From an uncultured Methanosarcinaceae archaeon (lineage in GTDB: Archaea > Halobacteriota > Methanosarcinia > Methanosarcinales > Methanosarcinaceae), in the NCBI GenBank assembly GCA_963733675.1, contig CAVTET010000001.1, positions 160,001-224,000 on the forward strand: a stretch of 64,000 nucleotides of DNA, in the 5' to 3' direction. A program made the translations under genes and the position numbers. A model generated the notes under the pieces. That model did not search any database and had not been told where the DNA came from. It saw nothing but the letters and a program-made list of their open reading frames with translations. Positions 1 to 64,000 of the stretch are shown in pieces. Every line of letters begins with the position of its first letter. Positions within the stretch are counted from its first letter, which is position 1.

Positions 1-587
1 TTCAGGCTAACATTCAGATGATTGGAATTATCCTTGCCAACCGGGGAATTACATTCCTTGGAGAGTTTAGGGGATCACAGCCTATTAACGGAATCATGTA
101 TTATCTTTCCCCAATAAACGGTCCACATAATTGGATTCCATCTCTTGTGAAGGATTCTTTTGCGAGTGTAGGTGCTGCAACCACTCCTGCTATCTGGCAG
201 ATAGTAATTCACGTCTTTACAGATGCATCCTTGCTTATAGTAGGCGGAATTATTTTTGCTCTCTTCTGGATAGAGACTACAGGCATGGGTGCTAAACCTA
301 CAGCTCAGAAGATTTTCGATTCAGGCATGCAGATTCCTGGTTTCAGGCGGAATATTAGTAGCATTGAAAAAGTCATGGAGCGCTATATTCCGAAAGTTAC
401 AGTGATCGGTGGAGCTTTCATAGGGATCCTTACCCTTATTGCAAGTCTTCTTGGTACCCTTGGAAGTGCTGGTGGTACAGGGCTGTTGTTGACTGTGAGT
501 ATCGTGTATCGTCTTTATGAGGATATAGCCTCTGAGCAGATTATGGAAATGCATCCGATGATTCGCTCCTTCTTCGGGGAGGAGTAA
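1..587 (+). CDS. secY: Preprotein translocase subunit SecY, 3' part (gene starts before the window)
   Basis: Hydrophobic segments with SGMQIPGFRR, RYIPKVT and GGTGLLLTVSIVYRLYE, typical of the archaeal SecY/Sec61alpha C-terminus; directly upstream of adk. Confidence 0.95.
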   Translation, partial: QANIQMIGIILANRGITFLGEFRGSQPINGIMYYLSPINGPHNWIPSLVKDSFASVGAATTPAIWQIVIHVFTDASLLIVGGIIFALFWIETTGMGAKPTAQKIFDSGMQIPGFRRNISSIEKVMERYIPKVTVIGGAFIGILTLIASLLGTLGSAGGTGLLLTVSIVYRLYEDIASEQIMEMHPMIRSFFGEE

Positions 588-667
588 GGTTATTTTTGAT
601 TTCAGGAAGTAATCCAATCTAAATATAACTGCAACAATTTACAAAGATATAAGAACGTGATCTTCTA

Positions 668-1318
668 ATGAATATAATACTATTTGGGCCTCCTGGTGCT
701 GGAAAAGGCACCCAGGCCAAAAAACTGGTTGATTTCTATGGAATCCCGCAGATCTCCACAGGGGATATCCTGCGGGTAAATGTCGGGAAAGGCACTGAAT
801 TGGGTTTTGCAGCTAAGGTGTATATGGACAAAGGGGAGCTTGTTCCTGATGAAGTGCTTATAGGGATCATTAAGAACCGCTTGAAAGAACCTGACTGCAA
901 AAGAGGTTTTATCCTTGATGGTTATCCAAGGACGGTCTCTCAAGCAGATGCTCTTGCAGTCATTCTGGATGAAATCGACAAGCCTTTAGATATTGTTCTT
1001 AATCTTGAAGTGCCTAACAAGAAGCTGATCGAAAGAATAAGCGGTAGGCTGATTTGCAGAAACTGTGGAGCAAGTTATCACATAATTTTTAACCAACCGA
1101 AAAAAGAAGGTATATGTGATATATGCGGAGATGAAATTTACCAGAGGTCCGACGACAAAGAAGAGTCAGTCCAAAATCGTTTGAACGTTTATAAAATGCA
1201 GACTCAGTCTCTTATAAATTACTATTTAAAAAAGGGTATCTTGGTAACTCTCGGAGGTAATAAGGATATTGGCGAGGTTTCAGAAGATATCAAGGCAGTT
1301 CTTGCAAAATTTGTCTGA
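668..1318 (+). CDS. adk: Adenylate kinase with Zn-binding lid
   Basis: GPPGAGKGTQ P-loop, ISTGDILR, GFILDGYPR, lid CxxC...CxxC. Confidence 0.97.
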   Translation: MNIILFGPPGAGKGTQAKKLVDFYGIPQISTGDILRVNVGKGTELGFAAKVYMDKGELVPDEVLIGIIKNRLKEPDCKRGFILDGYPRTVSQADALAVILDEIDKPLDIVLNLEVPNKKLIERISGRLICRNCGASYHIIFNQPKKEGICDICGDEIYQRSDDKEESVQNRLNVYKMQTQSLINYYLKKGILVTLGGNKDIGEVSEDIKAVLAKFV

Positions 1319-2228
1319 AATTTTTATTGTTTCTTTACTTTCATATTTTTTTCCATGAATTTTTGAGAACCGCGAACAAAAGATCATTTCCAAATTTTCA
1401 CAAAAATAGGATGTTTATTCTTTTTTCAGATTTGATCAATGCCTCTAGGAAACTATATCTTTTCCTTTGTTGCCTTTTTGCTTCGCCGAATACCCTGTAG
1501 TTTGCTTATAAATTGGAAACTTCCCCAGGAATTGCTATTGACTAAATGATTTATGTTTCAAGCTACCTTTGTACTATAAAATGGAAATACGACATTCAAA
1601 TTATTGTATCTATAAAACTGAAGTGTTAATAAATTTGTTATAAATTCGATCTATTTTTTATAAAAAGGGGTGTGAATCTCAAATCTCCCTTAATCATTTA
1701 GTAGTTAAGTGTAATTTTCATGATAATTTAATCCAAATTCATATTCAGATCTAAAATTAAATCTTCAGCCAAGAATTATGCTCCTGCTAAATTTGACTGG
1801 ATTACAAAAAAAATAATGCTATCGATTTAAAGATCAGAATTCATTTTAATAGTTTAGGAACATGAGGGGATCAACCTATTGCAAAGTACAGGCTTTATGA
1901 AAAGTCCATGATTTATTATTTCCACTGAGTTAGTGGAAGCCTTAGAGCACTGAGAAACTAGCTGTAAAAGGCTTATAATCGGTCTTTGAGGAAAGCATTT
2001 ATTGAATCTTTCTAAATGTGAAAAAATGTAAATCTAGCCTCCTTATTTTTCTAAGATTCTTCATAGTAAATTGCTCATCTCCCTAAGAGCATCTCCGAAA
2101 AGACAATAATGGCACTTATTGAAGTTATAATTAGTCTATGAATTTTCGGTATTACGGTTGTGCATGACAAATTTTAAAAATGACTTGATCATAACTTTTT
2201 CAGATAAACTAATGCAATCTTTTTTGGA

Positions 2229-3083
2229 TTATATCTTTACTCGTTCATTTAAATTTTCATTTACTATTTCCAGTGTATTTTTAATAAAGTCCAGGTCGAT
2301 GTCATCATAATCTTTTTTATAGTTATTTATTAATCCCAAGATTTTTTCAGCTAAATCATAGGGGCTACTATATTCATTCTCTTTGAGATTTATTTCTGGA
2401 TACTCTTCAATTTCATCAAAAATTACTTCATCTTCAATTTTTTTCAGCGCAGTTTTAATATTTGGAATCTCTTTTTTCTCAACCTTTTCAATTATTTCTT
2501 TTTGTAGTTCGGCGGGCTTTTGTGACAATTCAAGTATATCTTTTCTAGTACCTTTAATTTCTCTACCAAGAATTTTGTAAGGATTTATATTCGCATTATT
2601 CGCAACTTCATCTATGGCATTAGCAAATTTCTCCGCTTTTCGTACAGCATTAGGACTTACTTGGTATTTCTTTGCTATTTTTTGTTCAACTATACTATCA
2701 AGAGGTCTCATGGTGATCAAAGAAACTAGATCTTCTTTTATTTTTGGTCTACATTCTTCTTTTTTTTCTTCCTTATACCTCTTTCCAATCAAATAGTTTC
2801 TCTGTTCATTTGTCATACTTCTTCGATTCAGTTGATTATTAATAATCCAATTTATCACTTCGACACGATTGTCAAACTCTTTTTCAGATACAGAATAATC
2901 AATATTGAGCTCTTTGCAAATTAAATATCTATTATGACCGTCAATAATAATATTATTCCAAATAACAATGGGATATAAATCATCATACCCATATTTCGTA
3001 ATACTCTCGATTAAGCCCTGAAATTCTTCTGGTTTCATCGGTGGTATTAAATTTTTAAATTCGGGATCAATTATTAGTTCCAT
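2229..3083 (-). CDS. ParB/Srx N-terminal domain protein, mobile-element type
   Basis: IDPEFKNLIPP...EEFQGLIESI...PIVIW...IIDGHNRYLIC, then NQLNRR and a helix-turn-helix-like segment; very AT-rich. Confidence 0.75.
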   Translation of the reverse strand: MELIIDPEFKNLIPPMKPEEFQGLIESITKYGYDDLYPIVIWNNIIIDGHNRYLICKELNIDYSVSEKEFDNRVEVINWIINNQLNRRSMTNEQRNYLIGKRYKEEKKEECRPKIKEDLVSLITMRPLDSIVEQKIAKKYQVSPNAVRKAEKFANAIDEVANNANINPYKILGREIKGTRKDILELSQKPAELQKEIIEKVEKKEIPNIKTALKKIEDEVIFDEIEEYPEINLKENEYSSPYDLAEKILGLINNYKKDYDDIDLDFIKNTLEIVNENLNERVKI

Positions 3084-3845
3084 TCTATTATTCTCCTTTA
3101 TTCAGCATCTTTGAACCCATCGATTAAATTAGATTTTTGGTATTTTCTCTATCCCTGTCTATTTCCTTTCATAAAGGATTATATATAATAATTGTTTTTT
3201 AACTTCATGATAAATTTTCAAGTACAAAAGTAAGATCATGAAGCCCTATCCGAAAATGTTGTGACTCTATGTAGCTTTCACTTTTGGGAATACACTCAAT
3301 TTTAAAGGATACTAGTATTGTAGACCTGTGTAACTTTTGCAATAGCCACGATTGATTTTTTGGATAGGCTCTAAGTTCTGAAGAACCAAGTAAAAAGTAT
3401 AATAAGCTATTAAACAATGTTTATTACTCGGATATGTATGGGTGAAATATATTTCGTATTTGCAAATATAGGTAGTGTTAATTCTAAAAATTTTAATGAA
3501 GATTTCGTAGAGTCACCATCAATAATTATTTGGTATTCACCATAGCAGTTGAATGAAGTGCTTTAATGAGCTGAAAATTATTCCTAAAAGATGAAAATTA
3601 TAGTCTCACTTAATCAAGAAAAGCCGACGTGAACTTTTTCGTTTTTTGAATCGATTTCATTCAGGATTTCCGATCTAACCTCTCTAATATTTTGAACGTT
3701 TGCCATTCCACCCCCCTTTTTTGAAATGAATCCTCGAGTAGTTTTTTGCCCTGAAATTTATTAAAATATACAAATAAAAAAATGAATACATATTTTGATG
3801 CTTAAATATATAACTTTATAATGCAATCATTTGTAGTTGATTACT

Positions 3846-4247
3846 ATAGTAAAATTGAGTTAAGATATGAAAACTGTCTTTTCAAAGGTAAATATCTTTC
3901 CTGTGGCTGCTGCTTCAAAGGATGAAATTTCGAATGTAGTACCTATTGGGTTCTGCCAGATTGTGGATAATGAATCAATTTGGCTTGAAGACAATTTCAT
4001 GGTTAAATCCCTGAAAAACCTTGGGAAAAATTAAAATTTGCAGTCCATTTATGGGGGACTGAGACCGGCTGCTGTCTCTAGATAAAGGGCAAAGTAGGAC
4101 TTGTCAGTTCAGGAGAAAAGTTCGATAAAATGAAGGCAGGTGTGCAGTAGCAAAGCCTGACTTCCTGTAAAATACCCTTGTAGAGGTTAAAATTAGCGAG
4201 GGCTTCCATTGTGCTACCGTCCCGGGCGCAGGAAGAAATCGCTATGA
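3846..4247 (+). pseudogene. Pyridoxamine 5'-phosphate oxidase-like FMN-binding protein, degraded
   Basis: Manual translation: VKLS*DMKTVFSKVNIFPVAAASKDEISNVVPIGFCQIVDNESIWLEDNFMVKSLKNLGKN*, continuing with further stops/frameshifts to PGAGR. Confidence 0.7.
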
Positions 4248-4332
4248 TTGAAGCTAAGATTATAGCTATATCAAGAGTACTTTATCCAGAAAGGTAGCTA
4301 GGGAGCATCCAAATCAAAATAATCTATGGAGC

Positions 4333-4560
4333 ATGAGTGTGATAATGACTGAAACGAAGGCTAATCCCCCTACTTTTTGTGAAAAGTTTTGTATAGTTTG
4401 CAAGGGTGCTAGGGCAGGGAATACAATTTGCAAGTATATCCAGGATATTGAACTGAAAATTTTCGGGAAAAATGGTTGCATTTGGGGAGCTGCAAGGACA
4501 AGATATTACGGAGTTACTCCTGATCAAAAACTACCTAGAATCCAAAAACGAAAAAAATAA
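4333..4560 (+). CDS. Small Cys-containing hypothetical protein
   Basis: 75-aa ORF with GGAG directly upstream, five Cys (CEKFCIVC...C...C); no family recognised. Confidence 0.45.
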   Translation: MSVIMTETKANPPTFCEKFCIVCKGARAGNTICKYIQDIELKIFGKNGCIWGAARTRYYGVTPDQKLPRIQKRKK

Positions 4561-5220
4561 CTAATTCAAATTGCGTGTGGCTATCCAAATCTAAACATAT
4601 TGTCAGACGAACGATGACTCAATAAAAGCATGTGACAAAGTAATTTGAATTAATTCACAACTACTGAAGCTTGGCACAATAAAAGTAGTTTATCAAATGA
4701 AATAAATCTGGTAATAGATGCTTCGTACAATTTCGATTAAATAAATCCGATTTGTAGGTATACGGTATATATTTTTTATGCTCAAAGAATTTTAAAAAAG
4801 AAGTATCTTTCTGATTTGATTATCCTTATTTTATATTTTCAGGTAGTCACTAGTACTGAGAGAACTGACAAGTTAAGTTCGAATAACTTCACCCCTGATT
4901 CATGGTCAGGCTTGAGTAAAATTGCAGAATCAATGACTTTGATTGTACTCTCTGCCACCGTATGCATGCATAGATTTTCTATAATATATATGCATTAATG
5001 AGAAATAATAAAAAAATCATTATTAATATCTAATTGTTTTTATGACCGTGAAATATTTTATATGGCATTATTTTTCGTTTAGAAACTATTTTTCGTAGCA
5101 TTAATTTGAAATAACGAGGATGATAAATAATCATCTCTAGGTATGTACATCAGTATATAATGAAAGAATAAAATTTAAAGTATCATAATCTTATAAAAAT
5201 AAATTGGAAGTGCATATTTT

Positions 5221-5649
5221 ATGGGAAAACAAATATTTAATAGAATAAAAAAGGTATTGGTTATTTTGTTGGCAGTACTTTTTGTAGTATCCTTGACAGA
5301 AGTGGCAGTTGTTGCTGCTCCACACGATGGTCATGGCGGACATGGTGGACATGGACACGGGCATGGACATCACCACGGCCACTATCACCATGGGCACTGG
5401 GTGGATGATTATTATGGTGGTTATGGTGGTTCTTATATAGAACCAGTCGCAGTAGAACCAATTTCGGTGGAACCTATTGCAGTAGAACCAGTTGTAGCAG
5501 AGGGATACGGATACGATGGAGATGGATACTGGGATAGCTATCATCATTGGCACCGCCACGGTGGACACCACGATGGTCATGGCGGACACGGCGATCATGG
5601 CGGACACGGCGATCATGGCGGACACGGTGATCATGGCGGGCACCACTAA
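5221..5649 (+). CDS. Secreted His/Gly-rich repeat protein
   Basis: Basic then hydrophobic signal peptide (KKVLVILLAVLFVVSLTEVAVVA), GGHGDH repeats, four VEPx(A/S)-type repeats; GC-rich island within AT-rich DNA. Confidence 0.8.
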   Translation: MGKQIFNRIKKVLVILLAVLFVVSLTEVAVVAAPHDGHGGHGGHGHGHGHHHGHYHHGHWVDDYYGGYGGSYIEPVAVEPISVEPIAVEPVVAEGYGYDGDGYWDSYHHWHRHGGHHDGHGGHGDHGGHGDHGGHGDHGGHH

Positions 5650-6239
5650 TCCATAAGACTATATGGTGACGCTCATGCGTCACAATAAATTAAATTTTTT
5701 TATTTAATTGGATTTTTCCCGATGCTAATTTCTTTTTAGGACTGCTATCATTGACTGATTTAATAAGAATAGTCACTGAGTCTGGAGCTAGTGAGTATGA
5801 AATGAAATAAGCATCATAGCCATTTTTTCAAGCATAATGAATAAACTTCTAATAAAATGCTTGAATTGATGGATATATTTTATTACCGTTTAAGCTTAGG
5901 TCCTTATGAAATAAGAATCGAATTCACTTCTAAATCAAAACTGTACAATAGAAGAAACATGAGTAGTGCATCTTTTTCTCCGATTCTTTAAGTATGCTTT
6001 TTTACCATCTGCATTTTAGAATAGAGAGTCTTAGCAAAAAATAGTGTTAAAGTATTTTAAACAAAAGTGAAAATATGACTAAACGGGATCAGAACCTCAA
6101 TTTTTCAATATTGTAAAAAGATTTGAGAAATAACCAGAGAAAGCATTTTTGATAATCTTTTCTATACATATTTTTTTTGTGATAAAATCTATGTATAATC
6201 GAAAATAATAGATATATAAGCTTTGTCAATAAAATTATT

Positions 6240-6662
6240 TGCTTTGCATCCAGCTTTTTGCAGTGAAAGAAAAGGATAAAGAACCAGTTATAGTTTACAG
6301 AACTTTTGGTACAATACCAAAAAACTTAATTGAAAAGGGCAATAACCACCTTCCAAGTATGTTTGGCTACATAATGAAGGACTTCTTCTCCGCAAAAAAA
6401 CCGCATGCTGAAACAAATTGGAACAAAGATTTAAGAAAATGGGCATTGTCAGCAGGTTTTCATCCTGTGGATTCTCTGCAAAGGTCACAAGGAAAACTAT
6501 AGAGAGTTGATGCATTAAGGCGGGTATGCTTAAATTTACTATATATCTAAAGCAAGGGCATGACAGTTTAACTATTATGAAACACTATCAACGACTTGTC
6601 TTAATGATAACGAGATTAGTGACATCAAGAAGCAATTAACGGCATTGATATGATAAAATGAT
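6240..6662 (+). pseudogene. Tyrosine recombinase/integrase C-terminal remnant
   Basis: After the ORF segment WNKDLRKWALSAG, another frame reads SAKVTRKTIES*CIKAG...IYLKQGHDSLTIMKHYQ (R...H...Y catalytic pattern) with stops and frameshifts. Confidence 0.65.
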
Positions 6663-7875
6663 AAATGTGGACATGTCATAAAACGAAAGTGATGTACGAT
6701 ATGTTTATCTGTTCATATTATGAAATCTAAAAAAACGGAAACTATTTCTGTGAAAGATGTAATTTTGTTTTTACAACTCCGTCACTGCGAGGGTATCAAA
6801 TCATGAACTTTGTACCCTGCCGTTTGAAAGTAATAATGAAAAAGCAGGAAGATAAGGTCGAAAAGGAGGAAATCAAGATTAAAACTTAACTTAATGTTCT
6901 TATTGTGACGCAAATTAGAACCCATTGGTGAGATTTTCTTTGTTCTTGCCTACAAAATTTAGGACTTCCTTTTATCCTAGTCTATAGGAAAGGCTGTAAC
7001 AAAATATGTAAGGTTTGTCACTAAATTTTAGTGAGAATCTGAAAACGTTAGAAAAGTAAAAGTTATAAGAAGAACAAAAGTAATGAATGTTTTATTTAAA
7101 TAGCCTTAGCAAAATTAGCAGAATAGTCTGTTTTTATGATCGATTTAACCTTTTTTTCTGCATTAATGTCATCTACTTCAGGTGAGACTTTAAAATCTAG
7201 TTTTCCCATAATATATGACTCCTTATACTTTTTTATATTTAATACATGTTTGTTCGTAGTAATTGATTGTACAATATAGATTGATTGCAGCCCATAAGTA
7301 CTAGTGTTTTTTTTAATTTTTTTATAGAATCTGAATCTCAGAATTAAAAATAAGGTCACAAATATATGGAAGTTTTAATTGTGTCTATGAGCCTGTCTTA
7401 AAATTAGACCCATTTATATAATTGGATATGACAGTGTACCGAAAGTGCTGGTCGGTAAATTTTGAATGACTCTGTACTCTTTCTGTCTTCACCACAAAAA
7501 AACAGGATTTATCGTTTTTTTCTTATGCATAGTTTTTAAAGTAAAAAATATGCATGAAAAAAGATCGAAAGGTTTCCGGCTTTACTGGCTTCCTGGCGTG
7601 GTTTTTTAATTTGTTATAATTTATCTGGGTATTTTCTATCGAATTTCTTTCCCTCTCAGCTGCAATCTCAATAACTATGAAAAGCTCGGAGGATGCTATG
7701 ATATATACCCACAGAATATTATCAAAATAAAAGATGCAGAGCTGGGATCAAATGGATGCGAGAAGTGTCTGAAAATAATGCTCATGATCCACTTTTAAAT
7801 CTAATTTCATGTAAAATAAGGTATTCCTTCTAGATTCTTCGTAATAGCTAAGTCTATTGATAAAACGTTGCTCTC

Positions 7876-8615
7876 TCACTGATTATCGGAATCTGGTTTT
7901 TTAAAAAGAGCAGGATACATCTCTTTTAATGGTATGAGGAGCTCTTCATCTAATTTTGTATCATAAAGTGTTTTCAATTTAGAAAGCTGATCAATTGTTA
8001 AATGGTGAGTTCCCTTAAGGTTCGCTCCTTGAAGGTTAGCCTGTTTAAAGTTAACTTCTTGAAGGTTAGCCCCTTGAAGGTGAATCTCTATAAGGTAAGC
8101 TCCTTCAAGTTTAGCCCTTCCAAGTTTAGTTCCTTGAAGGTTAGCCCCTTGAAAATTAGTCTCTTGAAGATCAGCTCCATAAAAATCAACATCTTGAAGA
8201 TTAGACTCTTGCAAATTAGCTCCATAAAGATCAGCACCTTGAAGGTTAGCCCCTGAAAGTTAGCCAAATGAAGTTTAGCCGATTTTAAGTTAGCCTTTTC
8301 AAGGTTAGCTCCTTGAAGATTAGCCTCTTGAAGGTTAGCTCCTTGAAGGTTAGCTCCTTTAAAGTTTGCTCCTTTAAGGATAGCTTCTTGAAGGTTAACT
8401 CCTCGAAGATTAGCCTCAGTGAGATTAGCATAAAAAAGATTAGCTCCTCGAAGATTAGCTTCTTGAAGGTTCGCTCCTTGAAGGTTAGCTCCCGCAAAGT
8501 CAGCCTGTTCAAAATTAGCTCCTTGGAAGTTAGTCCCTATAAGATGAGCACTTCGGAGGTCTTTTTTCTCTGGAATATTCATGCACGTTAATTGGTTCGA
8601 AACTAAAATAAACAT
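7876..8615 (-). pseudogene. Pentapeptide-repeat protein split by a frameshift near 8250
   Basis: A(N/D)L(Q/R)(G/E) repeats in two overlapping ORFs (8088-8615 and 7876-8214); 15-nt DNA periodicity; one repeat unit reads cagggg-cta instead of caaggg-gct. Confidence 0.85.
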
Positions 8616-9159
8616 TACTGAGTTCGGGAGATATCTTCTATTCTTCAGGATTTATTTTTTAACAGATTATATACTATATATTTTGGGTTTATCTGGCCTA
8701 AATAAATCACGGCTACGTTTTAATGCAAAATAATTAACTCACCCATTTTCTGAAGATCTCTTTTTGGTTTTTTGATCCATGCAAAAAACACCATTAATAT
8801 CATGCTATTATTCAAGGTTAAAACATTTTATGTGAACACAATTTTTATTCTGAAATTATTTTTCACATAATTAATTAAAAATAACTAAGAGATTATCTAA
8901 TATCTCAACGAAAACGACCGGTTAAAAAACTGGAAAATAATAAGTAGACATGTGAACAAAAATTGCATGGAAGGCATTGATCCTGTTATAATTCAAATAA
9001 TAATCTATCAACAACAAATAAAGAAAAACAATTTCAAATTTGTATTGAAATTAATTTATTAAAGAAATCTCTTAAATGAGAACATAATTTTTCAGGTTTG
9101 AAGTGGTGAAATTACCATCAAAATTAAATCAATGTGAATCGATATGATATGGTTTAATT

Positions 9160-10278
9160 ATGGATGAAAAGGTTGAAATTTTGCTTTTTGAGGATAATCC
9201 TGGGGATGCAAGTCTGATTGAAGAGCTGCTTGATGGATTAGCCGACTTCCCATATGTACTCAAAAATGTTGAAACCCTTAACGAAGGTTTGAGTCTTCTT
9301 AAAGAACGTCCATTTGATGTAATATTGTCAGATCTAGGCTTGCCGGATAGCGATGGAATAGACACTTTTTTTGATATTTATACAAGGAATTCACGAATCC
9401 CGATAATAATATTTACAGGGTCAAATGATGACAAAATTGGGATTAATGCTGTGAAAAAAGGTGCTCAGGACTATTTAGTCAAAGGGCAAGTAGATGGTAG
9501 GTTATTGAAACGTTCTATCCAATATTCTATTGAGCGCAAAAAAATAGATGAAGTACTAGCAAATATTGAAATTATTCGTAAAAAGGAAATTCATCACAGG
9601 ATTAAGAATAACTTACAGGTAATATCCTCACTTCTTGCTCTTCAAGCTGATAAATTCAAAAGCAAGATGGAAGTGATGAGTTCAGAAGTCTTAGATGCTT
9701 TTAGGGAAAGTCAGGATAGAATAACATGTATGGCTATTATTCATGAAGAATTATACAAAGGTGAAAAACTCGAAGATCTAGATTTTGCATTATACCTTGA
9801 GAAGCTCACTCAAAATTTATTTAAGATTTATAGGTTTATGAATACCAATATAAGCTTAAGCATAGATATCGAAAATAACCTTTTCTTTGATATGGATACT
9901 GCAATTCTATTAGGAATGATTATTAATGAACTTATTTCGAATTCCCTTAAACATGCATTTTCAGAAAGGGCTAACGGAAAAATTTATATCAAACTACGTA
10001 GGGCAGAGGACGGAGAATTCAGAAATAGCAGAGAAGAAAGCAAATATAAAGGCTTTAAGAGTACTAGTTTCACTTTGACAGTTTCAGATGATGGAGTCGG
10101 TGTACCTGAAAACCTTGTGATTGAAGATATTGAAAGTCTAGGTCTCCAGCTGGTAAATTCCCTTGTAGACCAATTAGATGGGGAATTTGAACTTGAAAGG
10201 AACCATGGAACTGAATTTACTCTAAAGTTTACAGTAGCCGAAAAAAGTCAGTACCGACTAATTGGGGCTTGCAGTTAA
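9160..10278 (+). CDS. Hybrid response regulator / HisKA_2 sensor histidine kinase
   Basis: REC domain (EDNPGD, DLGLPD, GAQDYLVK), H-box EIHHRIKNNLQ, HATPase NELISNSLKHAF, DDGVG, SLGLQLV. Confidence 0.92.
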   Translation: MDEKVEILLFEDNPGDASLIEELLDGLADFPYVLKNVETLNEGLSLLKERPFDVILSDLGLPDSDGIDTFFDIYTRNSRIPIIIFTGSNDDKIGINAVKKGAQDYLVKGQVDGRLLKRSIQYSIERKKIDEVLANIEIIRKKEIHHRIKNNLQVISSLLALQADKFKSKMEVMSSEVLDAFRESQDRITCMAIIHEELYKGEKLEDLDFALYLEKLTQNLFKIYRFMNTNISLSIDIENNLFFDMDTAILLGMIINELISNSLKHAFSERANGKIYIKLRRAEDGEFRNSREESKYKGFKSTSFTLTVSDDGVGVPENLVIEDIESLGLQLVNSLVDQLDGEFELERNHGTEFTLKFTVAEKSQYRLIGACS

Positions 10279-10717
10279 ACTGAACAATTAACTGTATTTG
10301 TCTGTAAATGTTTAATAATATCGGTTGTCCACAACGCCTTTTATATTTATTTTAATTCATCAAGTGCGTAAGATCCAATCAATAAATTTGTGATCAATCT
10401 TGAGAATCCTTTTAACACAACTTATCTATATTACTGTAAGAGGTATGTTACTACTTGGAAATGCATATCATGGAAATTGGATATAGAGGGTGTTTCGATA
10501 TCTGTATCATGGGACACTAAAATTGTTACCTTTCTCTAATGATAGCATATATGTCTAATCCTCATGAACGCGACACTAAGAGTTATGATAGCCTCATGAA
10601 AGCCTTTGATGAATATGGACACTCTCAGATCAGGAGCTTACGGGAAAAAATTTAAAAAGTTTATGCTATGATAGTTTAAAGGTATCTATAATAAGCAGAT
10701 CTTCATATGTGAAGAAT

Positions 10718-11110
10718 TCATATATATCCTGTAATACTCTGCCCAACTGGAGTGCTTTTTCTGATACAATCCTCTCCATAATTGATTATGTTCTCAATCG
10801 CAGTTTTCAAAATGGAAGGATATATTTCACCGACCTGTTCCCATATAGATTTTCCATGACAGAAAGACTTAAACGTTGGTGTACTATGAACACTATACCT
10901 TTCTGAAGTCCAAGTATTTATTACAATATTTATGCGGGCAAAAACTGCCAAGTTCTTGAATTCATGTGCATAGTTCTCAAAATGAGATTCCATGGCCTCA
11001 CAAAAAGGACATTCTGGGCTGTAAAACATTACAATAACTGGCTTTGAAGACTGTTCCACTATCTGTTCCCAGATCGTATCATCAATTTCAATCACATTGG
11101 ATTCGTTCAA
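10718..11110 (-). CDS. Thioredoxin family protein
   Basis: VIVMFYSPECPFC CxxC motif and cis-Pro TPTF motif. Confidence 0.88.
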   Translation of the reverse strand: MNESNVIEIDDTIWEQIVEQSSKPVIVMFYSPECPFCEAMESHFENYAHEFKNLAVFARINIVINTWTSERYSVHSTPTFKSFCHGKSIWEQVGEIYPSILKTAIENIINYGEDCIRKSTPVGQSITGYI

Positions 11111-11304
11111 TCGTTTACCCCCATGTATTAAATGAATGGATAAAATATTATGATTGACAAATAAGTATCTATTGCTTGAGTTGTTATCTTTAATTGAAAA
11201 CTGGCCATAAAAATTTATTTCTTAGTTTAGCTGAGTAATCCAAGATTGATCCCCAGATTCTCTAATGAACATTTAAGATATGTCTAGACTAATTATAGAA
11301 TACA

Positions 11305-11393
11305 GAGAATGTCGGTAAACATCTGATTTTTAAGAATCATTTATCTGCTGTTTATAGGCATATGATAAAAGTTAGGGATTTCTCGAAATCCTC
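11305..11393. mobile_element. About 89-bp MITE-like element, IS5-type ends, degenerate copy
   Basis: Left GAGAATGTCGGTAAAC and right GGGATTTCTCGAAATCCTC are imperfect inverted repeats of the family seen at 12847 and 19551. Confidence 0.55.
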
Positions 11394-11693
11394 TCTAGTC
11401 AACTCATTAATGAATTATATTTTTAAAAATAAATTATAGTTGTAAACATAATTTTTGACGCTTAAATCACTAGAAAATTCTATAATTACGAGAAAAAATC
11501 CATTTGATGCTTTATTTTATACACAAAATGGTTTACATGCTTCAGTTCCATTTACATTACATAAGTAGCTAAAAACATAAATCAGTTAGTTAATAATGGT
11601 TCTCATGGAAATTTTCATCCCCGCAGCAATCTGCCGGGTATTGAATAAATGAACTTCCTATTGCATCGAAAAGTACCTATCATTTCTCGAAGA

Positions 11694-12155
11694 TCATTCG
11701 AGTTGTATTTTTTTTGCTGGCTCTTCAAGCTCCATTTTTGGGAGTGTTATAGTCAGGACACCATTTTCAATTTTTGCAGTGCTCCCCTCCTCTTTAACTC
11801 TTGTAGGCAGGCGAACAGCTCGGTAAAAGTGGGTATATTCTCTTTCCTTACGAATATATCCTTCCTCTTCGGTTTCTTTTTCCTTTCCGCTCTTTGCACT
11901 TATCTCAAGCATGTCTTCTTTAAGGTTTAGCTCAATATCCTCTTTATTTATTCCTGGAAGGTCGGTAGTTACCAAAAGCTTGTTTCCTTCGTCCTTGATG
12001 TCAATGGCAGGAGTAAATACATTTCCTCCCCCCCATTTTTTCATTGGCATGAAGTCTTCAAACAGCAGGTTCAGGCGTTCCTGCGTTTTCCTAATCTCTT
12101 CAAAAGGATCCCAGCGTGTGGGTTCTGAAATTGTTCTCTTAGCAGGCCAGTTCAT
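11694..12155 (-). CDS. Small heat shock protein (Hsp20/alpha-crystallin)
   Basis: WDPFEE N-terminus, PAIDI, DLPGINKEDI, AKIENGVLTITLPK, C-terminal IQL motif. Confidence 0.95.
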   Translation of the reverse strand: MNWPAKRTISEPTRWDPFEEIRKTQERLNLLFEDFMPMKKWGGGNVFTPAIDIKDEGNKLLVTTDLPGINKEDIELNLKEDMLEISAKSGKEKETEEEGYIRKEREYTHFYRAVRLPTRVKEEGSTAKIENGVLTITLPKMELEEPAKKIQLE

Positions 12156-12472
12156 ATCAAATATCTCCGTAAAATAAAGTTATAACACGATAGTTGTGTT
12201 ATTTTGAATATATTGAAGAAGGATATATAACATTTTCTTTAACAATTTCACTGAAATGGGGGTATTAATCATTTTCAAATTTGTTCAATTACCCAAGGAC
12301 AATCCCTCAAATCTAAAAATTTTTATTTTAATTATAAAGTGTTTGTAATAGCTCTCCTCGGTCTTTTTAAGTTTATAATTTGATCTAAGGTTAATATGCA
12401 TTGCTTTTTTAGGGAAAAAAATCTTAATGTTAAATTTGTGAGTATTTTCCTCAAATAATAACAACATAATTA

Positions 12473-12788
12473 ATATAAAATTATTTGTTGATTTTAAAAC
12501 ATTTTATGGGAAAGTAATTTTTATTAATAAACTATTTTTTGTATAATTAATTTAAAATAATCAAATGATTAATTGTACATTGGAGCTTAAAGCGAACAGA
12601 TAGATAGTAAAAGAGTGAAAAAGTGAGAGAATATAAAATTATTTGTTGATTTTAAAACATTTTATGGGAAAGTAATTTTTATTAATAAACTATTTTTTGT
12701 ATAATTAATTTAAAATAATCAAATGATTAATTGTACATTGGAGCTTAAAGCGAACAGATAGATAGTAAAAGAGTGAAAAAGTGAGAGA
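12473..12788. repeat. Tandem duplication, 2 x 158 bp
   Basis: 12473-12630 and 12631-12788 read identically by eye (ATATAAAATTATTTGTTG...AAAGTGAGAGA). Confidence 0.95.
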
Positions 12789-12797
12789 TGACCGGTA

Positions 12798-12839
12798 GTA
12801 TGTGTGAGTGTATGGGGTGTATGTGTGAGTGTATGGGGT
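12798..12839. repeat. Tandem repeat, 2 x 21 bp (GTATGTGTGAGTGTATGGGGT)
   Basis: Two exact adjacent copies. Confidence 0.95.
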
Positions 12840-12846
12840 AATTGTA

Positions 12847-12936
12847 GAGAATTTCGATAAAACCTCATTTTTAGCAAATTGCTTATTATGGATTGTATAA
12901 ACATTTGAATAAAAATTGAAGTTTATCGAAAGTCTC
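12847..12936. mobile_element. 90-bp MITE-like element with IS5-type terminal inverted repeats
   Basis: GAGAATTTCGATAAA ... TTTATCGAAAGTCTC (14/15 complementary), TA on both sides. Confidence 0.7.
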
Positions 12937-13906
12937 TAAATATAATGACACTACAAAGCTACATTTATTTTACAATGATATCTCAATAACAAAAATTAGT
13001 GGTTATGATACAGAATTATTCGTGTTTATGTTTGTTGAAAATCGTAAACACAATATTCTCTCTACATTTTCCCAAAATAGTAGACATAATTATTTTCCAT
13101 ATTTGATCAACGATTCAAAAACATAATATGAAGTTTTATTTTGTGAATATATATTGTCGACTTTTGTTGGTATACAAAGTATTTTCTAAGTTCTTTGCAA
13201 TATCCTCAATCAAGAAGTACAAAATTGGCAAATCGAGGCATTTTTTATATTAATATAGTTCTAGAGGAGGCCTTTTTCGAGGATTCCCTTATAACCACCT
13301 TTTTATTTAGTCATGAGAACATAAAATTTTGTGCTATCTGATATTGACTATGTTGACAAAAAAAATGATTAAGTAGCAGAATTAATGAAAAAAAAATAGA
13401 TTTATAAGCTAATAATTTTGATTTGGGAGCTGGCTAAAAGAAATTTTGTACGATCTTTTATACAAAAAATCCCTATTATATCTTTTTTTAGAGATAAATT
13501 GATTGGGTAACATAGTTCCCATTTAATAGTGCAGAGGCAGCTTAAACCATAAATCAGTTGGTTAATAACGGCTCTCTAGGATATCTTCATTACGCTGTAA
13601 ATTTCGGAGTATTCTACAGGAATAAACTCAAAAATATGATCCTTCTCCGCAAAAATCTCCAAATCATTTCGGGAGAATATTACTCATTTTTACTTCAGAA
13701 CTCTACAATATTGAATTTTCTAGAAGTGATTACAAAATATGTGATTAAGATGTATGGATGAAGTTTTTCCTGCTAATTATTGAGTATAATCACTAAATAA
13801 ATAAAAAAAGTAATTTGGAATTACAGCAAATCAGAACTACTGATTCATACAAAAAGTTTTTATCTTAAAACGCATAATTCGTATTCCTCAATAGGAAAAG
13901 CAAATT

Positions 13907-13981
13907 GGGCTCGTGGCTTAGCCTGGATATAGCACTGGGCTTCTAACCCAGACGTCGGGGGTTCAAATCCCTTCGAGCCCG
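13907..13981 (+). tRNA. tRNA-Arg (anticodon TCT)
   Basis: Cloverleaf: acceptor GGGCTCG/CGAGCCC, anticodon arm CTGGG-CTTCTAA-CCCAG, T-loop TTCAAAT. Confidence 0.96.
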
Positions 13982-14653
13982 CTCATTCCTTATGATAATT
14001 TCTAATACCATTCAAATCAGCAATTAATTACATTTTTTATTCGTTATCAAATATTTTGATCCAATTCTTAACACGTACTTTAGATTTAGCTAATTTTGTA
14101 TATTTATGCTTGATAGACTCTCGGTGTCTTATAACAAACTTGGTTAATTATATTTAAATTTCTTTTAAATTTTTTTTATATAATCTAAAGTAAATTTAGG
14201 TAAGGTGAATAGAATGACAAGAATACTATATAATATTAATATCCAATTTTTTTGCCTTTTTGACCATAATGCATGAACGATGTTTTTTGGGTTATTTAGT
14301 ACAACTATAATATCAAATTATTTTTGTAACATTTAAGATATAGTTCTCTTTGCTTTCTTGAGCTGGGGTATAATATAGTCTCTAACCGGCAAACCATCCT
14401 TTTTGATCTTAGTAGTGATTTTCGGGACTTGTAAGGTTCGGAACGACTGCTTTTTATAAAAAAATTTATAAAATATCGATTTCATAACTCACAATAATTT
14501 TTAAAAAAATTAAAGGGCAGAATATTAAAACTCGATATTAATTTATTTCAGGATTAAGGATTTTGGAACTCGCTCTCAAACCACAAAACCAGGATTCAGG
14601 ATCAATTTCAGAATGGAAAAAATAAAATGTGGGAATAAAATGTGGGATATGAT

Positions 14654-16585
14654 ATGGAACAGATAGCAGATGAACAAATCAATGAATCCGATAGCATGTC
14701 CATGCTACAGGAAATTAATGAAAAAAGCATTGATCCTGCCAGTCAGACCATGCTTCATAAAGCTGAGCAGGAAGGTATAGAGACTGCTTGGGATCGATAT
14801 GAGAAACAAATCCCCCAGTGCAGTTTCGGACAACTTGGAATTTGCTGCCGGAATTGCAATATGGGCCCATGCAGGATAGATCCCTTCGGTGAAGCTGTCG
14901 AGAAGGGAATTTGTGGCGCTACTGCAGATATTATAGTTGCAAGAAATCTTCTGAGGACCATTGCTGCAGGTGCAGCCGCTCATTCAGATCACGCAAGGGA
15001 CGCAGTGCTAACCTTTAAGAAAATGAGTGAAGGAGAAGCTGGAAATTACACTATCAAAGACAAAGCAAAGCTACTATCTATTGCCTCTGAATATGGGATT
15101 CTTACGAAGATGAAAAGCTGTGAGGAAATGGCATCCGAACTCGCAGATGCGCTACTTCTTGAGTTTGGAAAACAAAATGGTCCCCTCCTGTGTACAAGGC
15201 GGGCTCCTGAGCCGCGGCTTAAATTATGGACTGAACTTGGAATAGAGCCTAGGGGGATTGATAGGGAGATTGTTGAATGTATGCACAGAACTAATATGGG
15301 TGTGGACAATAATGCAACTCACATTCTGCTACATGGACTGCGTACAGGACTGTCGGATGGCTGGGGAGGATCGATGATTGCAACAGATGTTCAGGACATA
15401 CTTTTCGGAACCCCACAACCGCGAAGGAGCACTGTTAATCTTGGGGTACTTTCTATGGATAAAGTAAACGTGATAATCCATGGGCATGAACCCATTCTTT
15501 CGGAGATGATCGTGGAAGCCTCTGAAGACCCCGAGCTCCTTAAACTTGCAAAGAAAACAGGGGCAGCAGGCATAAATGTTGCAGGGATCTGCTGTACTGG
15601 GAACGAAAACCTGATGCGTCATGGGACTCCAATAGTAGGAACCTTCCTTCAGCAGGAACTGGCAGTAATCACTGGAGCCGTGGAAGCTATGGTCGTAGAT
15701 GTCCAGTGCATTATGCCCTCACTAGGCGACCTTGCAGGCTGCTACCACACAAAATTCATATCCACGTCACCAAAGGCCGACTTTCCTGGGACTGTGAGAA
15801 TGGAATTCTATGAAGATAGAGCTTATGAAACCGCAAAAAAAATAGTAAGGATAGCCGTCGAAAACTTTTCTTCCCGAAATCCCGAGAAGATAAATATCCC
15901 GAAAGAAAAGCAGGAATGTATGGTTGGTTTCAGCGCTGAAGCCATACTTAGTGCGCTTGGTGGAAGCCCTGACCCTCTCATTGAGGCAATAAAAAACGGG
16001 ACCGTTTGGGGAGTAGGTGCGGTCGTGGGCTGCAATAATGTAAAAATAAAGCATAACTATGGGCATGTCAATCTTGTTAAGGAACTTATAAAAAACAACG
16101 TTCTTGTGGTTACAACCGGTTGTAATGCAATTGCCTGTGCAGAAGCAGGGCTTCTTGTTCCGGGAGCCTCCGAACTTGCCGGTGACGGGCTAAAAGTAGT
16201 ATGTGAGGCGCTTGGTATACCTCCTGTACTGCATATGGGTTCCTGCGTTGACATCAGTCGCATTCTGCTACTTTCATCAATCCTTGCAAGCCGACTGGGT
16301 GTAGATATAAGCGACCTTCCAGCAGCAGCAGCTGCTCCTGAATGGATGAGTGAAAAAGCAGTCAGTATCGGGGCCTATGTAGTCGCCTCAGGAGTTCTCG
16401 TTGTTCTAGGCACTGTTCCGCCTGTTCTCGGAAGCCAGGCAGTTACAGCCCTTCTGACAAACGGTTTAAACAATGTTGTCGGAGCAAGCTTTGCGGTTGA
16501 GCCTGATCCCATTAAAGCCGCATACCTGATGCTGGCACATATTGACGGGAAAAGAAGGTCATTGGGCTTGAACTCAGTCAGGTGA
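14654..16585 (+). CDS. cooS: Anaerobic Ni-Fe carbon monoxide dehydrogenase catalytic subunit (monofunctional type)
   Basis: D/B-cluster Cys pattern CSFGQLGICCRNCNMGPC...GICG; C-cluster ligands in GHEP, GICCTG, DVQC, VGCNN, TGCNA, GSCVD; start may be 14642 or 14654. Confidence 0.96.
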   Translation: MEQIADEQINESDSMSMLQEINEKSIDPASQTMLHKAEQEGIETAWDRYEKQIPQCSFGQLGICCRNCNMGPCRIDPFGEAVEKGICGATADIIVARNLLRTIAAGAAAHSDHARDAVLTFKKMSEGEAGNYTIKDKAKLLSIASEYGILTKMKSCEEMASELADALLLEFGKQNGPLLCTRRAPEPRLKLWTELGIEPRGIDREIVECMHRTNMGVDNNATHILLHGLRTGLSDGWGGSMIATDVQDILFGTPQPRRSTVNLGVLSMDKVNVIIHGHEPILSEMIVEASEDPELLKLAKKTGAAGINVAGICCTGNENLMRHGTPIVGTFLQQELAVITGAVEAMVVDVQCIMPSLGDLAGCYHTKFISTSPKADFPGTVRMEFYEDRAYETAKKIVRIAVENFSSRNPEKINIPKEKQECMVGFSAEAILSALGGSPDPLIEAIKNGTVWGVGAVVGCNNVKIKHNYGHVNLVKELIKNNVLVVTTGCNAIACAEAGLLVPGASELAGDGLKVVCEALGIPPVLHMGSCVDISRILLLSSILASRLGVDISDLPAAAAAPEWMSEKAVSIGAYVVASGVLVVLGTVPPVLGSQAVTALLTNGLNNVVGASFAVEPDPIKAAYLMLAHIDGKRRSLGLNSVR

Positions 16586-16591
16586 TTTGCA

Positions 16592-17107
16592 ATGAAAGAT
16601 TTAATGATACGGCCCGAACGCTGCCTAGGATGTCGCTCCTGCGAGATTGCCTGTGCTATTGCCCATTCAAAGAGTAAAAGCCTTTTTTCAGCTTTGGGAG
16701 AACAGCCGGCTCCAAAAAAATGCATAAATGTGGATTGTTCACCTAATCTTGAAATTTCCATTCCGATAACCTGCCGTCACTGTGAGAACGCACCTTGTGT
16801 ATCGGTTTGTCCCACAAAAGCTCTTTCCCAGAATATAATCACCAACATTGTAAACTACAATCCTGAGCTCTGCGTAGACTGCTGGACCTGTTCCATGGTT
16901 TGCCCTCGATTTTTGCTCCTATACAGGTTGATTCTTGTCATCGGCTGTTGGACCAGTTCCATGGCCTACAATCGTCGAGTGATCAGCAGACAAACTGAAG
17001 TGGGGGTAAAATGTGATCTCTGCAATGGTAGGGAGTTGCCTGCCTGCGTCGAGGCCTGCCCTACTCATGCTCTCGTATTTGCCGAGGTAAAAGATATTTT
17101 GGGATAA
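16592..17107 (+). CDS. cooF: 4Fe-4S dicluster electron-transfer protein, CooF-like
   Basis: Four Cys clusters (CLGCRSCEIAC, CRHCENAPCVSVCP, CVDCWTCSMVCP, KCDLC...PACVEACP); 6 nt downstream of cooS. Confidence 0.88.
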   Translation: MKDLMIRPERCLGCRSCEIACAIAHSKSKSLFSALGEQPAPKKCINVDCSPNLEISIPITCRHCENAPCVSVCPTKALSQNIITNIVNYNPELCVDCWTCSMVCPRFLLLYRLILVIGCWTSSMAYNRRVISRQTEVGVKCDLCNGRELPACVEACPTHALVFAEVKDILG

Positions 17108-18282
17108 AACGCATCGAAACTGACCTGAATATCTCACCGTTGATGCAGGAAGAGTCCTTATGATGACTTTCAGCTTCCCTGAAAACATTATGGAAATATG
17201 ATATTTGTGCCTTTAGATGTCTGAAAAGAAACAAGATTTTGTTTTCTAACATAGAAGGGGAATCAAAATTTAGCGTTGATTCCTAGCAATTAACAAACAT
17301 CAATAAAAAAACCCAAAAAGCAACAATAAGTCTCATATTTCTCTTAGATATAACTTTAGTTCTTGTTCGTGAATCATTATCAAATCTGAAAAAACGATTA
17401 TCTCCATCTTTTTGGGGGAAATACAAGACATGATTTTGCTTCTGTTTTCAGTAACTCATGGATACTACCCCTAAACGGTAATATCATTTTAAGAACCTCA
17501 TTTTTACTTCATAACAGTTGTGATCAAATATTTAGGTTCTCTATTTATTACGGATCATTTAATAGTGGTAGTTGTACTTGATAGAATACTTCTCCATTGT
17601 AAGAAGATAGGCATAAAGGGAAAATTAAAGGCTTAAAGAGAGAAAGAGACCGGAATAAAAATTGGAGTTCCATATTTCTAATTTTATAGAAATCCGTGAA
17701 AATTGGTGAATATTATATCCAAATGTGTGAATTTTTAAACGGTTAAATTGGGGAAAAATGAACAAGTCCTAACACCCTGCAGGGTCTTTCTGAGTCTCTA
17801 GCTGCAGATAAGGGGTATGCAGATTTTAATGGACCATTTTTTTCCATGACCGTAAAGATCAGATCATTTCCCTTATTAATTTCCTTAACCACTATTCAAA
17901 AAACATTTCCCTAAGAGCGTCTTCAAGAATAATTTGGGAATAAGACGACATTGGTACACCGAGATTTAAATCATAATATAAAAAAAGTGTTCAGGAAAGA
18001 GGATATTATGCTTAACCGATGACGCATGAATTAAAATATTTAATTTTTGACTAACTTTGGAATCGCAGTCTAGCTGCAAATAAGATTTTTTTAGGCACTT
18101 TTTGCCGCAAAATATGGGTTTTAATATTAACAATGCTTATCGTATGTCGTCAGTTCACATATGTGATGATATTTTCGGGGTGGTGGAAGGTTCTGCAATG
18201 AACTGCATATCCATTATACCTAGAGCAGATAGAAATGTGAATTTAAAACTAGTAAGAACACATGAATCTAAAAGGTTAAAGT

Positions 18283-18756
18283 ATGAAGGGAGAGATATTT
18301 GAAAGAACGAAGCATATTGTCCTAGACATTGATGAGCATGCAGTTGAAATAGCCTCTGAAGTTCTTGATGACGAGCTTGCCATTGAAATAGCCTGGGAAG
18401 CTATTAATTTAGTTGAACTGTATATTATTATGCGTATAGTAGAACATATGCTCATGATAGCTGAGTATATGCTTCTGGAAGTTAAAACTAGTCCTATTCA
18501 CCTGATTGAACCAAGACATGGTCAAAATATGGAGTTAATAGTTGATTTCTTTGAAAAAGGAGAATCCCAGCTACGGCAAATATTCAGAGCATATAGCGTT
18601 TTAGAGGCAGAAATCAATGTGCTTAAATCTTTAATGACTGGTTCTATGAATGAGATATTGCAGTATAACAATTTATTCATGGAACCTGGTAGAGCATCAG
18701 CTTATCCTTCGGTTTCGCATTTAATCGAAGCCTTGCCCTACACCTATTGTTGTTGA
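18283..18756 (+). CDS. Divergent corrinoid-protein N-terminal cap (B12-binding_2-like) domain protein
   Basis: EIFERTKHIVLDIDE...EIASEVL and QNMELIVDFFEKGESQLRQIFRAYSVLEAEINVLKSLM resemble the four-helix cap of MtbC/MttC-type corrinoid proteins; no DxHxxG motif. Confidence 0.45.
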   Translation: MKGEIFERTKHIVLDIDEHAVEIASEVLDDELAIEIAWEAINLVELYIIMRIVEHMLMIAEYMLLEVKTSPIHLIEPRHGQNMELIVDFFEKGESQLRQIFRAYSVLEAEINVLKSLMTGSMNEILQYNNLFMEPGRASAYPSVSHLIEALPYTYCC

Positions 18757-19109
18757 TTGAATTCATCTTCAACATTACTAACTTCATTTTTTTTGTTGTT
18801 ATATAAATTACTATCAACACAATGATTTCAAGGAATAAGACCTATTTTTGGTGCCGAATATTTTCAAGCTGACCTTACCTTTGTTTTCTCTCATTTCCCC
18901 TTTTTTTGATAGATGGTGGCAAAAAGAATTTAATGAATCTTCTTTGTTTATCGAGTTCTTTTACTTGGATTGATGTTCTCACACAAAAAATGACATAAGT
19001 AGTATTTATGCATTTGAACCAGCTCAATGCAGAAAGCATCTGTATTTGAGGTTATTTTTCCCCTCTAAATAGGTTTACGTGTTTGAACACTATACTAGTA
19101 TACTATACG

Positions 19110-19313
19110 GTCACAATTGTGACTAAATTGTTACCAGGGCCGCTGTGAGGCTACGCAATGGACTGCAGATCCATCTAATCAAGGTTCGATTCCAGGATCT
19201 TATTTGAAAGGTTTTCATAGATACTAGAAAATCTTTGAGGTGATATTTGCCTCATAAAGAAGGTTCAAATATAAGTAAAGGTTAATAATAAGTATAGATT
19301 CACAATTGTGAAT
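19110..19313. promoter_or_regulatory. Pair of palindromic operator-like sites with core TCACAATTGTGA
   Basis: GTCACAATTGTGAC (19110-19123) and ATTCACAATTGTGAAT (19298-19313); the palindromes are seen directly, the regulatory role is inferred. Confidence 0.5.
19133..19204 (+). pseudogene. Degenerate tRNA-Cys(GCA)-like sequence
   Basis: 27-nt identity (AGGCTACGCAATGGACTGCAGATCCAT) with the tRNA-Cys at 19704, plus GGTTCGATTCC; acceptor stem cannot pair. Confidence 0.75.
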
Positions 19314-19550
19314 TAAGTGTTGCAGATTCCTAGTGATTTCACTCGTTAGGTATGTACTTAACTCGCTGGGTAAGGTGATCAACTCAAAGATGTGAAAGCT
19401 CTAGTCGTAGATGAACAGACCCTATAATTATTCTCAACCCCCACTTCTTGCAGAAGTCCACAATATGCCACCATCTTCTCAATGTGGCGATATCCAAAAA
19501 TTAATGCCGCTTTAAAAGGGATTCATTGGGAGAATTGGCAACTAAATTAG

Positions 19551-19640
19551 AGAGGATTTAGATAACTCCCTAAATTTCGTCATATGCTTCTAAAATCAAT
19601 ATAAATTATTTTTGAAAATAGGGATTTATCGAAATCCTCT
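19551..19640. mobile_element. 90-bp MITE-like element with 22-bp terminal inverted repeats
   Basis: AGAGGATTTAGATAACTCCCTA ... TAGGGATTTATCGAAATCCTCT (20/22 complementary). Confidence 0.75.
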
Positions 19641-19703
19641 ATAAGATTGTGTATATCCGCGAGATATAAGGCACAAAATCTATGGTTCAAAACTAAAACG
19701 GAT

Positions 19704-19775
19704 GCTGAGATGGCGGAAAGGCTACGCAATGGACTGCAGATCCATTTTACTCCGGTTCGATTCCGGGTCTCAGCT
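19704..19775 (+). tRNA. tRNA-Cys (anticodon GCA)
   Basis: Acceptor GCTGAGA/TCTCAGC with U73, D arm GCG/CGC, anticodon arm ATGGA-CTGCAGA-TCCAT with G37, T arm TCCGG-TTCGATT-CCGGG. Confidence 0.95.
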
Positions 19776-19788
19776 TAGAGGTAATCTC

Positions 19789-21176
19789 ATGGATCTAAGA
19801 ACACAAAAGACTTTTGAGGCGCTTTTTGCCCTTGAAGATATTCGGGAGGTCCTCAGACAATCACTTCCAAATGTCACAAATCCTGAAGAAGAACATTCCA
19901 TTAAGGAAGGTGTAGACAAAGTCAGAAAGATCCTGGATGAGATAGAGAACGGTACTGGAACTCCACAAGTTAGGAAGATAGCAGATACTATTGATATCCG
20001 ATCCAGAGAAGAAACATGCATCAACATACAGCCAATTCAAGCGGCTGGGAGGCTTACTCCTGAAGCACGAAAAGCGCTTATAGCGTATGGAGATGGCTAT
20101 TCCACCTGTGATGCCTGCCGCAAACCTTTCAGGCTGGACAAAATTAGAACTCCGCCTATCGCACCGTTTCATGAACAACTTGCTAGCTTCCTTAATATGG
20201 ATGTTGCACGCGTAGTGCCAGGTGCAAGGCGTGGTTTCCAGGTAGTGACTTCCACTCTTATCAATAAAGGTGATTCAGTGATAGTCTCATCTCTGGCTCA
20301 CTATACTGAGTTTCTCGCTGTAGAAGAGGCAGAAGGAACAGTAAGAGAAGTACCTGTGAACGAGTACAATGTTGTGACTGCAGATGCAACTGCTGAGAAG
20401 ATTGAGGCGGTAAAGCAGGAAACAGGCAAACTGCCTGTACTGATAATGATTGATCACTTTGATTATCAGTATGCCAATGAACATGATGTAAAAGGCATAG
20501 CAAAAGTTGCACATCAGTATGATATTCCTTTCCTATATAACGGCGCATACACTGTTGGCGTCATGTCAGTGAATGGAAAGAAAATTGGCGCGGATTTTGT
20601 CGTAGGCTCAGGCCACAAAAGCATGGCATCACCTGCACCGTCAGGAGTGCTGGCAACAACCGATGAATGGGCTCCCAAGATATTCCGAACTACGCAGATG
20701 GTTGGTGATGTCACAAACGTAAGTTTGGCATCAAAGAAGTCGAGATGCTTGGATGCACACTAATGGGTTCGACATTGATAGGTATGATGGCTTCTTTCCC
20801 TACTGTCAAGAGTAGAGTACAGAATTGGGAAGAAGAAGTAAAGAAGTCAAACTATCTGATTGATGGTCTACTTGCTGTAGAAGGTGGTAAGGTTCTCTCA
20901 GAATACCCACGCAAACATACCCTGTCAAAAATTGACACAAGTAGAAACTTTGATATCATTGCACAGGGTCATAAACGCAAAGGGTTCTTCCTTTCAGACG
21001 AGCTTTCAAGCAAGGGCATTGTTGGAGAATTTGCAGGAGCTACGCGGGTTTGGAAATTAAACACATACGGGCTTTCCTGGGAGACAGTCCGCTATGTAGT
21101 AGATACATTCCAAGGAATTACTGAGAAATACAAACTTCAAGTAAACAGGGAGAATGATTCCAATGGTAGTAAATAA
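19789..21176 (+). pseudogene. pscS: O-phosphoseryl-tRNA:Cys-tRNA synthase (SepCysS) with N-terminal extension, frameshifted near 20715
   Basis: INIQPIQAAGRLT, GYSTCDAC, SGHKS (PLP Lys) in one frame; KFGIKEVEMLGCT...KLNTYGL in the next frame; adding one A at ACAAAC restores a single ORF; RBS GAGGT before ATG 19789. Confidence 0.9.
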
Positions 21177-22458
21177 CTATAAACTAGGAACTCTTGCCCT
21201 TCATGCTGGACAGATTCCAGATCCAGCTACAGGAGCACGAGCAGTACCGATATATCAAACTACGTCTTATGTCTTCCGAGACACTGATCATGCAGCTAAT
21301 CTTTTTGCCCTCAACGAGCTTGGTAATATCTACACCCGTATAATGAACCCAACTACTGACGTTTTCGAACAGCGTATAGCTGCTATTGAAGGTGGCACAG
21401 GAGCACTTGGAGTTGCGTCCGGTTCAGCTGCAATAACCTATGCTCTGTTAGCGATTACTAGGCTTGGGGATGAAATTGTCTCTGGGAACAACCTCTACGG
21501 CGGAATCTATGAACTTTTTAATTACACTTTCCCTAAGTTAGGAAGAAAAATTATATTTGTTGATTCAACTAATCTGGAAGCTTATCAACATGCTATTACT
21601 GAAAAAACGCGGGCGATTTATATTGAATCAATAGGTAATCCAAAATTGGATATTCCGGATTTTCAGGCGCTTGCAAATATTGCCCATAGAGCTGAAATCC
21701 CACTTGTTGTAGATAACACGAGTGCTGTCGGGCTTGTTAGGCCTATTGATCATGGAGCAGATATCATTGTGCATTCAGCAACCAAATTTATCGGTGGGCA
21801 TGGGAATTCAATCGGTGGTTCTATAGTCGATTCCGGAAAATTCTCCTGGAACAATGGCAAGTTCCCAGAATTGACAGATCCTGATCCCAGCTATCATGGT
21901 TTGAAATACTGGGATACGTTTTCAGAATTTCCGGGTCTTGGTAATGTAGCATTTATCTTTAAAGTAAGGCTGCAACTTCTTAGGGATACAGGTGCTGCTC
22001 TTTCACCTTTTAATGCTTTTCTATTGCTTCAGGGACTTGAAACACTGCATCTGAGGATACAGCGGCACTCTAAAAACGCCCTCAAGGTAGCAAAATATCT
22101 TTCAAGTCATCCAAAAGTCTCATGGATTAATTATCCAGGTTTACCTGATCATCCAAGTCATGAGCGTGCATCTAGATACCTAATAGGTGGTTATGGTGCA
22201 TTGATAGGTTTTGGGGTGAAGGGCGGTATAGAAGCAGGTAAAACCTTTATAAACAATCTAAAGCTGTTTTCACATGTTGCCAACATAGGAGATTCCAAAA
22301 GTCTTGTCATTCATCCTTCAACTACCACACACCAGCAGCTAACCTCAACTGAGCAGGAGGCAACAGGCGTTACGCCAGATTACATACGCCTTTCCATTGG
22401 TATTGAGGATGTCGAAGATATAATCTCAGATCTGGAACAAGCTCTTGAAAAAGTGTAA
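21154..22458 (+). CDS. O-acetylhomoserine aminocarboxypropyltransferase / O-acetylserine sulfhydrylase (MetY/Met17 family)
   Basis: [40 protein letters not shown] (PLP Lys), [20 protein letters not shown]. Confidence 0.93.
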
Positions 22459-22577
22459 CTATGAGTTCTAGTTAAAATAATATGAGAAGATCATTTTATT
22501 TTAGGTGAGCAATGTTTAGTCACTTTATTTTGATGAGATTTACTTCATCAATCTATTTTTCACAAATTTGGACTCTG

Positions 22578-23822
22578 TTACAGCGGTTCCATCATTTTCG
22601 TTGGTATGAATTTATGATCTTGAATACGATTTTTAAGAACCATACATAGCTTTTCTGCCCTGGCTCTATCTGATTGTCTTAGCGAAATAGGGACAGATCC
22701 TTCAGCCAAATTTATGGATCCCAGTCTTGCACGGAATACCCCTCCAGGACATTGTAGGGTACAAGTACCGCAGTTGATACAGAGATGTCTGTTGATGACA
22801 AAACGATCTGAAATTGCTTCTGTAGGACACGTGTGCATTGCAGGACAATCGGGATGGTTCAGACACCTGTCCTTGTCGACCCGGATAACTTTATCTGTGC
22901 CTTCCCAGATATGTCCGTAGTTTACTTTTGTGTGAGCAGTACGCCCGTTTATGTCTGATACAGGCAATGGAACATCACGGTCAGTAATTTTTAATCCCAA
23001 TAGAATCTCTTCATCCAAAACAGGTATTGGAACTGCAAGTGAGGTTAGACATTCAGGACCATGTGAAGTTTTCATTCCGCCCATCATGTCAGGGTCCATG
23101 CCCTTCATATCTGCAAAAGCCGAGACATTCGGTTTATCTGGGCTGGATCTGGTTCCTTTTCCCATAATATATCCCGGAGCTCCATTTAAGAGGACTCTTG
23201 TACCTATACCTATTATCCTATGGGATGGATCGTTCTGTAAAGGGTTTATTTCACCACATCCAGAGACGGACGTTTCTGTGAAAGGACCTGTTAGACCTGT
23301 CACAGAGAATATAGTGCTTATCGTAGTTGCAGTGGGATTTATCAGTGCATGATAATTTTTAAATGCAAGTCTAGTGGTAATTATTCTGGCAAAGTCAATA
23401 TCATCAAGTGTAACCCTATTTTCATAAGTTCTGCCGTGTGCTTCAACAAAAATGTCGATCTCTTTTCCTTTTACAAGATCTCTAAAAAGATGTCCTCCGC
23501 CATATCGGTCATCTGCATGCGATGTCCCGTGAATGACAAGGTCCACAACTCCAAGACGTTCGTTTGGACAGGGGCCAGGCTGAGCAGGCACACCATTTAG
23601 CCAAATGGAATCCGCTTTTTCAAAACTACATTTTTCCGCAACAGGTACCATCATAACTGCCATAGTACCGGACATCACGCCAAATGTTCCTGTCGTAACT
23701 ACATCCACATCTCTAGCAGTTATCTTTTGACCATCACGTACAATGGATTTGAGCTCTGCAGCTGTTAGAATAATTGCTTCTTTGCGGGCAATTTTCTCAT
23801 TTATTTCGTCAATAGTCTTCAT
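22578..23822 (-). CDS. COG1900/DUF39 protein with ferredoxin insert (methanogenesis marker 16, ComF-like)
   Basis: KTIDEINEKI, DVDVVTTGTFGVMSGT, GPCPNERLG, SGCGEINPLQND, two C-terminal Cys clusters (CLNHPDCPAMHTCP, CINCGTCTLQCP), RQSDR; no CBS domains. Confidence 0.82.
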   Translation of the reverse strand: MKTIDEINEKIARKEAIILTAAELKSIVRDGQKITARDVDVVTTGTFGVMSGTMAVMMVPVAEKCSFEKADSIWLNGVPAQPGPCPNERLGVVDLVIHGTSHADDRYGGGHLFRDLVKGKEIDIFVEAHGRTYENRVTLDDIDFARIITTRLAFKNYHALINPTATTISTIFSVTGLTGPFTETSVSGCGEINPLQNDPSHRIIGIGTRVLLNGAPGYIMGKGTRSSPDKPNVSAFADMKGMDPDMMGGMKTSHGPECLTSLAVPIPVLDEEILLGLKITDRDVPLPVSDINGRTAHTKVNYGHIWEGTDKVIRVDKDRCLNHPDCPAMHTCPTEAISDRFVINRHLCINCGTCTLQCPGGVFRARLGSINLAEGSVPISLRQSDRARAEKLCMVLKNRIQDHKFIPTKMMEPL

Positions 23823-23846
23823 AGTATCCCGATCTATTCAATATTC

Positions 23847-24504
23847 TCATAATATCCTTAAATCTTCAAGCCGGACGTGAGTTCCAAAGGGTTTCTGAAA
23901 TATAGTGTTCACAAGAGCAGTATGTGCCAGATCAATCATACAGTTGCCAGGCAGAAAATATTGGCGAGTTCCAAGGACGGGAGGATTTGTTATGATACTT
24001 GCAACTCCTTCGAAAGCATGGATGTGGTATGCTTGGACATCATGGCAGTCTTCTTTTCTTGCGGCCATTGGACCTACAGTATGACACTCAAGTATACCTG
24101 TTACAGGGTTTGCGCTCAAAACCCTTAAAGCATGATAAAGAGGGCAGCCTGGTCCTGCTGGACGACCAATTACTAGGTTCCTTTTTAATCCCCCACAATT
24201 CGACAAGTTCTGCCCTAAAAGGTACTATAAATTTGCGTGCCGATGGTTCACCGGGGAAAGGAAGAAGGACAAAGTCATATTCTTTCCCAGCCACATATAT
24301 GCCGGAATAAGTGGCATTTCTTACTCGAATCGCGGGATTTTCCTGGATCCCGATATTATCCTGGTCCATTATATTCTCTTTGCTGTAGAATGGGCATAGT
24401 TCTAGCTCTGCTGACCTTTTTCCAAGACGTTCAATAAAATCAAAACATGTATGTGAGCTACAAGCCCCACAATTTTCCCCTGGTGGACTCCATTTATTAA
24501 CCAT
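23847..24504 (-). pseudogene. Fe-S cluster-binding protein, frameshifted near 24180
   Basis: N-terminal PGENCGACSSHTC...CPF Fe-S motif; reading continues in a second frame (NLVIGRPAGPGCP...FLPGNCMIDLAH). Confidence 0.8.
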
Positions 24505-25212
24505 CAGTCACCTCAGTATATAGGATCTGGCATATCCAGTGACCTGATGACTCCAAAGTGATTTTTCCATCCGATCTCTTTTACCTATAAATCTCGTGCA
24601 TACGCCGAGTGGGGGTGAACCTCTGAGCACTATAGGTTCTGACCCCATATCCGGCTGGTTGGTAATCCGTCTCATCAGATATCTTAACCCGGTTCCCTAA
24701 ATTGCATTTGTCTCTACAATGTCAATATCAATATCTGGGACAACTTTTTTGATACCTCCCCTGAATACTTCTTTTTCCGCTTGTGACACAAGGTCGGTTT
24801 TGGTAACAACTGCGACATCTGCAAGAGCAAGCAAAGGTGCCATTTTGAGTGGTGAATTTGTTCCTGATATCGCGCTGATAACTGCAATTCCAAGAGATTG
24901 CGTTGTATAAGGGGTACACCTTAGACAGAGTCCTGCACTTTCGATTATCAGAAGATTTCTGGATAGGCTTTTGGCCCAGTTTAATGCGTCATCAAGTACC
25001 AGAATTCCCATGTGATCAGGACAAACATCTCCGGAATATACCTTTTTAACAGGAATATAAAATTCTTCTGCAAGTTCCTGATCTTCAGTTGCATGTACAA
25101 CATCAATTTTCAGAAAGGAGGGAAGTGTATCTTCAGGAAGATTTTTTATAATCTGGCGAATCACAGCAGTTTTTTCCCCACTTGGAGGACCTGCAATTAT
25201 GAGAAGCTTCAT
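24504..25212 (-). pseudogene. G3E/HypB-UreG-like P-loop GTPase with nonsense codon and frameshift
   Basis: AGPPSGEKT, FLKIDV, CPDH, IESAGLCLRC, TKTD; TAG at 24697-24699 followed in frame by GTGLRYL...LRGSPPLGVC, then a frameshift before EIGWKNHFG; original stop overlaps the next start. Confidence 0.8.
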
Positions 25213-26036
25213 TTAGAAGCCATACTCTGTACAACTGCAATCGTCAAAGCTTCCGAAGGACCAGAAGAGAAAACAGTTCCCAGCCTTATTTTCTCTCTTA
25301 TTTGATTGAGTTTTGTTTCAATTAATGTAAGATCTTCTATAATATCTTGCTCCTGTCCGATAGGTTCTATCACAGAGTGAACTCCTCCATTTCTCATCAC
25401 TATGCGCCTATCTGCTGTAAGAGCGAGATATGGATCGTGTGTTACAAGAACTACAGCCTTATTTCCTCCCTGAATAGCCTGCATAACACGGTTTTTGAAG
25501 ATGCCTGCATTTTCGATCTCATCGAGAAGAAGTATTGGAGTATCACCGATTATAAGTGCATCTGCGATCATAAGAGACCTAGTTTGGCCTCCGGATAAAC
25601 CGCTCATTCGACTCTTAAGACTGATTACTTCGCCCGTGAATGTATTTGCAAGATTTATTGTCTCACCAAGCAAATCTTCCTTACCAGGTCTCCGCGCTCT
25701 TATATGCATTAATAGGAATGCTTCGACTGTGAGGTCTGCCAAACAACGTGTGTTTTGGGTTATCATGGCAATCGGTTTGAAAGCAGGCTCCCGTATAAAG
25801 GACTCTGGAGGCACTTCCCCATTGATAAAAATCAATCTGCCCGTTACTGTATCTCCCTGTGCAAGGGTTTCAATATCATTAATAAAGGCTGATTTTCCTG
25901 AGCCTGTAGGACCCACTATTGATAGGGTATCCCCTGGTCTTATCTCTATACTGTCAAATCCTTCCTGCTCTCTAAACCTGTTTTTTCCAGATTGAATTGT
26001 AAGAGTGAATTGCTGTGTCCCAAATTGTTGTGTCAT
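25209..26036 (-). CDS. Stand-alone ABC-type ATP-binding protein
   Basis: Walker A GPTGSGKS, Q-loop ITQN, signature LSGGQ, Walker B LLLDE, H-switch VTHD; no permease gene nearby. Confidence 0.88.
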   Translation of the reverse strand: MTQQFGTQQFTLTIQSGKNRFREQEGFDSIEIRPGDTLSIVGPTGSGKSAFINDIETLAQGDTVTGRLIFINGEVPPESFIREPAFKPIAMITQNTRCLADLTVEAFLLMHIRARRPGKEDLLGETINLANTFTGEVISLKSRMSGLSGGQTRSLMIADALIIGDTPILLLDEIENAGIFKNRVMQAIQGGNKAVVLVTHDPYLALTADRRIVMRNGGVHSVIEPIGQEQDIIEDLTLIETKLNQIREKIRLGTVFSSGPSEALTIAVVQSMASK

Positions 26037-26338
26037 GTACTCAATTATCTATATCTGGATTTTATAAAGATTTCCTCAAATACTCAAAAATTAACCCTTA
26101 AAGGATATGATATCAAAAAAATTATCCTTTTTTTATTAAAATTTAATGGAAAATGGGAAAACGACAAATTAAAAATTGTCATTTTCTTCAATAATTGCCT
26201 GAAAGATTATCATTGCAACCGTAGATTCCGAAAAAAGGTTAACTGTTTAAAGACCAATCTGAGATTAATCACATGGAATCGAATGAATCAAATATCCCTA
26301 TGGGGCGTCAGGTCGCAGCCAGTGCAGAGCAAGCACAT

Positions 26339-27193
26339 GGTTCCGTTGCAAAAACTTCAACAAAATATGTAAATCTATAAGTGATTAATAAAAATCAAAA
26401 CATTCAAGGAAAATGTACTAACATTATAAAACTATACCAAATAATTGATTAATGTATTTGACTTCATTAAGAACAGAGTAATTTAAATCGATTACTTGTC
26501 CTTTTTTGATCATATTTATAGCTTCAATTCCTTTTAAAGTCTTATTAGCAGATCGAAAAGACTGAAATCCTAACATTGGATTAACGATTCTCTTTATAGA
26601 TCTGTGATCTTGTTCTATAATGTTATTCAAATACTTGATTTGTCGAATGCCTACGTTTTTAGGTAGTATTTTATCAATTTTTAGTTTATCTATAGCAGGT
26701 GGATAAGCTGAATTCTTATCAACGGTTATTAATCTTGGAATTTGATTATGATTAGAACTTAAAGCTTTCTTAAAGAATCTCTTTGCTGCTTTTCTATCTC
26801 GTTTTGAACTTAACATGAAATCAATTGTATCTCCATTTGAGTCAACTGCTCGGTAAAAATATTTCCATTTACCTTTTACTTTGATATAGGTTTCGTCAAC
26901 TCTCCATGAATAGTTTGTTAGTCTTAAATGTCTTCTTATCTTCTTTTCGATTTCAGGAGAATATTGATGTACCCATCTCATTATAGTACTGTGATCAACT
27001 TGAATTCCCCTTTCTATCATCATTTCCTTTAAATTTCTATAACTTAATGCATATTTTAAGTACCATCTTACATTCAATAAGATAATTTCCCCTTCATAAT
27101 GCTTCCATTTAAAGGAATTAGATAGCATGTTACTATCTTTGGTTTTCTTTTTATTCTATTGTATCATTAGAAAGGATTTTTTGCAACGGAACC
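26339..27193 (-). mobile_element. IS6-family insertion sequence, 855 bp
   Basis: Perfect terminal inverted repeats GGTTCCGTTGCAAAAA / TTTTTGCAACGGAACC enclosing a DDE transposase. Confidence 0.93.
26424..27128 (-). CDS. IS6-family transposase
   Basis: FKWKHY, LSYRNL, WRVDETYIKVKGKW, YRAVD, TVDK, NNIIEQDHR. Confidence 0.95.
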   Translation of the reverse strand: MLSNSFKWKHYEGEIILLNVRWYLKYALSYRNLKEMMIERGIQVDHSTIMRWVHQYSPEIEKKIRRHLRLTNYSWRVDETYIKVKGKWKYFYRAVDSNGDTIDFMLSSKRDRKAAKRFFKKALSSNHNQIPRLITVDKNSAYPPAIDKLKIDKILPKNVGIRQIKYLNNIIEQDHRSIKRIVNPMLGFQSFRSANKTLKGIEAINMIKKGQVIDLNYSVLNEVKYINQLFGIVL

Positions 27194-27314
27194 ATCTAAG
27201 CTAATTAAAATCTTAGGTCTCTTATTTGATCTTTATGCAAGCTAGGATATTAAGAGTTCAAATATAGTTTACCTAAACTTAAATATCTTAACTGTAATCT
27301 CCTCAAGGATTGGC

Positions 27315-28334
27315 GTGATTTCAAAAAAATTAATCGATCTTGGAGTGCTGGTGCTCAGGCAACATAACTCTCGTGGAAATTTCAAACCTCATATTTCAGT
27401 TAGGTTCAGGGATAATGAGGGGGATTTACGCATGTTTTCCATAGACACTACCAGGACTACAGGGAAACATTCATGTCCTGATGCTTATCTGATTACACAT
27501 GCTCATTCAGATCATCATGGAAAATCAGCTATGATATCCTCCAATTCGGTTTGTTCGGAAAAAACAGCGATCGCCCTTGAAATCAGGTACGATAGAAGAT
27601 ATGCTGGCAGTATTTTCAGGCTTGGAGATGAAATTGATTTAGGAAGGGTAAGGGTCAAGACTTTTCCTACTGAGCATACCGCCGGAGCGACCGCTTTTTA
27701 CTGGGAAAACGACGTAGGATCAAGGATTCTGGTTACTGGAGATATCAAAGATGCAAGTGACCTCCCTCCTTGTGATGTGCTTATCACTGAGGCTAACTAT
27801 GGGGACCCAGAAGATCCCAGCTGTCATTTTGAAGATGACTTTGAAGGCATGCAGTCTGCTCTTTTTGAACACGGATCAGTTGCTTTTGGAGCATATGAAT
27901 TTGGGAAAGCCCAGCGGGCAGTCAAACTCATCAGAGAATTTGGATATGAGGGAGCTATCCATATGGATGCAAGGACAAGAGCCCTTACAAAGAGCATGCT
28001 TGAAGATGCCGGGGAACTTGAAGGGCTTAGGTCCGGAGGAAATGATGGGGTTTTCATAGTAGCACCCTGGAACCTTAACAAGCTTCCGTTGAATATGAAT
28101 AAGTACGTTCTAAGCTGCCGAATGGATTATCCTTACCCTATTATAAGGATAAGTGATCATCTTGATGCCTGCGGACTTGAAAATATGGTCAAGAAACTTA
28201 ACCCTGAAGTTACTCTTACTTACCATCCAGGAGGTTATAGACCCTCCAAATTTTCAAAACATTTAAATTCAATCGGAATCGATTCGATATCCATAGATCA
28301 GATAGGTAATGTTTTAAGTAATGAATTTATTTAA
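27315..28334 (+). CDS. Metallo-beta-lactamase-fold hydrolase (beta-CASP-like)
   Basis: THAHSDH motif, EHTAG, VTGD, TEANYG, SDH. Confidence 0.85.
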   Translation: MISKKLIDLGVLVLRQHNSRGNFKPHISVRFRDNEGDLRMFSIDTTRTTGKHSCPDAYLITHAHSDHHGKSAMISSNSVCSEKTAIALEIRYDRRYAGSIFRLGDEIDLGRVRVKTFPTEHTAGATAFYWENDVGSRILVTGDIKDASDLPPCDVLITEANYGDPEDPSCHFEDDFEGMQSALFEHGSVAFGAYEFGKAQRAVKLIREFGYEGAIHMDARTRALTKSMLEDAGELEGLRSGGNDGVFIVAPWNLNKLPLNMNKYVLSCRMDYPYPIIRISDHLDACGLENMVKKLNPEVTLTYHPGGYRPSKFSKHLNSIGIDSISIDQIGNVLSNEFI

Positions 28335-28646
28335 AGCTGTGAGATTCAATTTTAATAATTAAATATCGATAACTTCGATATAAATATTAAATTCTTATAA
28401 TTTTAATACAGTAATTGGATTCAAAGAATTCAAATATAATAATTTTATTCAAACAACTTAGGTAATAATTTAGTTCCATTGACTTAAATATAATAATTCA
28501 AGTCCAATAAGTTAAATATGATGATAAATTGGAATAATTATAGAATACAAATATAATGAGCAAAATATATAATCCAAATTTGATATTTAAGTATAGTTCT
28601 TGCAAATTAAATCCCAGAATAATTGCCGTTCAGGAGTGTATATCGA

Positions 28647-29060
28647 TTGAGTAAGCAAAGTCCAAAATCAAAACCCATATCTGAACCAGCAAAAACTGCA
28701 GAAATTCTTACAAAAAATTCTGTCGTAAGCGCTGATACCTCAGAAAGGAAGAATCTTATCAAGGAAATTACACCTGAAGAGAAGCAAAAAGCCCATCGAG
28801 AGGGAATCATAAAGACATTAGTAGCTTCAGCACTTGGGATAATCGCAGGACTTATAGCATCCAGCTTGTATGGAACAGGAGAAAATAAGGCCTGGTATGC
28901 TATACTTATGATAGTTATAGGTTTTACATATTTTCTGCAGAAGCTTATCTATTCTCAGCTTAATATCGATACCATTGAATTCAAGTTTAAGGACTGGTTT
29001 TACGTTGAGTTCATAGTCATTGATTTCTTCCTTGTTACCTGGACTCTCCTCCTTAATTAA
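28647..29060 (+). CDS. Small membrane protein, EMC6-like
   Basis: Three hydrophobic segments, C-terminal KDWFY...FLVTWTLLLN; TTG start after AGGAGTG; upstream of ABCE1. Confidence 0.7.
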   Translation: MSKQSPKSKPISEPAKTAEILTKNSVVSADTSERKNLIKEITPEEKQKAHREGIIKTLVASALGIIAGLIASSLYGTGENKAWYAILMIVIGFTYFLQKLIYSQLNIDTIEFKFKDWFYVEFIVIDFFLVTWTLLLN

Positions 29061-29580
29061 ATTATTTTCCCCCTGAACTGCAAAGAGGTTTTCCTAGTTT
29101 GAAAACCTTTTTACATTATATATTTTCTATCAGCTTTTTACAGTTTAGCTTCCATTCGCGCAGCTTTTACATGATTTATTCATTGAGCTCTTGCATGATT
29201 GGTGCTTCATACTTGTAAAAAGTCCAACAGTTCATATACCAGAGCAAGCATTTCATAACCGATGATCGCCTCATAAGCGTAATCTGCCAATCCGTATTAT
29301 ACCCACTCTATATTGTGAAGGATTTCTATAAATCCCTATATTTTGATATATATTAATATTTATATATATACATCATGTGAAAATGATATATCTATCAAAA
29401 TACCCTATATTATTTTGCTGTGATAACTGCTCTCTAACATAGCAGAGATTTGCATTGTTAAGCTTGATTATGCCTTAAATCGCAGCGGGCAATTCATTTC
29501 ATTATGTATCTGTTAATAAATAAAAACAGCTCAAAGAAAAGATATACTTCAAACGAAAAAATGTGATTTATGGGGCCATT

Positions 29581-31347
29581 ATGAGAATAGCTATACTTAA
29601 TAAAGATGGATGTCAGCCCAGAAGGTGCAGCAAAGAATGCGAAAAGTACTGCCCCGGGGTCAGAACTGGGGACGAAACAATTATTTTTGGAGATGGTGGA
29701 AAACCCCTTATCTCTGAGGAGCTTTGTGTGGGCTGCGGGATCTGCATAAACAAATGTCCCTTTAAAGCCATCATGATCATAGGACTTCCTGAAATTCTTC
29801 AAGAATCCACCCACAGATATGGATCAAATGGTTTTGTCCTCTTTGGGCTGCCTGTACCAAGAGTAGGGAAAGTAACCGGAATCCTTGGTCCTAATGGAAT
29901 AGGAAAAAGCACCTGTGTACAGATACTTTCAGGATCTTTAATTCCTAACTTTGGACAGGAAAAGGGTGATTGGGACACTGTGCTTGAAAATTATGCTGGC
30001 ACTGCTCTTTATGACTACTTCCAGGCTGTCGTGGATGGGAAAGTCCGTGTTTCCCAAAAGCCTCAGTATGTGGATCAGATTCCAAAAGTTTTCAAAGGTA
30101 AAACCTCAGAACTGCTCGAAAAGACAGATGAAAGAAAAGTTATGGATGAACTTATAAACTACCTTGATTTGAAAGGTGTAATCGACAGGAAGATATCTGA
30201 ATTGAGCGGGGGGGAGCTTCAAAGAGTAGCAATTGCGGCCTGTGCAGCAAGAGATGCCCAGTTCTATTTCTTTGACGAAATTAGCCCTTACCTTGATATA
30301 TATCAAAGAATCAATGTTGCTCGCCTGATCCAGAAGATCTCAAAAGACAGAGCCATACTTGTGATCGAGCACGACCTTGCGATTCTTGACATGCTCGCAG
30401 ACGTAATTCATATCGCCTATGGAAAACCTACCGGTTTCGGTGTAGTCACTCTCCCGAAGAGCGTACGTGTGGGAATTAACCAGTATCTTAAAGGCTATCT
30501 CCCTGAAGAAAACATTCGGATTCGACCTGAAGCCATTAAGTTTGAGATCCATCCTCCAAGAGAAGATTCACAGTTTAAATCTATGATAACCTTCAAAGGC
30601 TTTTCAAAGAAATATGGAGATGGCTTCTCCCTGGAAGTTGCAGGCGGCAACCTTCGGGAAGGGGAAGTGTTGGGAATAGTGGGTCCTAATGGAATCGGAA
30701 AGTCAACTTTCGTGAAAGTTCTTGCAGGGGAAATAAAGCCTGAAGAAAGAGACACAGAGATCGAAGTCAAGATATCCTACAAACCTCAGTATATCAAAGC
30801 CGATACACCAGTGCAGGTACAAGATTTCCTGCGTGGCATCACAAAACGGTTCGGAACTAGCTATTATGAGGTTGAGATATCAAGTCCTCTCCAACTTGAA
30901 GAGGTCTATGATAGCCTGCTGACTGACCTTAGTGGTGGAGAACTACAGAGGGTTGCTATTGCCGCCTGCCTATCCCAAGAGGCTGAGATCTACATTCTGG
31001 ACGAGCCAAGCGCACATCTGGATGTTGAGCAGCGTTCTATGGTTACTAAGGTCCTGAATCGTTTTGCAGAAAACAACCAGAAAACAGCCCTAGTTGTGGA
31101 TCATGATATATATATGATCGATATGTTGAGCCAGCGACTGATGGTCTTCGAAGGCAAACCCTCGGTATATGGTGAAGCTCTTGGACCGTTCAACATGGAA
31201 ACTGGTATGAACAAATTTTTGAAAAATCTAGGCATAACCTTCCGTAGAGATGAGGAAACTAAACGTCCTCGTGTGAACAATCTCGGCTCAAGGCTTGACA
31301 GGGAACAGAAGGAAAATGGAAATTACTATTATTCAGCAAGTAATTGA
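29581..31347 (+). CDS. Ribosome recycling ATPase ABCE1/RLI
   Basis: N-terminal Fe-S domain (CQPRRC...CP, CVGCGICINKCP), two NBDs (GPNGIGKS, LSGGELQR twice), ITFRRD. Confidence 0.97.
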   Translation: MRIAILNKDGCQPRRCSKECEKYCPGVRTGDETIIFGDGGKPLISEELCVGCGICINKCPFKAIMIIGLPEILQESTHRYGSNGFVLFGLPVPRVGKVTGILGPNGIGKSTCVQILSGSLIPNFGQEKGDWDTVLENYAGTALYDYFQAVVDGKVRVSQKPQYVDQIPKVFKGKTSELLEKTDERKVMDELINYLDLKGVIDRKISELSGGELQRVAIAACAARDAQFYFFDEISPYLDIYQRINVARLIQKISKDRAILVIEHDLAILDMLADVIHIAYGKPTGFGVVTLPKSVRVGINQYLKGYLPEENIRIRPEAIKFEIHPPREDSQFKSMITFKGFSKKYGDGFSLEVAGGNLREGEVLGIVGPNGIGKSTFVKVLAGEIKPEERDTEIEVKISYKPQYIKADTPVQVQDFLRGITKRFGTSYYEVEISSPLQLEEVYDSLLTDLSGGELQRVAIAACLSQEAEIYILDEPSAHLDVEQRSMVTKVLNRFAENNQKTALVVDHDIYMIDMLSQRLMVFEGKPSVYGEALGPFNMETGMNKFLKNLGITFRRDEETKRPRVNNLGSRLDREQKENGNYYYSASN

Positions 31348-31388
31348 GGATTTTTTGAAAACTTCGACAAAATCGGAGTTACTTTTAC

Positions 31389-31531
31389 CCCATATTTCGC
31401 AGACATGCACAAGAATGCCATCTATGGTCTTAATCATGACAGTAGCTTAAAAATTAATCTAACTTTCAATGAATAATAGGTGGCAAATCGAAGAACAAAT
31501 GATATATCTATGTAAATCAGCAGAATGTCAG
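31389..31531. mobile_element. About 140-bp MITE-like repeat, second family; related copy at about 42640-42752
   Basis: Imperfect inverted ends CCATATTTCGCAGACATGCACA / TGTAAATCAGCAGAATGTCAG; core TAATCTAACTTTCAATGAAT shared with the mutS-mutL spacer. Confidence 0.55.
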
Positions 31532-31827
31532 TTTTATAAAGAGAAGTCCGCTTTTTTTTCAGTATAGTAAATTTTCGATACTGCCATGAGGGTGGTCTTT
31601 TGTAATTAAGTGATTGATGTTTTCAGAATTATGTTTCCAGTGTAACAAATGTTTATGTTTTCATGCACTTAGGACGATTTTTTTCTGACCAACTTCACTG
31701 AAGTGCAGAACAAAAACACTGGGAAATGACAACAAGTACATTTTGAAAATAAAGTTAACCAAATAATAGTGGAAGACCTAAGAGTTCAAAATAGCTTTTT
31801 ATCTTATGTTTGAGTCTTTGGTTTTCA

Positions 31828-33990
31828 ATGAAGATAGAAAGCCTCAATATACCAGACGAAGTAAAACGTTATTATCAGGACTCCAACATTCTGGACCTTT
31901 ATCCCCCTCAAGCGGAAGCAGTGGAAAAAGGGCTGCTTCAAGGAAAAAATCTACTTGCTGCAATCCCAACTGCCTCAGGAAAAACTCTTCTTGCTGAACT
32001 TATGATGTTGAAGTCAATTTGCGCAGGAGGTAAGGCGCTTTATATCGTGCCACTAAGGGCGCTTGCTTCTGAAAAATTCAACCGGTTTAGAGATTTTTCT
32101 AACCTTGGGATCAGAGTCGGGATTTCTATGGGAGATTATGACTTGAGGGATGAGAAACTTGGGGTAAACGACATAGTTATAGCAACATCTGAAAAAACCG
32201 ATTCTCTGCTCAGGAATGAGGCTACCTGGATGCAGGAAATTTCAGTAATTGTGGCAGATGAGGTGCATCTTATAGATTCTGCAGACAGAGGGCCAACACT
32301 TGAAGTCACTCTCACAAAGCTTCGAAAAATGAATCCATCTTGCCAGATTCTGGCACTGTCTGCAACAGTAGGTAATGCCAATGAGCTTGCAGCTTGGCTT
32401 AACGCCGAACTTGTAGTAAGTGAATGGAGGCCTACAGAACTTCTGGAAGGGGTGCATTTTAATGGAACTTTCTATTGCAAGGAAAGGGAAAAGCTTATTG
32501 AGCAGTCCACTAAAGACGAAGCCATAAACCTTGCGCTGGATACTCTCCAGGAAGGTGGACAGTGTCTGATTTTCGAAAGCAGCCGGAAAAACTGTATGGC
32601 TTTTGCAAAGAAGGCAGCTTCAAAAATTAAAAAGATTCTTTCAGCAGAAGATAAAAAATTTCTGACTATGATTGCAGATAAAGTGTTCGAAAACAGTGAA
32701 ATCGATATGGCCACAACCCTTGCTTCCTGCATTCGTTCAGGTGTTGCTTTTCACCACGCAGGACTTATCACTCCTTTGAAGGAACTAGTGGAAGAAGGCT
32801 TCAGGGAAAGAAGGATCAAGCTGATCTCAAGTACTCCCACGCTTGCAGCTGGACTCAACTTACCTGCCAGACGGGTGATTATCAGAAGTTATAAGCGCTA
32901 TTCTTCTGAAGCCGGGATGCAGCCTATTCCTGTGCTTGAGTACAAGCAGATGGCAGGTAGAGCAGGAAGGCCCAGGCTTGACCCTTATGGAGAATCTGTG
33001 CTTCTTGCCAAGTCATCTGAGGAATTTGTTTTTCTTTTTAAGAACTATATTGATGCAGAACCTGAAGATATTTGGTCCAAGCTTGGAACAGAAAATGTTC
33101 TCAAAACACATATACTCTCTACAATCTCCAACGGTTTTGCGCGTACAAAAGAAGAACTCATTGAATTTCTAGAAGCAACATTTTTCGCCTTCCAGTACTC
33201 AAACTTCGGATTTTCTACGGTTGTAGACGAATGCCTTGGCTTTTTGAGACAGGAAAAGATGCTTGAGAATACAGACGTCCTCGTTCCCACAAATTTTGGA
33301 AAACTCGTCTCGAGACTATATATAGATCCTCTGTCTGCCTCTATAATCGTAAAGAACCTTAGAAAAGCAGAATCTCTTACCAAGCTTTCTCTGTTGCATC
33401 TGATCTGCAGCACGCCTGATATGCGCTTGCTCTATATGAGAAGCCAAGACTATTGCACAATCAATGATTATGTAATGGCTCATGCAGGAGAGTTCGTGAA
33501 AGTACCTAATCCATTCAATATTGCAGAATATGAGTGGTTTTTGGGAGAGGTAAAAACATCTCTTCTGCTCATGGAATGGATTAATGAAACGCCTGAAAAT
33601 GAGATTTGTTTGAAGTTCGGCATAGGGGAAGGCGATATCCATGCAATTGCAGAAATTGCCGAGTGGATCATGCACGTAACCACCCAGCTTGCGAGGCTTC
33701 TTGACATCAAAGGAGTAAAAGAGGCTTCAGAACTTCAAAAGCAGATCCATTATGGGGCAGGCCCTGAGTTGATGGAGCTGCTTGATATCCAAAGTATAGG
33801 CCGCGTGAGAGCGAGGAAACTTTACGAAACTGGTTTCAAGTCCACTGCAGACCTTTTAGATGCTGCCCCGGAAAAAGTGGCTGCTCTTCTTGGACCTAAG
33901 ATCGCTGAAAAAATTTTTACCCAAATTGAAAGGAGAGAGACGGTTTCTGAAGTTATGAGAATTGCATCACTTGGAAAAGATTTTCCATAA
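31828..33990 (+). CDS. hel308: Ski2-like ATP-dependent DNA helicase Hel308
   Basis: [45 protein letters not shown]-terminal IGRVRAR HhH. Confidence 0.95.
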
Positions 33991-34635
33991 TGACAAAGGA
34001 AAAACAATGATCACTGATTTCACCTACTTTTTGTTTTATTAATTTTCTTACTTTTCTTGATTTCAGCAAGTTTTTCTATTTTTATAGTTTTATTTCTCTA
34101 GAATGTACAGCATGTTGTTGAGGTGATGAAAACTTCCACGAGAACTATTATTAACTCACTTTATGAAGATATACACAATAATGTCGTCTATTTTTTTAAT
34201 TTGACAGTAGCTTAAAGACAAATAATAAATTCTTCGAATAATTAGTTCAAATAAATGAAAGTATGTTCCATCTGACTTTTTTTGAGAATTGACTAAATAG
34301 TTATGAAAGAGGAGGGAAAAGAATAATATAAGCAAATGAAATTATTTGATTTTGAATAAATTTCTCTATTTCCGAGCAGTTACACGAGCATACCCTGTTG
34401 CTTGTGGTGAAGTATACCATCAAAATTTTGATTTTATTCTTCATATAGTTATAATTAAGTGCTGATACATAAACTTCCTATATTACTGTCTTTTATCTTC
34501 GAGATGGATATTTTGGGGGATAAAATTTTAAATGATATTAGGGATTTTATGGAACTAGATTATCAGGTTATATTAGATACAGTTTATATTGTAGTCTCAT
34601 AGATTAGTTCTATATTTTATCAATTTATTTTAGAG

Positions 34636-35937
34636 ATGATTACAATGTTGTTTAAAAAGTTGTCTGATGTTTCGGGAGCTGAAATGAAGAAATTGCTTTC
34701 CCGAGAATCAGGACTTGCAGATGTAGCTAAGACTGTCTCAGCCATACTTTCAGATGTGCGTATCAGAAAAGATGCAGCACTTAGGGAGTATACACGAAAA
34801 TTTGATAAATTAGAGCTTGCAAATTTTGAAGTAAGTGAAGAAGAGTTTGAGAAGGCTCTTTCATGTATTGATCCGAAACTCCTGAATCACCTTAAATCAG
34901 CGGCTGAGAATATCAGAGCTTTCCACGAAGCTCAGCTTCCAGAGGTTATCTGGTTCATGGAACTTAAACCAGGGATTGTGTTAGGCCAGAAGGCAACGCC
35001 TCTAGAAAGCGTAGGCGTTTATTCTCCAGGAGGCCGGGCCTTCTATCCGTCAACAGTTCTAATGACGGTGATCCCAGCCAAAGTTGCAGGAGTTGAAAAG
35101 GTTATAGTATGCACTCCTCCAATAGCTGATGGTTCTGTGCACCCCTTAACTCTTAGTGCTGCAAAGGTTGCAGGAGCAGACATAGTATTTAAACTCGGTG
35201 GTGCCCAAGCCATTGGAGCCATGGCTTATGGAACTGAAACTATCCCAAAGGTAAATAAAATAGTAGGGCCTGGGAATGTCTTTGTCACATCTGCAAAAAT
35301 GCAGATTAGAGACGTTGCTGAGATCGACTTCCCTGCAGGTCCCAGTGAAGTGCTAATCATTGCAGATGAGTCGGCGGATGCTATTATGGTTGCTTCAGAT
35401 ATTATAGCTCAGGCGGAACATGATCCAAGTGCAATCTCGATACTTGTTACAATATCCGAGACTCTTGCAGAAGATATTAAAAGAGAAGTGTTTGTCCAGT
35501 CTGAACAAACTGAAAGAAAAGGCATTGTTAAGGCATCTCTTGAGAATGCTGCAATTCTTACTGCAGATTCCCTGGAACAATGTATAGACTTCAGCAATAA
35601 ATTTGCTCCAGAGCACCTCGAAATCATGATATCAAACTCAGATTTTGTACTTGACAGAATTAAAAATGCAGGGTCTATTTTTATAGGAAATTATTCTCCT
35701 GTTGCTGTTGGGGATTACGCATCTGGTACCAATCATGTACTTCCTACGGCTGGATATGCGAAAATTTATTCTGGCCTGAATATAAATCACTTTATGAAAT
35801 ATTCAAGTATTCAAAAAATAAGCAAAATTGGCCTTGAAAGTTTAAAAGAAACTATAATCGCATTAGCTGAGGAAGAAGGATTAAAGGCACACGCTGATTC
35901 TATTAGAACCCGTTTTGGGTACAGACCCTCTAAATAA
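34636..35937 (+). CDS. hisD: Histidinol dehydrogenase
   Basis: [54 protein letters not shown]. Confidence 0.97.
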
Positions 35938-36063
35938 TATTTTAGCTAACCGATATGTATATAAATTGTAAATGCGTAAACAAAATTTGGTATTTAAATA
36001 AACAAAGATTTAAATTTTGAACAAGTAAATACTTAATTCTTAAAATGAAGAGTGGGGATCAAT

Positions 36064-36471
36064 ATGAAAATCAGAGTAGTTAGTTCACGGGAGGAAATTC
36101 CTGCCCTGAATCCGAACGAGAAGGTTATCCACCTTGCTTTCAGACCATCTAACAAAGATGTATTTGTGCTTGCTGAAACATGTCCGAAAATTGAAGCAAT
36201 ACAGCTTCCAAAATCCTACAAAAGGACTGTTTCGAAGTCAATTGAAATGTTTCTGGAAATGCAGAAGATAAATCTCCTGGAAGGGGATGTATGGGGACAT
36301 CGAAAAGATATAAACGAATATTACAATGTCTCTCAGAGTGTGTTGGAAAAGATTCAGGAATTAAAAGCAGATCGCTTCACAAATGAGGTAATTGCTGAAA
36401 AGCTTTCAAGAGAAAGCAAGTTGAATTCAGACATGATTCTTTACATTCTGAGCAAAAGAACCATTGATTAA
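36064..36471 (+). CDS. DUF1699 family protein
   Basis: MKIRVVSSREEI...HLAFRPSNKD...GDVWGHRKDINEYY, a Methanosarcinales family pattern. Confidence 0.8.
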   Translation: MKIRVVSSREEIPALNPNEKVIHLAFRPSNKDVFVLAETCPKIEAIQLPKSYKRTVSKSIEMFLEMQKINLLEGDVWGHRKDINEYYNVSQSVLEKIQELKADRFTNEVIAEKLSRESKLNSDMILYILSKRTID

Positions 36472-37176
36472 TCTGTTTTATCAGTCACTTGCACCGGAAA
36501 AATTCCTGTTTTGAGGATATGTCCTGGGAAAAATGGCTAATATTGATAATAAACATAGCTAGGAGGATAGTTAAATTTTTCCAGAAATATTTGATCCTCC
36601 TTTTCAGGATAAAATTTCTGATTAGAACTCCATTCAATAAATGCTTTCATGTTATTTTTTGTTAGTTTTTAAAAGGAGTTTCTTTTTTATCAAAAAGTAG
36701 GATATGTTCCATCTTTCCAGACAGCTGAAAATCTGATATCCACATTTATCTTCATTCAGATACACCTATAAACCATCTGGTTTGTAATCGATTTCCCTGT
36801 TCAGTAATGAATGGAGTTCTTCCAGTTACTTTATACCTTCCATCAGTGTCTACTCGTTAGAGCTGTTGCTGTTGTAAATGCTTCTTGATAATCGAAGTTA
36901 CTGTGGTCCACCCATGCAGCAAGAGATTATATCGCCATTGCTATGGATATAGATAAATGATCCAAAATCATATATTTCAATTTGCTTTTATTATTCTTTT
37001 TTATCCTGTTTTTTGATCCAACATGTTTTTTATTGTCCACTAGGAATTTGCACCATCATCTCAGTTCAAATGTAACCTCCATTACTCAAAGTTCACAACC
37101 CAAAAACTATTTTTTAATCTCAGAGTATTCTTTAACGATTTATTTTGCGGTTGTATTTTTATAATCTGTACCATTT

Positions 37177-37823
37177 TTGAAAGAAAATATTTTTTTTCAG
37201 CTTCATTGCGCCAATGGTTTCCTTTTAAGTAATTTCATTTCTCACTATACAAATAGAAGGACTGACCGTTGGGGAGGCTCAATTGAAAATCGGGCAAGAA
37301 TAGTCACGGAGATTGTCAGGCGAATAAAAGAACAAGCTGGAGCTGATTTTCCAATCCTTGTCAAATTGAATGCAACAGATGGTTTCCAGCAGGGTTCTCA
37401 AAAAGCAGACCTCGGAATTAGTATCTCACAGGTTTTGGAGACTGCAAAACTTCTGGAGAAAACTGGAGTATGTTCAATCGAGGTTAGCGGCGGGATCAGT
37501 GAGGCAGGTAAAGTAACCGTAAGAACTGCGATTAACTCTCCTGCTGAAGAAGCATATTTTGGAGAATATTTTAAAGCGATAAAAAGCAGTAAATATTCCT
37601 GTTAATACTTGTAGGGGGTATCAGATCCCTTTCTGTAATGGAGAATCTGCTTGAAGAAGGATATGCAGATCTAATTTCCATGAGCAGGTCATTCATCTGC
37701 GAGCTTGATCTTGTTTTGAAATTTAAGTCTGAAAAAGCTAAAAAGGCGATGTGTGCATCCTGTAATCTATGTTTTGACCTCGAAGGTGTTAAGTGCAACT
37801 ACGAGTTTAATCGAAATTCTTAG
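37177..37823 (+). pseudogene. NADH:flavin oxidoreductase (Old Yellow Enzyme family), 5'-truncated and frameshifted
   Basis: QLHCANGFLLSNFIS..TNRRTDRWGGSIENRAR; frameshift before PVILVGGIRS; ADLISMSR...CASCNLC; N-terminal half absent. Confidence 0.85.
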
Positions 37824-38045
37824 AATTGAAATCTTCTAATCATCTAATTTTTAAGTTCAGGTCTTTGTTTATTTTAACTTCTATATGAGATCGTCATTTA
37901 ACTTTAATTTTTTTCTTAGAAAGTTTTCAACTTTTCCCATCAAATGGATAATTCTAATGGCTATATTACAACCTACTTTCTGTAGATGTTTTCAAAAAAA
38001 TAAAATGTTACTAATATATTTTTTGGATAACGAAGTCATTACGGT

Positions 38046-38795
38046 TCATGTTCTATCGATTGTCCTGAGTCCGGAAGGCTGTTCAATGAACTCAACCTCA
38101 ATTTCAAGAAGTTCACGCAGCCTTAAGCATAAAGCCTCCATTCCAGGGCTTTCCGTGGCATAGTGAGTAGCGTCAATCAGACAGATATCCTCGTAGGCTC
38201 GAAGAACCTCATGCTTCAGTTCGGAAGATATGAAAGCGTCAATTCTATTTGCCCTGCCAATTTCAAGAAATTCACTCTTGAAACCGCTACCTCCAATAAC
38301 CATAACCCTCCTGATCCCTTCCCTTTGTCCGGCATACACTACAGGAGTCTTCAGACACTCAGATATATGAGATGCTAGTTCAGCTGAAGAACAAGGTTCT
38401 ACTTCCCCTATTCTACCTATATCTGCAGTTTCGCAATTTTTGAGCCCAATCTTGACCGCAAGGGCGCTATTGATACCTTCTCTTTCCCTGTCATAATTTG
38501 TGTGCATAGTGTAAAGAGATATTCCATTTTCAAAGGCAAGCTTGAGAGAAGATGCTAATGATTTTGAAACTTTATTAATAGGATGGAAGATGAGAGTGTG
38601 ATGAGTAATCAGCAGATCTGCTCTCATTTCTGCGGCTTTTTTAAGAATATAGAAATTAGCATCAAGAGCAACTGTAATCTTTTTTATATCATTTTCCAGG
38701 CCAAGAATTACTCCGATCTTGCCTCTGTCAAAGTCATCAGCAAGCTCAAGTGGTGCAATTTGTTCAAGAATTTCTACAACTTTTTCAAGCTCCAT
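38046..38795 (-). CDS. Nif3-like dinuclear metal centre protein
   Basis: IAPLELADDFD, LITHH, HTNYD, GGSG, DATHYATE. Confidence 0.92.
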   Translation of the reverse strand: MELEKVVEILEQIAPLELADDFDRGKIGVILGLENDIKKITVALDANFYILKKAAEMRADLLITHHTLIFHPINKVSKSLASSLKLAFENGISLYTMHTNYDREREGINSALAVKIGLKNCETADIGRIGEVEPCSSAELASHISECLKTPVVYAGQREGIRRVMVIGGSGFKSEFLEIGRANRIDAFISSELKHEVLRAYEDICLIDATHYATESPGMEALCLRLRELLEIEVEFIEQPSGLRTIDRT

Positions 38796-38920
38796 GGAAA
38801 AAACTTCCTTAAATACAGAGATTTCAGATACTAAAAAAATCATTTCACCAAATCTGCCTTAAATAAAGACAATCTATACCTTAAATGCCACTATTTAATT
38901 TTAAAACTATGTTTTCATAT

Positions 38921-39183
38921 TAGAGAATTTCGATAAACTCCTATACACTCCTATACACTTGAGTATTGGATATTTTAATTTCATAACGATAATTTTTACT
39001 TATGGAAAATCTGACTGATTTCCTCTTCAAGAAGAATATAACTTTTATAATTTAGTTGAAGACAAACCTGCAAAAATTGATTCCTTAACTGATTGGAAAT
39101 CTTTTCGTAGCATTTTTAAGTATATATATTTTAACAAAACAGTTTCTTGAGGAGGAACTGAATTTGAAGTGATCATTATATTT
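38921..39183 (+). mobile_element. IS5-family remnant: left end plus degraded transposase N-terminus
   Basis: End TAGAGAATTTCGATAAA followed by MENLTDF...EEY...DKPAKIDSLTDWKSFRSIF...NKTVS*GG, resembling Methanosarcina IS5 transposases. Confidence 0.7.
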
Positions 39184-39879
39184 ATTGTAATGAACTACTG
39201 TATCAGTAGGTAAAATATGTCAAAATTGGGATAGAACGACAAAGTAATAGCATGAAAGCAGGAAAAATGTCTATTCAAAATACTCGGATGCCTTTGATTA
39301 ATCCTCAAGCTACATTAAAGATTGAGTTTTCCCAAATAAACTTAAAAGACCAAAACCATGCATAGAAAACTTGGAGACCTTGAGCTCAATAATTCATCTC
39401 CATAAGGATTGAATTTTCCCACAAAACTTAAAAGGACCAAAACAATGCATTTAAAGAAAAATATTTGAGTAAGCATGTTTAAATTTATGCCGATTAATTA
39501 GCTCTTTCAAGCTTATACTTTTCCCGGATTTTCTCGACTATTTCCTCGTGGGCCTCGACAACAAAGCTACGACATACCTTCATTTTTTGCAGTGGTAATG
39601 GTGCCTACATACCTACCAAACTCATACAATAAGTATTCCCGAAGATAGAGCAGACTTCAGTTCGTTTTCTTCGAGTAATATTAGTTTCTTCCTACAAAAT
39701 GACTTAAAGTATCGATTTGTTAATTATATATGAGAAGGATGATTTAAGATAAAGATATCCTTTTTAAGGAACTTGAAATAAGGAAAAATCAATCTGCTTA
39801 TATAATCACACCCGATACAGGTAACTACACGAGATATGTTTTAAACCAAAAAGATTCAACAGCTTACAGTGAGATAAAA

Positions 39880-42600
39880 ATGACTGAAATGATGACCCCT
39901 GCAATGCGTCAGTATTATGAAGCCAAGCAGACATATCCAAACACACTTATTTTCTTTCGAATGGGAGATTTCTATGAGTCCTTTGGGGAAGACGCAAAAA
40001 TCATATCCAAAGAACTTGAAATAACACTGACAGCTCGAGGAAAAGACAGGGCAGGGCAAAGGATGCCGCTTGCAGGGATCCCTTACCATGCTATCGACAC
40101 TTACTTGCCAAAGCTCATAAACAAAGGATACAAGGTAGCTATCTGCGAACAGCTCGAAGATCCAAAACAGGCGAAAGGAGTTGTAAAGCGAGGGGTTGTC
40201 AGGATAGTTACCCCGGGTACAGTAATTGATTCTTCAATGTTTTCGGACTCTTCGAATAATTACTTGATGGCAATTGCAGGAAAAGAAGTTGGGAAATCTG
40301 GGAAAAATACAAAAAAGGAAATTGAAATCGGAGTTTCTTTCCTGGATATTTCTACAGGGGAATTTCTTACAACTCAATTTCGAGACTCGGAAAGCTTTGA
40401 GAAATTACTTAGTGAATTTGTCCGTATGAGCCCTGCAGAATGTATTCTGCATCCTTCTCTTCATGGGAATTCAGAACTCACAGATAAACTGAAGGATCAA
40501 ATTATCATCCAGGAGTTTGTTCCTGAGATCTCAGGAGCCGAGGAAGCTGGAGAAAAACTGAAAGCCCATTTCAAGGTTGCAACTCTTGAAGGGATGGGCT
40601 GTGATAAACTGGATTTTGCAGTATGTTCTGCATGGACTGCCCTGGAATATGCACAGAATACACAAATGAGGGACCTGGTTCATATCAACACTTTGAAGAC
40701 ATACTTGAACTCTGAGTTTATGATTCTTGACTCAATAACCCTACATAATCTCGAAATTGTAAAACATGTTAGGGATGAAGGGGACAAAAACTCTCTTTAC
40801 AGAATTCTTAACTGCACAAAAACACCTATGGGAAGCCGTATAATGAAAAAGTGGCTTTCAAAACCTTTGTTGTCCATAGAAAAAATCAACTTTCGACTCG
40901 ATGCTGTCGAAGAGCTAGCATCAGATCACTTGATCCGTTATGATATTCGAAAATGGCTGTCCGAGGTAAGGGACATAGAACGTCTCATAGGAAGAGTGGT
41001 ATATGGGAATGCAAACTCAAGAGATCTTATAGCCCTGAAAAAGTCACTGAATGCTATACTTCCTATTCGGGACTGCCTGATAGGGAAAATGAGAATAAAA
41101 CTGTTGAAAGAAATTGTGGAAGGACTTGCATTTTTTTCAGAGCTCGAAAATCTGGCTGAAATGATCGAAAAAACAATAGTTGAAGATCCTCCAATATCAG
41201 TCAGAGAAGGTGGAATGATAAAACCAGGATATAATTCAGAACTCGATGAGCTCCGGAATATTGCTAGAAATAGCAAACAGTGGATTGCGGATTTTCAGCA
41301 GAAGGAAAAAGAGAGAAGTGGGATTAAGTCCCTGAAAGTGGGATACAATAAGGTTTTTGGCTATTATATTGAAGTAACCAATTCCAACAGCAATCAGGTG
41401 CCTGAAGATTATATTAGAAAGCAGACAATCGCAAATGCAGAGCGCTTTTTTACACCTGAGCTCAAAGAAAAAGAGGGCCTCATCCTTACAGCCAATGAAA
41501 AAGCTATGGCCCTAGAATATGAAATCTTTATGATGATTACGCAGACTTTTTCAGCCCATTCTAAAGAACTCCAGGAAACAGCTGAAAGAATCGGAAATCT
41601 AGATGCTCTTTCAGCCCTAGCTGAAGTTGCAGGAAACAGCAATTATACTAGGCCTCAGCTTACGGAAGATTGCAAGATCCTTATTCGGGATGGAAGGCAT
41701 GCTGTAATTGAAAATATAGTTCCAATGGGTTTTGTCCCTAATGACACTGAGATGGACTGCAAGGAAAATCAGTTTTTGCTAGTTACGGGCCCGAATATGG
41801 CTGGAAAATCTACTTACATGCGCCAGATTGCACTCATAGCGATCATGGCTCAGGCAGGCTCTTTTGTTCCTGCATCCCATGCCTCTGTAGGGATTATTGA
41901 CCAGATTTTTACAAGAATAGGAGCCTTTGACGACCTTGCAAACGGGCAGAGCACTTTCATGGTAGAGATGGTAGAGCTTGCAAATATCCTTAACAATGCA
42001 AGCCCTAAAAGCCTTGTACTTCTTGACGAAATAGGCAGGGGAACGAGTACTTATGATGGATATAGCATTGCAAAATCTGTTGTAGAGTTTTTGCATAATA
42101 GAGGAAAGGTGGGAGTCAGGGCTCTATTTGCAACCCATTACCACCAGCTTACAGCTCTTGAGGAGAAGTTGAAGAGGGTCAAAAATTATCATATCGCAGT
42201 AACAGAAAAAGGTCATGAACTTGTCTTTCTGAGAAAAATCGTACCCGGAGCAACGGACAAGAGTTACGGGATTCATGTCGCAAGGCTCGCAGGTGTACCG
42301 GAAAAGGTAATCGAAAGAGCAAATGAGATTCTTGAGGAAATTGAAAAGGAAAACGTTTTTAAGGAAGCTGAAGACGGCGAGAAAGGGAAAATTAAAAAAA
42401 GCAAAGCAACCTCTCGATATACTCAGATGATGCTTTTCGATCCTGGAAATAGCGAAGGAATTTCGGCACAAGTAAATAAATTCGGTACTTTAAAAAGGCC
42501 TGGTCCTGTGGAAGTAGCTATGAGAAAATTGAATGTTGAAGAAATGACACCAATAGAAGCCCTGAATAAACTCCATGAGCTAAAAAAGCTTCTTGATTAA
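39880..42600 (+). CDS. mutS: DNA mismatch repair protein MutS
   Basis: TPAMRQY, FFRMGDFYE, TGPNMAGKSTYMRQ, STFMVEM, DEIGRGTST, FATHYH, SYGIHVARLAG. Confidence 0.98.
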   Translation: MTEMMTPAMRQYYEAKQTYPNTLIFFRMGDFYESFGEDAKIISKELEITLTARGKDRAGQRMPLAGIPYHAIDTYLPKLINKGYKVAICEQLEDPKQAKGVVKRGVVRIVTPGTVIDSSMFSDSSNNYLMAIAGKEVGKSGKNTKKEIEIGVSFLDISTGEFLTTQFRDSESFEKLLSEFVRMSPAECILHPSLHGNSELTDKLKDQIIIQEFVPEISGAEEAGEKLKAHFKVATLEGMGCDKLDFAVCSAWTALEYAQNTQMRDLVHINTLKTYLNSEFMILDSITLHNLEIVKHVRDEGDKNSLYRILNCTKTPMGSRIMKKWLSKPLLSIEKINFRLDAVEELASDHLIRYDIRKWLSEVRDIERLIGRVVYGNANSRDLIALKKSLNAILPIRDCLIGKMRIKLLKEIVEGLAFFSELENLAEMIEKTIVEDPPISVREGGMIKPGYNSELDELRNIARNSKQWIADFQQKEKERSGIKSLKVGYNKVFGYYIEVTNSNSNQVPEDYIRKQTIANAERFFTPELKEKEGLILTANEKAMALEYEIFMMITQTFSAHSKELQETAERIGNLDALSALAEVAGNSNYTRPQLTEDCKILIRDGRHAVIENIVPMGFVPNDTEMDCKENQFLLVTGPNMAGKSTYMRQIALIAIMAQAGSFVPASHASVGIIDQIFTRIGAFDDLANGQSTFMVEMVELANILNNASPKSLVLLDEIGRGTSTYDGYSIAKSVVEFLHNRGKVGVRALFATHYHQLTALEEKLKRVKNYHIAVTEKGHELVFLRKIVPGATDKSYGIHVARLAGVPEKVIERANEILEEIEKENVFKEAEDGEKGKIKKSKATSRYTQMMLFDPGNSEGISAQVNKFGTLKRPGPVEVAMRKLNVEEMTPIEALNKLHELKKLLD

Positions 42601-42822
42601 GGAGCATCAAACTCACCCTCGGCGGATTTATATAAAAATTCCATTTATTTTCGCAATTATGACTGTAGTTTGACAAGTAATCTAACTTTCAATGAATTAT
42701 GGGGAAAATAGGCAAATAAAATATACATCTGTGTACATTTGTGGAATGTCGGATCATAGGGTATTTGGAAATTTTAAAATATATTTAAAGTATATTTTTC
42801 TGGTTTTTGCTGGGGTAAATAA

Positions 42823-44781
42823 ATGAGGGAAGAATATATTGAAGTGCAGGGAAATAAGATTCGAATCCTTGATCAGGATACAATAAACAAAATCGCAGCA
42901 GGAGAAGTAATTGAACGCCCGGCATCCGTGGTAAAGGAACTGGTAGATAATTCAATCGATGCAGAAGCTAACGATATCCGGATCGAGGTCGAAAAGGGTG
43001 GGAAAAAATCAATTCTGATTCGGGACAATGGTTGCGGGATGAACAGGGCAGATGCACTTATTGCATACAAAAAACACGCAACAAGCAAACTTACTAAAAT
43101 AGCGGATCTTGACACTATCTCGACAATGGGCTTCAGGGGAGAAGCTCTTGCTTCGATCACAGCTGTTGCAAAGACGGAAATCCTTACCCGGCCCTCAAAA
43201 GAAATCACTGGCACGAAGATAGTAATCCATGGTGGAAAAGTACTTGACACCTCAGATGCAGGCACTGCTCCAGGCACCTCTGTTCATGTAAAGGATCTCT
43301 TTTATAATACGCCTGCAAGATGCAAATACCTTAAAAGTGATCGTATAGAACTTTCCTATATCACAGATACAGTTACGCAGCTTGCCCTGGCAAATACAAA
43401 TATTTCTTTTACCCTTCTCAGTGAAGGGAAACCAGTCCTTAGAAAAATTGGATCAAGCGATCTTTTCAATTGTATTGTCAATATTTTGGGGCCAGATATC
43501 GCTCGCTCGATGCTTCCTTTAGAACATAAGACAGAAGACTTTGAAATTCGAGGCTACATCTCGAAACCGGAAACTAACAGAGCAGAAAGTGACCAGATTT
43601 TTCTTTTTGTAAATACTCGCCCTGTATCTTCAAGAGCTATCACTACTGCTGTACGTATGGGATACTATACCAAGATCCCAAAAGGACGTTATCCTGTTGC
43701 AGTACTCTTTCTTATTCTTGATCCTAGAGAAGTGGATGTTAATGTTCATCCCCGAAAAGCCGAGGTTCGTTTTAGCCGGGAAAAAGAGCTCGAGGATGCT
43801 GTCACAGTTGCCGTTGAAAAGATCCTCTCTGAACATGGACTTGTACCTGAGATCATGGAAAATGGGAGGAGGGCTTTTCAGAAAACTTTCGAAGTTTTAG
43901 GTTCTTCAGGAAGATTGCATGTATCAAGCGATCAGGAAACCTCCCAAAAAATGATTGCGGAAACAGAGATTGCAAAGAAATATGAAGTTCCTGAGAGCAG
44001 TAGCAAAATCCATCGAAAAAGTGCAAAAGCTTATACATATCCCGTAAAAGATACTGAAAGAAAGCTAAAAAAATCAGAGCACCTTCTGGATTTTGCTGGA
44101 GAAAAAGAAGTACAGGGGGCCTTGAGAAAAAACAAGCAGGATGGTGAGATATGGGAAGAAATGAGAATAATAACTGAAGATGATAAGCAAAAACCAAATA
44201 CCGAATCCCTTGAAGATCTTCGGATAATTGGTCAAGTTTCAAAAATGTATATCCTTGCCGAAAAAGGAGAAGATTTAGTTCTTATTGATCAGCATGCAGC
44301 CCACGAGAGAATTCTTTACGAGAAGGTATTAAAAATTAAAAAATCTAGAGTGCAGGAGCTTATAATACCCATAACTATAGACCTCACCCCAAAGGAAAAA
44401 GTGCTTATGGAAGAATATATCCCCTACCTTGAAGAATACGGCTTCGGAATCTCGGAATTCGGTGACAATACTTATGTAGTGACATTCGTACCCGAGGTTT
44501 TCGGGCAGCTTGAGAATCCAGAACTTATCCATGATATAGTCTCCGACCTTTTAGCTACAGGAAAGGTTAAAAAGGATACTGGAATTTCAGAAAAAGTTTG
44601 TAAGATCCTGGCATGTAGGACTGCAATTAAAGGTGGAGCAGCTTTCAACTCCATACAGATGAAGGAGCTAATAGAACAGCTCAAAAAGGCTGAAAATCCC
44701 TACTCATGCCCCCACGGAAGGCCAACTATCATAACCTTTAAAAAAGGCGAACTGGACCGCATGTTCGCAAGGACAAGATAA
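42823..44781 (+). CDS. mutL: DNA mismatch repair endonuclease MutL
   Basis: KIAAGEVIERPASVVKELVDNSID, GFRGEAL, DVNVHP, DQHAAHERILYE, ACR, CPHGRP. Confidence 0.98.
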   Translation: MREEYIEVQGNKIRILDQDTINKIAAGEVIERPASVVKELVDNSIDAEANDIRIEVEKGGKKSILIRDNGCGMNRADALIAYKKHATSKLTKIADLDTISTMGFRGEALASITAVAKTEILTRPSKEITGTKIVIHGGKVLDTSDAGTAPGTSVHVKDLFYNTPARCKYLKSDRIELSYITDTVTQLALANTNISFTLLSEGKPVLRKIGSSDLFNCIVNILGPDIARSMLPLEHKTEDFEIRGYISKPETNRAESDQIFLFVNTRPVSSRAITTAVRMGYYTKIPKGRYPVAVLFLILDPREVDVNVHPRKAEVRFSREKELEDAVTVAVEKILSEHGLVPEIMENGRRAFQKTFEVLGSSGRLHVSSDQETSQKMIAETEIAKKYEVPESSSKIHRKSAKAYTYPVKDTERKLKKSEHLLDFAGEKEVQGALRKNKQDGEIWEEMRIITEDDKQKPNTESLEDLRIIGQVSKMYILAEKGEDLVLIDQHAAHERILYEKVLKIKKSRVQELIIPITIDLTPKEKVLMEEYIPYLEEYGFGISEFGDNTYVVTFVPEVFGQLENPELIHDIVSDLLATGKVKKDTGISEKVCKILACRTAIKGGAAFNSIQMKELIEQLKKAENPYSCPHGRPTIITFKKGELDRMFARTR

Positions 44782-46066
44782 AACTGTTGTAAATTTAAAG
44801 TTTCAAAATATGGATTTTAAGAGGTATATACCAGCTACAAACCAGATTAGATACAAATTTAGCTAAATAATTAAGTTATAGAGCAGTAGATATTGGTCTT
44901 CAAAATGCAAAATTAAGAGCTTGAAGGTTATTAATTTTGAATTTCAACTGCATGAATCCTATTTATTTAGAATATATAAATATGCAGGCAAAATATATCG
45001 AAACTTGTAGTTACATATTCACAGATAATGACAATTTTACAAAACTCTGTTTAGTTTTTAATTTTTAAAAAAATCTTCCCGTTGTTGTAGTTGAAATATA
45101 CTATTTTTTTCCCTTGCTGGTGACATAAATTGCCTTTAAATCTCTCAGCTTAGTGAGATTTCTGGAAATTGTACTTCCAGAAATCTGCAAACGATCGGCT
45201 ATTTCTGATGCTATTGTTAGTTCGTGATCTATAATATCTCCCAATAATATGTTTAGTTTTCATTCAGACTATTTACAAGGCGTTGCAAGGAGATTTTCCC
45301 AAGTTCACGATCTACATCACTATAATTTACAATTACTTATTTTTGCTACGCCATAGAATTGATTTGAAAACTCGTTAGAGATTTAAACAATACTTCAGCA
45401 CCAGTTAATCCCTATTTAACACAATAATTACACTTGAGCTGAAATATAACAGGATTTACTCTGTTGAAACGTAAGATCAGCAATAGAAAATCCTTCATTT
45501 CATCAATATTATGATTTGACAAGGATAATTAATATTTTTAATATCCAGCTCTAATAACATGCTAACATCAAATATGGGAACCACCAAACCATACATTAAC
45601 TTGTATTTCCTGTGTTGCAAATTGAGAGGCATCACAAAATGTAATTCTTAAGGGTATTTTCTGAATTATAGCTTATTTAGGACGTTTACTTGCTTTAATT
45701 TTATTATGCAACTTGTCATCAGGCACTAGGATTTGGTTTAAGGTCTTTTTTGAGCGTTGGAGAATTATCGTTTAATTATAAACCTATTAAAAATGACAAA
45801 GATATATCTTGGAAAACAACATTAAAATATTTTTCACTGGAAATAAGTGATCTTTAATTAACTATATTCCGTCTTATATTTTTAGAAATCTACAACTGGG
45901 TTATATTTGACAAAATAAATTAACTTAAAATTTATTGGTTCCATGATTTTTAATAATGTTGGTTTCTTTGTGCATAAAAACCAGGATTATGAAATATGAC
46001 CTTGAAGCAAGGGTTGAACAGCTTGAAAAAAAGCTCGATACACACTTAGAATCGGAAAAATGTCAA

Positions 46067-46140
46067 TGGGCCCGCTGAGATTCGAACTCAGGATCCCCGC
46101 CGTGTAAAGGCGATGTCATGACCGACTAGACCACGAGCCC
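46067..46140 (-). tRNA. tRNA-Val (anticodon TAC)
   Basis: Reverse complement GGGCTCGTGGTCTAG...TCGCC-TTTACAC-GGCGG...CTGAG-TTCGAAT-CTCAG-CGGGCCCA folds as a cloverleaf. Confidence 0.95.
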
Positions 46141-47367
46141 AGTTTGCTATTGGTTGTATTTTATGGATTACTCTAAATGCAAAACCAAAATGCTACTAAT
46201 TGTATATATCTTTTTTGTTCCTCAAATATTTTTTTATCCTGAAATAATTTTACTGCGGAACTCTTTTAATTTTTTATATTTTTATAACTCAAACATTTCA
46301 GTTTTTATTCTAAATTTTGATCATGTTGATAATTTCTTCTAAAAGGCATATTCTGATAATCCAGTTCTTCAAATTTCAAGGCTATTTGAAGTTTTCGGTT
46401 ACCACTTATATTAACCCAATGTTAATCGAATTATCTTATATGAGCCATTCCATAATCTAGTTATTGATTTCTTTAATGTACATATATTCTAGCATTCTCT
46501 AAAAAGTTAGTCTATAATTAAAATCTTTTTTCTAGTGTCAGAATTATAGTAAACTCAAGAATTAATTATAATTATCAAATTATTTGAATATCATGAAACA
46601 TAATTATTTATGCTTAAGTAACTTGAAGTTTCATAACTAGTGAAGAAAAATGAAAGGTATGGAAAAACTATTTCTTTATTTTCCTTCGACCATGTTTTTA
46701 GCGCTTTTGTGGTTTATTTTTGCACTTAAGTTACATAGTTCCGAATCTGGTCAATTCCTAAACTAGTTCTACAAATCAGAAAAATATCAAAAAAATTATC
46801 AAAATTAATAAAGTTGTTGATTGTGAAAAAGAAAAATTACTCCACTTATGGTATAGACAAAACAGTTTACTGTCTTCACCTTTTGGATTTAATCAATGAA
46901 CCAGAAAAGAGAAAATCGGGTAAAATATCGAAATCAGCAGGAAATATTCAGACAACGTTCACGGAAAAAAACAGTGATAAATAGGAATCCCATATAATTT
47001 TTAAAACAAATCATTTTTTCAAAGATAATTATTTATTTTTAAGTAACTTGAAATTCTATGAACACTGAAAAGTAGAAAGAAAACGAAAAACATCCCAATC
47101 ACTTGTTCCTTCCACGCATTCCGTATTTCTCATTTTAGTAATTGTTGATTTCTACTGTGAGGACTATAAATCGTGGATATTTGATGCTCGAATGTCATAG
47201 GAAGCCAGAATTTGTGTTTTATTACCCATAGAAAACCTGAAGATGACAACCAGGGGTTTCCAAATAGTATCACCGATCAAACAAGAACCTAAATAACTAA
47301 AAATCTGAAAAAGTGCAACAGGTAAGTTTCAGGAAAGTATAATTAAATACTCTGATTCGGTCTTCAT

Positions 47368-48132
47368 TCAGCCCACTAAAACGCGCGTGATAATATAATA
47401 ACCCAAATCCCCGAAAACAACTGCAGTGATAAAGCCTGCTGTAATTGAGAGCATGAAAGGTATACCAGGAGTAACCCATACCTCTTTTCCAATAAGCTCT
47501 TTTTTTATATATTCTTCAATTTCTGGTTTATGGTTCAAATCGAAGCCAAGTCTTGTCCACACAAACTTTTTCTTAATATTTCCTCTTTCTCCAACTTCGA
47601 ATTTCTCCAGTAAACTAAGATGTTCTTTATTTTCCATGGAATAGATATCGATCATATACCCAATGAACATGTAAAATGGTTTCTTCAACATTTCAGGAGA
47701 GAAATATACGAGGTTATAACAGAACAACCCCAAAGGAACAATAGTTGTCATCAGGATAGCATTTTCTAAGACAGTAAAAGTAAAAAGCCCTATTATAGGA
47801 AGCCCCAGCAGGGGAGAGGTCACTCCTGAGAAATGGATGATAGGATAAAGGGGGAAAAAGATTGAAAGTACTATAAGTCCCTTTGCATCCCCGCCTCCGA
47901 TAGCTCCAAGCTGAAAAAGAATATAAACAGAGCAAAACACGATTATTCCAGAAAGGAACAGAGCTTTTAGATAGGGGATACTACCCATTAAAATTTCATA
48001 AAATACAAACACTGAACCAAAGATTAGCATACACTTCCATACTCTGTTTGAGACACTGCGGGCTTTTATGTCTGAATAACACGAATAAAGCAAAAAGGGA
48101 ATAGTAAAAACTATTTTGATTATTTCGATCAT
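47368..48132 (-). CDS. Prepilin/preflagellin peptidase, A24 family (FlaK/PibD-like)
   Basis: YSDIKARSVSN and GGGDAK aspartate motifs, multiple TM segments, C-terminal VWVTPGIPF. Confidence 0.92.
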   Translation of the reverse strand: MIEIIKIVFTIPFLLYSCYSDIKARSVSNRVWKCMLIFGSVFVFYEILMGSIPYLKALFLSGIIVFCSVYILFQLGAIGGGDAKGLIVLSIFFPLYPIIHFSGVTSPLLGLPIIGLFTFTVLENAILMTTIVPLGLFCYNLVYFSPEMLKKPFYMFIGYMIDIYSMENKEHLSLLEKFEVGERGNIKKKFVWTRLGFDLNHKPEIEEYIKKELIGKEVWVTPGIPFMLSITAGFITAVVFGDLGYYIITRVLVG

Positions 48133-48749
48133 TTCAACCCTGCAATAGAATTATTTGATAGAAATTCACATTATTACTTATCCACTTTATTAAAAACTAT
48201 TTGCATAACCCTCTGATTTTAAGAGCCATATCATATCCATTTCTAAGCAGGTGGCATAACTTAGGGATTTATTGAAATATCCTACAGTATTTTAGATTTG
48301 TTCTCGTTCCGAATAACCATTCTTGTTGGAGTCATTTTTTCTCAATAGTTAACAAGAAAAAACGGTATCATATATCTTAATTCCGTTTTTTGCAATTGAC
48401 TCTAAAAAAATTCAAAGTTATAGAGTTATTAAGTGGGAATCATAACTAATCTCCACTGAACACAATTTCGGAATATGAACACGATAAAGCCATCCATTTT
48501 TTCAATCTGAAAGTAACTTAAAAATTGATCCAACTTTCAATGAACAATAGTGAAAATAGGCAAACAAATTATACATATTTTACATCTGCTGAGTGTTGGA
48601 CTAAACAATTTGTGAATTTTTTTCAAAATGCATTTTTGATATTGCATATATACACGAATCTAGAAATTTGCTCTCTATTTTATTCTTTATTAACTTTTAG
48701 TAAGTGTTCTCGGGGGTATTTTGGCATGGAAGTATATGAATAAATCTCT

Positions 48750-49083
48750 CTCACTTGTTATTTTCTTCCTCGCTCTCATAATTGAGATAATTCCACCAAT
48801 TATTTTTTACGCTCCTCAACCTAAAATTTATCATTCTCAAAAATTTATCTCTTTGAAATTTCTTCCTTTTTATACTATTTTTCATCTTTATATATGTCAT
48901 CATTTGTAATAAGATGCCATATTTTTGTGGCAATTTACTTTGTCAGTGTAATAATTGCCTTTGCATGTTCAATTGATTTCTTATTTAGTTTAAAAGAATA
49001 GATTGATTTTCTATTTTCCTGTCTTGCTACTGCTTGAGCAATCTGCGTTGCAATCCACTTTTCAATCCTTTTTCCTCTTTTTG
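48750..49083 (-). mobile_element. IS110-family transposase C-terminal remnant
   Basis: Manual translation KRGKRIEKWIATQIAQAVAR...KKSIEHAKAIITLTK*IATKIWHLITNDDIY resembles the IS110 transposase C-terminus. Confidence 0.65.
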
Positions 49084-49448
49084 GAGAGGAGGAGAACGTG
49101 TATATTTGTCATTGAAAACTACATGAAGCCAGTTTTCTTCTTTTTTAATTTTTTATCCCTATTTAATCGCACTGGGTTTTAAAACGATGTGATTAGGAAA
49201 TAAAAAAATAACGAGAAAGTATTTATACAATTTCCATAGGCTTTCTAATGATTTTTGATCCAAACATGAGGGTTATTCCAAATGGGATTTAGACTGTCAA
49301 ATTAAGACTGAATCTTAAAAATATAGCTATTGCTGTTTGTTACTTAGACTTAACAACAAAGCTAAATGAAAAAAGGGCATTTTAACTTGAAAAAATAGCA
49401 AGCTATTATTTAAGCTTAAGCAAATTTCTGTTAGGATTTGTTAATTTA

Positions 49449-49532
49449 CGCCCAAGGCAGGATTTGAACCTGCGCTCTCTCAAAAGAGAAACGGTTTTCG
49501 AGACCGTCGCCTTACCACTAGACTACCTGGGC
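49449..49532 (-). tRNA. tRNA-Ser (anticodon CGA)
   Basis: Acceptor GCCCAGG/CTTGGGC with G73, anticodon arm ACGGT-CTCGAAA-ACCGT, long variable arm TCTC-TTTT-GAGA, T arm GCAGG-TTCAAAT-CCTGC. Confidence 0.93.
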
Positions 49533-50990
49533 ATTTATAAATATACGAAAAAATTCATGATTATTGTCCAATGCTCCGAATGAAGTTAATTTAATATGCT
49601 TTCTCTCTTATATATTTTATTATCAGCGCGTTAGTTCCGGATCTCATCAGTTCCAAAATAACTTCTACAAATCAGAAGAATACCAAAAAAAATTATTCAA
49701 GGTAATGAAGTAGCGATTATGACGGAGTAAAATTATTTCACTTTTAGTATAGAATAGATAGTTTATTGTCTGTATCATTTAATAATGTAGTATCTTTGAT
49801 ATAATAACTTTACCTGATGATGCAAATTATATATATATCAAAAAGTTCTTAAATTGTTTGTTTCATACTGCAAAATTTACTACAAATTTTCTTGAAGCTG
49901 CAAACATGATTTAAAATCAAAGCTACCAATAATAAAAATTCTTTAAGACTAATATTGTTGTTAATTATATAAAATTAAATTCTCTTAAATTAATGATTCT
50001 ATTAAATTAATATTTCTCCTTTACTTTGGTATATAATAGTTACACTTTTTTAGACGATTGACCTTCAAAATAAAATTCAAGATATTGCTTACTTTCATTA
50101 TATTCCATATTATGGGAGCATGTGCACTTCATATATTAAGGGATTAACACTGGTGGATAGAACTTTCTGGTGATATTTATTCTATGCCTTAGATATAATA
50201 AAACTCTAAAATAGAGTGCCTCAAACAGTTAAAATTCTTTACATATATAGGGTTTTATTAGTAGTTCAGAGCATACCCTAAAAGCTGAAAAATGACTAAA
50301 TTTTTCGGTATACTTCCTTATATTTGAGCCCTAGTTAGTAAGTTTAGTGAGCGAAAAATCAAAGAAATCTTCGCTTTTCCCTACTATAAGCCATGGTTGA
50401 TTAAAGTTTCACTATTCTTTAACTTGTTCATGCATTTGAAAGAGATTCAGCTTGAATCAAAAGTGAATGTATATATATTAGAGTCTATCCGAAAAGTCAT
50501 CAATGGCATGTTGTGAAGTATCCAAACAGGGAGCTGGGAATACACATAAACTTTATGAGCTCATTAGAAGCCCATGCTGGAGTTTAAATCGCCGCGCTAA
50601 TAGATTACCTTAACTTATTGAAAATTATGCTTTAAAAAATTATAAGGATACTTTTTATAATTTCTATATTATAATATATTTTTAAAATATCAAAGATGAG
50701 ATCTTTGGATACCAAGAGTAGTATTCTTGAGTCAGAAAAATTATATTCTCATTTACCATACTTTTTTAATAAACAAAGTTAAATTAAAGCTTGAAAGTGT
50801 TTTCCTTATATGTTAAAAGTTAATTTTTGAAACTCTGGGGGTTGATTGGTAAAGTGAAATAGAAAGTTGAATCTTCTTATTATTGCCTACCACATAGAGT
50901 ATCAGTTCATAAAGATTTTTATCGTGCTTGACTTGCTTCGTTGAGTCTTTCGTTTGCTTTGTTTCCATTGTCAAAGTCTCCATCGCTCAA

Positions 50991-51735
50991 TTAGACAAAC
51001 TCGGCTCTCCTTATTCGTACCATCTCACTTTTATTTGCTTCCAGCGCCTTTATCCTGATTGTATCTTCAGATGTGAGCTTATCAAGCTCCTCTTTCTGTA
51101 TCTCAAACTCGGAGCTTAATTCTGTTATCTGAGCATCCAGGAATTTTAGCTTGCTTTCCAGCTCTTGAGGATCCCATAAGTAAGCCTCCTGAAGATCCAA
51201 GGTATGCATCTTGGATCTTTATGCCATTATCCAGTCACCAGATATTCCCTGATCTGGTTGGAGTGCTCCATGCCTCTGGATTTGATCCCCGAGACTCCAA
51301 GATTGCGCTAGCTGTCATTCTCAAAGAAACGGAGATTGGTCCAAGTATCCATGAGAGAAGATATACCCTGAGCGTTTATGCCCTCGATACTCTCGTGTTC
51401 TATCAGGCTAGTGCATAAAGTAATAATATTCTTGAGCTTCAAGTAATCAACAAGCCTTGTGAGCGTGAACTTGACATTGGTTTCATCACCTACGTTGATC
51501 ATGTTGGATATCGGATTTAAGATCACGACTGCTGGTTTGAACTTATCGATCAACCTGTGCATGGCTACCAGGTGCATTTCCAAGCTGTAGGCCATGGGCC
51601 GTGAAGCACTTATTTGCATTAAACCGGTATCGACGTAGGGCTGGAAGTCTATACCTATAGATCTCATGTTTCTGATTACCTGGCTTGGAGATTCCTCGAA
51701 AGAGAAGTATAGACAGCGTTCTCCCCGCTCACTCA
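50991..51735 (-). pseudogene. KaiC-family ATPase, C-terminal remnant
   Basis: RGERCLYFSFEESPSQVIRNMRSIG, ISSLMDTW, stop, KSRGMEHSNQIREY, frameshifts and a coiled-coil tail. Confidence 0.85.
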
Positions 51736-52039
51736 GTGGTACTGCTCCTTCCTGTTTTGCAAACGCTAGATAAGGATCGCCTGTGGAATATGCAGCTTTT
51801 ATTTCTGGATCATCTGACAAAGCAGCTGCCATCAGAAATTCTTATCGATAATAATCAATGTAAGCCAGAACTTTTCATTTTCCAGGTTTGATAAGGCTTC
51901 TAAGCCATATTGCAGGCATAAACATAAACTTAAAAGTGCTTGGAGCGTTTCTTACAGTTTTTGTCCCAAAAAGTGATAGTAAAAATCTATTTAGTCCGTC
52001 AGATCCAACTGGAATGTCTAAAAGTCTTAATTGCCCTAA
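51736..52039 (-). pseudogene. Family-A DNA polymerase fragment (motif A region)
   Basis: One frame reads LGQLRLLDIPVGSDGLNRFLLSLFGTKTVRNAPS...WLRSLIKPGK*KVLAYIDYYR*EFLMAAALSDD...YSTGDPY. Confidence 0.7.
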
Positions 52040-52377
52040 AATAATACTTGATTTTATCTACATAAATGAGCTAAGCAAAGAATATTCGACACTTATGGAA
52101 TTTAATTGAGTAAGAAATATGAGTTTTGAACTTGATTAATATAACTATATTTCATCTATATTGATTGTGAATTACACTCAATATCTTAGTGTGGACTGTT
52201 CATAATATTTATTTTAAAAACCGACTATACTAAATTTTTTAGAGGCTATCACAGAAATAGAATTAAAATATATAATAAAGTTTTTTCTTATGAACTATTG
52301 AGTAAAATTTTTAATTGAATAAGTAATAGTCGTTCGGAATAATAGCAAATCGGGACTACTGCAGAGGAGTCGGTCTT

Positions 52378-53769
52378 CTAAAAATCAAAGAGTGAACTTT
52401 GACACTTAGAGTTGTCTGTTTTTTCATTTTCTAATTCTTCGTTCTTTTTTTCAAATTTTTTATCGTTTTTTTTCACAGTATTTATTTTTCCGAGGTCCGA
52501 AAACACTATATGATCGATTTGTTCAACTCGTCCGCATTCTGAGTATTTTGAGTTTTTTTTCATTCCGGATCCTTCTTTCATGCATGACTCATATTTTTCC
52601 ACCTTAAGGTTCTCAGGCAATTCCAGCCACCCGTAGTGCCCTCCTCCACCTGGGTGAATGATAACATTGCCTTTTCTAAAAGCAAGTATCGCATCTACTA
52701 TCCTTTTGTCTACTCTTTTGAGGTCCTCAGGCTCTGAATGAATAAGAGCTTCAACCTCGTTTCCAAAATGTTCTACAAGAATATTCCAGGCAGTTTTCAC
52801 ACCTTTTGTCTGGACACTTGAATGTCCGAGAGCCATCTGGATTATCTCTGTAAGAGGAATCAGATGGAGGTAAGGGGGGCGATGGTCAGGGTGTATGGGC
52901 TCTTTAAAATCTGCGAGTTCTTTGATACGATCTAAAACTCCTTTCTTTATGATGCCTCTACACACCGAGCAGCGCCAGTTATGCTCGACGGCTTCAGGTA
53001 ATGAATACTGGGTGAAGCACTTAATACAGGCTGAACGATTGTATTTGCCTTCTTCAGGAAAGAACCCTACATTCAGAGTAGCTCTGTATCCCTGTTTTCT
53101 GAGAATTGCTTTTTTCAGGCCATCAAAAGTAATCTCTGGAACATCAAATTGCGTGAACTCCCTGGACAGTTTATTGGTTGAAGGAGAATGGGCATCAGAA
53201 TTTGAAAGAAAAGTAAGTCGATGCAATTCTTCGATTCTATCTGCATAGTCGCTATCTGCACTCAGTCCAAGCTCTAGAAAAGAAACATAACCCGTCATAT
53301 AGCCATAACAGCTCTGCAAACTGTCGTGGTAGCCATAAAGTGCTGTCCAGGGAGTAAATGCATGGCAGGGGCCTATTAGAGCTCCAAGGTCTTTTGCAAT
53401 TTCTGCAATTTCGATGCCATTCAGATTTACAGTGGGACGTCCATCGGCTTCAAGATTCCCAAAGGGGGAAATGCGTTCTGCAAGCTCTTCAGCTTTAGAA
53501 ATCGAAGGCAAAATCAGAAGGTGGTGTACACGTTTATTATCTTCTATCTCAGTAGTAGGAATGAAATAAATACCTTCGATGCGGATATCTTCATTTGAGA
53601 TGGAAAACTGTTTTATTTCTTCAAGCCATTTAGGATGAGTACAGTCCGCAGTACCGAGCAATTCCATTCCTTTTTTCGAAGCCTCTCTGGCAATCGTTGG
53701 AAGTTCCATTTTCCTTGAAGATGCCATGGAGTACTTTGAATGGAGATGGAGGTCTGTGTTGACTTTCAT
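52378..53769 (-). CDS. PHP-domain endonuclease Q family protein (TIGR00375-like)
   Basis: DLHLHSKYS, GTAD, HAFTPW, ELGLSAD, SNSDAHS, GKY plus CxxC...CxxC, PGGGGHYG. Confidence 0.85.
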   Translation of the reverse strand: MKVNTDLHLHSKYSMASSRKMELPTIAREASKKGMELLGTADCTHPKWLEEIKQFSISNEDIRIEGIYFIPTTEIEDNKRVHHLLILPSISKAEELAERISPFGNLEADGRPTVNLNGIEIAEIAKDLGALIGPCHAFTPWTALYGYHDSLQSCYGYMTGYVSFLELGLSADSDYADRIEELHRLTFLSNSDAHSPSTNKLSREFTQFDVPEITFDGLKKAILRKQGYRATLNVGFFPEEGKYNRSACIKCFTQYSLPEAVEHNWRCSVCRGIIKKGVLDRIKELADFKEPIHPDHRPPYLHLIPLTEIIQMALGHSSVQTKGVKTAWNILVEHFGNEVEALIHSEPEDLKRVDKRIVDAILAFRKGNVIIHPGGGGHYGWLELPENLKVEKYESCMKEGSGMKKNSKYSECGRVEQIDHIVFSDLGKINTVKKNDKKFEKKNEELENEKTDNSKCQSSLFDF

Positions 53770-53831
53770 TTACTCTCTTTACCCAAAATTCTAATTTTTC
53801 AAAATTTAGTCTTCCCATTTTTTACTGAATA

Positions 53832-54602
53832 TCATCCGATATAGCGCAGGTCCTCTTCAGTGGGTTTAACTTCCTGAAAGCTCTGTTGCTCTTCTTTTTC
53901 TTTCAGCTTTTCCATTATGCTTTCCATTTCCTCTGTTTTTTTCTCGAGTGAGTCCATGTTTACCTCTATATCAAAAATTTTACAAACTACTTTTAAAAGG
54001 TACTGGGCACTTTTAGGATCCATAAGATATCCAGGTGTCATACCCATAAGACAGGCGGCTTCAATGCCACGCATCTTGCTGAAAGCTACCAGCAAACCCG
54101 AAGCTCCCACAATCCCCCCACTTGGTTCAAATTCCCTGAACTCTACCCCATAATTTTTGATCTCTTCGATTAATTTAGTATCGTTTGCGACTCCTAGGAC
54201 TGTTTCCTCATAGGTAAGTTTGCCTGTGGGGTAACCCCCTAGCGTGTAAATTCTTGGAACTTTGAATTCCTCTGCAACATCAAGGTAAAGAGAACATAGT
54301 TCATAGTGTCCCTGTGAGGTAGTGCTCTGGTGATCTCCTACAAGGAAAAGGACATCGTTTCCATTTGCTTTCCCGTGGTATATCATATTGCTTACTAGAC
54401 GGACGGTGCAATCTTTATTAATCAGTACCTGGGGTGGGAAGTGGGGAGAATAAACCTCCATAATCTTTTCAGCCCCAAGTTCGTCTACCAGGTGCTCTGC
54501 CACTAGCTTACCTACAAGTCCTACTCCTGGAAGTCCAACTAACATCACAGGTTTTTTGATCTCAAGGTCATCTTTCAGGCGGACAAGTGTACTTTTCTGC
54601 AT
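53832..54602 (-). CDS. Proteasome assembly chaperone family protein (PAC2-like)
   Basis: GLPGVGLVGK, FPPQV, TLGG, GGIVGASG, DPKSA, C-terminal YIG; conserved position after nop10. Confidence 0.9.
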   Translation of the reverse strand: MQKSTLVRLKDDLEIKKPVMLVGLPGVGLVGKLVAEHLVDELGAEKIMEVYSPHFPPQVLINKDCTVRLVSNMIYHGKANGNDVLFLVGDHQSTTSQGHYELCSLYLDVAEEFKVPRIYTLGGYPTGKLTYEETVLGVANDTKLIEEIKNYGVEFREFEPSGGIVGASGLLVAFSKMRGIEAACLMGMTPGYLMDPKSAQYLLKVVCKIFDIEVNMDSLEKKTEEMESIMEKLKEKEEQQSFQEVKPTEEDLRYIG

Positions 54603-54763
54603 AAAAATTCCTTATCCTTTGCCAGTCTGCGGTACCTACCATAAGGGTCTTGAGGAGAAAAGCGAGCCGGAACTACGGATGAGGTTTCTTCCTCACAAAA
54701 CGAACATTTTTCCCTTAAAGTGTATCTTCCGCATTTTTTGCACTTGCGGATTTTTTGTCCCAA
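54575..54763 (-). CDS. nop10: H/ACA RNP protein Nop10
   Basis: IRKCKKCGRYTL...C..C...PARFSPQDPYGRYRR. Confidence 0.93.
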   Translation of the reverse strand: MGQKIRKCKKCGRYTLREKCSFCEEETSSVVPARFSPQDPYGRYRRLAKDKEFLCRKVHLSA

Positions 54764-54769
54764 AGAGCA

Positions 54770-55585
54770 TCACGCCTTTGTTGATTCGATGTGCCGCTTG
54801 AAAGTCCCATGTCCACCAAGTTTGGATATCGTATCGACTGCAGTTTGACCAGATTTTTTCAGGACTGATTCGGCTTTCTTATAATCCGGAGCTATTACCT
54901 TAATTCTATATCTAGGAGCCCCTGTATAACTCACTTCTAGCCTTACGTCTTTTCCATCCACCTCACTTATAGAATTTGCAGCAATTAGAGCTTTTTTTAT
55001 AACCTCTATACCATTTGAAAGGTTGCAGGTCAAGTCCACATAACCTGCAATATCTACAAATGGGAGTTTAATATTTTCCCCTGCTATCTTGATTATACTC
55101 TTCAGGTGTTTCTTATTTATTTTGACTCCTTTGAAGGCTTTCTCTCCTTCTATAGCAGCTTCTTCAAAGGCTGAATATGCACTTCCGAACTCTTCTACGA
55201 GTTTTTCATTCATTTCTTTTAGGTTGTTTTCATCGGCCTTTGTCTCTTCAGCTACGAACTGTAACCATTTGGTGGCTTTTTGTTCATTTTTCCATTCCTG
55301 AATTTTAGCACGCCTTTGATGCTCGTTTACGTCTTTTAATGACAAATCGATGTGGCCGCGGGAAGGGTCCACGTTCAGAACCTTGCAGACGATTTTCTGT
55401 CCTTCCCTCACGTAGTCCCTTACATACTTGACCCAGCCTGCTTTAATTTCGGAGATGTGGATAAATCCTTCTCTTCCTTCGAATTCCTCAAGCTCGACAT
55501 AAGCTCCAAAATCCGTCACATTCTTTACAGTACATACAACAAACTCTCCGACTTCTGGCCAGTTCTCGCTTCCCATTCGCACCAC
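54770..55585 (-). CDS. eif2a: Translation initiation factor 2 alpha subunit
   Basis: S1 domain (PEVGEFV, GAYVEL, EGFIHISE, GHIDLSLK), GAPRYRI; start may be 55576. Confidence 0.96.
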   Translation of the reverse strand: MVRMGSENWPEVGEFVVCTVKNVTDFGAYVELEEFEGREGFIHISEIKAGWVKYVRDYVREGQKIVCKVLNVDPSRGHIDLSLKDVNEHQRRAKIQEWKNEQKATKWLQFVAEETKADENNLKEMNEKLVEEFGSAYSAFEEAAIEGEKAFKGVKINKKHLKSIIKIAGENIKLPFVDIAGYVDLTCNLSNGIEVIKKALIAANSISEVDGKDVRLEVSYTGAPRYRIKVIAPDYKKAESVLKKSGQTAVDTISKLGGHGTFKRHIESTKA

Positions 55586-55648
55586 TTCTCAAGTTTTGTC
55601 TTTTATTACTCTCTACTTTACTTCTGTAAAATGCTTTTACTTATCCCT

Positions 55649-56152
<504 letters not shown>

Positions 56153-56549
56153 TTATGTAGCACATCTTTCCAGCTTTTGCAGAAAAGTGATGTCATATGT
56201 AATTATAGAATATAGTGATAAACATGGTATTTCATTTCCAGAAAGCTTTTTTCTGGGAAGTTTTTGATTCGATAAACTTGAAATTTTTCACAATATTTTG
56301 TGTCCTTAACATCACGATTGTCAGTCTTATATCGAAGACAATGTCAGAGCATGCTAACAAGGTTAAGCTACACAGATATAGCTACACATATATATAGTAA
56401 TGCTATTTCCTAAATATACTAATGATATTTTAGAAGTTCCCCCGCCTACCATGCCTGAATTAACATTATGGAACTTCTGAACTATCTACTTTCTTTCTCT
56501 TAAAATTAGAATGACTGCAAGCTTTTGGTTATTAATTTTTTCCTAAATT

Positions 56550-57239
56550 TTACTGATCAGTAATCAGTTTGGCTGCATTTCGTTTAATAAGCCCTGTTGC
56601 ATTGAGCTGCGGCAAAACAACAACATCTTCAGCACTGACAATATAATTTCTTCCATCTGCACCTGTGAAAGTAGGCAAATCCCTCAGTATTCTGACAACA
56701 ACATATTCCCCCTTTATACTTTTTTTGCTAGGCTCTGCTCCTGTTTCTGTCCCAGCTCCATTTATGGATATCCCGCTTCTGACATCAGTTTCTCCCCGGA
56801 TGCTGGCAGAAACCTGACTTTCTGATATACTTTTTGGCCAGATTGCAATCTTTTCTGAACCAGGGTACAGAATCGGACCTAGAAGTTCCATTTTTACAGC
56901 ATCAATTCCCTGAAGCACCAGGTCATAAAGCCTTTTTTCCGCGGGAAGCAATTTTTCAATATCCTTTGAAATAGGTTTATTTGCATGAGACTGGTTAGTT
57001 GCCCTTGTAATAACTTTTCCTATTCGTTTCATGAAGATAGTTTCAAGGTCTGAAAGCGCTTGTTCATGCTCATCATGAAGCATCTTAGACTCCGGAGAAC
57101 GGGAATTTCCAATTTTACAAATATCTTTTTCAAGTTCCCTGATATATTTCTCGGCTTCCAAGTAAAAATCAGCCGGAATAGTCTTCAATATTTGATTTTT
57201 TTCCTTATATAGGATCTGGCTGATTTCTTCGATATCCAT
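56550..57239 (-). CDS. GINS complex subunit (Gins51-like)
   Basis: Helical A domain (DFY..AEKYIREL, RIGKV, LLPAEKRLY) and C-terminal B domain VVRILRDLPTFTGADGRNY...DVVVLP..NA; adjacent to priS. Confidence 0.8.
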   Translation of the reverse strand: MDIEEISQILYKEKNQILKTIPADFYLEAEKYIRELEKDICKIGNSRSPESKMLHDEHEQALSDLETIFMKRIGKVITRATNQSHANKPISKDIEKLLPAEKRLYDLVLQGIDAVKMELLGPILYPGSEKIAIWPKSISESQVSASIRGETDVRSGISINGAGTETGAEPSKKSIKGEYVVVRILRDLPTFTGADGRNYIVSAEDVVVLPQLNATGLIKRNAAKLITDQ

Positions 57240-58449
57240 ACTCTGCAACACCTCTGCAAATCAAATATATTGCTGCGTACTCCGGAACTTCCTGAGTGCC
57301 CTCTATTACCCTTAAATCCTTGCCTTTTAACTGTATCGAAAAAGGCTTTGAGACGGATATTTTTACCGGCCTCTCTCCAAAGACAATAGCATCATTAAGC
57401 GGATCAAACTTCTCTAGTTCAGATAAAGCAAGTTTCTTAACCAACATCCCAGATCCACCATGTAGAGAACCCGGCACCCTGATCAAACGCTTAATGTCTG
57501 CAGTAACAGGTTCGTCAATAGCTACTCCAAATCTTTTCAGAAAATCCTCAATTGAATCTTTCATAAAATTGGCAGCAATACCCTTAAAGTTTCTGACATC
57601 AAAGTCCAGCCTTCCTTTCTCTAGTATATCCTTTAAACCATTTTCGCTATTTGTAACATTGATCAATTTTTTTATTGTAGTATCTCCAATCTTCTCGCAT
57701 CTACGAAGCTCAGGAAACATATCTTTTTTGTATCTTTTTTTACATTCAGCTTTCATATAATCCGTAAGGTAGAGGGCGATTCTCTTTCCCCATCCAGAAT
57801 CATATCCCACAAGAGTAGACTTAATTGGAACTTTCTTTATCCCTTTGAAAGTCTTGGACCCGATCCCAAATTCCCCAGCCATTGCAACATCTCTAAATAA
57901 GTATTTGAAATCTAGATCTTTGCCGCTTACATAATTCACAATTTCTCTTCTTTCGGCACTCCCAAGAGTCAGGACTTGCGGGCTTATAACATGGACATGG
58001 TATCCTCTCCCTCCAGAAAATACCAGCTCGGTCTCCTGTTCAGAAAATCCAAAATCTTCTAAAATAAAGTCCATAAGCTTAAAAGTTTCCTTTTTCACAA
58101 GCTCCATCATGTCCAAATAATTTTTAGGGGCATTTGGCAAGTGGTCTGCATCAAGGTCAAAAATCAGCTCTGCTCCGAGCCAGTTCTTTTCGTTCATTTT
58201 TCTGGCATCAGGGTATTCATAGTAAGCAGTTGAATTGTAAACATGTGCAGGAGTCATACCATATAGATAACCAAGAACATCACCAGGCGAGCTGAAGGAC
58301 TTGTGCCTATACATCATCTTTTCAGAAATGTTATCATAGAAGATAAAAGCCCATTCTCTGTTAGGCAGATGGTCAGGTAGACCTATTTCGGCATTTTTGT
58401 AATAATTATGAAAGCGGGATTTTACAAAATTAGTGGTTCTGTTGTCCAT
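57205..58449 (-). CDS. priS: DNA primase catalytic (small) subunit
   Basis: REWAF, ELIFDLDAD, FSGGRGYHVH, IDEPVTADIKRLIRVPGSLH. Confidence 0.96.
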   Translation of the reverse strand: MDNRTTNFVKSRFHNYYKNAEIGLPDHLPNREWAFIFYDNISEKMMYRHKSFSSPGDVLGYLYGMTPAHVYNSTAYYEYPDARKMNEKNWLGAELIFDLDADHLPNAPKNYLDMMELVKKETFKLMDFILEDFGFSEQETELVFSGGRGYHVHVISPQVLTLGSAERREIVNYVSGKDLDFKYLFRDVAMAGEFGIGSKTFKGIKKVPIKSTLVGYDSGWGKRIALYLTDYMKAECKKRYKKDMFPELRRCEKIGDTTIKKLINVTNSENGLKDILEKGRLDFDVRNFKGIAANFMKDSIEDFLKRFGVAIDEPVTADIKRLIRVPGSLHGGSGMLVKKLALSELEKFDPLNDAIVFGERPVKISVSKPFSIQLKGKDLRVIEGTQEVPEYAAIYLICRGVAEYGYRRNQPDPI

Positions 58450-59271
58450 GTTTTCAAAGCTTTATTAATCATTGAATCTTCTAATTAAGGTTTTAGTTCA
58501 AGGTTTATTTATACGATAGATTAACTCATATTTTACTTTTGTTTATATGAATCTTTTTTAGTAACTATTAAGCCTGGGAAAAACAATATCAATGCCTAAC
58601 TTTACAAGATTCAATTAGCAAATTTCGGTGGGCTGGTTATATTTAACTGTAGGCTATTGATTATGTGTTTTATTTTCCATCATTTGTTAATCAGAAGTAT
58701 CTATTGCGTCAAAAAGGTATAATCAAACTTATCTTGAGTGAACTGAACAATAAAATATTTAAAATAATTCAACAATCGATTAAGATTTAGATAAATTCAT
58801 TGTATTTTACTGAGATGAATATCTATTTTTGATTCAAGATACACTGTAAAGTAAGGTTTAATCTTTGACCTAAAAATAGGAAACTCTGTAGAAGGTTATT
58901 TGGTTATCAAACTAATAAATAAAAAAATATCCTTATCAGCAATAATTAAAACGAAAATGAATTTTTTGAATGAAAGACGCTAAAAATAAAAGTACTTTTA
59001 TTTTTTATATCTGCCATTCGAAGAATTTCATGTTCGTTTTTGAAGAAACTAGAGTTCTTGATAAATCGAATGATACTCTACTGCTCCCACTTTGACGTCG
59101 ATATAGAGCACGATGGAATTAGAATATGAAGATGAAAAAAGATGATATGTAAACGTACATCTATAAGAGAATATGAGATTACAAATTTAAGATGGACATC
59201 AAGAGATTTACTTTATTTGGATCTTTTTAAAAATCAATTATGTTAATAGATGGCGACAAAAAAATATCCAT

Positions 59272-59742
59272 TCACAACAAATTTTCGGGTATATATTCTA
59301 AAATTGCATGTTCACAATAAAGACAGTTGAGAATAACTCCTTCGTCTTCTGACTGAAGTACGGAAAACTTCGATTTTATGGGCTCACTACTATTAGAAAT
59401 ACAGTTTGAATTGATGCAGCGAACAACGCCCTCAACATAGGAAGGAAGGACGACATTATTTTTCTGGACGACTTCAAAATCCCTAATGATATTGATGGTA
59501 GCTCTCGGAGAGATCAGAGCAATCCTGTTCAACTCTTCGACATTAAGTTCCTTACCCTCGACTTTCACGACATCTTTTTTGCCTCTGGCTCCTGGAGCAT
59601 TCATTACGAAACTAATAGTTGCCCGAAAAGCGCTAGAGATACCAAGTATTCGCAGGACATTTAATGCCTGTCCTGCCTTTATGTGATCGATAACTGTTCC
59701 ATTTTCAATTGCCTGAATCTTCAAATCACGTTTTTCTTTCAT
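59272..59742 (-). CDS. pyrI: Aspartate carbamoyltransferase regulatory chain
   Basis: IENGTVIDHI, KKDVVK, Zn ligands CINSNC...CLYC. Confidence 0.97.
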   Translation of the reverse strand: MKEKRDLKIQAIENGTVIDHIKAGQALNVLRILGISSAFRATISFVMNAPGARGKKDVVKVEGKELNVEELNRIALISPRATINIIRDFEVVQKNNVVLPSYVEGVVRCINSNCISNSSEPIKSKFSVLQSEDEGVILNCLYCEHAILEYIPENLL

Positions 59743-60665
59743 TCCACCACTCCCATGGCAAGAGCAAGAAGTGCCATTCTAATTGGAACACCATAGAAAG
59801 CCTGCTGGAAGTAGCATGCATGCGGAGTTGCATCTACTTCAGGGGAAATTTCATTGACTCGCGGAAGAGGGTGAAGAATCTTGAGATTAGAATCCACATT
59901 TTTAAGTAGGCTGCCTGTAACCTTCAGCCTGTGTTTTACCTTTTCATATTCTTCAGGATCAAGAAAACGCTCCCTTTGGACTCTTGTCATGTAGAGAACC
60001 TCTACATCTCCAATTATTTCATCAAGAGAATTTGTCTCTTTTACCCTTATCTTATTTTTTCGAAGATCTTTGACTATTTCAGAAGGCATACTGAGTTCTG
60101 GAGGCGAAACAAAAGTCATTTCAGCTCCATAAAGGGAAAGGGCATGGCAGAGGGAATGGACTGTTCTTCCATACTTCAAGTCACCAGCCATTGCAATTCT
60201 CAGGCCCTCAAGATGGCTTTCCCTGCGGATTGTATAGAGGTCAAGGAAGGTCTGTGTAGGGTGATGAACAGAACCATCCCCACCATTGATTACCGGAACA
60301 CTTGAAAATTCAGAAGCCATCCTTGAAGATCCATCAAGAGGGTGGCGCAATACTATAAGATCGGCATAGTTACTAATCACACGGATGGTATCGGCAAGAT
60401 TTTCACCTTTCATAACAGAACTCGCCTCTACAGAACCCAGGTTTAAAACCTGTCCTCTAAGCCTTTGAGTAGCAACTTCAAAAGACAGACGGGTCCTTGT
60501 ACTTGGTTCAAAAAAAAGAAGGGCAACGATTTTTCCATCCAACAGCTGAGATCTATTTTCACCTCTAGCCACAGGCTCAAGCTTTTCTGCAGTATCCAGA
60601 ACGTAGTCGATTTCTTTGCGCGAAAAATCCTTCATTGAGATGACGTGTCGGTTCTTAAATGACAT
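59739..60665 (-). CDS. pyrB: Aspartate carbamoyltransferase catalytic chain
   Basis: FFEPSTRTRLSF, HPTQ, GDLKYGRTVHSL, TRVQRER, HPLPR. Confidence 0.98.
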   Translation of the reverse strand: MSFKNRHVISMKDFSRKEIDYVLDTAEKLEPVARGENRSQLLDGKIVALLFFEPSTRTRLSFEVATQRLRGQVLNLGSVEASSVMKGENLADTIRVISNYADLIVLRHPLDGSSRMASEFSSVPVINGGDGSVHHPTQTFLDLYTIRRESHLEGLRIAMAGDLKYGRTVHSLCHALSLYGAEMTFVSPPELSMPSEIVKDLRKNKIRVKETNSLDEIIGDVEVLYMTRVQRERFLDPEEYEKVKHRLKVTGSLLKNVDSNLKILHPLPRVNEISPEVDATPHACYFQQAFYGVPIRMALLALAMGVVE

Positions 60666-61096
60666 CCAGATCCATAAATGATTCTCAAAGATATAATCTT
60701 TGCTCCATAAGTTTTTTAAATTAGTAAGGACGCAATTGAATCCTTCTCCGTCCCCACTTTAGGGAACAGACTTAGATCAATTATTGTCTGAACTTGAACC
60801 AGAATTTTGTATCCTTAAACTTAGTTTGAAAGTACAAATTCCCGTTGGAATGGAACATTATTTTTTCATCAAAAATGATATAACAACCTTCAAAAATGTA
60901 AGTAATAATTATATAAAATTAATCAGTTCTCAAATCTAAAAACTACAAAAGATGAGAATGAATATGGGTTTTTTACTTTAGCATTTTTGGGCTCTGTAGA
61001 AATCCTCTAAATTGAATTTCTACACTATATTTTATAGCTATTATGTTATAATATAACTCCTTATTTTTCCCCACAACAACGAAGGAACACATAATA

Positions 61097-61672
61097 TTGA
61101 AATCGAATAATTACATTAAATTTGTTGATGCCAGCTTTAAAACTATTAAGTCTTTCAGAATGAACATTTATTTCTGCAAATATTCCAAACATGTTTATAT
61201 CCAGCATCAATTTCTTGTTCTGGCTTTATTGAAGGGGTATATCAGCATAGACTACCGTGATTTTGTAGAACTTATTGACCTAATAAACAATATAAAGAAA
61301 AACTCGATCTTAATAAGACTTCCAATTTCACTACCCATCAAAAGTTTGTATCCAGGATTTCCTCTTCTCTGTTTAACCTTCTTTTGTCAAAAACTCTAAA
61401 GTTGTTTTACTCACATGGATAAATGATCTATATTACAGCAATTGATGCAACAGGCTTTACAATTCCCTATACAAATGATTATCGTTCCCGCAAAACAGGG
61501 GAGCTACGAAGGAATGTCTTGAAAACTTCAATATCATTCGACATAGCTAAAAAGGTAGCATTAGGATAGAAAATTAGTCAAAAAACATATCATGAAATCA
61601 AACATGCAAATGTTCTGATAAAACAATCAAATAGGATAAAGAAAATCTCAATGTTATGTGATGGGTAAAGGA
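61097..61672 (+). mobile_element. IS5-like DDE transposase pseudogene, truncated
   Basis: KYSKHVY..HQ...DYRDFVEL, frameshift, FTTHQKFVSR...TAIDATGF...LKTSISFD, stops; ends near CYVMGKG. Confidence 0.75.
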
Positions 61673-62286
61673 AGGGAACAGTCTGATTCTCTGGGATTCA
61701 AAATTTGAATTCGTAAGCTAAGCCAGACTTTAGAGCAGAACTATCCATGTAAATAGCCTCTATATAGAATTATTCCTGCAAATGACTTCTTTTAACTTTA
61801 AGATTTACAAAGTTGAACTGAGAATCAATAGCACTAAATCTTTGATTGTACAAAATTCAAGTTCAAACCACAACGTTTATTTAGTGTGATCTTGTACTTT
61901 AAATATGTAAGTCATAATATTATCATGTTTACTATCTAACGATCTATACCTAGTATTAGTATTACTACAGTCTTCATAGTAAAACTCATCATGTTATCAA
62001 ATGGGTAAAATGGATTTATGATCAAGTATCAAAATTTTCTCACTGATCTTCAAATTAGAGACGAAGCATGGAAAATACAAAAGAAAAGGAATAAAGAAAA
62101 AATTTTCCCACATCTTTCCATCGTTTTCGGGATTATATAATTTCAAGCAGCTTAAGCGTAAGTAATTTCAAAAATTATTTGGTTTTACTTAATAAGTTCT
62201 TTAAATTGTTCCCCTCCAATAATCTTTTAAAATCATCGTCTTTCTTTGCTTTTTCTTGATATATAAGTCAAGCTCGATGATTTTTT

Positions 62287-63741
62287 TTAAATTAATGTTT
62301 GATTTATACTCGTTGTTGACGAGAGAATATGTAGAGAAAGTCTTTTTTTATACCAAGCCATTGAATTTTGGGGATTAATTTTAATTGCTTTGTCATATGC
62401 TTTTATCGCTTCATCTGATTTATTTTGGTCAGATAGAACATTCCCTTTATTGTACCAAGAATCTGAATCATTTGGGTTAATTTCAATTGCTTTGTCAAAT
62501 GCTTTTATAGCTTCATCGGATCTATTTAATTTATAAAAAGCATTTCCTTTGCCGTTAAAAGCTTCTGAATCCTTCGGGTTAATTTCAATTGCCCTGTCAA
62601 ATGCATTTAATGCTTCATCGGATTTATTTTGGTCAGATAGAGCATTTCCTTTATTGTACCAAGCATCTGAATTATGTGGGTTAATTTCAATTGCTTTGTC
62701 ATAGGCTGTTATTGCTTCATCGAATTTATTAAGTTTAATTAAAGCATTTCCTTCACTGGCCCAGGTATTTGAATTTTGCGGGTTAATTTCAATCGTTTTG
62801 TTATATGCTTTTATTGCTTCATTGAACTTACCTAATTTCCCTAAAGCAACTCCTTTATTGTACCAAGCATCTGAATCATTTGGGTTAATTTCAATTGCTT
62901 TGTTATATGCTTTTATTGCTTCATCGAATTTGCCTAATTTCGCTAGAGTTGTTCCTTTATTTTCCCAAGCGTTTGAATCTAGCGGGTTAATTTTAATTGC
63001 TTTGTCATATGTTTTTATTGCTTCATCTAGCTGATTAAATTTTTCCAAAACAAGTCCTTTATTGTACCAAGCATTTGAATTATGTGGATTAATTTCAATT
63101 GCTTTGTCATAGGCTGTTATTGCTTCATCGGATTTATTTAATTTATATAGTGCACGCCCTTTACCTTCCCAAGCTTCTGAATAATGCGGTTTAATTTCAC
63201 TTGTTTTGTCATATGCTTTTATTGCTTCACCTGATTTATTTAGAGCATTTAGAGCATTTCCTTTATTGTACCAAGCATCTGAATCATTTGGGTTAATTTC
63301 AATGGCTTTGTCATATGCAGTTATTGCTTCATCGAATTTATTTAAATCAGAAAGAACGTTTCCTTTATAGATCCAAGCATTTGAATTAAGGGGGTTAACT
63401 TCAATTGCTGTGTCAAATGCTTTTATTGCTTCATCAGAGTTGTTTGCTTTGTAATATTCTTTTGTTTTTTCATCAGATTTATTCAAGTTAGAAAGAACTT
63501 TTCCTTTATTGTCCCAAGCTTTTGAATTCTGCTGGTTAACTTCAATTGATTCGTCATATGCTTTTATTGCTTCATCAGACTTGTTTAAATTAGATATATT
63601 GTTGCTGCAGGTGTTCGGAATATCTGCAAATGTCACCGTGCTAACGATACTCACTAGAATAAGAAGCGCCAGCAAAGTGATTCCTAAAGCCTGTACGAAG
63701 GTATGCCATCTACTTGCTTTATCGTATCTTCCTTTTTTCAT
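62287..63741 (-). CDS. Tetratricopeptide-repeat protein with N-terminal signal/anchor
   Basis: About 11-12 34-aa repeats (AW.NKG.AL..L.K.DEAI.AYDKAIEINP), 102-nt DNA periodicity, hydrophobic ALGITLLALLILVSIVS. Confidence 0.93.
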   Translation of the reverse strand: MKKGRYDKASRWHTFVQALGITLLALLILVSIVSTVTFADIPNTCSNNISNLNKSDEAIKAYDESIEVNQQNSKAWDNKGKVLSNLNKSDEKTKEYYKANNSDEAIKAFDTAIEVNPLNSNAWIYKGNVLSDLNKFDEAITAYDKAIEINPNDSDAWYNKGNALNALNKSGEAIKAYDKTSEIKPHYSEAWEGKGRALYKLNKSDEAITAYDKAIEINPHNSNAWYNKGLVLEKFNQLDEAIKTYDKAIKINPLDSNAWENKGTTLAKLGKFDEAIKAYNKAIEINPNDSDAWYNKGVALGKLGKFNEAIKAYNKTIEINPQNSNTWASEGNALIKLNKFDEAITAYDKAIEINPHNSDAWYNKGNALSDQNKSDEALNAFDRAIEINPKDSEAFNGKGNAFYKLNRSDEAIKAFDKAIEINPNDSDSWYNKGNVLSDQNKSDEAIKAYDKAIKINPQNSMAWYKKRLSLHILSSTTSINQTLI

Positions 63742-64000
63742 TTTCAGCCTCTTGAGATGTGTTAAATATTTATAATGAAAACTGACTACAAAAATGAATT
63801 TTAATACTTCAATCTGCAAAGAAGACTTTGTGCTGAGAAATTATATTTTTTTGATTTATCAGACTCATTGTTACATTGCCCTTAGTTGTCAAATTTATAT
63901 AAATTTTAATAATATCTTCAGAATAACAACGTTTTAACTTGTAAAACAGCCATTATTGGGAAGAAAATTAAACCGAATTTCGATACAAGCCCACAAAATA

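Follow-up and report, generated by a model that had tools for sequence, protein, structure and literature searches.

A probable lineage-specific copy, rearranged and partly decayed, of a variable sulfur-assimilation gene set in a Methanosarcinaceae archaeon

Our study reports on a region (19100-27193) of a 64,000-nucleotide stretch of DNA, here called the window, from the genome of an uncultured Methanosarcinaceae archaeon (G000, with C4 and C12 as other contigs of that genome). We conclude that this region is probably one lineage's own version, rearranged and in part decayed, of a sulfur-assimilation gene set that is variable in the window's genus, presumably Methanosarcina. The gene set is real and variable, and it is probably transferable. 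An earlier note on this DNA had described two convergent operons, bounded by palindromes and a MITE on the left and by an IS6 element on the right, as an accessory sulfur island. The gene identities, the convergence and the right-hand IS6 were borne out, as was the view of the two operons as a sulfur gene set that recurs, varies between genomes and coheres in function; intact SepCysS and Fe-S genes, the MITE and a recently acquired extra in this genome were not.

Gene content of the two facing units

ARAGORN, Rfam and family-profile matches place tRNA-Cys, SepCysS and a sulfhydrylase on the forward strand, facing methanogenesis marker 16 (MMP16), an Fe-S protein, a GTPase and an ATPase on the reverse strand.

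18155-18236, +: palindrome-like site TCACATATGTGA with two mismatches (18155-18166), then a decayed tRNA-Cys copy (18188-18236); pattern scan, repeat family D1
18283-18756, +: orf157, open reading frame of a conserved small protein, embedded in the tRNA-Cys array
19111-19122, no strand: operator-like palindrome TCACAATTGTGA, exact, ahead of a decayed tRNA-Cys
19135-19200, +: decayed tRNA-Cys copy (pseudogene), D1 repeat; 86% identity to the live tRNA over 19148-19196
19300-19311, no strand: operator-like palindrome TCACAATTGTGA, exact, about 30 nt downstream of a TATA-like box
19312-19703, +: leader, about 390 nt long; alignment shows it conserved ahead of the C4 paralogue
19704-19775, +: intact tRNA-Cys(GCA); ARAGORN, Rfam tRNA 56.7 bits
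19789-21176, +: second-type SepCysS, apparent pseudogene; NF006810, open reading frames 19789-20763 and 20745-21176
21154-22458, +: O-acetylhomoserine/O-acetylserine sulfhydrylase, island type; TIGR01326, 655.5 bits against a cut-off of 495
22578-23822, -: MMP16 (ComF family), class B; TIGR03287, 505.3 bits against a cut-off of 364
23847-24504, -: COG2000-type Fe-S protein gene, apparent pseudogene; PF04060 on the N-terminal fragment, open reading frames 24088-24504 and 23847-24206
24697-25212, -: intact CobW/HypB/UreG-family GTPase; PF02492, 39.6 bits
25209-26036, -: intact soluble ABC-type ATPase; PF00005, 50.4 bits
26337-27195, -: IS6-family insertion sequence with perfect 18-nt inverted repeats; transposase 26424-27128, 278.8 bits

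Unit 1 consists of a presumed promoter with an operator-like site, the leader, tRNA-Cys, a second-type (N-extended) SepCysS and the O-acetylhomoserine sulfhydrylase, with orf157 and the remnants of a tRNA-Cys gene array upstream. The tRNA-Cys is one of three such genes in G000. NF006810 matches the SepCysS in two frames (positions 5-262, 406.9 bits; 265-396, 188.6 bits), behind an N-terminal extension of about 60-70 residues that resembles the fused SepCysSN of Mukai et al. (mBio 2017, PMC5424206). Going by family membership, the tRNA-Cys would be the scaffold for cysteine synthesis by SepRS and SepCysS, and the sulfhydrylase would make homocysteine from O-acetylhomoserine and sulfide; the MetX gene sits elsewhere in G000. 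The leader matched no Rfam family. Within it, about 19585-19665, lies a short inserted repeat whose core recurs at 15 other places in G000; this is the proposed MITE, which could not be established, as only a 19-25-nt core recurs, with one match of 41 nt.

The tRNA-like fragments upstream are decayed members of an array, of which other genomes keep 2-4 intact genes. The copy at 18188-18236 (61% identical to the D1 reference copy; called by neither ARAGORN nor Rfam) stands, relative to orf157, where G006 and G046 have intact tRNA-Cys genes, and is the most distal member of the one-time array; the copy at 19135-19200 (uncalled by ARAGORN, or by Rfam at E<=1) is homologous in position to intact genes in G004, G005, G006 and G046 and is its middle member. 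A reading of these fragments as attachment sites was rejected in favour of array members. orf157, which holds an internal 39-nt tandem repeat (D3), belongs to no Pfam or NCBIfam family and gave no lead in a protein atlas search; its homologues lie upstream of second-type SepCysS in G004, G006, G019, G023, G046, G066, G067 and G156, at 30-85% amino-acid identity.

Clade VII SepCysS genes frequently show linkage to tRNA-Cys and sulfur genes, and SepCysS duplications are reported in some methanogens (PMC5424206). The window resembles those loci in that its second SepCysS stands directly behind tRNA-Cys and beside a sulfur-metabolism gene, and differs in that no tRNA-Thr-ED gene was seen in it and that orf157 has no family. 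Four features are new relative to the consulted passages of that paper: a tRNA-Cys array of several copies, an operator-like site before every distal tRNA gene, linkage with the MMP16 operon, and one clade's loss of ordinary SepCysS; they are set against a paper whose supplementary S1/S2 may show some of these loci.

Unit 2 comprises the ABC ATPase, a HypB-like GTPase, the COG2000 Fe-S protein and class-B MMP16. The GTPase scores 46 bits against the hypB model, under its cut-off of 121, and has a 94.7% identical twin on C12; the ATPase has a 92% identical twin on C12 and no membrane partner adjoining it, and in G004 and G156 a radical-SAM gene lies upstream of it. Class-B MMP16 is 46% identical to class A and forms a separate clade on a long branch; a His replaces the second Cys of the first ferredoxin motif in the window copy, and the COG1900 core motifs are conserved between it and class A. 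MMP16 has been identified as ComF, the coenzyme M synthase, with genes for an ATPase, a Ni-binding GTPase and a COG2000 Fe-S protein as neighbours, their role being given there as unknown (PLoS Genet 2025, PMC12068725). The same four families form one operon in the window. The ComF of that paper is of the comDE-adjoining class (our class A), the window enzyme being class B and a predicted coenzyme M synthase; unlike the characterised ComF, it lies away from the cysteate synthase and comDE genes (located elsewhere in G000) and is linked to SepCysS and the sulfhydrylase. The main text of PMC12068725, when searched, made no mention of two MMP16 classes or of duplications. As a member of its family, MMP16 would convert sulfoacetaldehyde to coenzyme M by reductive thiolation, and the ATPase, GTPase and Fe-S protein may serve its maturation or its electron supply.

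Broken genes, second copies and missing housekeeping paralogues

Two genes that the earlier note took as whole are frameshifted. Alignment with four intact relatives shows that the SepCysS gene has lost 1 nt from an A run after base 20714, and alignments with intact copies show that the Fe-S gene has lost 2 nt from an A run near 24180; each gene is split as a result. Both lesions are covered, with 0 gaps and no indels listed, by independently assembled contigs of three runs from two studies (X1 and X2 of P1, X4 of P2), of which X1 and X2 could be the very samples behind the assembly; since rare variants drop out of contigs, an intact SepCysS allele could coexist in the population. RNA contigs of a further run (X15) come from a relative, since they are only 95-97% alike to the window. 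We read both genes as pseudogenes. The dN/dS ratio is 0.06-0.14 among SepCysS copies (0.13-0.14 between the window copy and its relatives), and the window copy therefore broke recently. Both genes might still function, if the frameshifts were errors of sequencing, if the enzymes worked as split proteins, or if slippage at the A runs restored the genes. We give this reading very little credence: the lesions do sit in short A runs, the downstream SepCysS fragment starts with ATG and the dN/dS of the window copy is still low, but the lesions recur across runs, the SepCysS break parts the PLP-lysine portion from that with the third catalytic cysteine, and the sulfhydrylase-linked SepCysS is fragmented in G067 too. 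Intact twins elsewhere in G000 also speak against function, and make the loss of the two window genes tolerable.

Second copies of both SepCysS (pscS) and MMP16, for which a check had been suggested, were found by genome search. The assembly holds an intact SepCysS twin at C4:734776-736161, where the tRNA is decayed and a truncated IS6 occupies the sulfhydrylase's expected place, and an intact Fe-S twin at C12:128441-129100, where MMP16 carries a TAG stop and two frameshifts. The island set was duplicated in the clade, with decay that is complementary between its copies: in the assembly, tRNA-Cys, the sulfhydrylase and MMP16 are intact in the window, SepCysS on C4 and the Fe-S protein on C12. 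A tblastn search of the genome found the window sulfhydrylase to be the sole intact copy, with a 3' fragment on C12, and the MMP16 search returned the sole intact window copy, the broken C12 copy and an L-ASST-like COG1900 gene.

Housekeeping paralogues were not found in the six-genome clade, neither class-A MMP16 (0/6) nor type-1 SepCysS (0/6), nor was the core O-acetylhomoserine sulfhydrylase in the five genomes searched (0/5); with G000 92% complete and its clade mates 73-92%, this absence means "not found", consistently across 5-6 genomes. Among the other 53 genomes of the genus, class-A MMP16 is present in 51 and type-1 SepCysS in 52. In G004 class-A MMP16 adjoins comDE; no MMP16 lies alongside the cysteate synthase and comDE genes of G000. 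As housekeeping MMP16 and core sulfhydrylase were not found in the clade, the window holds the sole intact genes for both, and the island set has probably taken over from the housekeeping genes in this lineage.

Distribution, descent and layout

Both units occur together in 24 of the 59 genomes of the genus, the MMP16 unit by itself in 3, the SepCysS unit by itself in 6 and neither in 26 (SepCysS unit in 30/59, MMP16 unit in 27/59). They are divergent second paralogue classes, the second-type SepCysS being 41% identical to type 1. The sulfhydrylase shares 65-67% identity with its core counterparts in other genomes. In another genus, 1 of 17 sampled genomes (G156) has both units, inside a larger Cys/Met/CoM cluster, with enzymes at 74-84% amino-acid identity; its other MMP16 is 46% identical. 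In the operon tree and in the SepCysS tree alike, the copies of the six-genome clade group as monophyletic (100/100), and SepCysS was duplicated at the base of the clade into sulfhydrylase-linked and stand-alone lineages (100/100).

These trees suggest vertical descent throughout the clade, and bear on the earlier idea of a recently and horizontally acquired island that adds sulfur-insertion capacity atop the housekeeping genes of G000. The variable occurrence of the units, the set shared with a single genome of another genus, the adjoining tRNA gene and insertion sequence and the second copies in G000 would all suit such an acquisition; we nevertheless consider it quite improbable, given the monophyly, a duplication as old as the clade, the missing housekeeping paralogues and two broken genes. 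No integrase was seen, the tRNA-like fragments are array members, and G+C (0.38-0.45 over the region) falls inside the window's own range of 0.27-0.47, so that a foreign origin has no compositional sign.

Convergent packing (G000, G019, G055 and G067) is a rearrangement specific to the clade; in other genomes the two units diverge (G004, G023, G005 and G046). The IS6 element, whose right end matches that given earlier (27193, with loose ends at 27193/27194), occupies the place held in other genomes by the radical-SAM gene and the operon promoter, so that the native promoter region of Unit 2 has been replaced; judging by this position, IS6 may have made the convergent layout. Features of IS26/IS6-driven rearrangement recur here: the element measures 859 bp, has perfect 18-nt inverted repeats, encodes one DDE transposase and is highly abundant (110 full-length copies in G000; read contigs at about 100-fold depth), and the duplicated segments on C4 and C12 are flanked by truncated copies.

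Such activity might have joined two unrelated operons by chance, with no functional or regulatory link. We judge this very unlikely. The layout is confined to the clade, IS6 copies abound, the units lie 72 kb apart in G006, and the one-time neighbours ThiI, a FemAB-like gene and a NifX-like gene are scattered around G000; against this, 24 of the 33 genomes with either unit have both, although these genomes are related and the counts overstate independence, 8 (related) genomes carry both units on one contig at a spacing of 6.6-11.4 kb, and the units recur together in another genus. The co-occurrence of the operons, raised as a check by the earlier note, speaks for a recurring gene set.

A shared palindrome and the core sulfur genes

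The palindromes, earlier taken as island borders, look like operator sites of a previously undescribed sulfur gene switch. If one mismatch is allowed, 0.26 occurrences of TCACAATTGTGA are expected in a window, a count of 2 being reached in 2 of 100 shuffles; G000 holds 8 exact sites against 0.45 expected, the highest among 60 same-composition palindromes, and 7 of the 8 adjoin Cys/Met/Fe-S or tRNA-Cys genes. A scan of 36 genomes gave 211 sites, and the reversed control gave 24. The site at 19300-19311 lies between tRNA-Cys and the TATA-like box (read by eye at roughly 19255-19268), and we infer that it marks the promoter of a transcription unit, itself likewise deduced, of leader, tRNA-Cys, SepCysS and sulfhydrylase; G004 shows this layout too (palindrome L029:17905, tRNA 18172, SepCysS 18256). 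Before distal tRNA-Cys genes the palindrome stands at -21 to -10, downstream of a TATA box. It would thereby cover the likely transcription start, which would fit repression by blocking of RNA polymerase. As candidate regulator we name a small HTH protein.

In G004, G005 and G023 the palindrome lies ahead of tRNA-Cys genes, orf157, the radical-SAM gene and the ATPase start, which also argues against chance juxtaposition. The site upstream of the ATPase has 3 mismatches in the window, where it is decayed, and 1 mismatch at C12:126767. Both units would belong to one sulfur regulon marked by TCACAATTGTGA. The palindrome also precedes cysK-cysE, nifS-nifU and metX, and all exact sites in G041 (3/3) and G043 (3/3) lie in promoters of a core Cys/Met/Fe-S cluster (MetX-OAHS, NifS-NifU, CysK-CysE). 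This cluster shares with the window locus the promoter palindrome and a sulfhydrylase at 65% identity; unlike the window locus, it is without tRNA genes, SepCysS and MMP16 and exists in island-free genomes. The window locus would be the variable add-on to this regulon, and G000 itself carries the core cluster, minus the sulfhydrylase, at C4:274-292 kb.

Gene content and broken frames of the locus

Profile searches bear out the gene content that the earlier note had read from the sequence alone: a tRNA-Cys gene, SepCysS and a sulfhydrylase on the plus strand converge on methanogenesis marker 16 (MMP16, or ComF), an Fe-S protein, a GTPase and an ATPase on the minus strand. The plus-strand genes with their leader are referred to here as unit 1, and the minus-strand genes as unit 2.

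Table. Features of the locus, in window coordinates.
19704-19775, plus strand: tRNA-Cys(GCA) (ARAGORN; Rfam tRNA, 56.7 bits)
19789-21176, plus strand: SepCysS, in two frames (NF006810 / TIGR02539)
21154-22458, plus strand: O-acetylhomoserine/O-acetylserine sulfhydrylase, 434 aa (TIGR01326, 655.5 bits)
22578-23822, minus strand: MMP16 (TIGR03287, 505.3 bits)
23847-24504, minus strand: Fe-S protein with PF04060 domain (COG2000), frame broken
24697-25212, minus strand: CobW/HypB-like GTPase (PF02492)
25209-26036, minus strand: soluble ABC ATPase (profile search)
26337-27195, right border: IS6 element, 859 bp (transposase and 18-nt inverted repeats)

MMP16 belongs to its family, with a score above the TIGR03287 cut-off (363.95), a match covering positions 1-389 of the 391 in the profile and a PF01837 match of 336 bits. 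The sulfhydrylase frame is intact and its protein falls within the TIGR01326 subfamily (cut-off 495.1); against the homocysteine-synthase equivalog NF006096 it scores 690.1, under the cut-off of 726. The GTPase is not assigned to HypB, as it reaches 46 bits against an equivalog cut-off of 121.2 (TIGR00073); it passes the broad CobW/HypB/UreG domain PF02492 alone (39.6 against 20.7), and its predicted function is at most like that of a G3E metallochaperone. The G+C content of the region (0.38-0.45) is ordinary for the window, and an Rfam search at E ≤ 1 returned no family in the leader or elsewhere, the tRNA excepted.

Two frameshifts, in SepCysS after base 20714 and in the Fe-S gene near 24180, had been overlooked in the earlier note. 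No single open frame of the window gives a full-length match to the SepCysS profiles NF006810 / TIGR02539; the gene is split at profile positions 262/265, and its N-terminal part (406.9 bits, positions 5-262) and C-terminal part (188.6 bits, positions 265-396) lie in separate frames. Alignment with four intact relatives places the break at a 1-nt deletion in a run of A. Read by eye in the translation, the first ORF holds a C-x2-C pair and a GHKS motif and the second a GCT cysteine, which may represent the PLP-lysine motif and the three catalytic cysteines; the twin gene on C4, another contig of the same genome, aligns with 3WKR across these motifs. Judged by its sequence, the window SepCysS is a member of the family by descent, but a pseudogene. 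Alignments with intact copies of the Fe-S gene reveal a 2-nt deletion in a run of A, and the COG2000 Fe-S domain and its Cys/His-rich body were not found together in one frame of the window; the N-terminal fragment matches PF04060 at 33.9 bits, compared with 43.4 bits for the intact twin on contig C12. Another 2-nt deletion, near 24581, was considered as a second coding lesion of this gene and rejected, because the conserved start lies at 24504 and the deletion is upstream of it.

Both lesion sites are covered, gap-free and with no indel listed, by read-derived contigs from public sequencing runs of two studies (X1 and X2 from the first, X4 from the second). The frameshifts are therefore not artefacts of one assembly, with the qualification that X1 and X2 may be the assembly's own source samples and that such contigs can hide rare alleles. 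Contigs from an RNA run (X15) cover parts of the sulfhydrylase, MMP16 and GTPase genes at a likeness of only 95-97%; coming from a relative, they were discarded as a sign of transcription of the window copy.

Two paralogue classes and their spread

A family search across 59 genomes of the genus, with counts tallied from the search tables, divides both MMP16 and SepCysS in two. Class-A MMP16 scores 580-630 bits and adjoins comDE; 51 of the 53 genomes that do not belong to the window's clade have it. Class-B MMP16, to which the window copy belongs, scores 495-513 bits, is always adjoined by the COG2000, GTPase and ATPase genes, and occurs in 27 of the 59; the two classes are 46% identical, and when 68 MMP16 sequences of the taxonomic class are placed in one tree, class B forms a separate long-branch clade. 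Throughout 14 class-B sequences an invariant His323 replaces the second Cys of the first ferredoxin (4Fe-4S) motif of class A, and the second 4Fe-4S motif of class B reads C-x2-C-x2-C-x3-C; the substitution suggests a differently ligated cluster. SepCysS is similarly divided into type 1, with open frames of about 390 residues, and type 2, with an N-terminal extension and about 460-490 residues; type 2, which includes the window copy, is found in 30 of the 59 genomes and is 41% identical to type 1.

The two units occur together in 24 genomes, class B alone in three, type 2 alone in six and neither in 26, counts that overstate independence because the genomes are kin. Class-B MMP16 and type-2 SepCysS lie 6.6-11.4 kb apart on the same contig in eight genomes (G004, G005, G023, G042, G046, G052, G073 and G074). 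Where the layout was inspected (G004, G005, G023 and G046) the units are divergent; between them stand a radical-SAM gene, a FemAB-like gene, a NifX-like gene, the small gene orf157 and a methyltransferase, with ThiI downstream of MMP16 and SsuA nearby. A genome of another genus, G156, gave the sole class-B match among 17 sampled genomes of that genus and has both units in a stretch of about 12 kb, on a single strand: SsuA, class-B MMP16, COG2000, GTPase, ATPase, a Pst-like transporter and radical SAM, together with SufT-like, CysK, ThiI, MetX, PdxS, sulfhydrylase, type-2 SepCysS and two tRNA-Cys genes. Its enzymes are 74-84% identical to those of the window, its orf157 30%, and its other MMP16 46%. 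This spread and the G156 locus indicate a gene set that is coherent, variable and, from the sequence comparison, probably transferable between genera. The proposal of one sulfur island survives in a modified form; the neighbourhood co-occurrence that the earlier note had put forward as a check is found within the genus and in G156.

The syntheses of coenzyme M, cysteine and homocysteine in methanogens all rest on poorly understood sulfide-insertion steps. From its family membership, the sulfhydrylase would form homocysteine from O-acetylhomoserine and sulfide, and class-B MMP16, by analogy with class A, would form coenzyme M from sulfoacetaldehyde and sulfide. The tRNA-Cys would be charged by SepRS and converted by SepCysS, in the window's genome by the C4 copy. 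For the other proteins of unit 2, the GTPase, the ATPase and the Fe-S protein, we propose a part in the maturation of MMP16 or in its electron supply; an AlphaFold model of the COG2000 protein, built with 11 close sequences, was poor (pLDDT 36).

Each unit resembles a system already described. Coenzyme M synthase activity has been demonstrated for MMP16 of class A, and the same report states that the function of the neighbouring ATPase, GTPase and COG2000 genes is not known and treats an L-ASST-type enzyme as a secondary route (PMC12068725); the gene content of unit 2 matches the neighbourhood treated there. Clade VII SepCysS is described as fused to an N-terminal domain, SepCysSN, and as accompanied by sulfur genes and a gene for tRNA-Cys (Mukai et al., PMC5424206), and by this description it is like unit 1, with its N-terminal extension of about 60-70 residues and its tRNA-Cys and sulfur-gene neighbours. 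SepCysE is absent from the PDB sequence matches of type-2 SepCysS, represented by the C4 twin. Relative to the texts of these two reports, the new elements appear to be the division of MMP16 into two classes within a single genus, the coupling of the units in position and, as proposed, in regulation, tRNA-Cys arrays with their own operators, the candidate regulon, and a clade in which three housekeeping enzymes have been displaced, although the supplementary figures may show some of these loci.

The right border of the locus is an IS6 element, as had been noted: its transposase scores 278.8 bits against NF033587 (cut-off 125) and its 18-nt inverted repeats are 100% complementary. The 3.9-Mb genome of the window (G000) carries 110 full-length copies, 16 of them at least 97% identical to this one, and read depth over the element is about 100 times that of its flanks. 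The convergent layout recurs in G019, G055 and G067, and further former neighbours of the units are dispersed around G000; from the position of the element, IS6-driven rearrangement is the likely cause of this layout. Beyond the element the genes are ordinary core genes: an MBL-fold protein that weakly matches ligase-associated exonucleases (27315-28334), an archaeal EMC6-like membrane protein (28623-29060), and then ABCE1 and Hel308. To the left of the locus, at 14642-17107, lies the catalytic subunit of a CooS-type CO dehydrogenase (715 bits), followed by a ferredoxin-like gene.

At the left border, only a short core of the supposed MITE is repetitive, with 15 recurrences in the genome. An integrative genomic island at a tRNA gene would supply another origin for the locus, with the tRNA-like fragments at 18188-18236 and about 19135-19200 as its attachment sites. 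Profile searches found no integrase among the window ORFs, the G+C content is ordinary, and the repeats correspond to whole array members: other genomes hold arrays of 2-4 intact tRNA-Cys genes around orf157, upstream of type-2 SepCysS, and the window fragments occupy the positions of array genes. The attachment-site reading was dropped because the fragments match whole tRNA-Cys genes of these arrays, and on this comparison they are decayed array members. Within the window orf157 (18283-18756) contains a 39-nt tandem repeat; the gene is kept inside the tRNA-Cys arrays of many genomes, the other genus included, and it matched no family and gave no lead in a protein atlas (best score 0.88). In one array, that of G023 (locus L034:11327-11397), ARAGORN reports a tRNA with a GTA anticodon where the closely related G004 (L029:17713-17783) has tRNA-Cys(GCA); the gene resembles a copy of tRNA-Cys whose anticodon has mutated.

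A palindrome and a candidate sulfur regulon

The paired palindromes described at the left of the locus are real, as two exact copies of TCACAATTGTGA at 19111 and 19300; their role as a border feature gives way to that of operator-like sites, which recur before sulfur genes. G000 contains eight exact copies where 0.45 are expected, the highest count among 60 palindromes of equal half-site composition (runner-up 3). Outside the window they lie near a third tRNA-Cys gene, before MoaD-like and LarE-like genes, before cysK-cysE, between nifS-nifU and the small gene orf122, before metX, and at one place without a sulfur gene. A set of 36 genomes from the genus contains 211 exact copies, compared with 24 of a reversed control, and the mean per genome is 8.9 where at least one unit is present and 3.2 in the others. 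In the island-free genomes G041 and G043 all three exact copies fall in three promoter regions of a MetX-OAHS, NifU-NifS, CysK-CysE cluster.

The position of the palindrome is also constant. Each distal tRNA-Cys gene of the arrays has a TATA box (TTTAAATATT) followed by the palindrome at -21 to -10, a position from which an archaeal repressor would obstruct RNA polymerase. The tRNA gene adjoining SepCysS is without a TATA/palindrome promoter of its own, and the nearest palindrome stands 270-400 nt upstream, which suggests that leader, tRNA-Cys, SepCysS and sulfhydrylase are read as a single transcript. The site is also found at the ATPase gene start in G004, G005 and G023 and before orf157 in G004 and G023, and in all three genomes 3-4 tandem near-copies precede the radical-SAM gene that heads the MMP16 operon. 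The window's own copy before the ATPase gene is decayed, with three mismatches, and IS6 stands in place of the native promoter region. Over-represented, conserved across species, and fixed in place between the TATA box and the start of related genes, the palindrome is a predicted archaeal repressor-type operator, through which the locus would be regulated jointly with the synthesis of cysteine, methionine and Fe-S clusters. Among the matches listed in literature searches there was no paper with this palindrome in methanogens: its 10-mer core occurs in 21 papers, those listed being unrelated eukaryotic work, and for a sulfur regulator or operator in Methanosarcina nothing relevant was listed. 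Genome G062, although classed as without both units, holds 10 exact palindromes.

A possible partner of this operator is encoded beside one of its sites.

Table. Candidate regulator gene.
G000:C4:284019-284387 (L150:10019-10387), minus strand: orf122, 122 residues, divergent from nifS-nifU, 11 nt from the palindrome

The predicted protein has an HTH-like stretch and a Cys-rich tail. It is kept beside nifS in G041 and G043, a homologue adjoins class-B MMP16 in G073, and G000 also has a 64% paralogue, at C4:119159. Its sequence matches are weak (P22_Cro, E 0.0058; a Cro chain, E 0.062; AimR and ArgP HTH domains, E 0.05-0.18), and a Foldseek search of the PDB with its model (pLDDT 72) gave no match at E ≤ 0.001, the weak top hits being nearly all HTH DNA-binding domains. 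We regard orf122 as the candidate regulator of the proposed palindrome regulon, and as a lead only.

Housekeeping genes and duplicated operons in the window's clade

Recent acquisition of the island does not hold for G000, which forms one clade with G019, G055, G064, G066 and G067 (73-92% complete) in both gene trees. Nor does the locus stand as an extra copy beside housekeeping genes: class-A MMP16 and type-1 SepCysS were found in none of these six genomes at that completeness, and the core sulfhydrylase, elsewhere beside MetX, was likewise missing from the five searched. In G000 cysteate synthase and ComDE are encoded with no MMP16 next to them; the genome also has an L-ASST-like gene, SepRS, MetX and CysK, and no CysRS scored above the family cut-off in this genome (92% complete). 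With the window copy broken, the SepCysS on C4 would be the sole route to Cys-tRNA in G000.

The earlier note had also asked after second copies in this genome, and they are present: a SepCysS on C4, an MMP16 operon on C12 (90% nucleotide identity with that of the window), and further tRNA-Cys genes. Type-2 SepCysS is duplicated across the clade into a sulfhydrylase-linked lineage (the window, G019, G066 and G067) and a stand-alone one (C4 and four others), with support of 100/100. The dN/dS ratio is 0.06-0.14 in both, a mark of purifying selection, and the SepCysS lesion in the window is therefore recent. The duplicates have decayed in a complementary manner. The window keeps the tRNA, sulfhydrylase and MMP16 and has lost SepCysS and the Fe-S gene; in the assembly sequence C4 keeps SepCysS, with a decayed tRNA-Cys and a truncated IS6 in the expected place of the sulfhydrylase, and C12 keeps the Fe-S protein, GTPase and ATPase, with an MMP16 interrupted by TAG at the equivalent of residue 289 and by two frameshifts.

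These observations can be joined in one model, which we put forward tentatively and at somewhat below even odds. In this model TCACAATTGTGA, placed over the transcription start, and an orf122-like regulator would govern a previously undescribed sulfur regulon of cysK-cysE, nifS-nifU, metX(-OAHS) and individual tRNA-Cys genes; the two units, as a transferable add-on, would have been wired into it and, in one soil/peat clade, would have displaced ComF, SepCysS and the OAH sulfhydrylase; and class-B MMP16 would be a second, independently sufficient coenzyme M synthase. A clade with cs/comDE that holds class-B MMP16 alone is a natural experiment, which predicts such sufficiency. If the model is true, the tRNA supply for tRNA-dependent cysteine synthesis is switched with sulfur status; individual tRNA-Cys genes under a sulfur operator are unusual, and arrays of them under the same control would point to tRNA-dependent amino-acid synthesis in which the supply of the tRNA is itself regulated. 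The palindrome and the candidate regulator are also present in the island-free G041 and G043, so the regulon is testable in a culturable member of the genus.

The complementary decay of duplicates in an IS-ridden environmental genome also shows that calling a pathway from a single locus needs caution. Contig C12 bears more remnants of sulfur genes, in that two out-of-frame pieces of MetX and the 3' half of a sulfhydrylase gene are found at C12:142812-143278 and C12:113553-114257.
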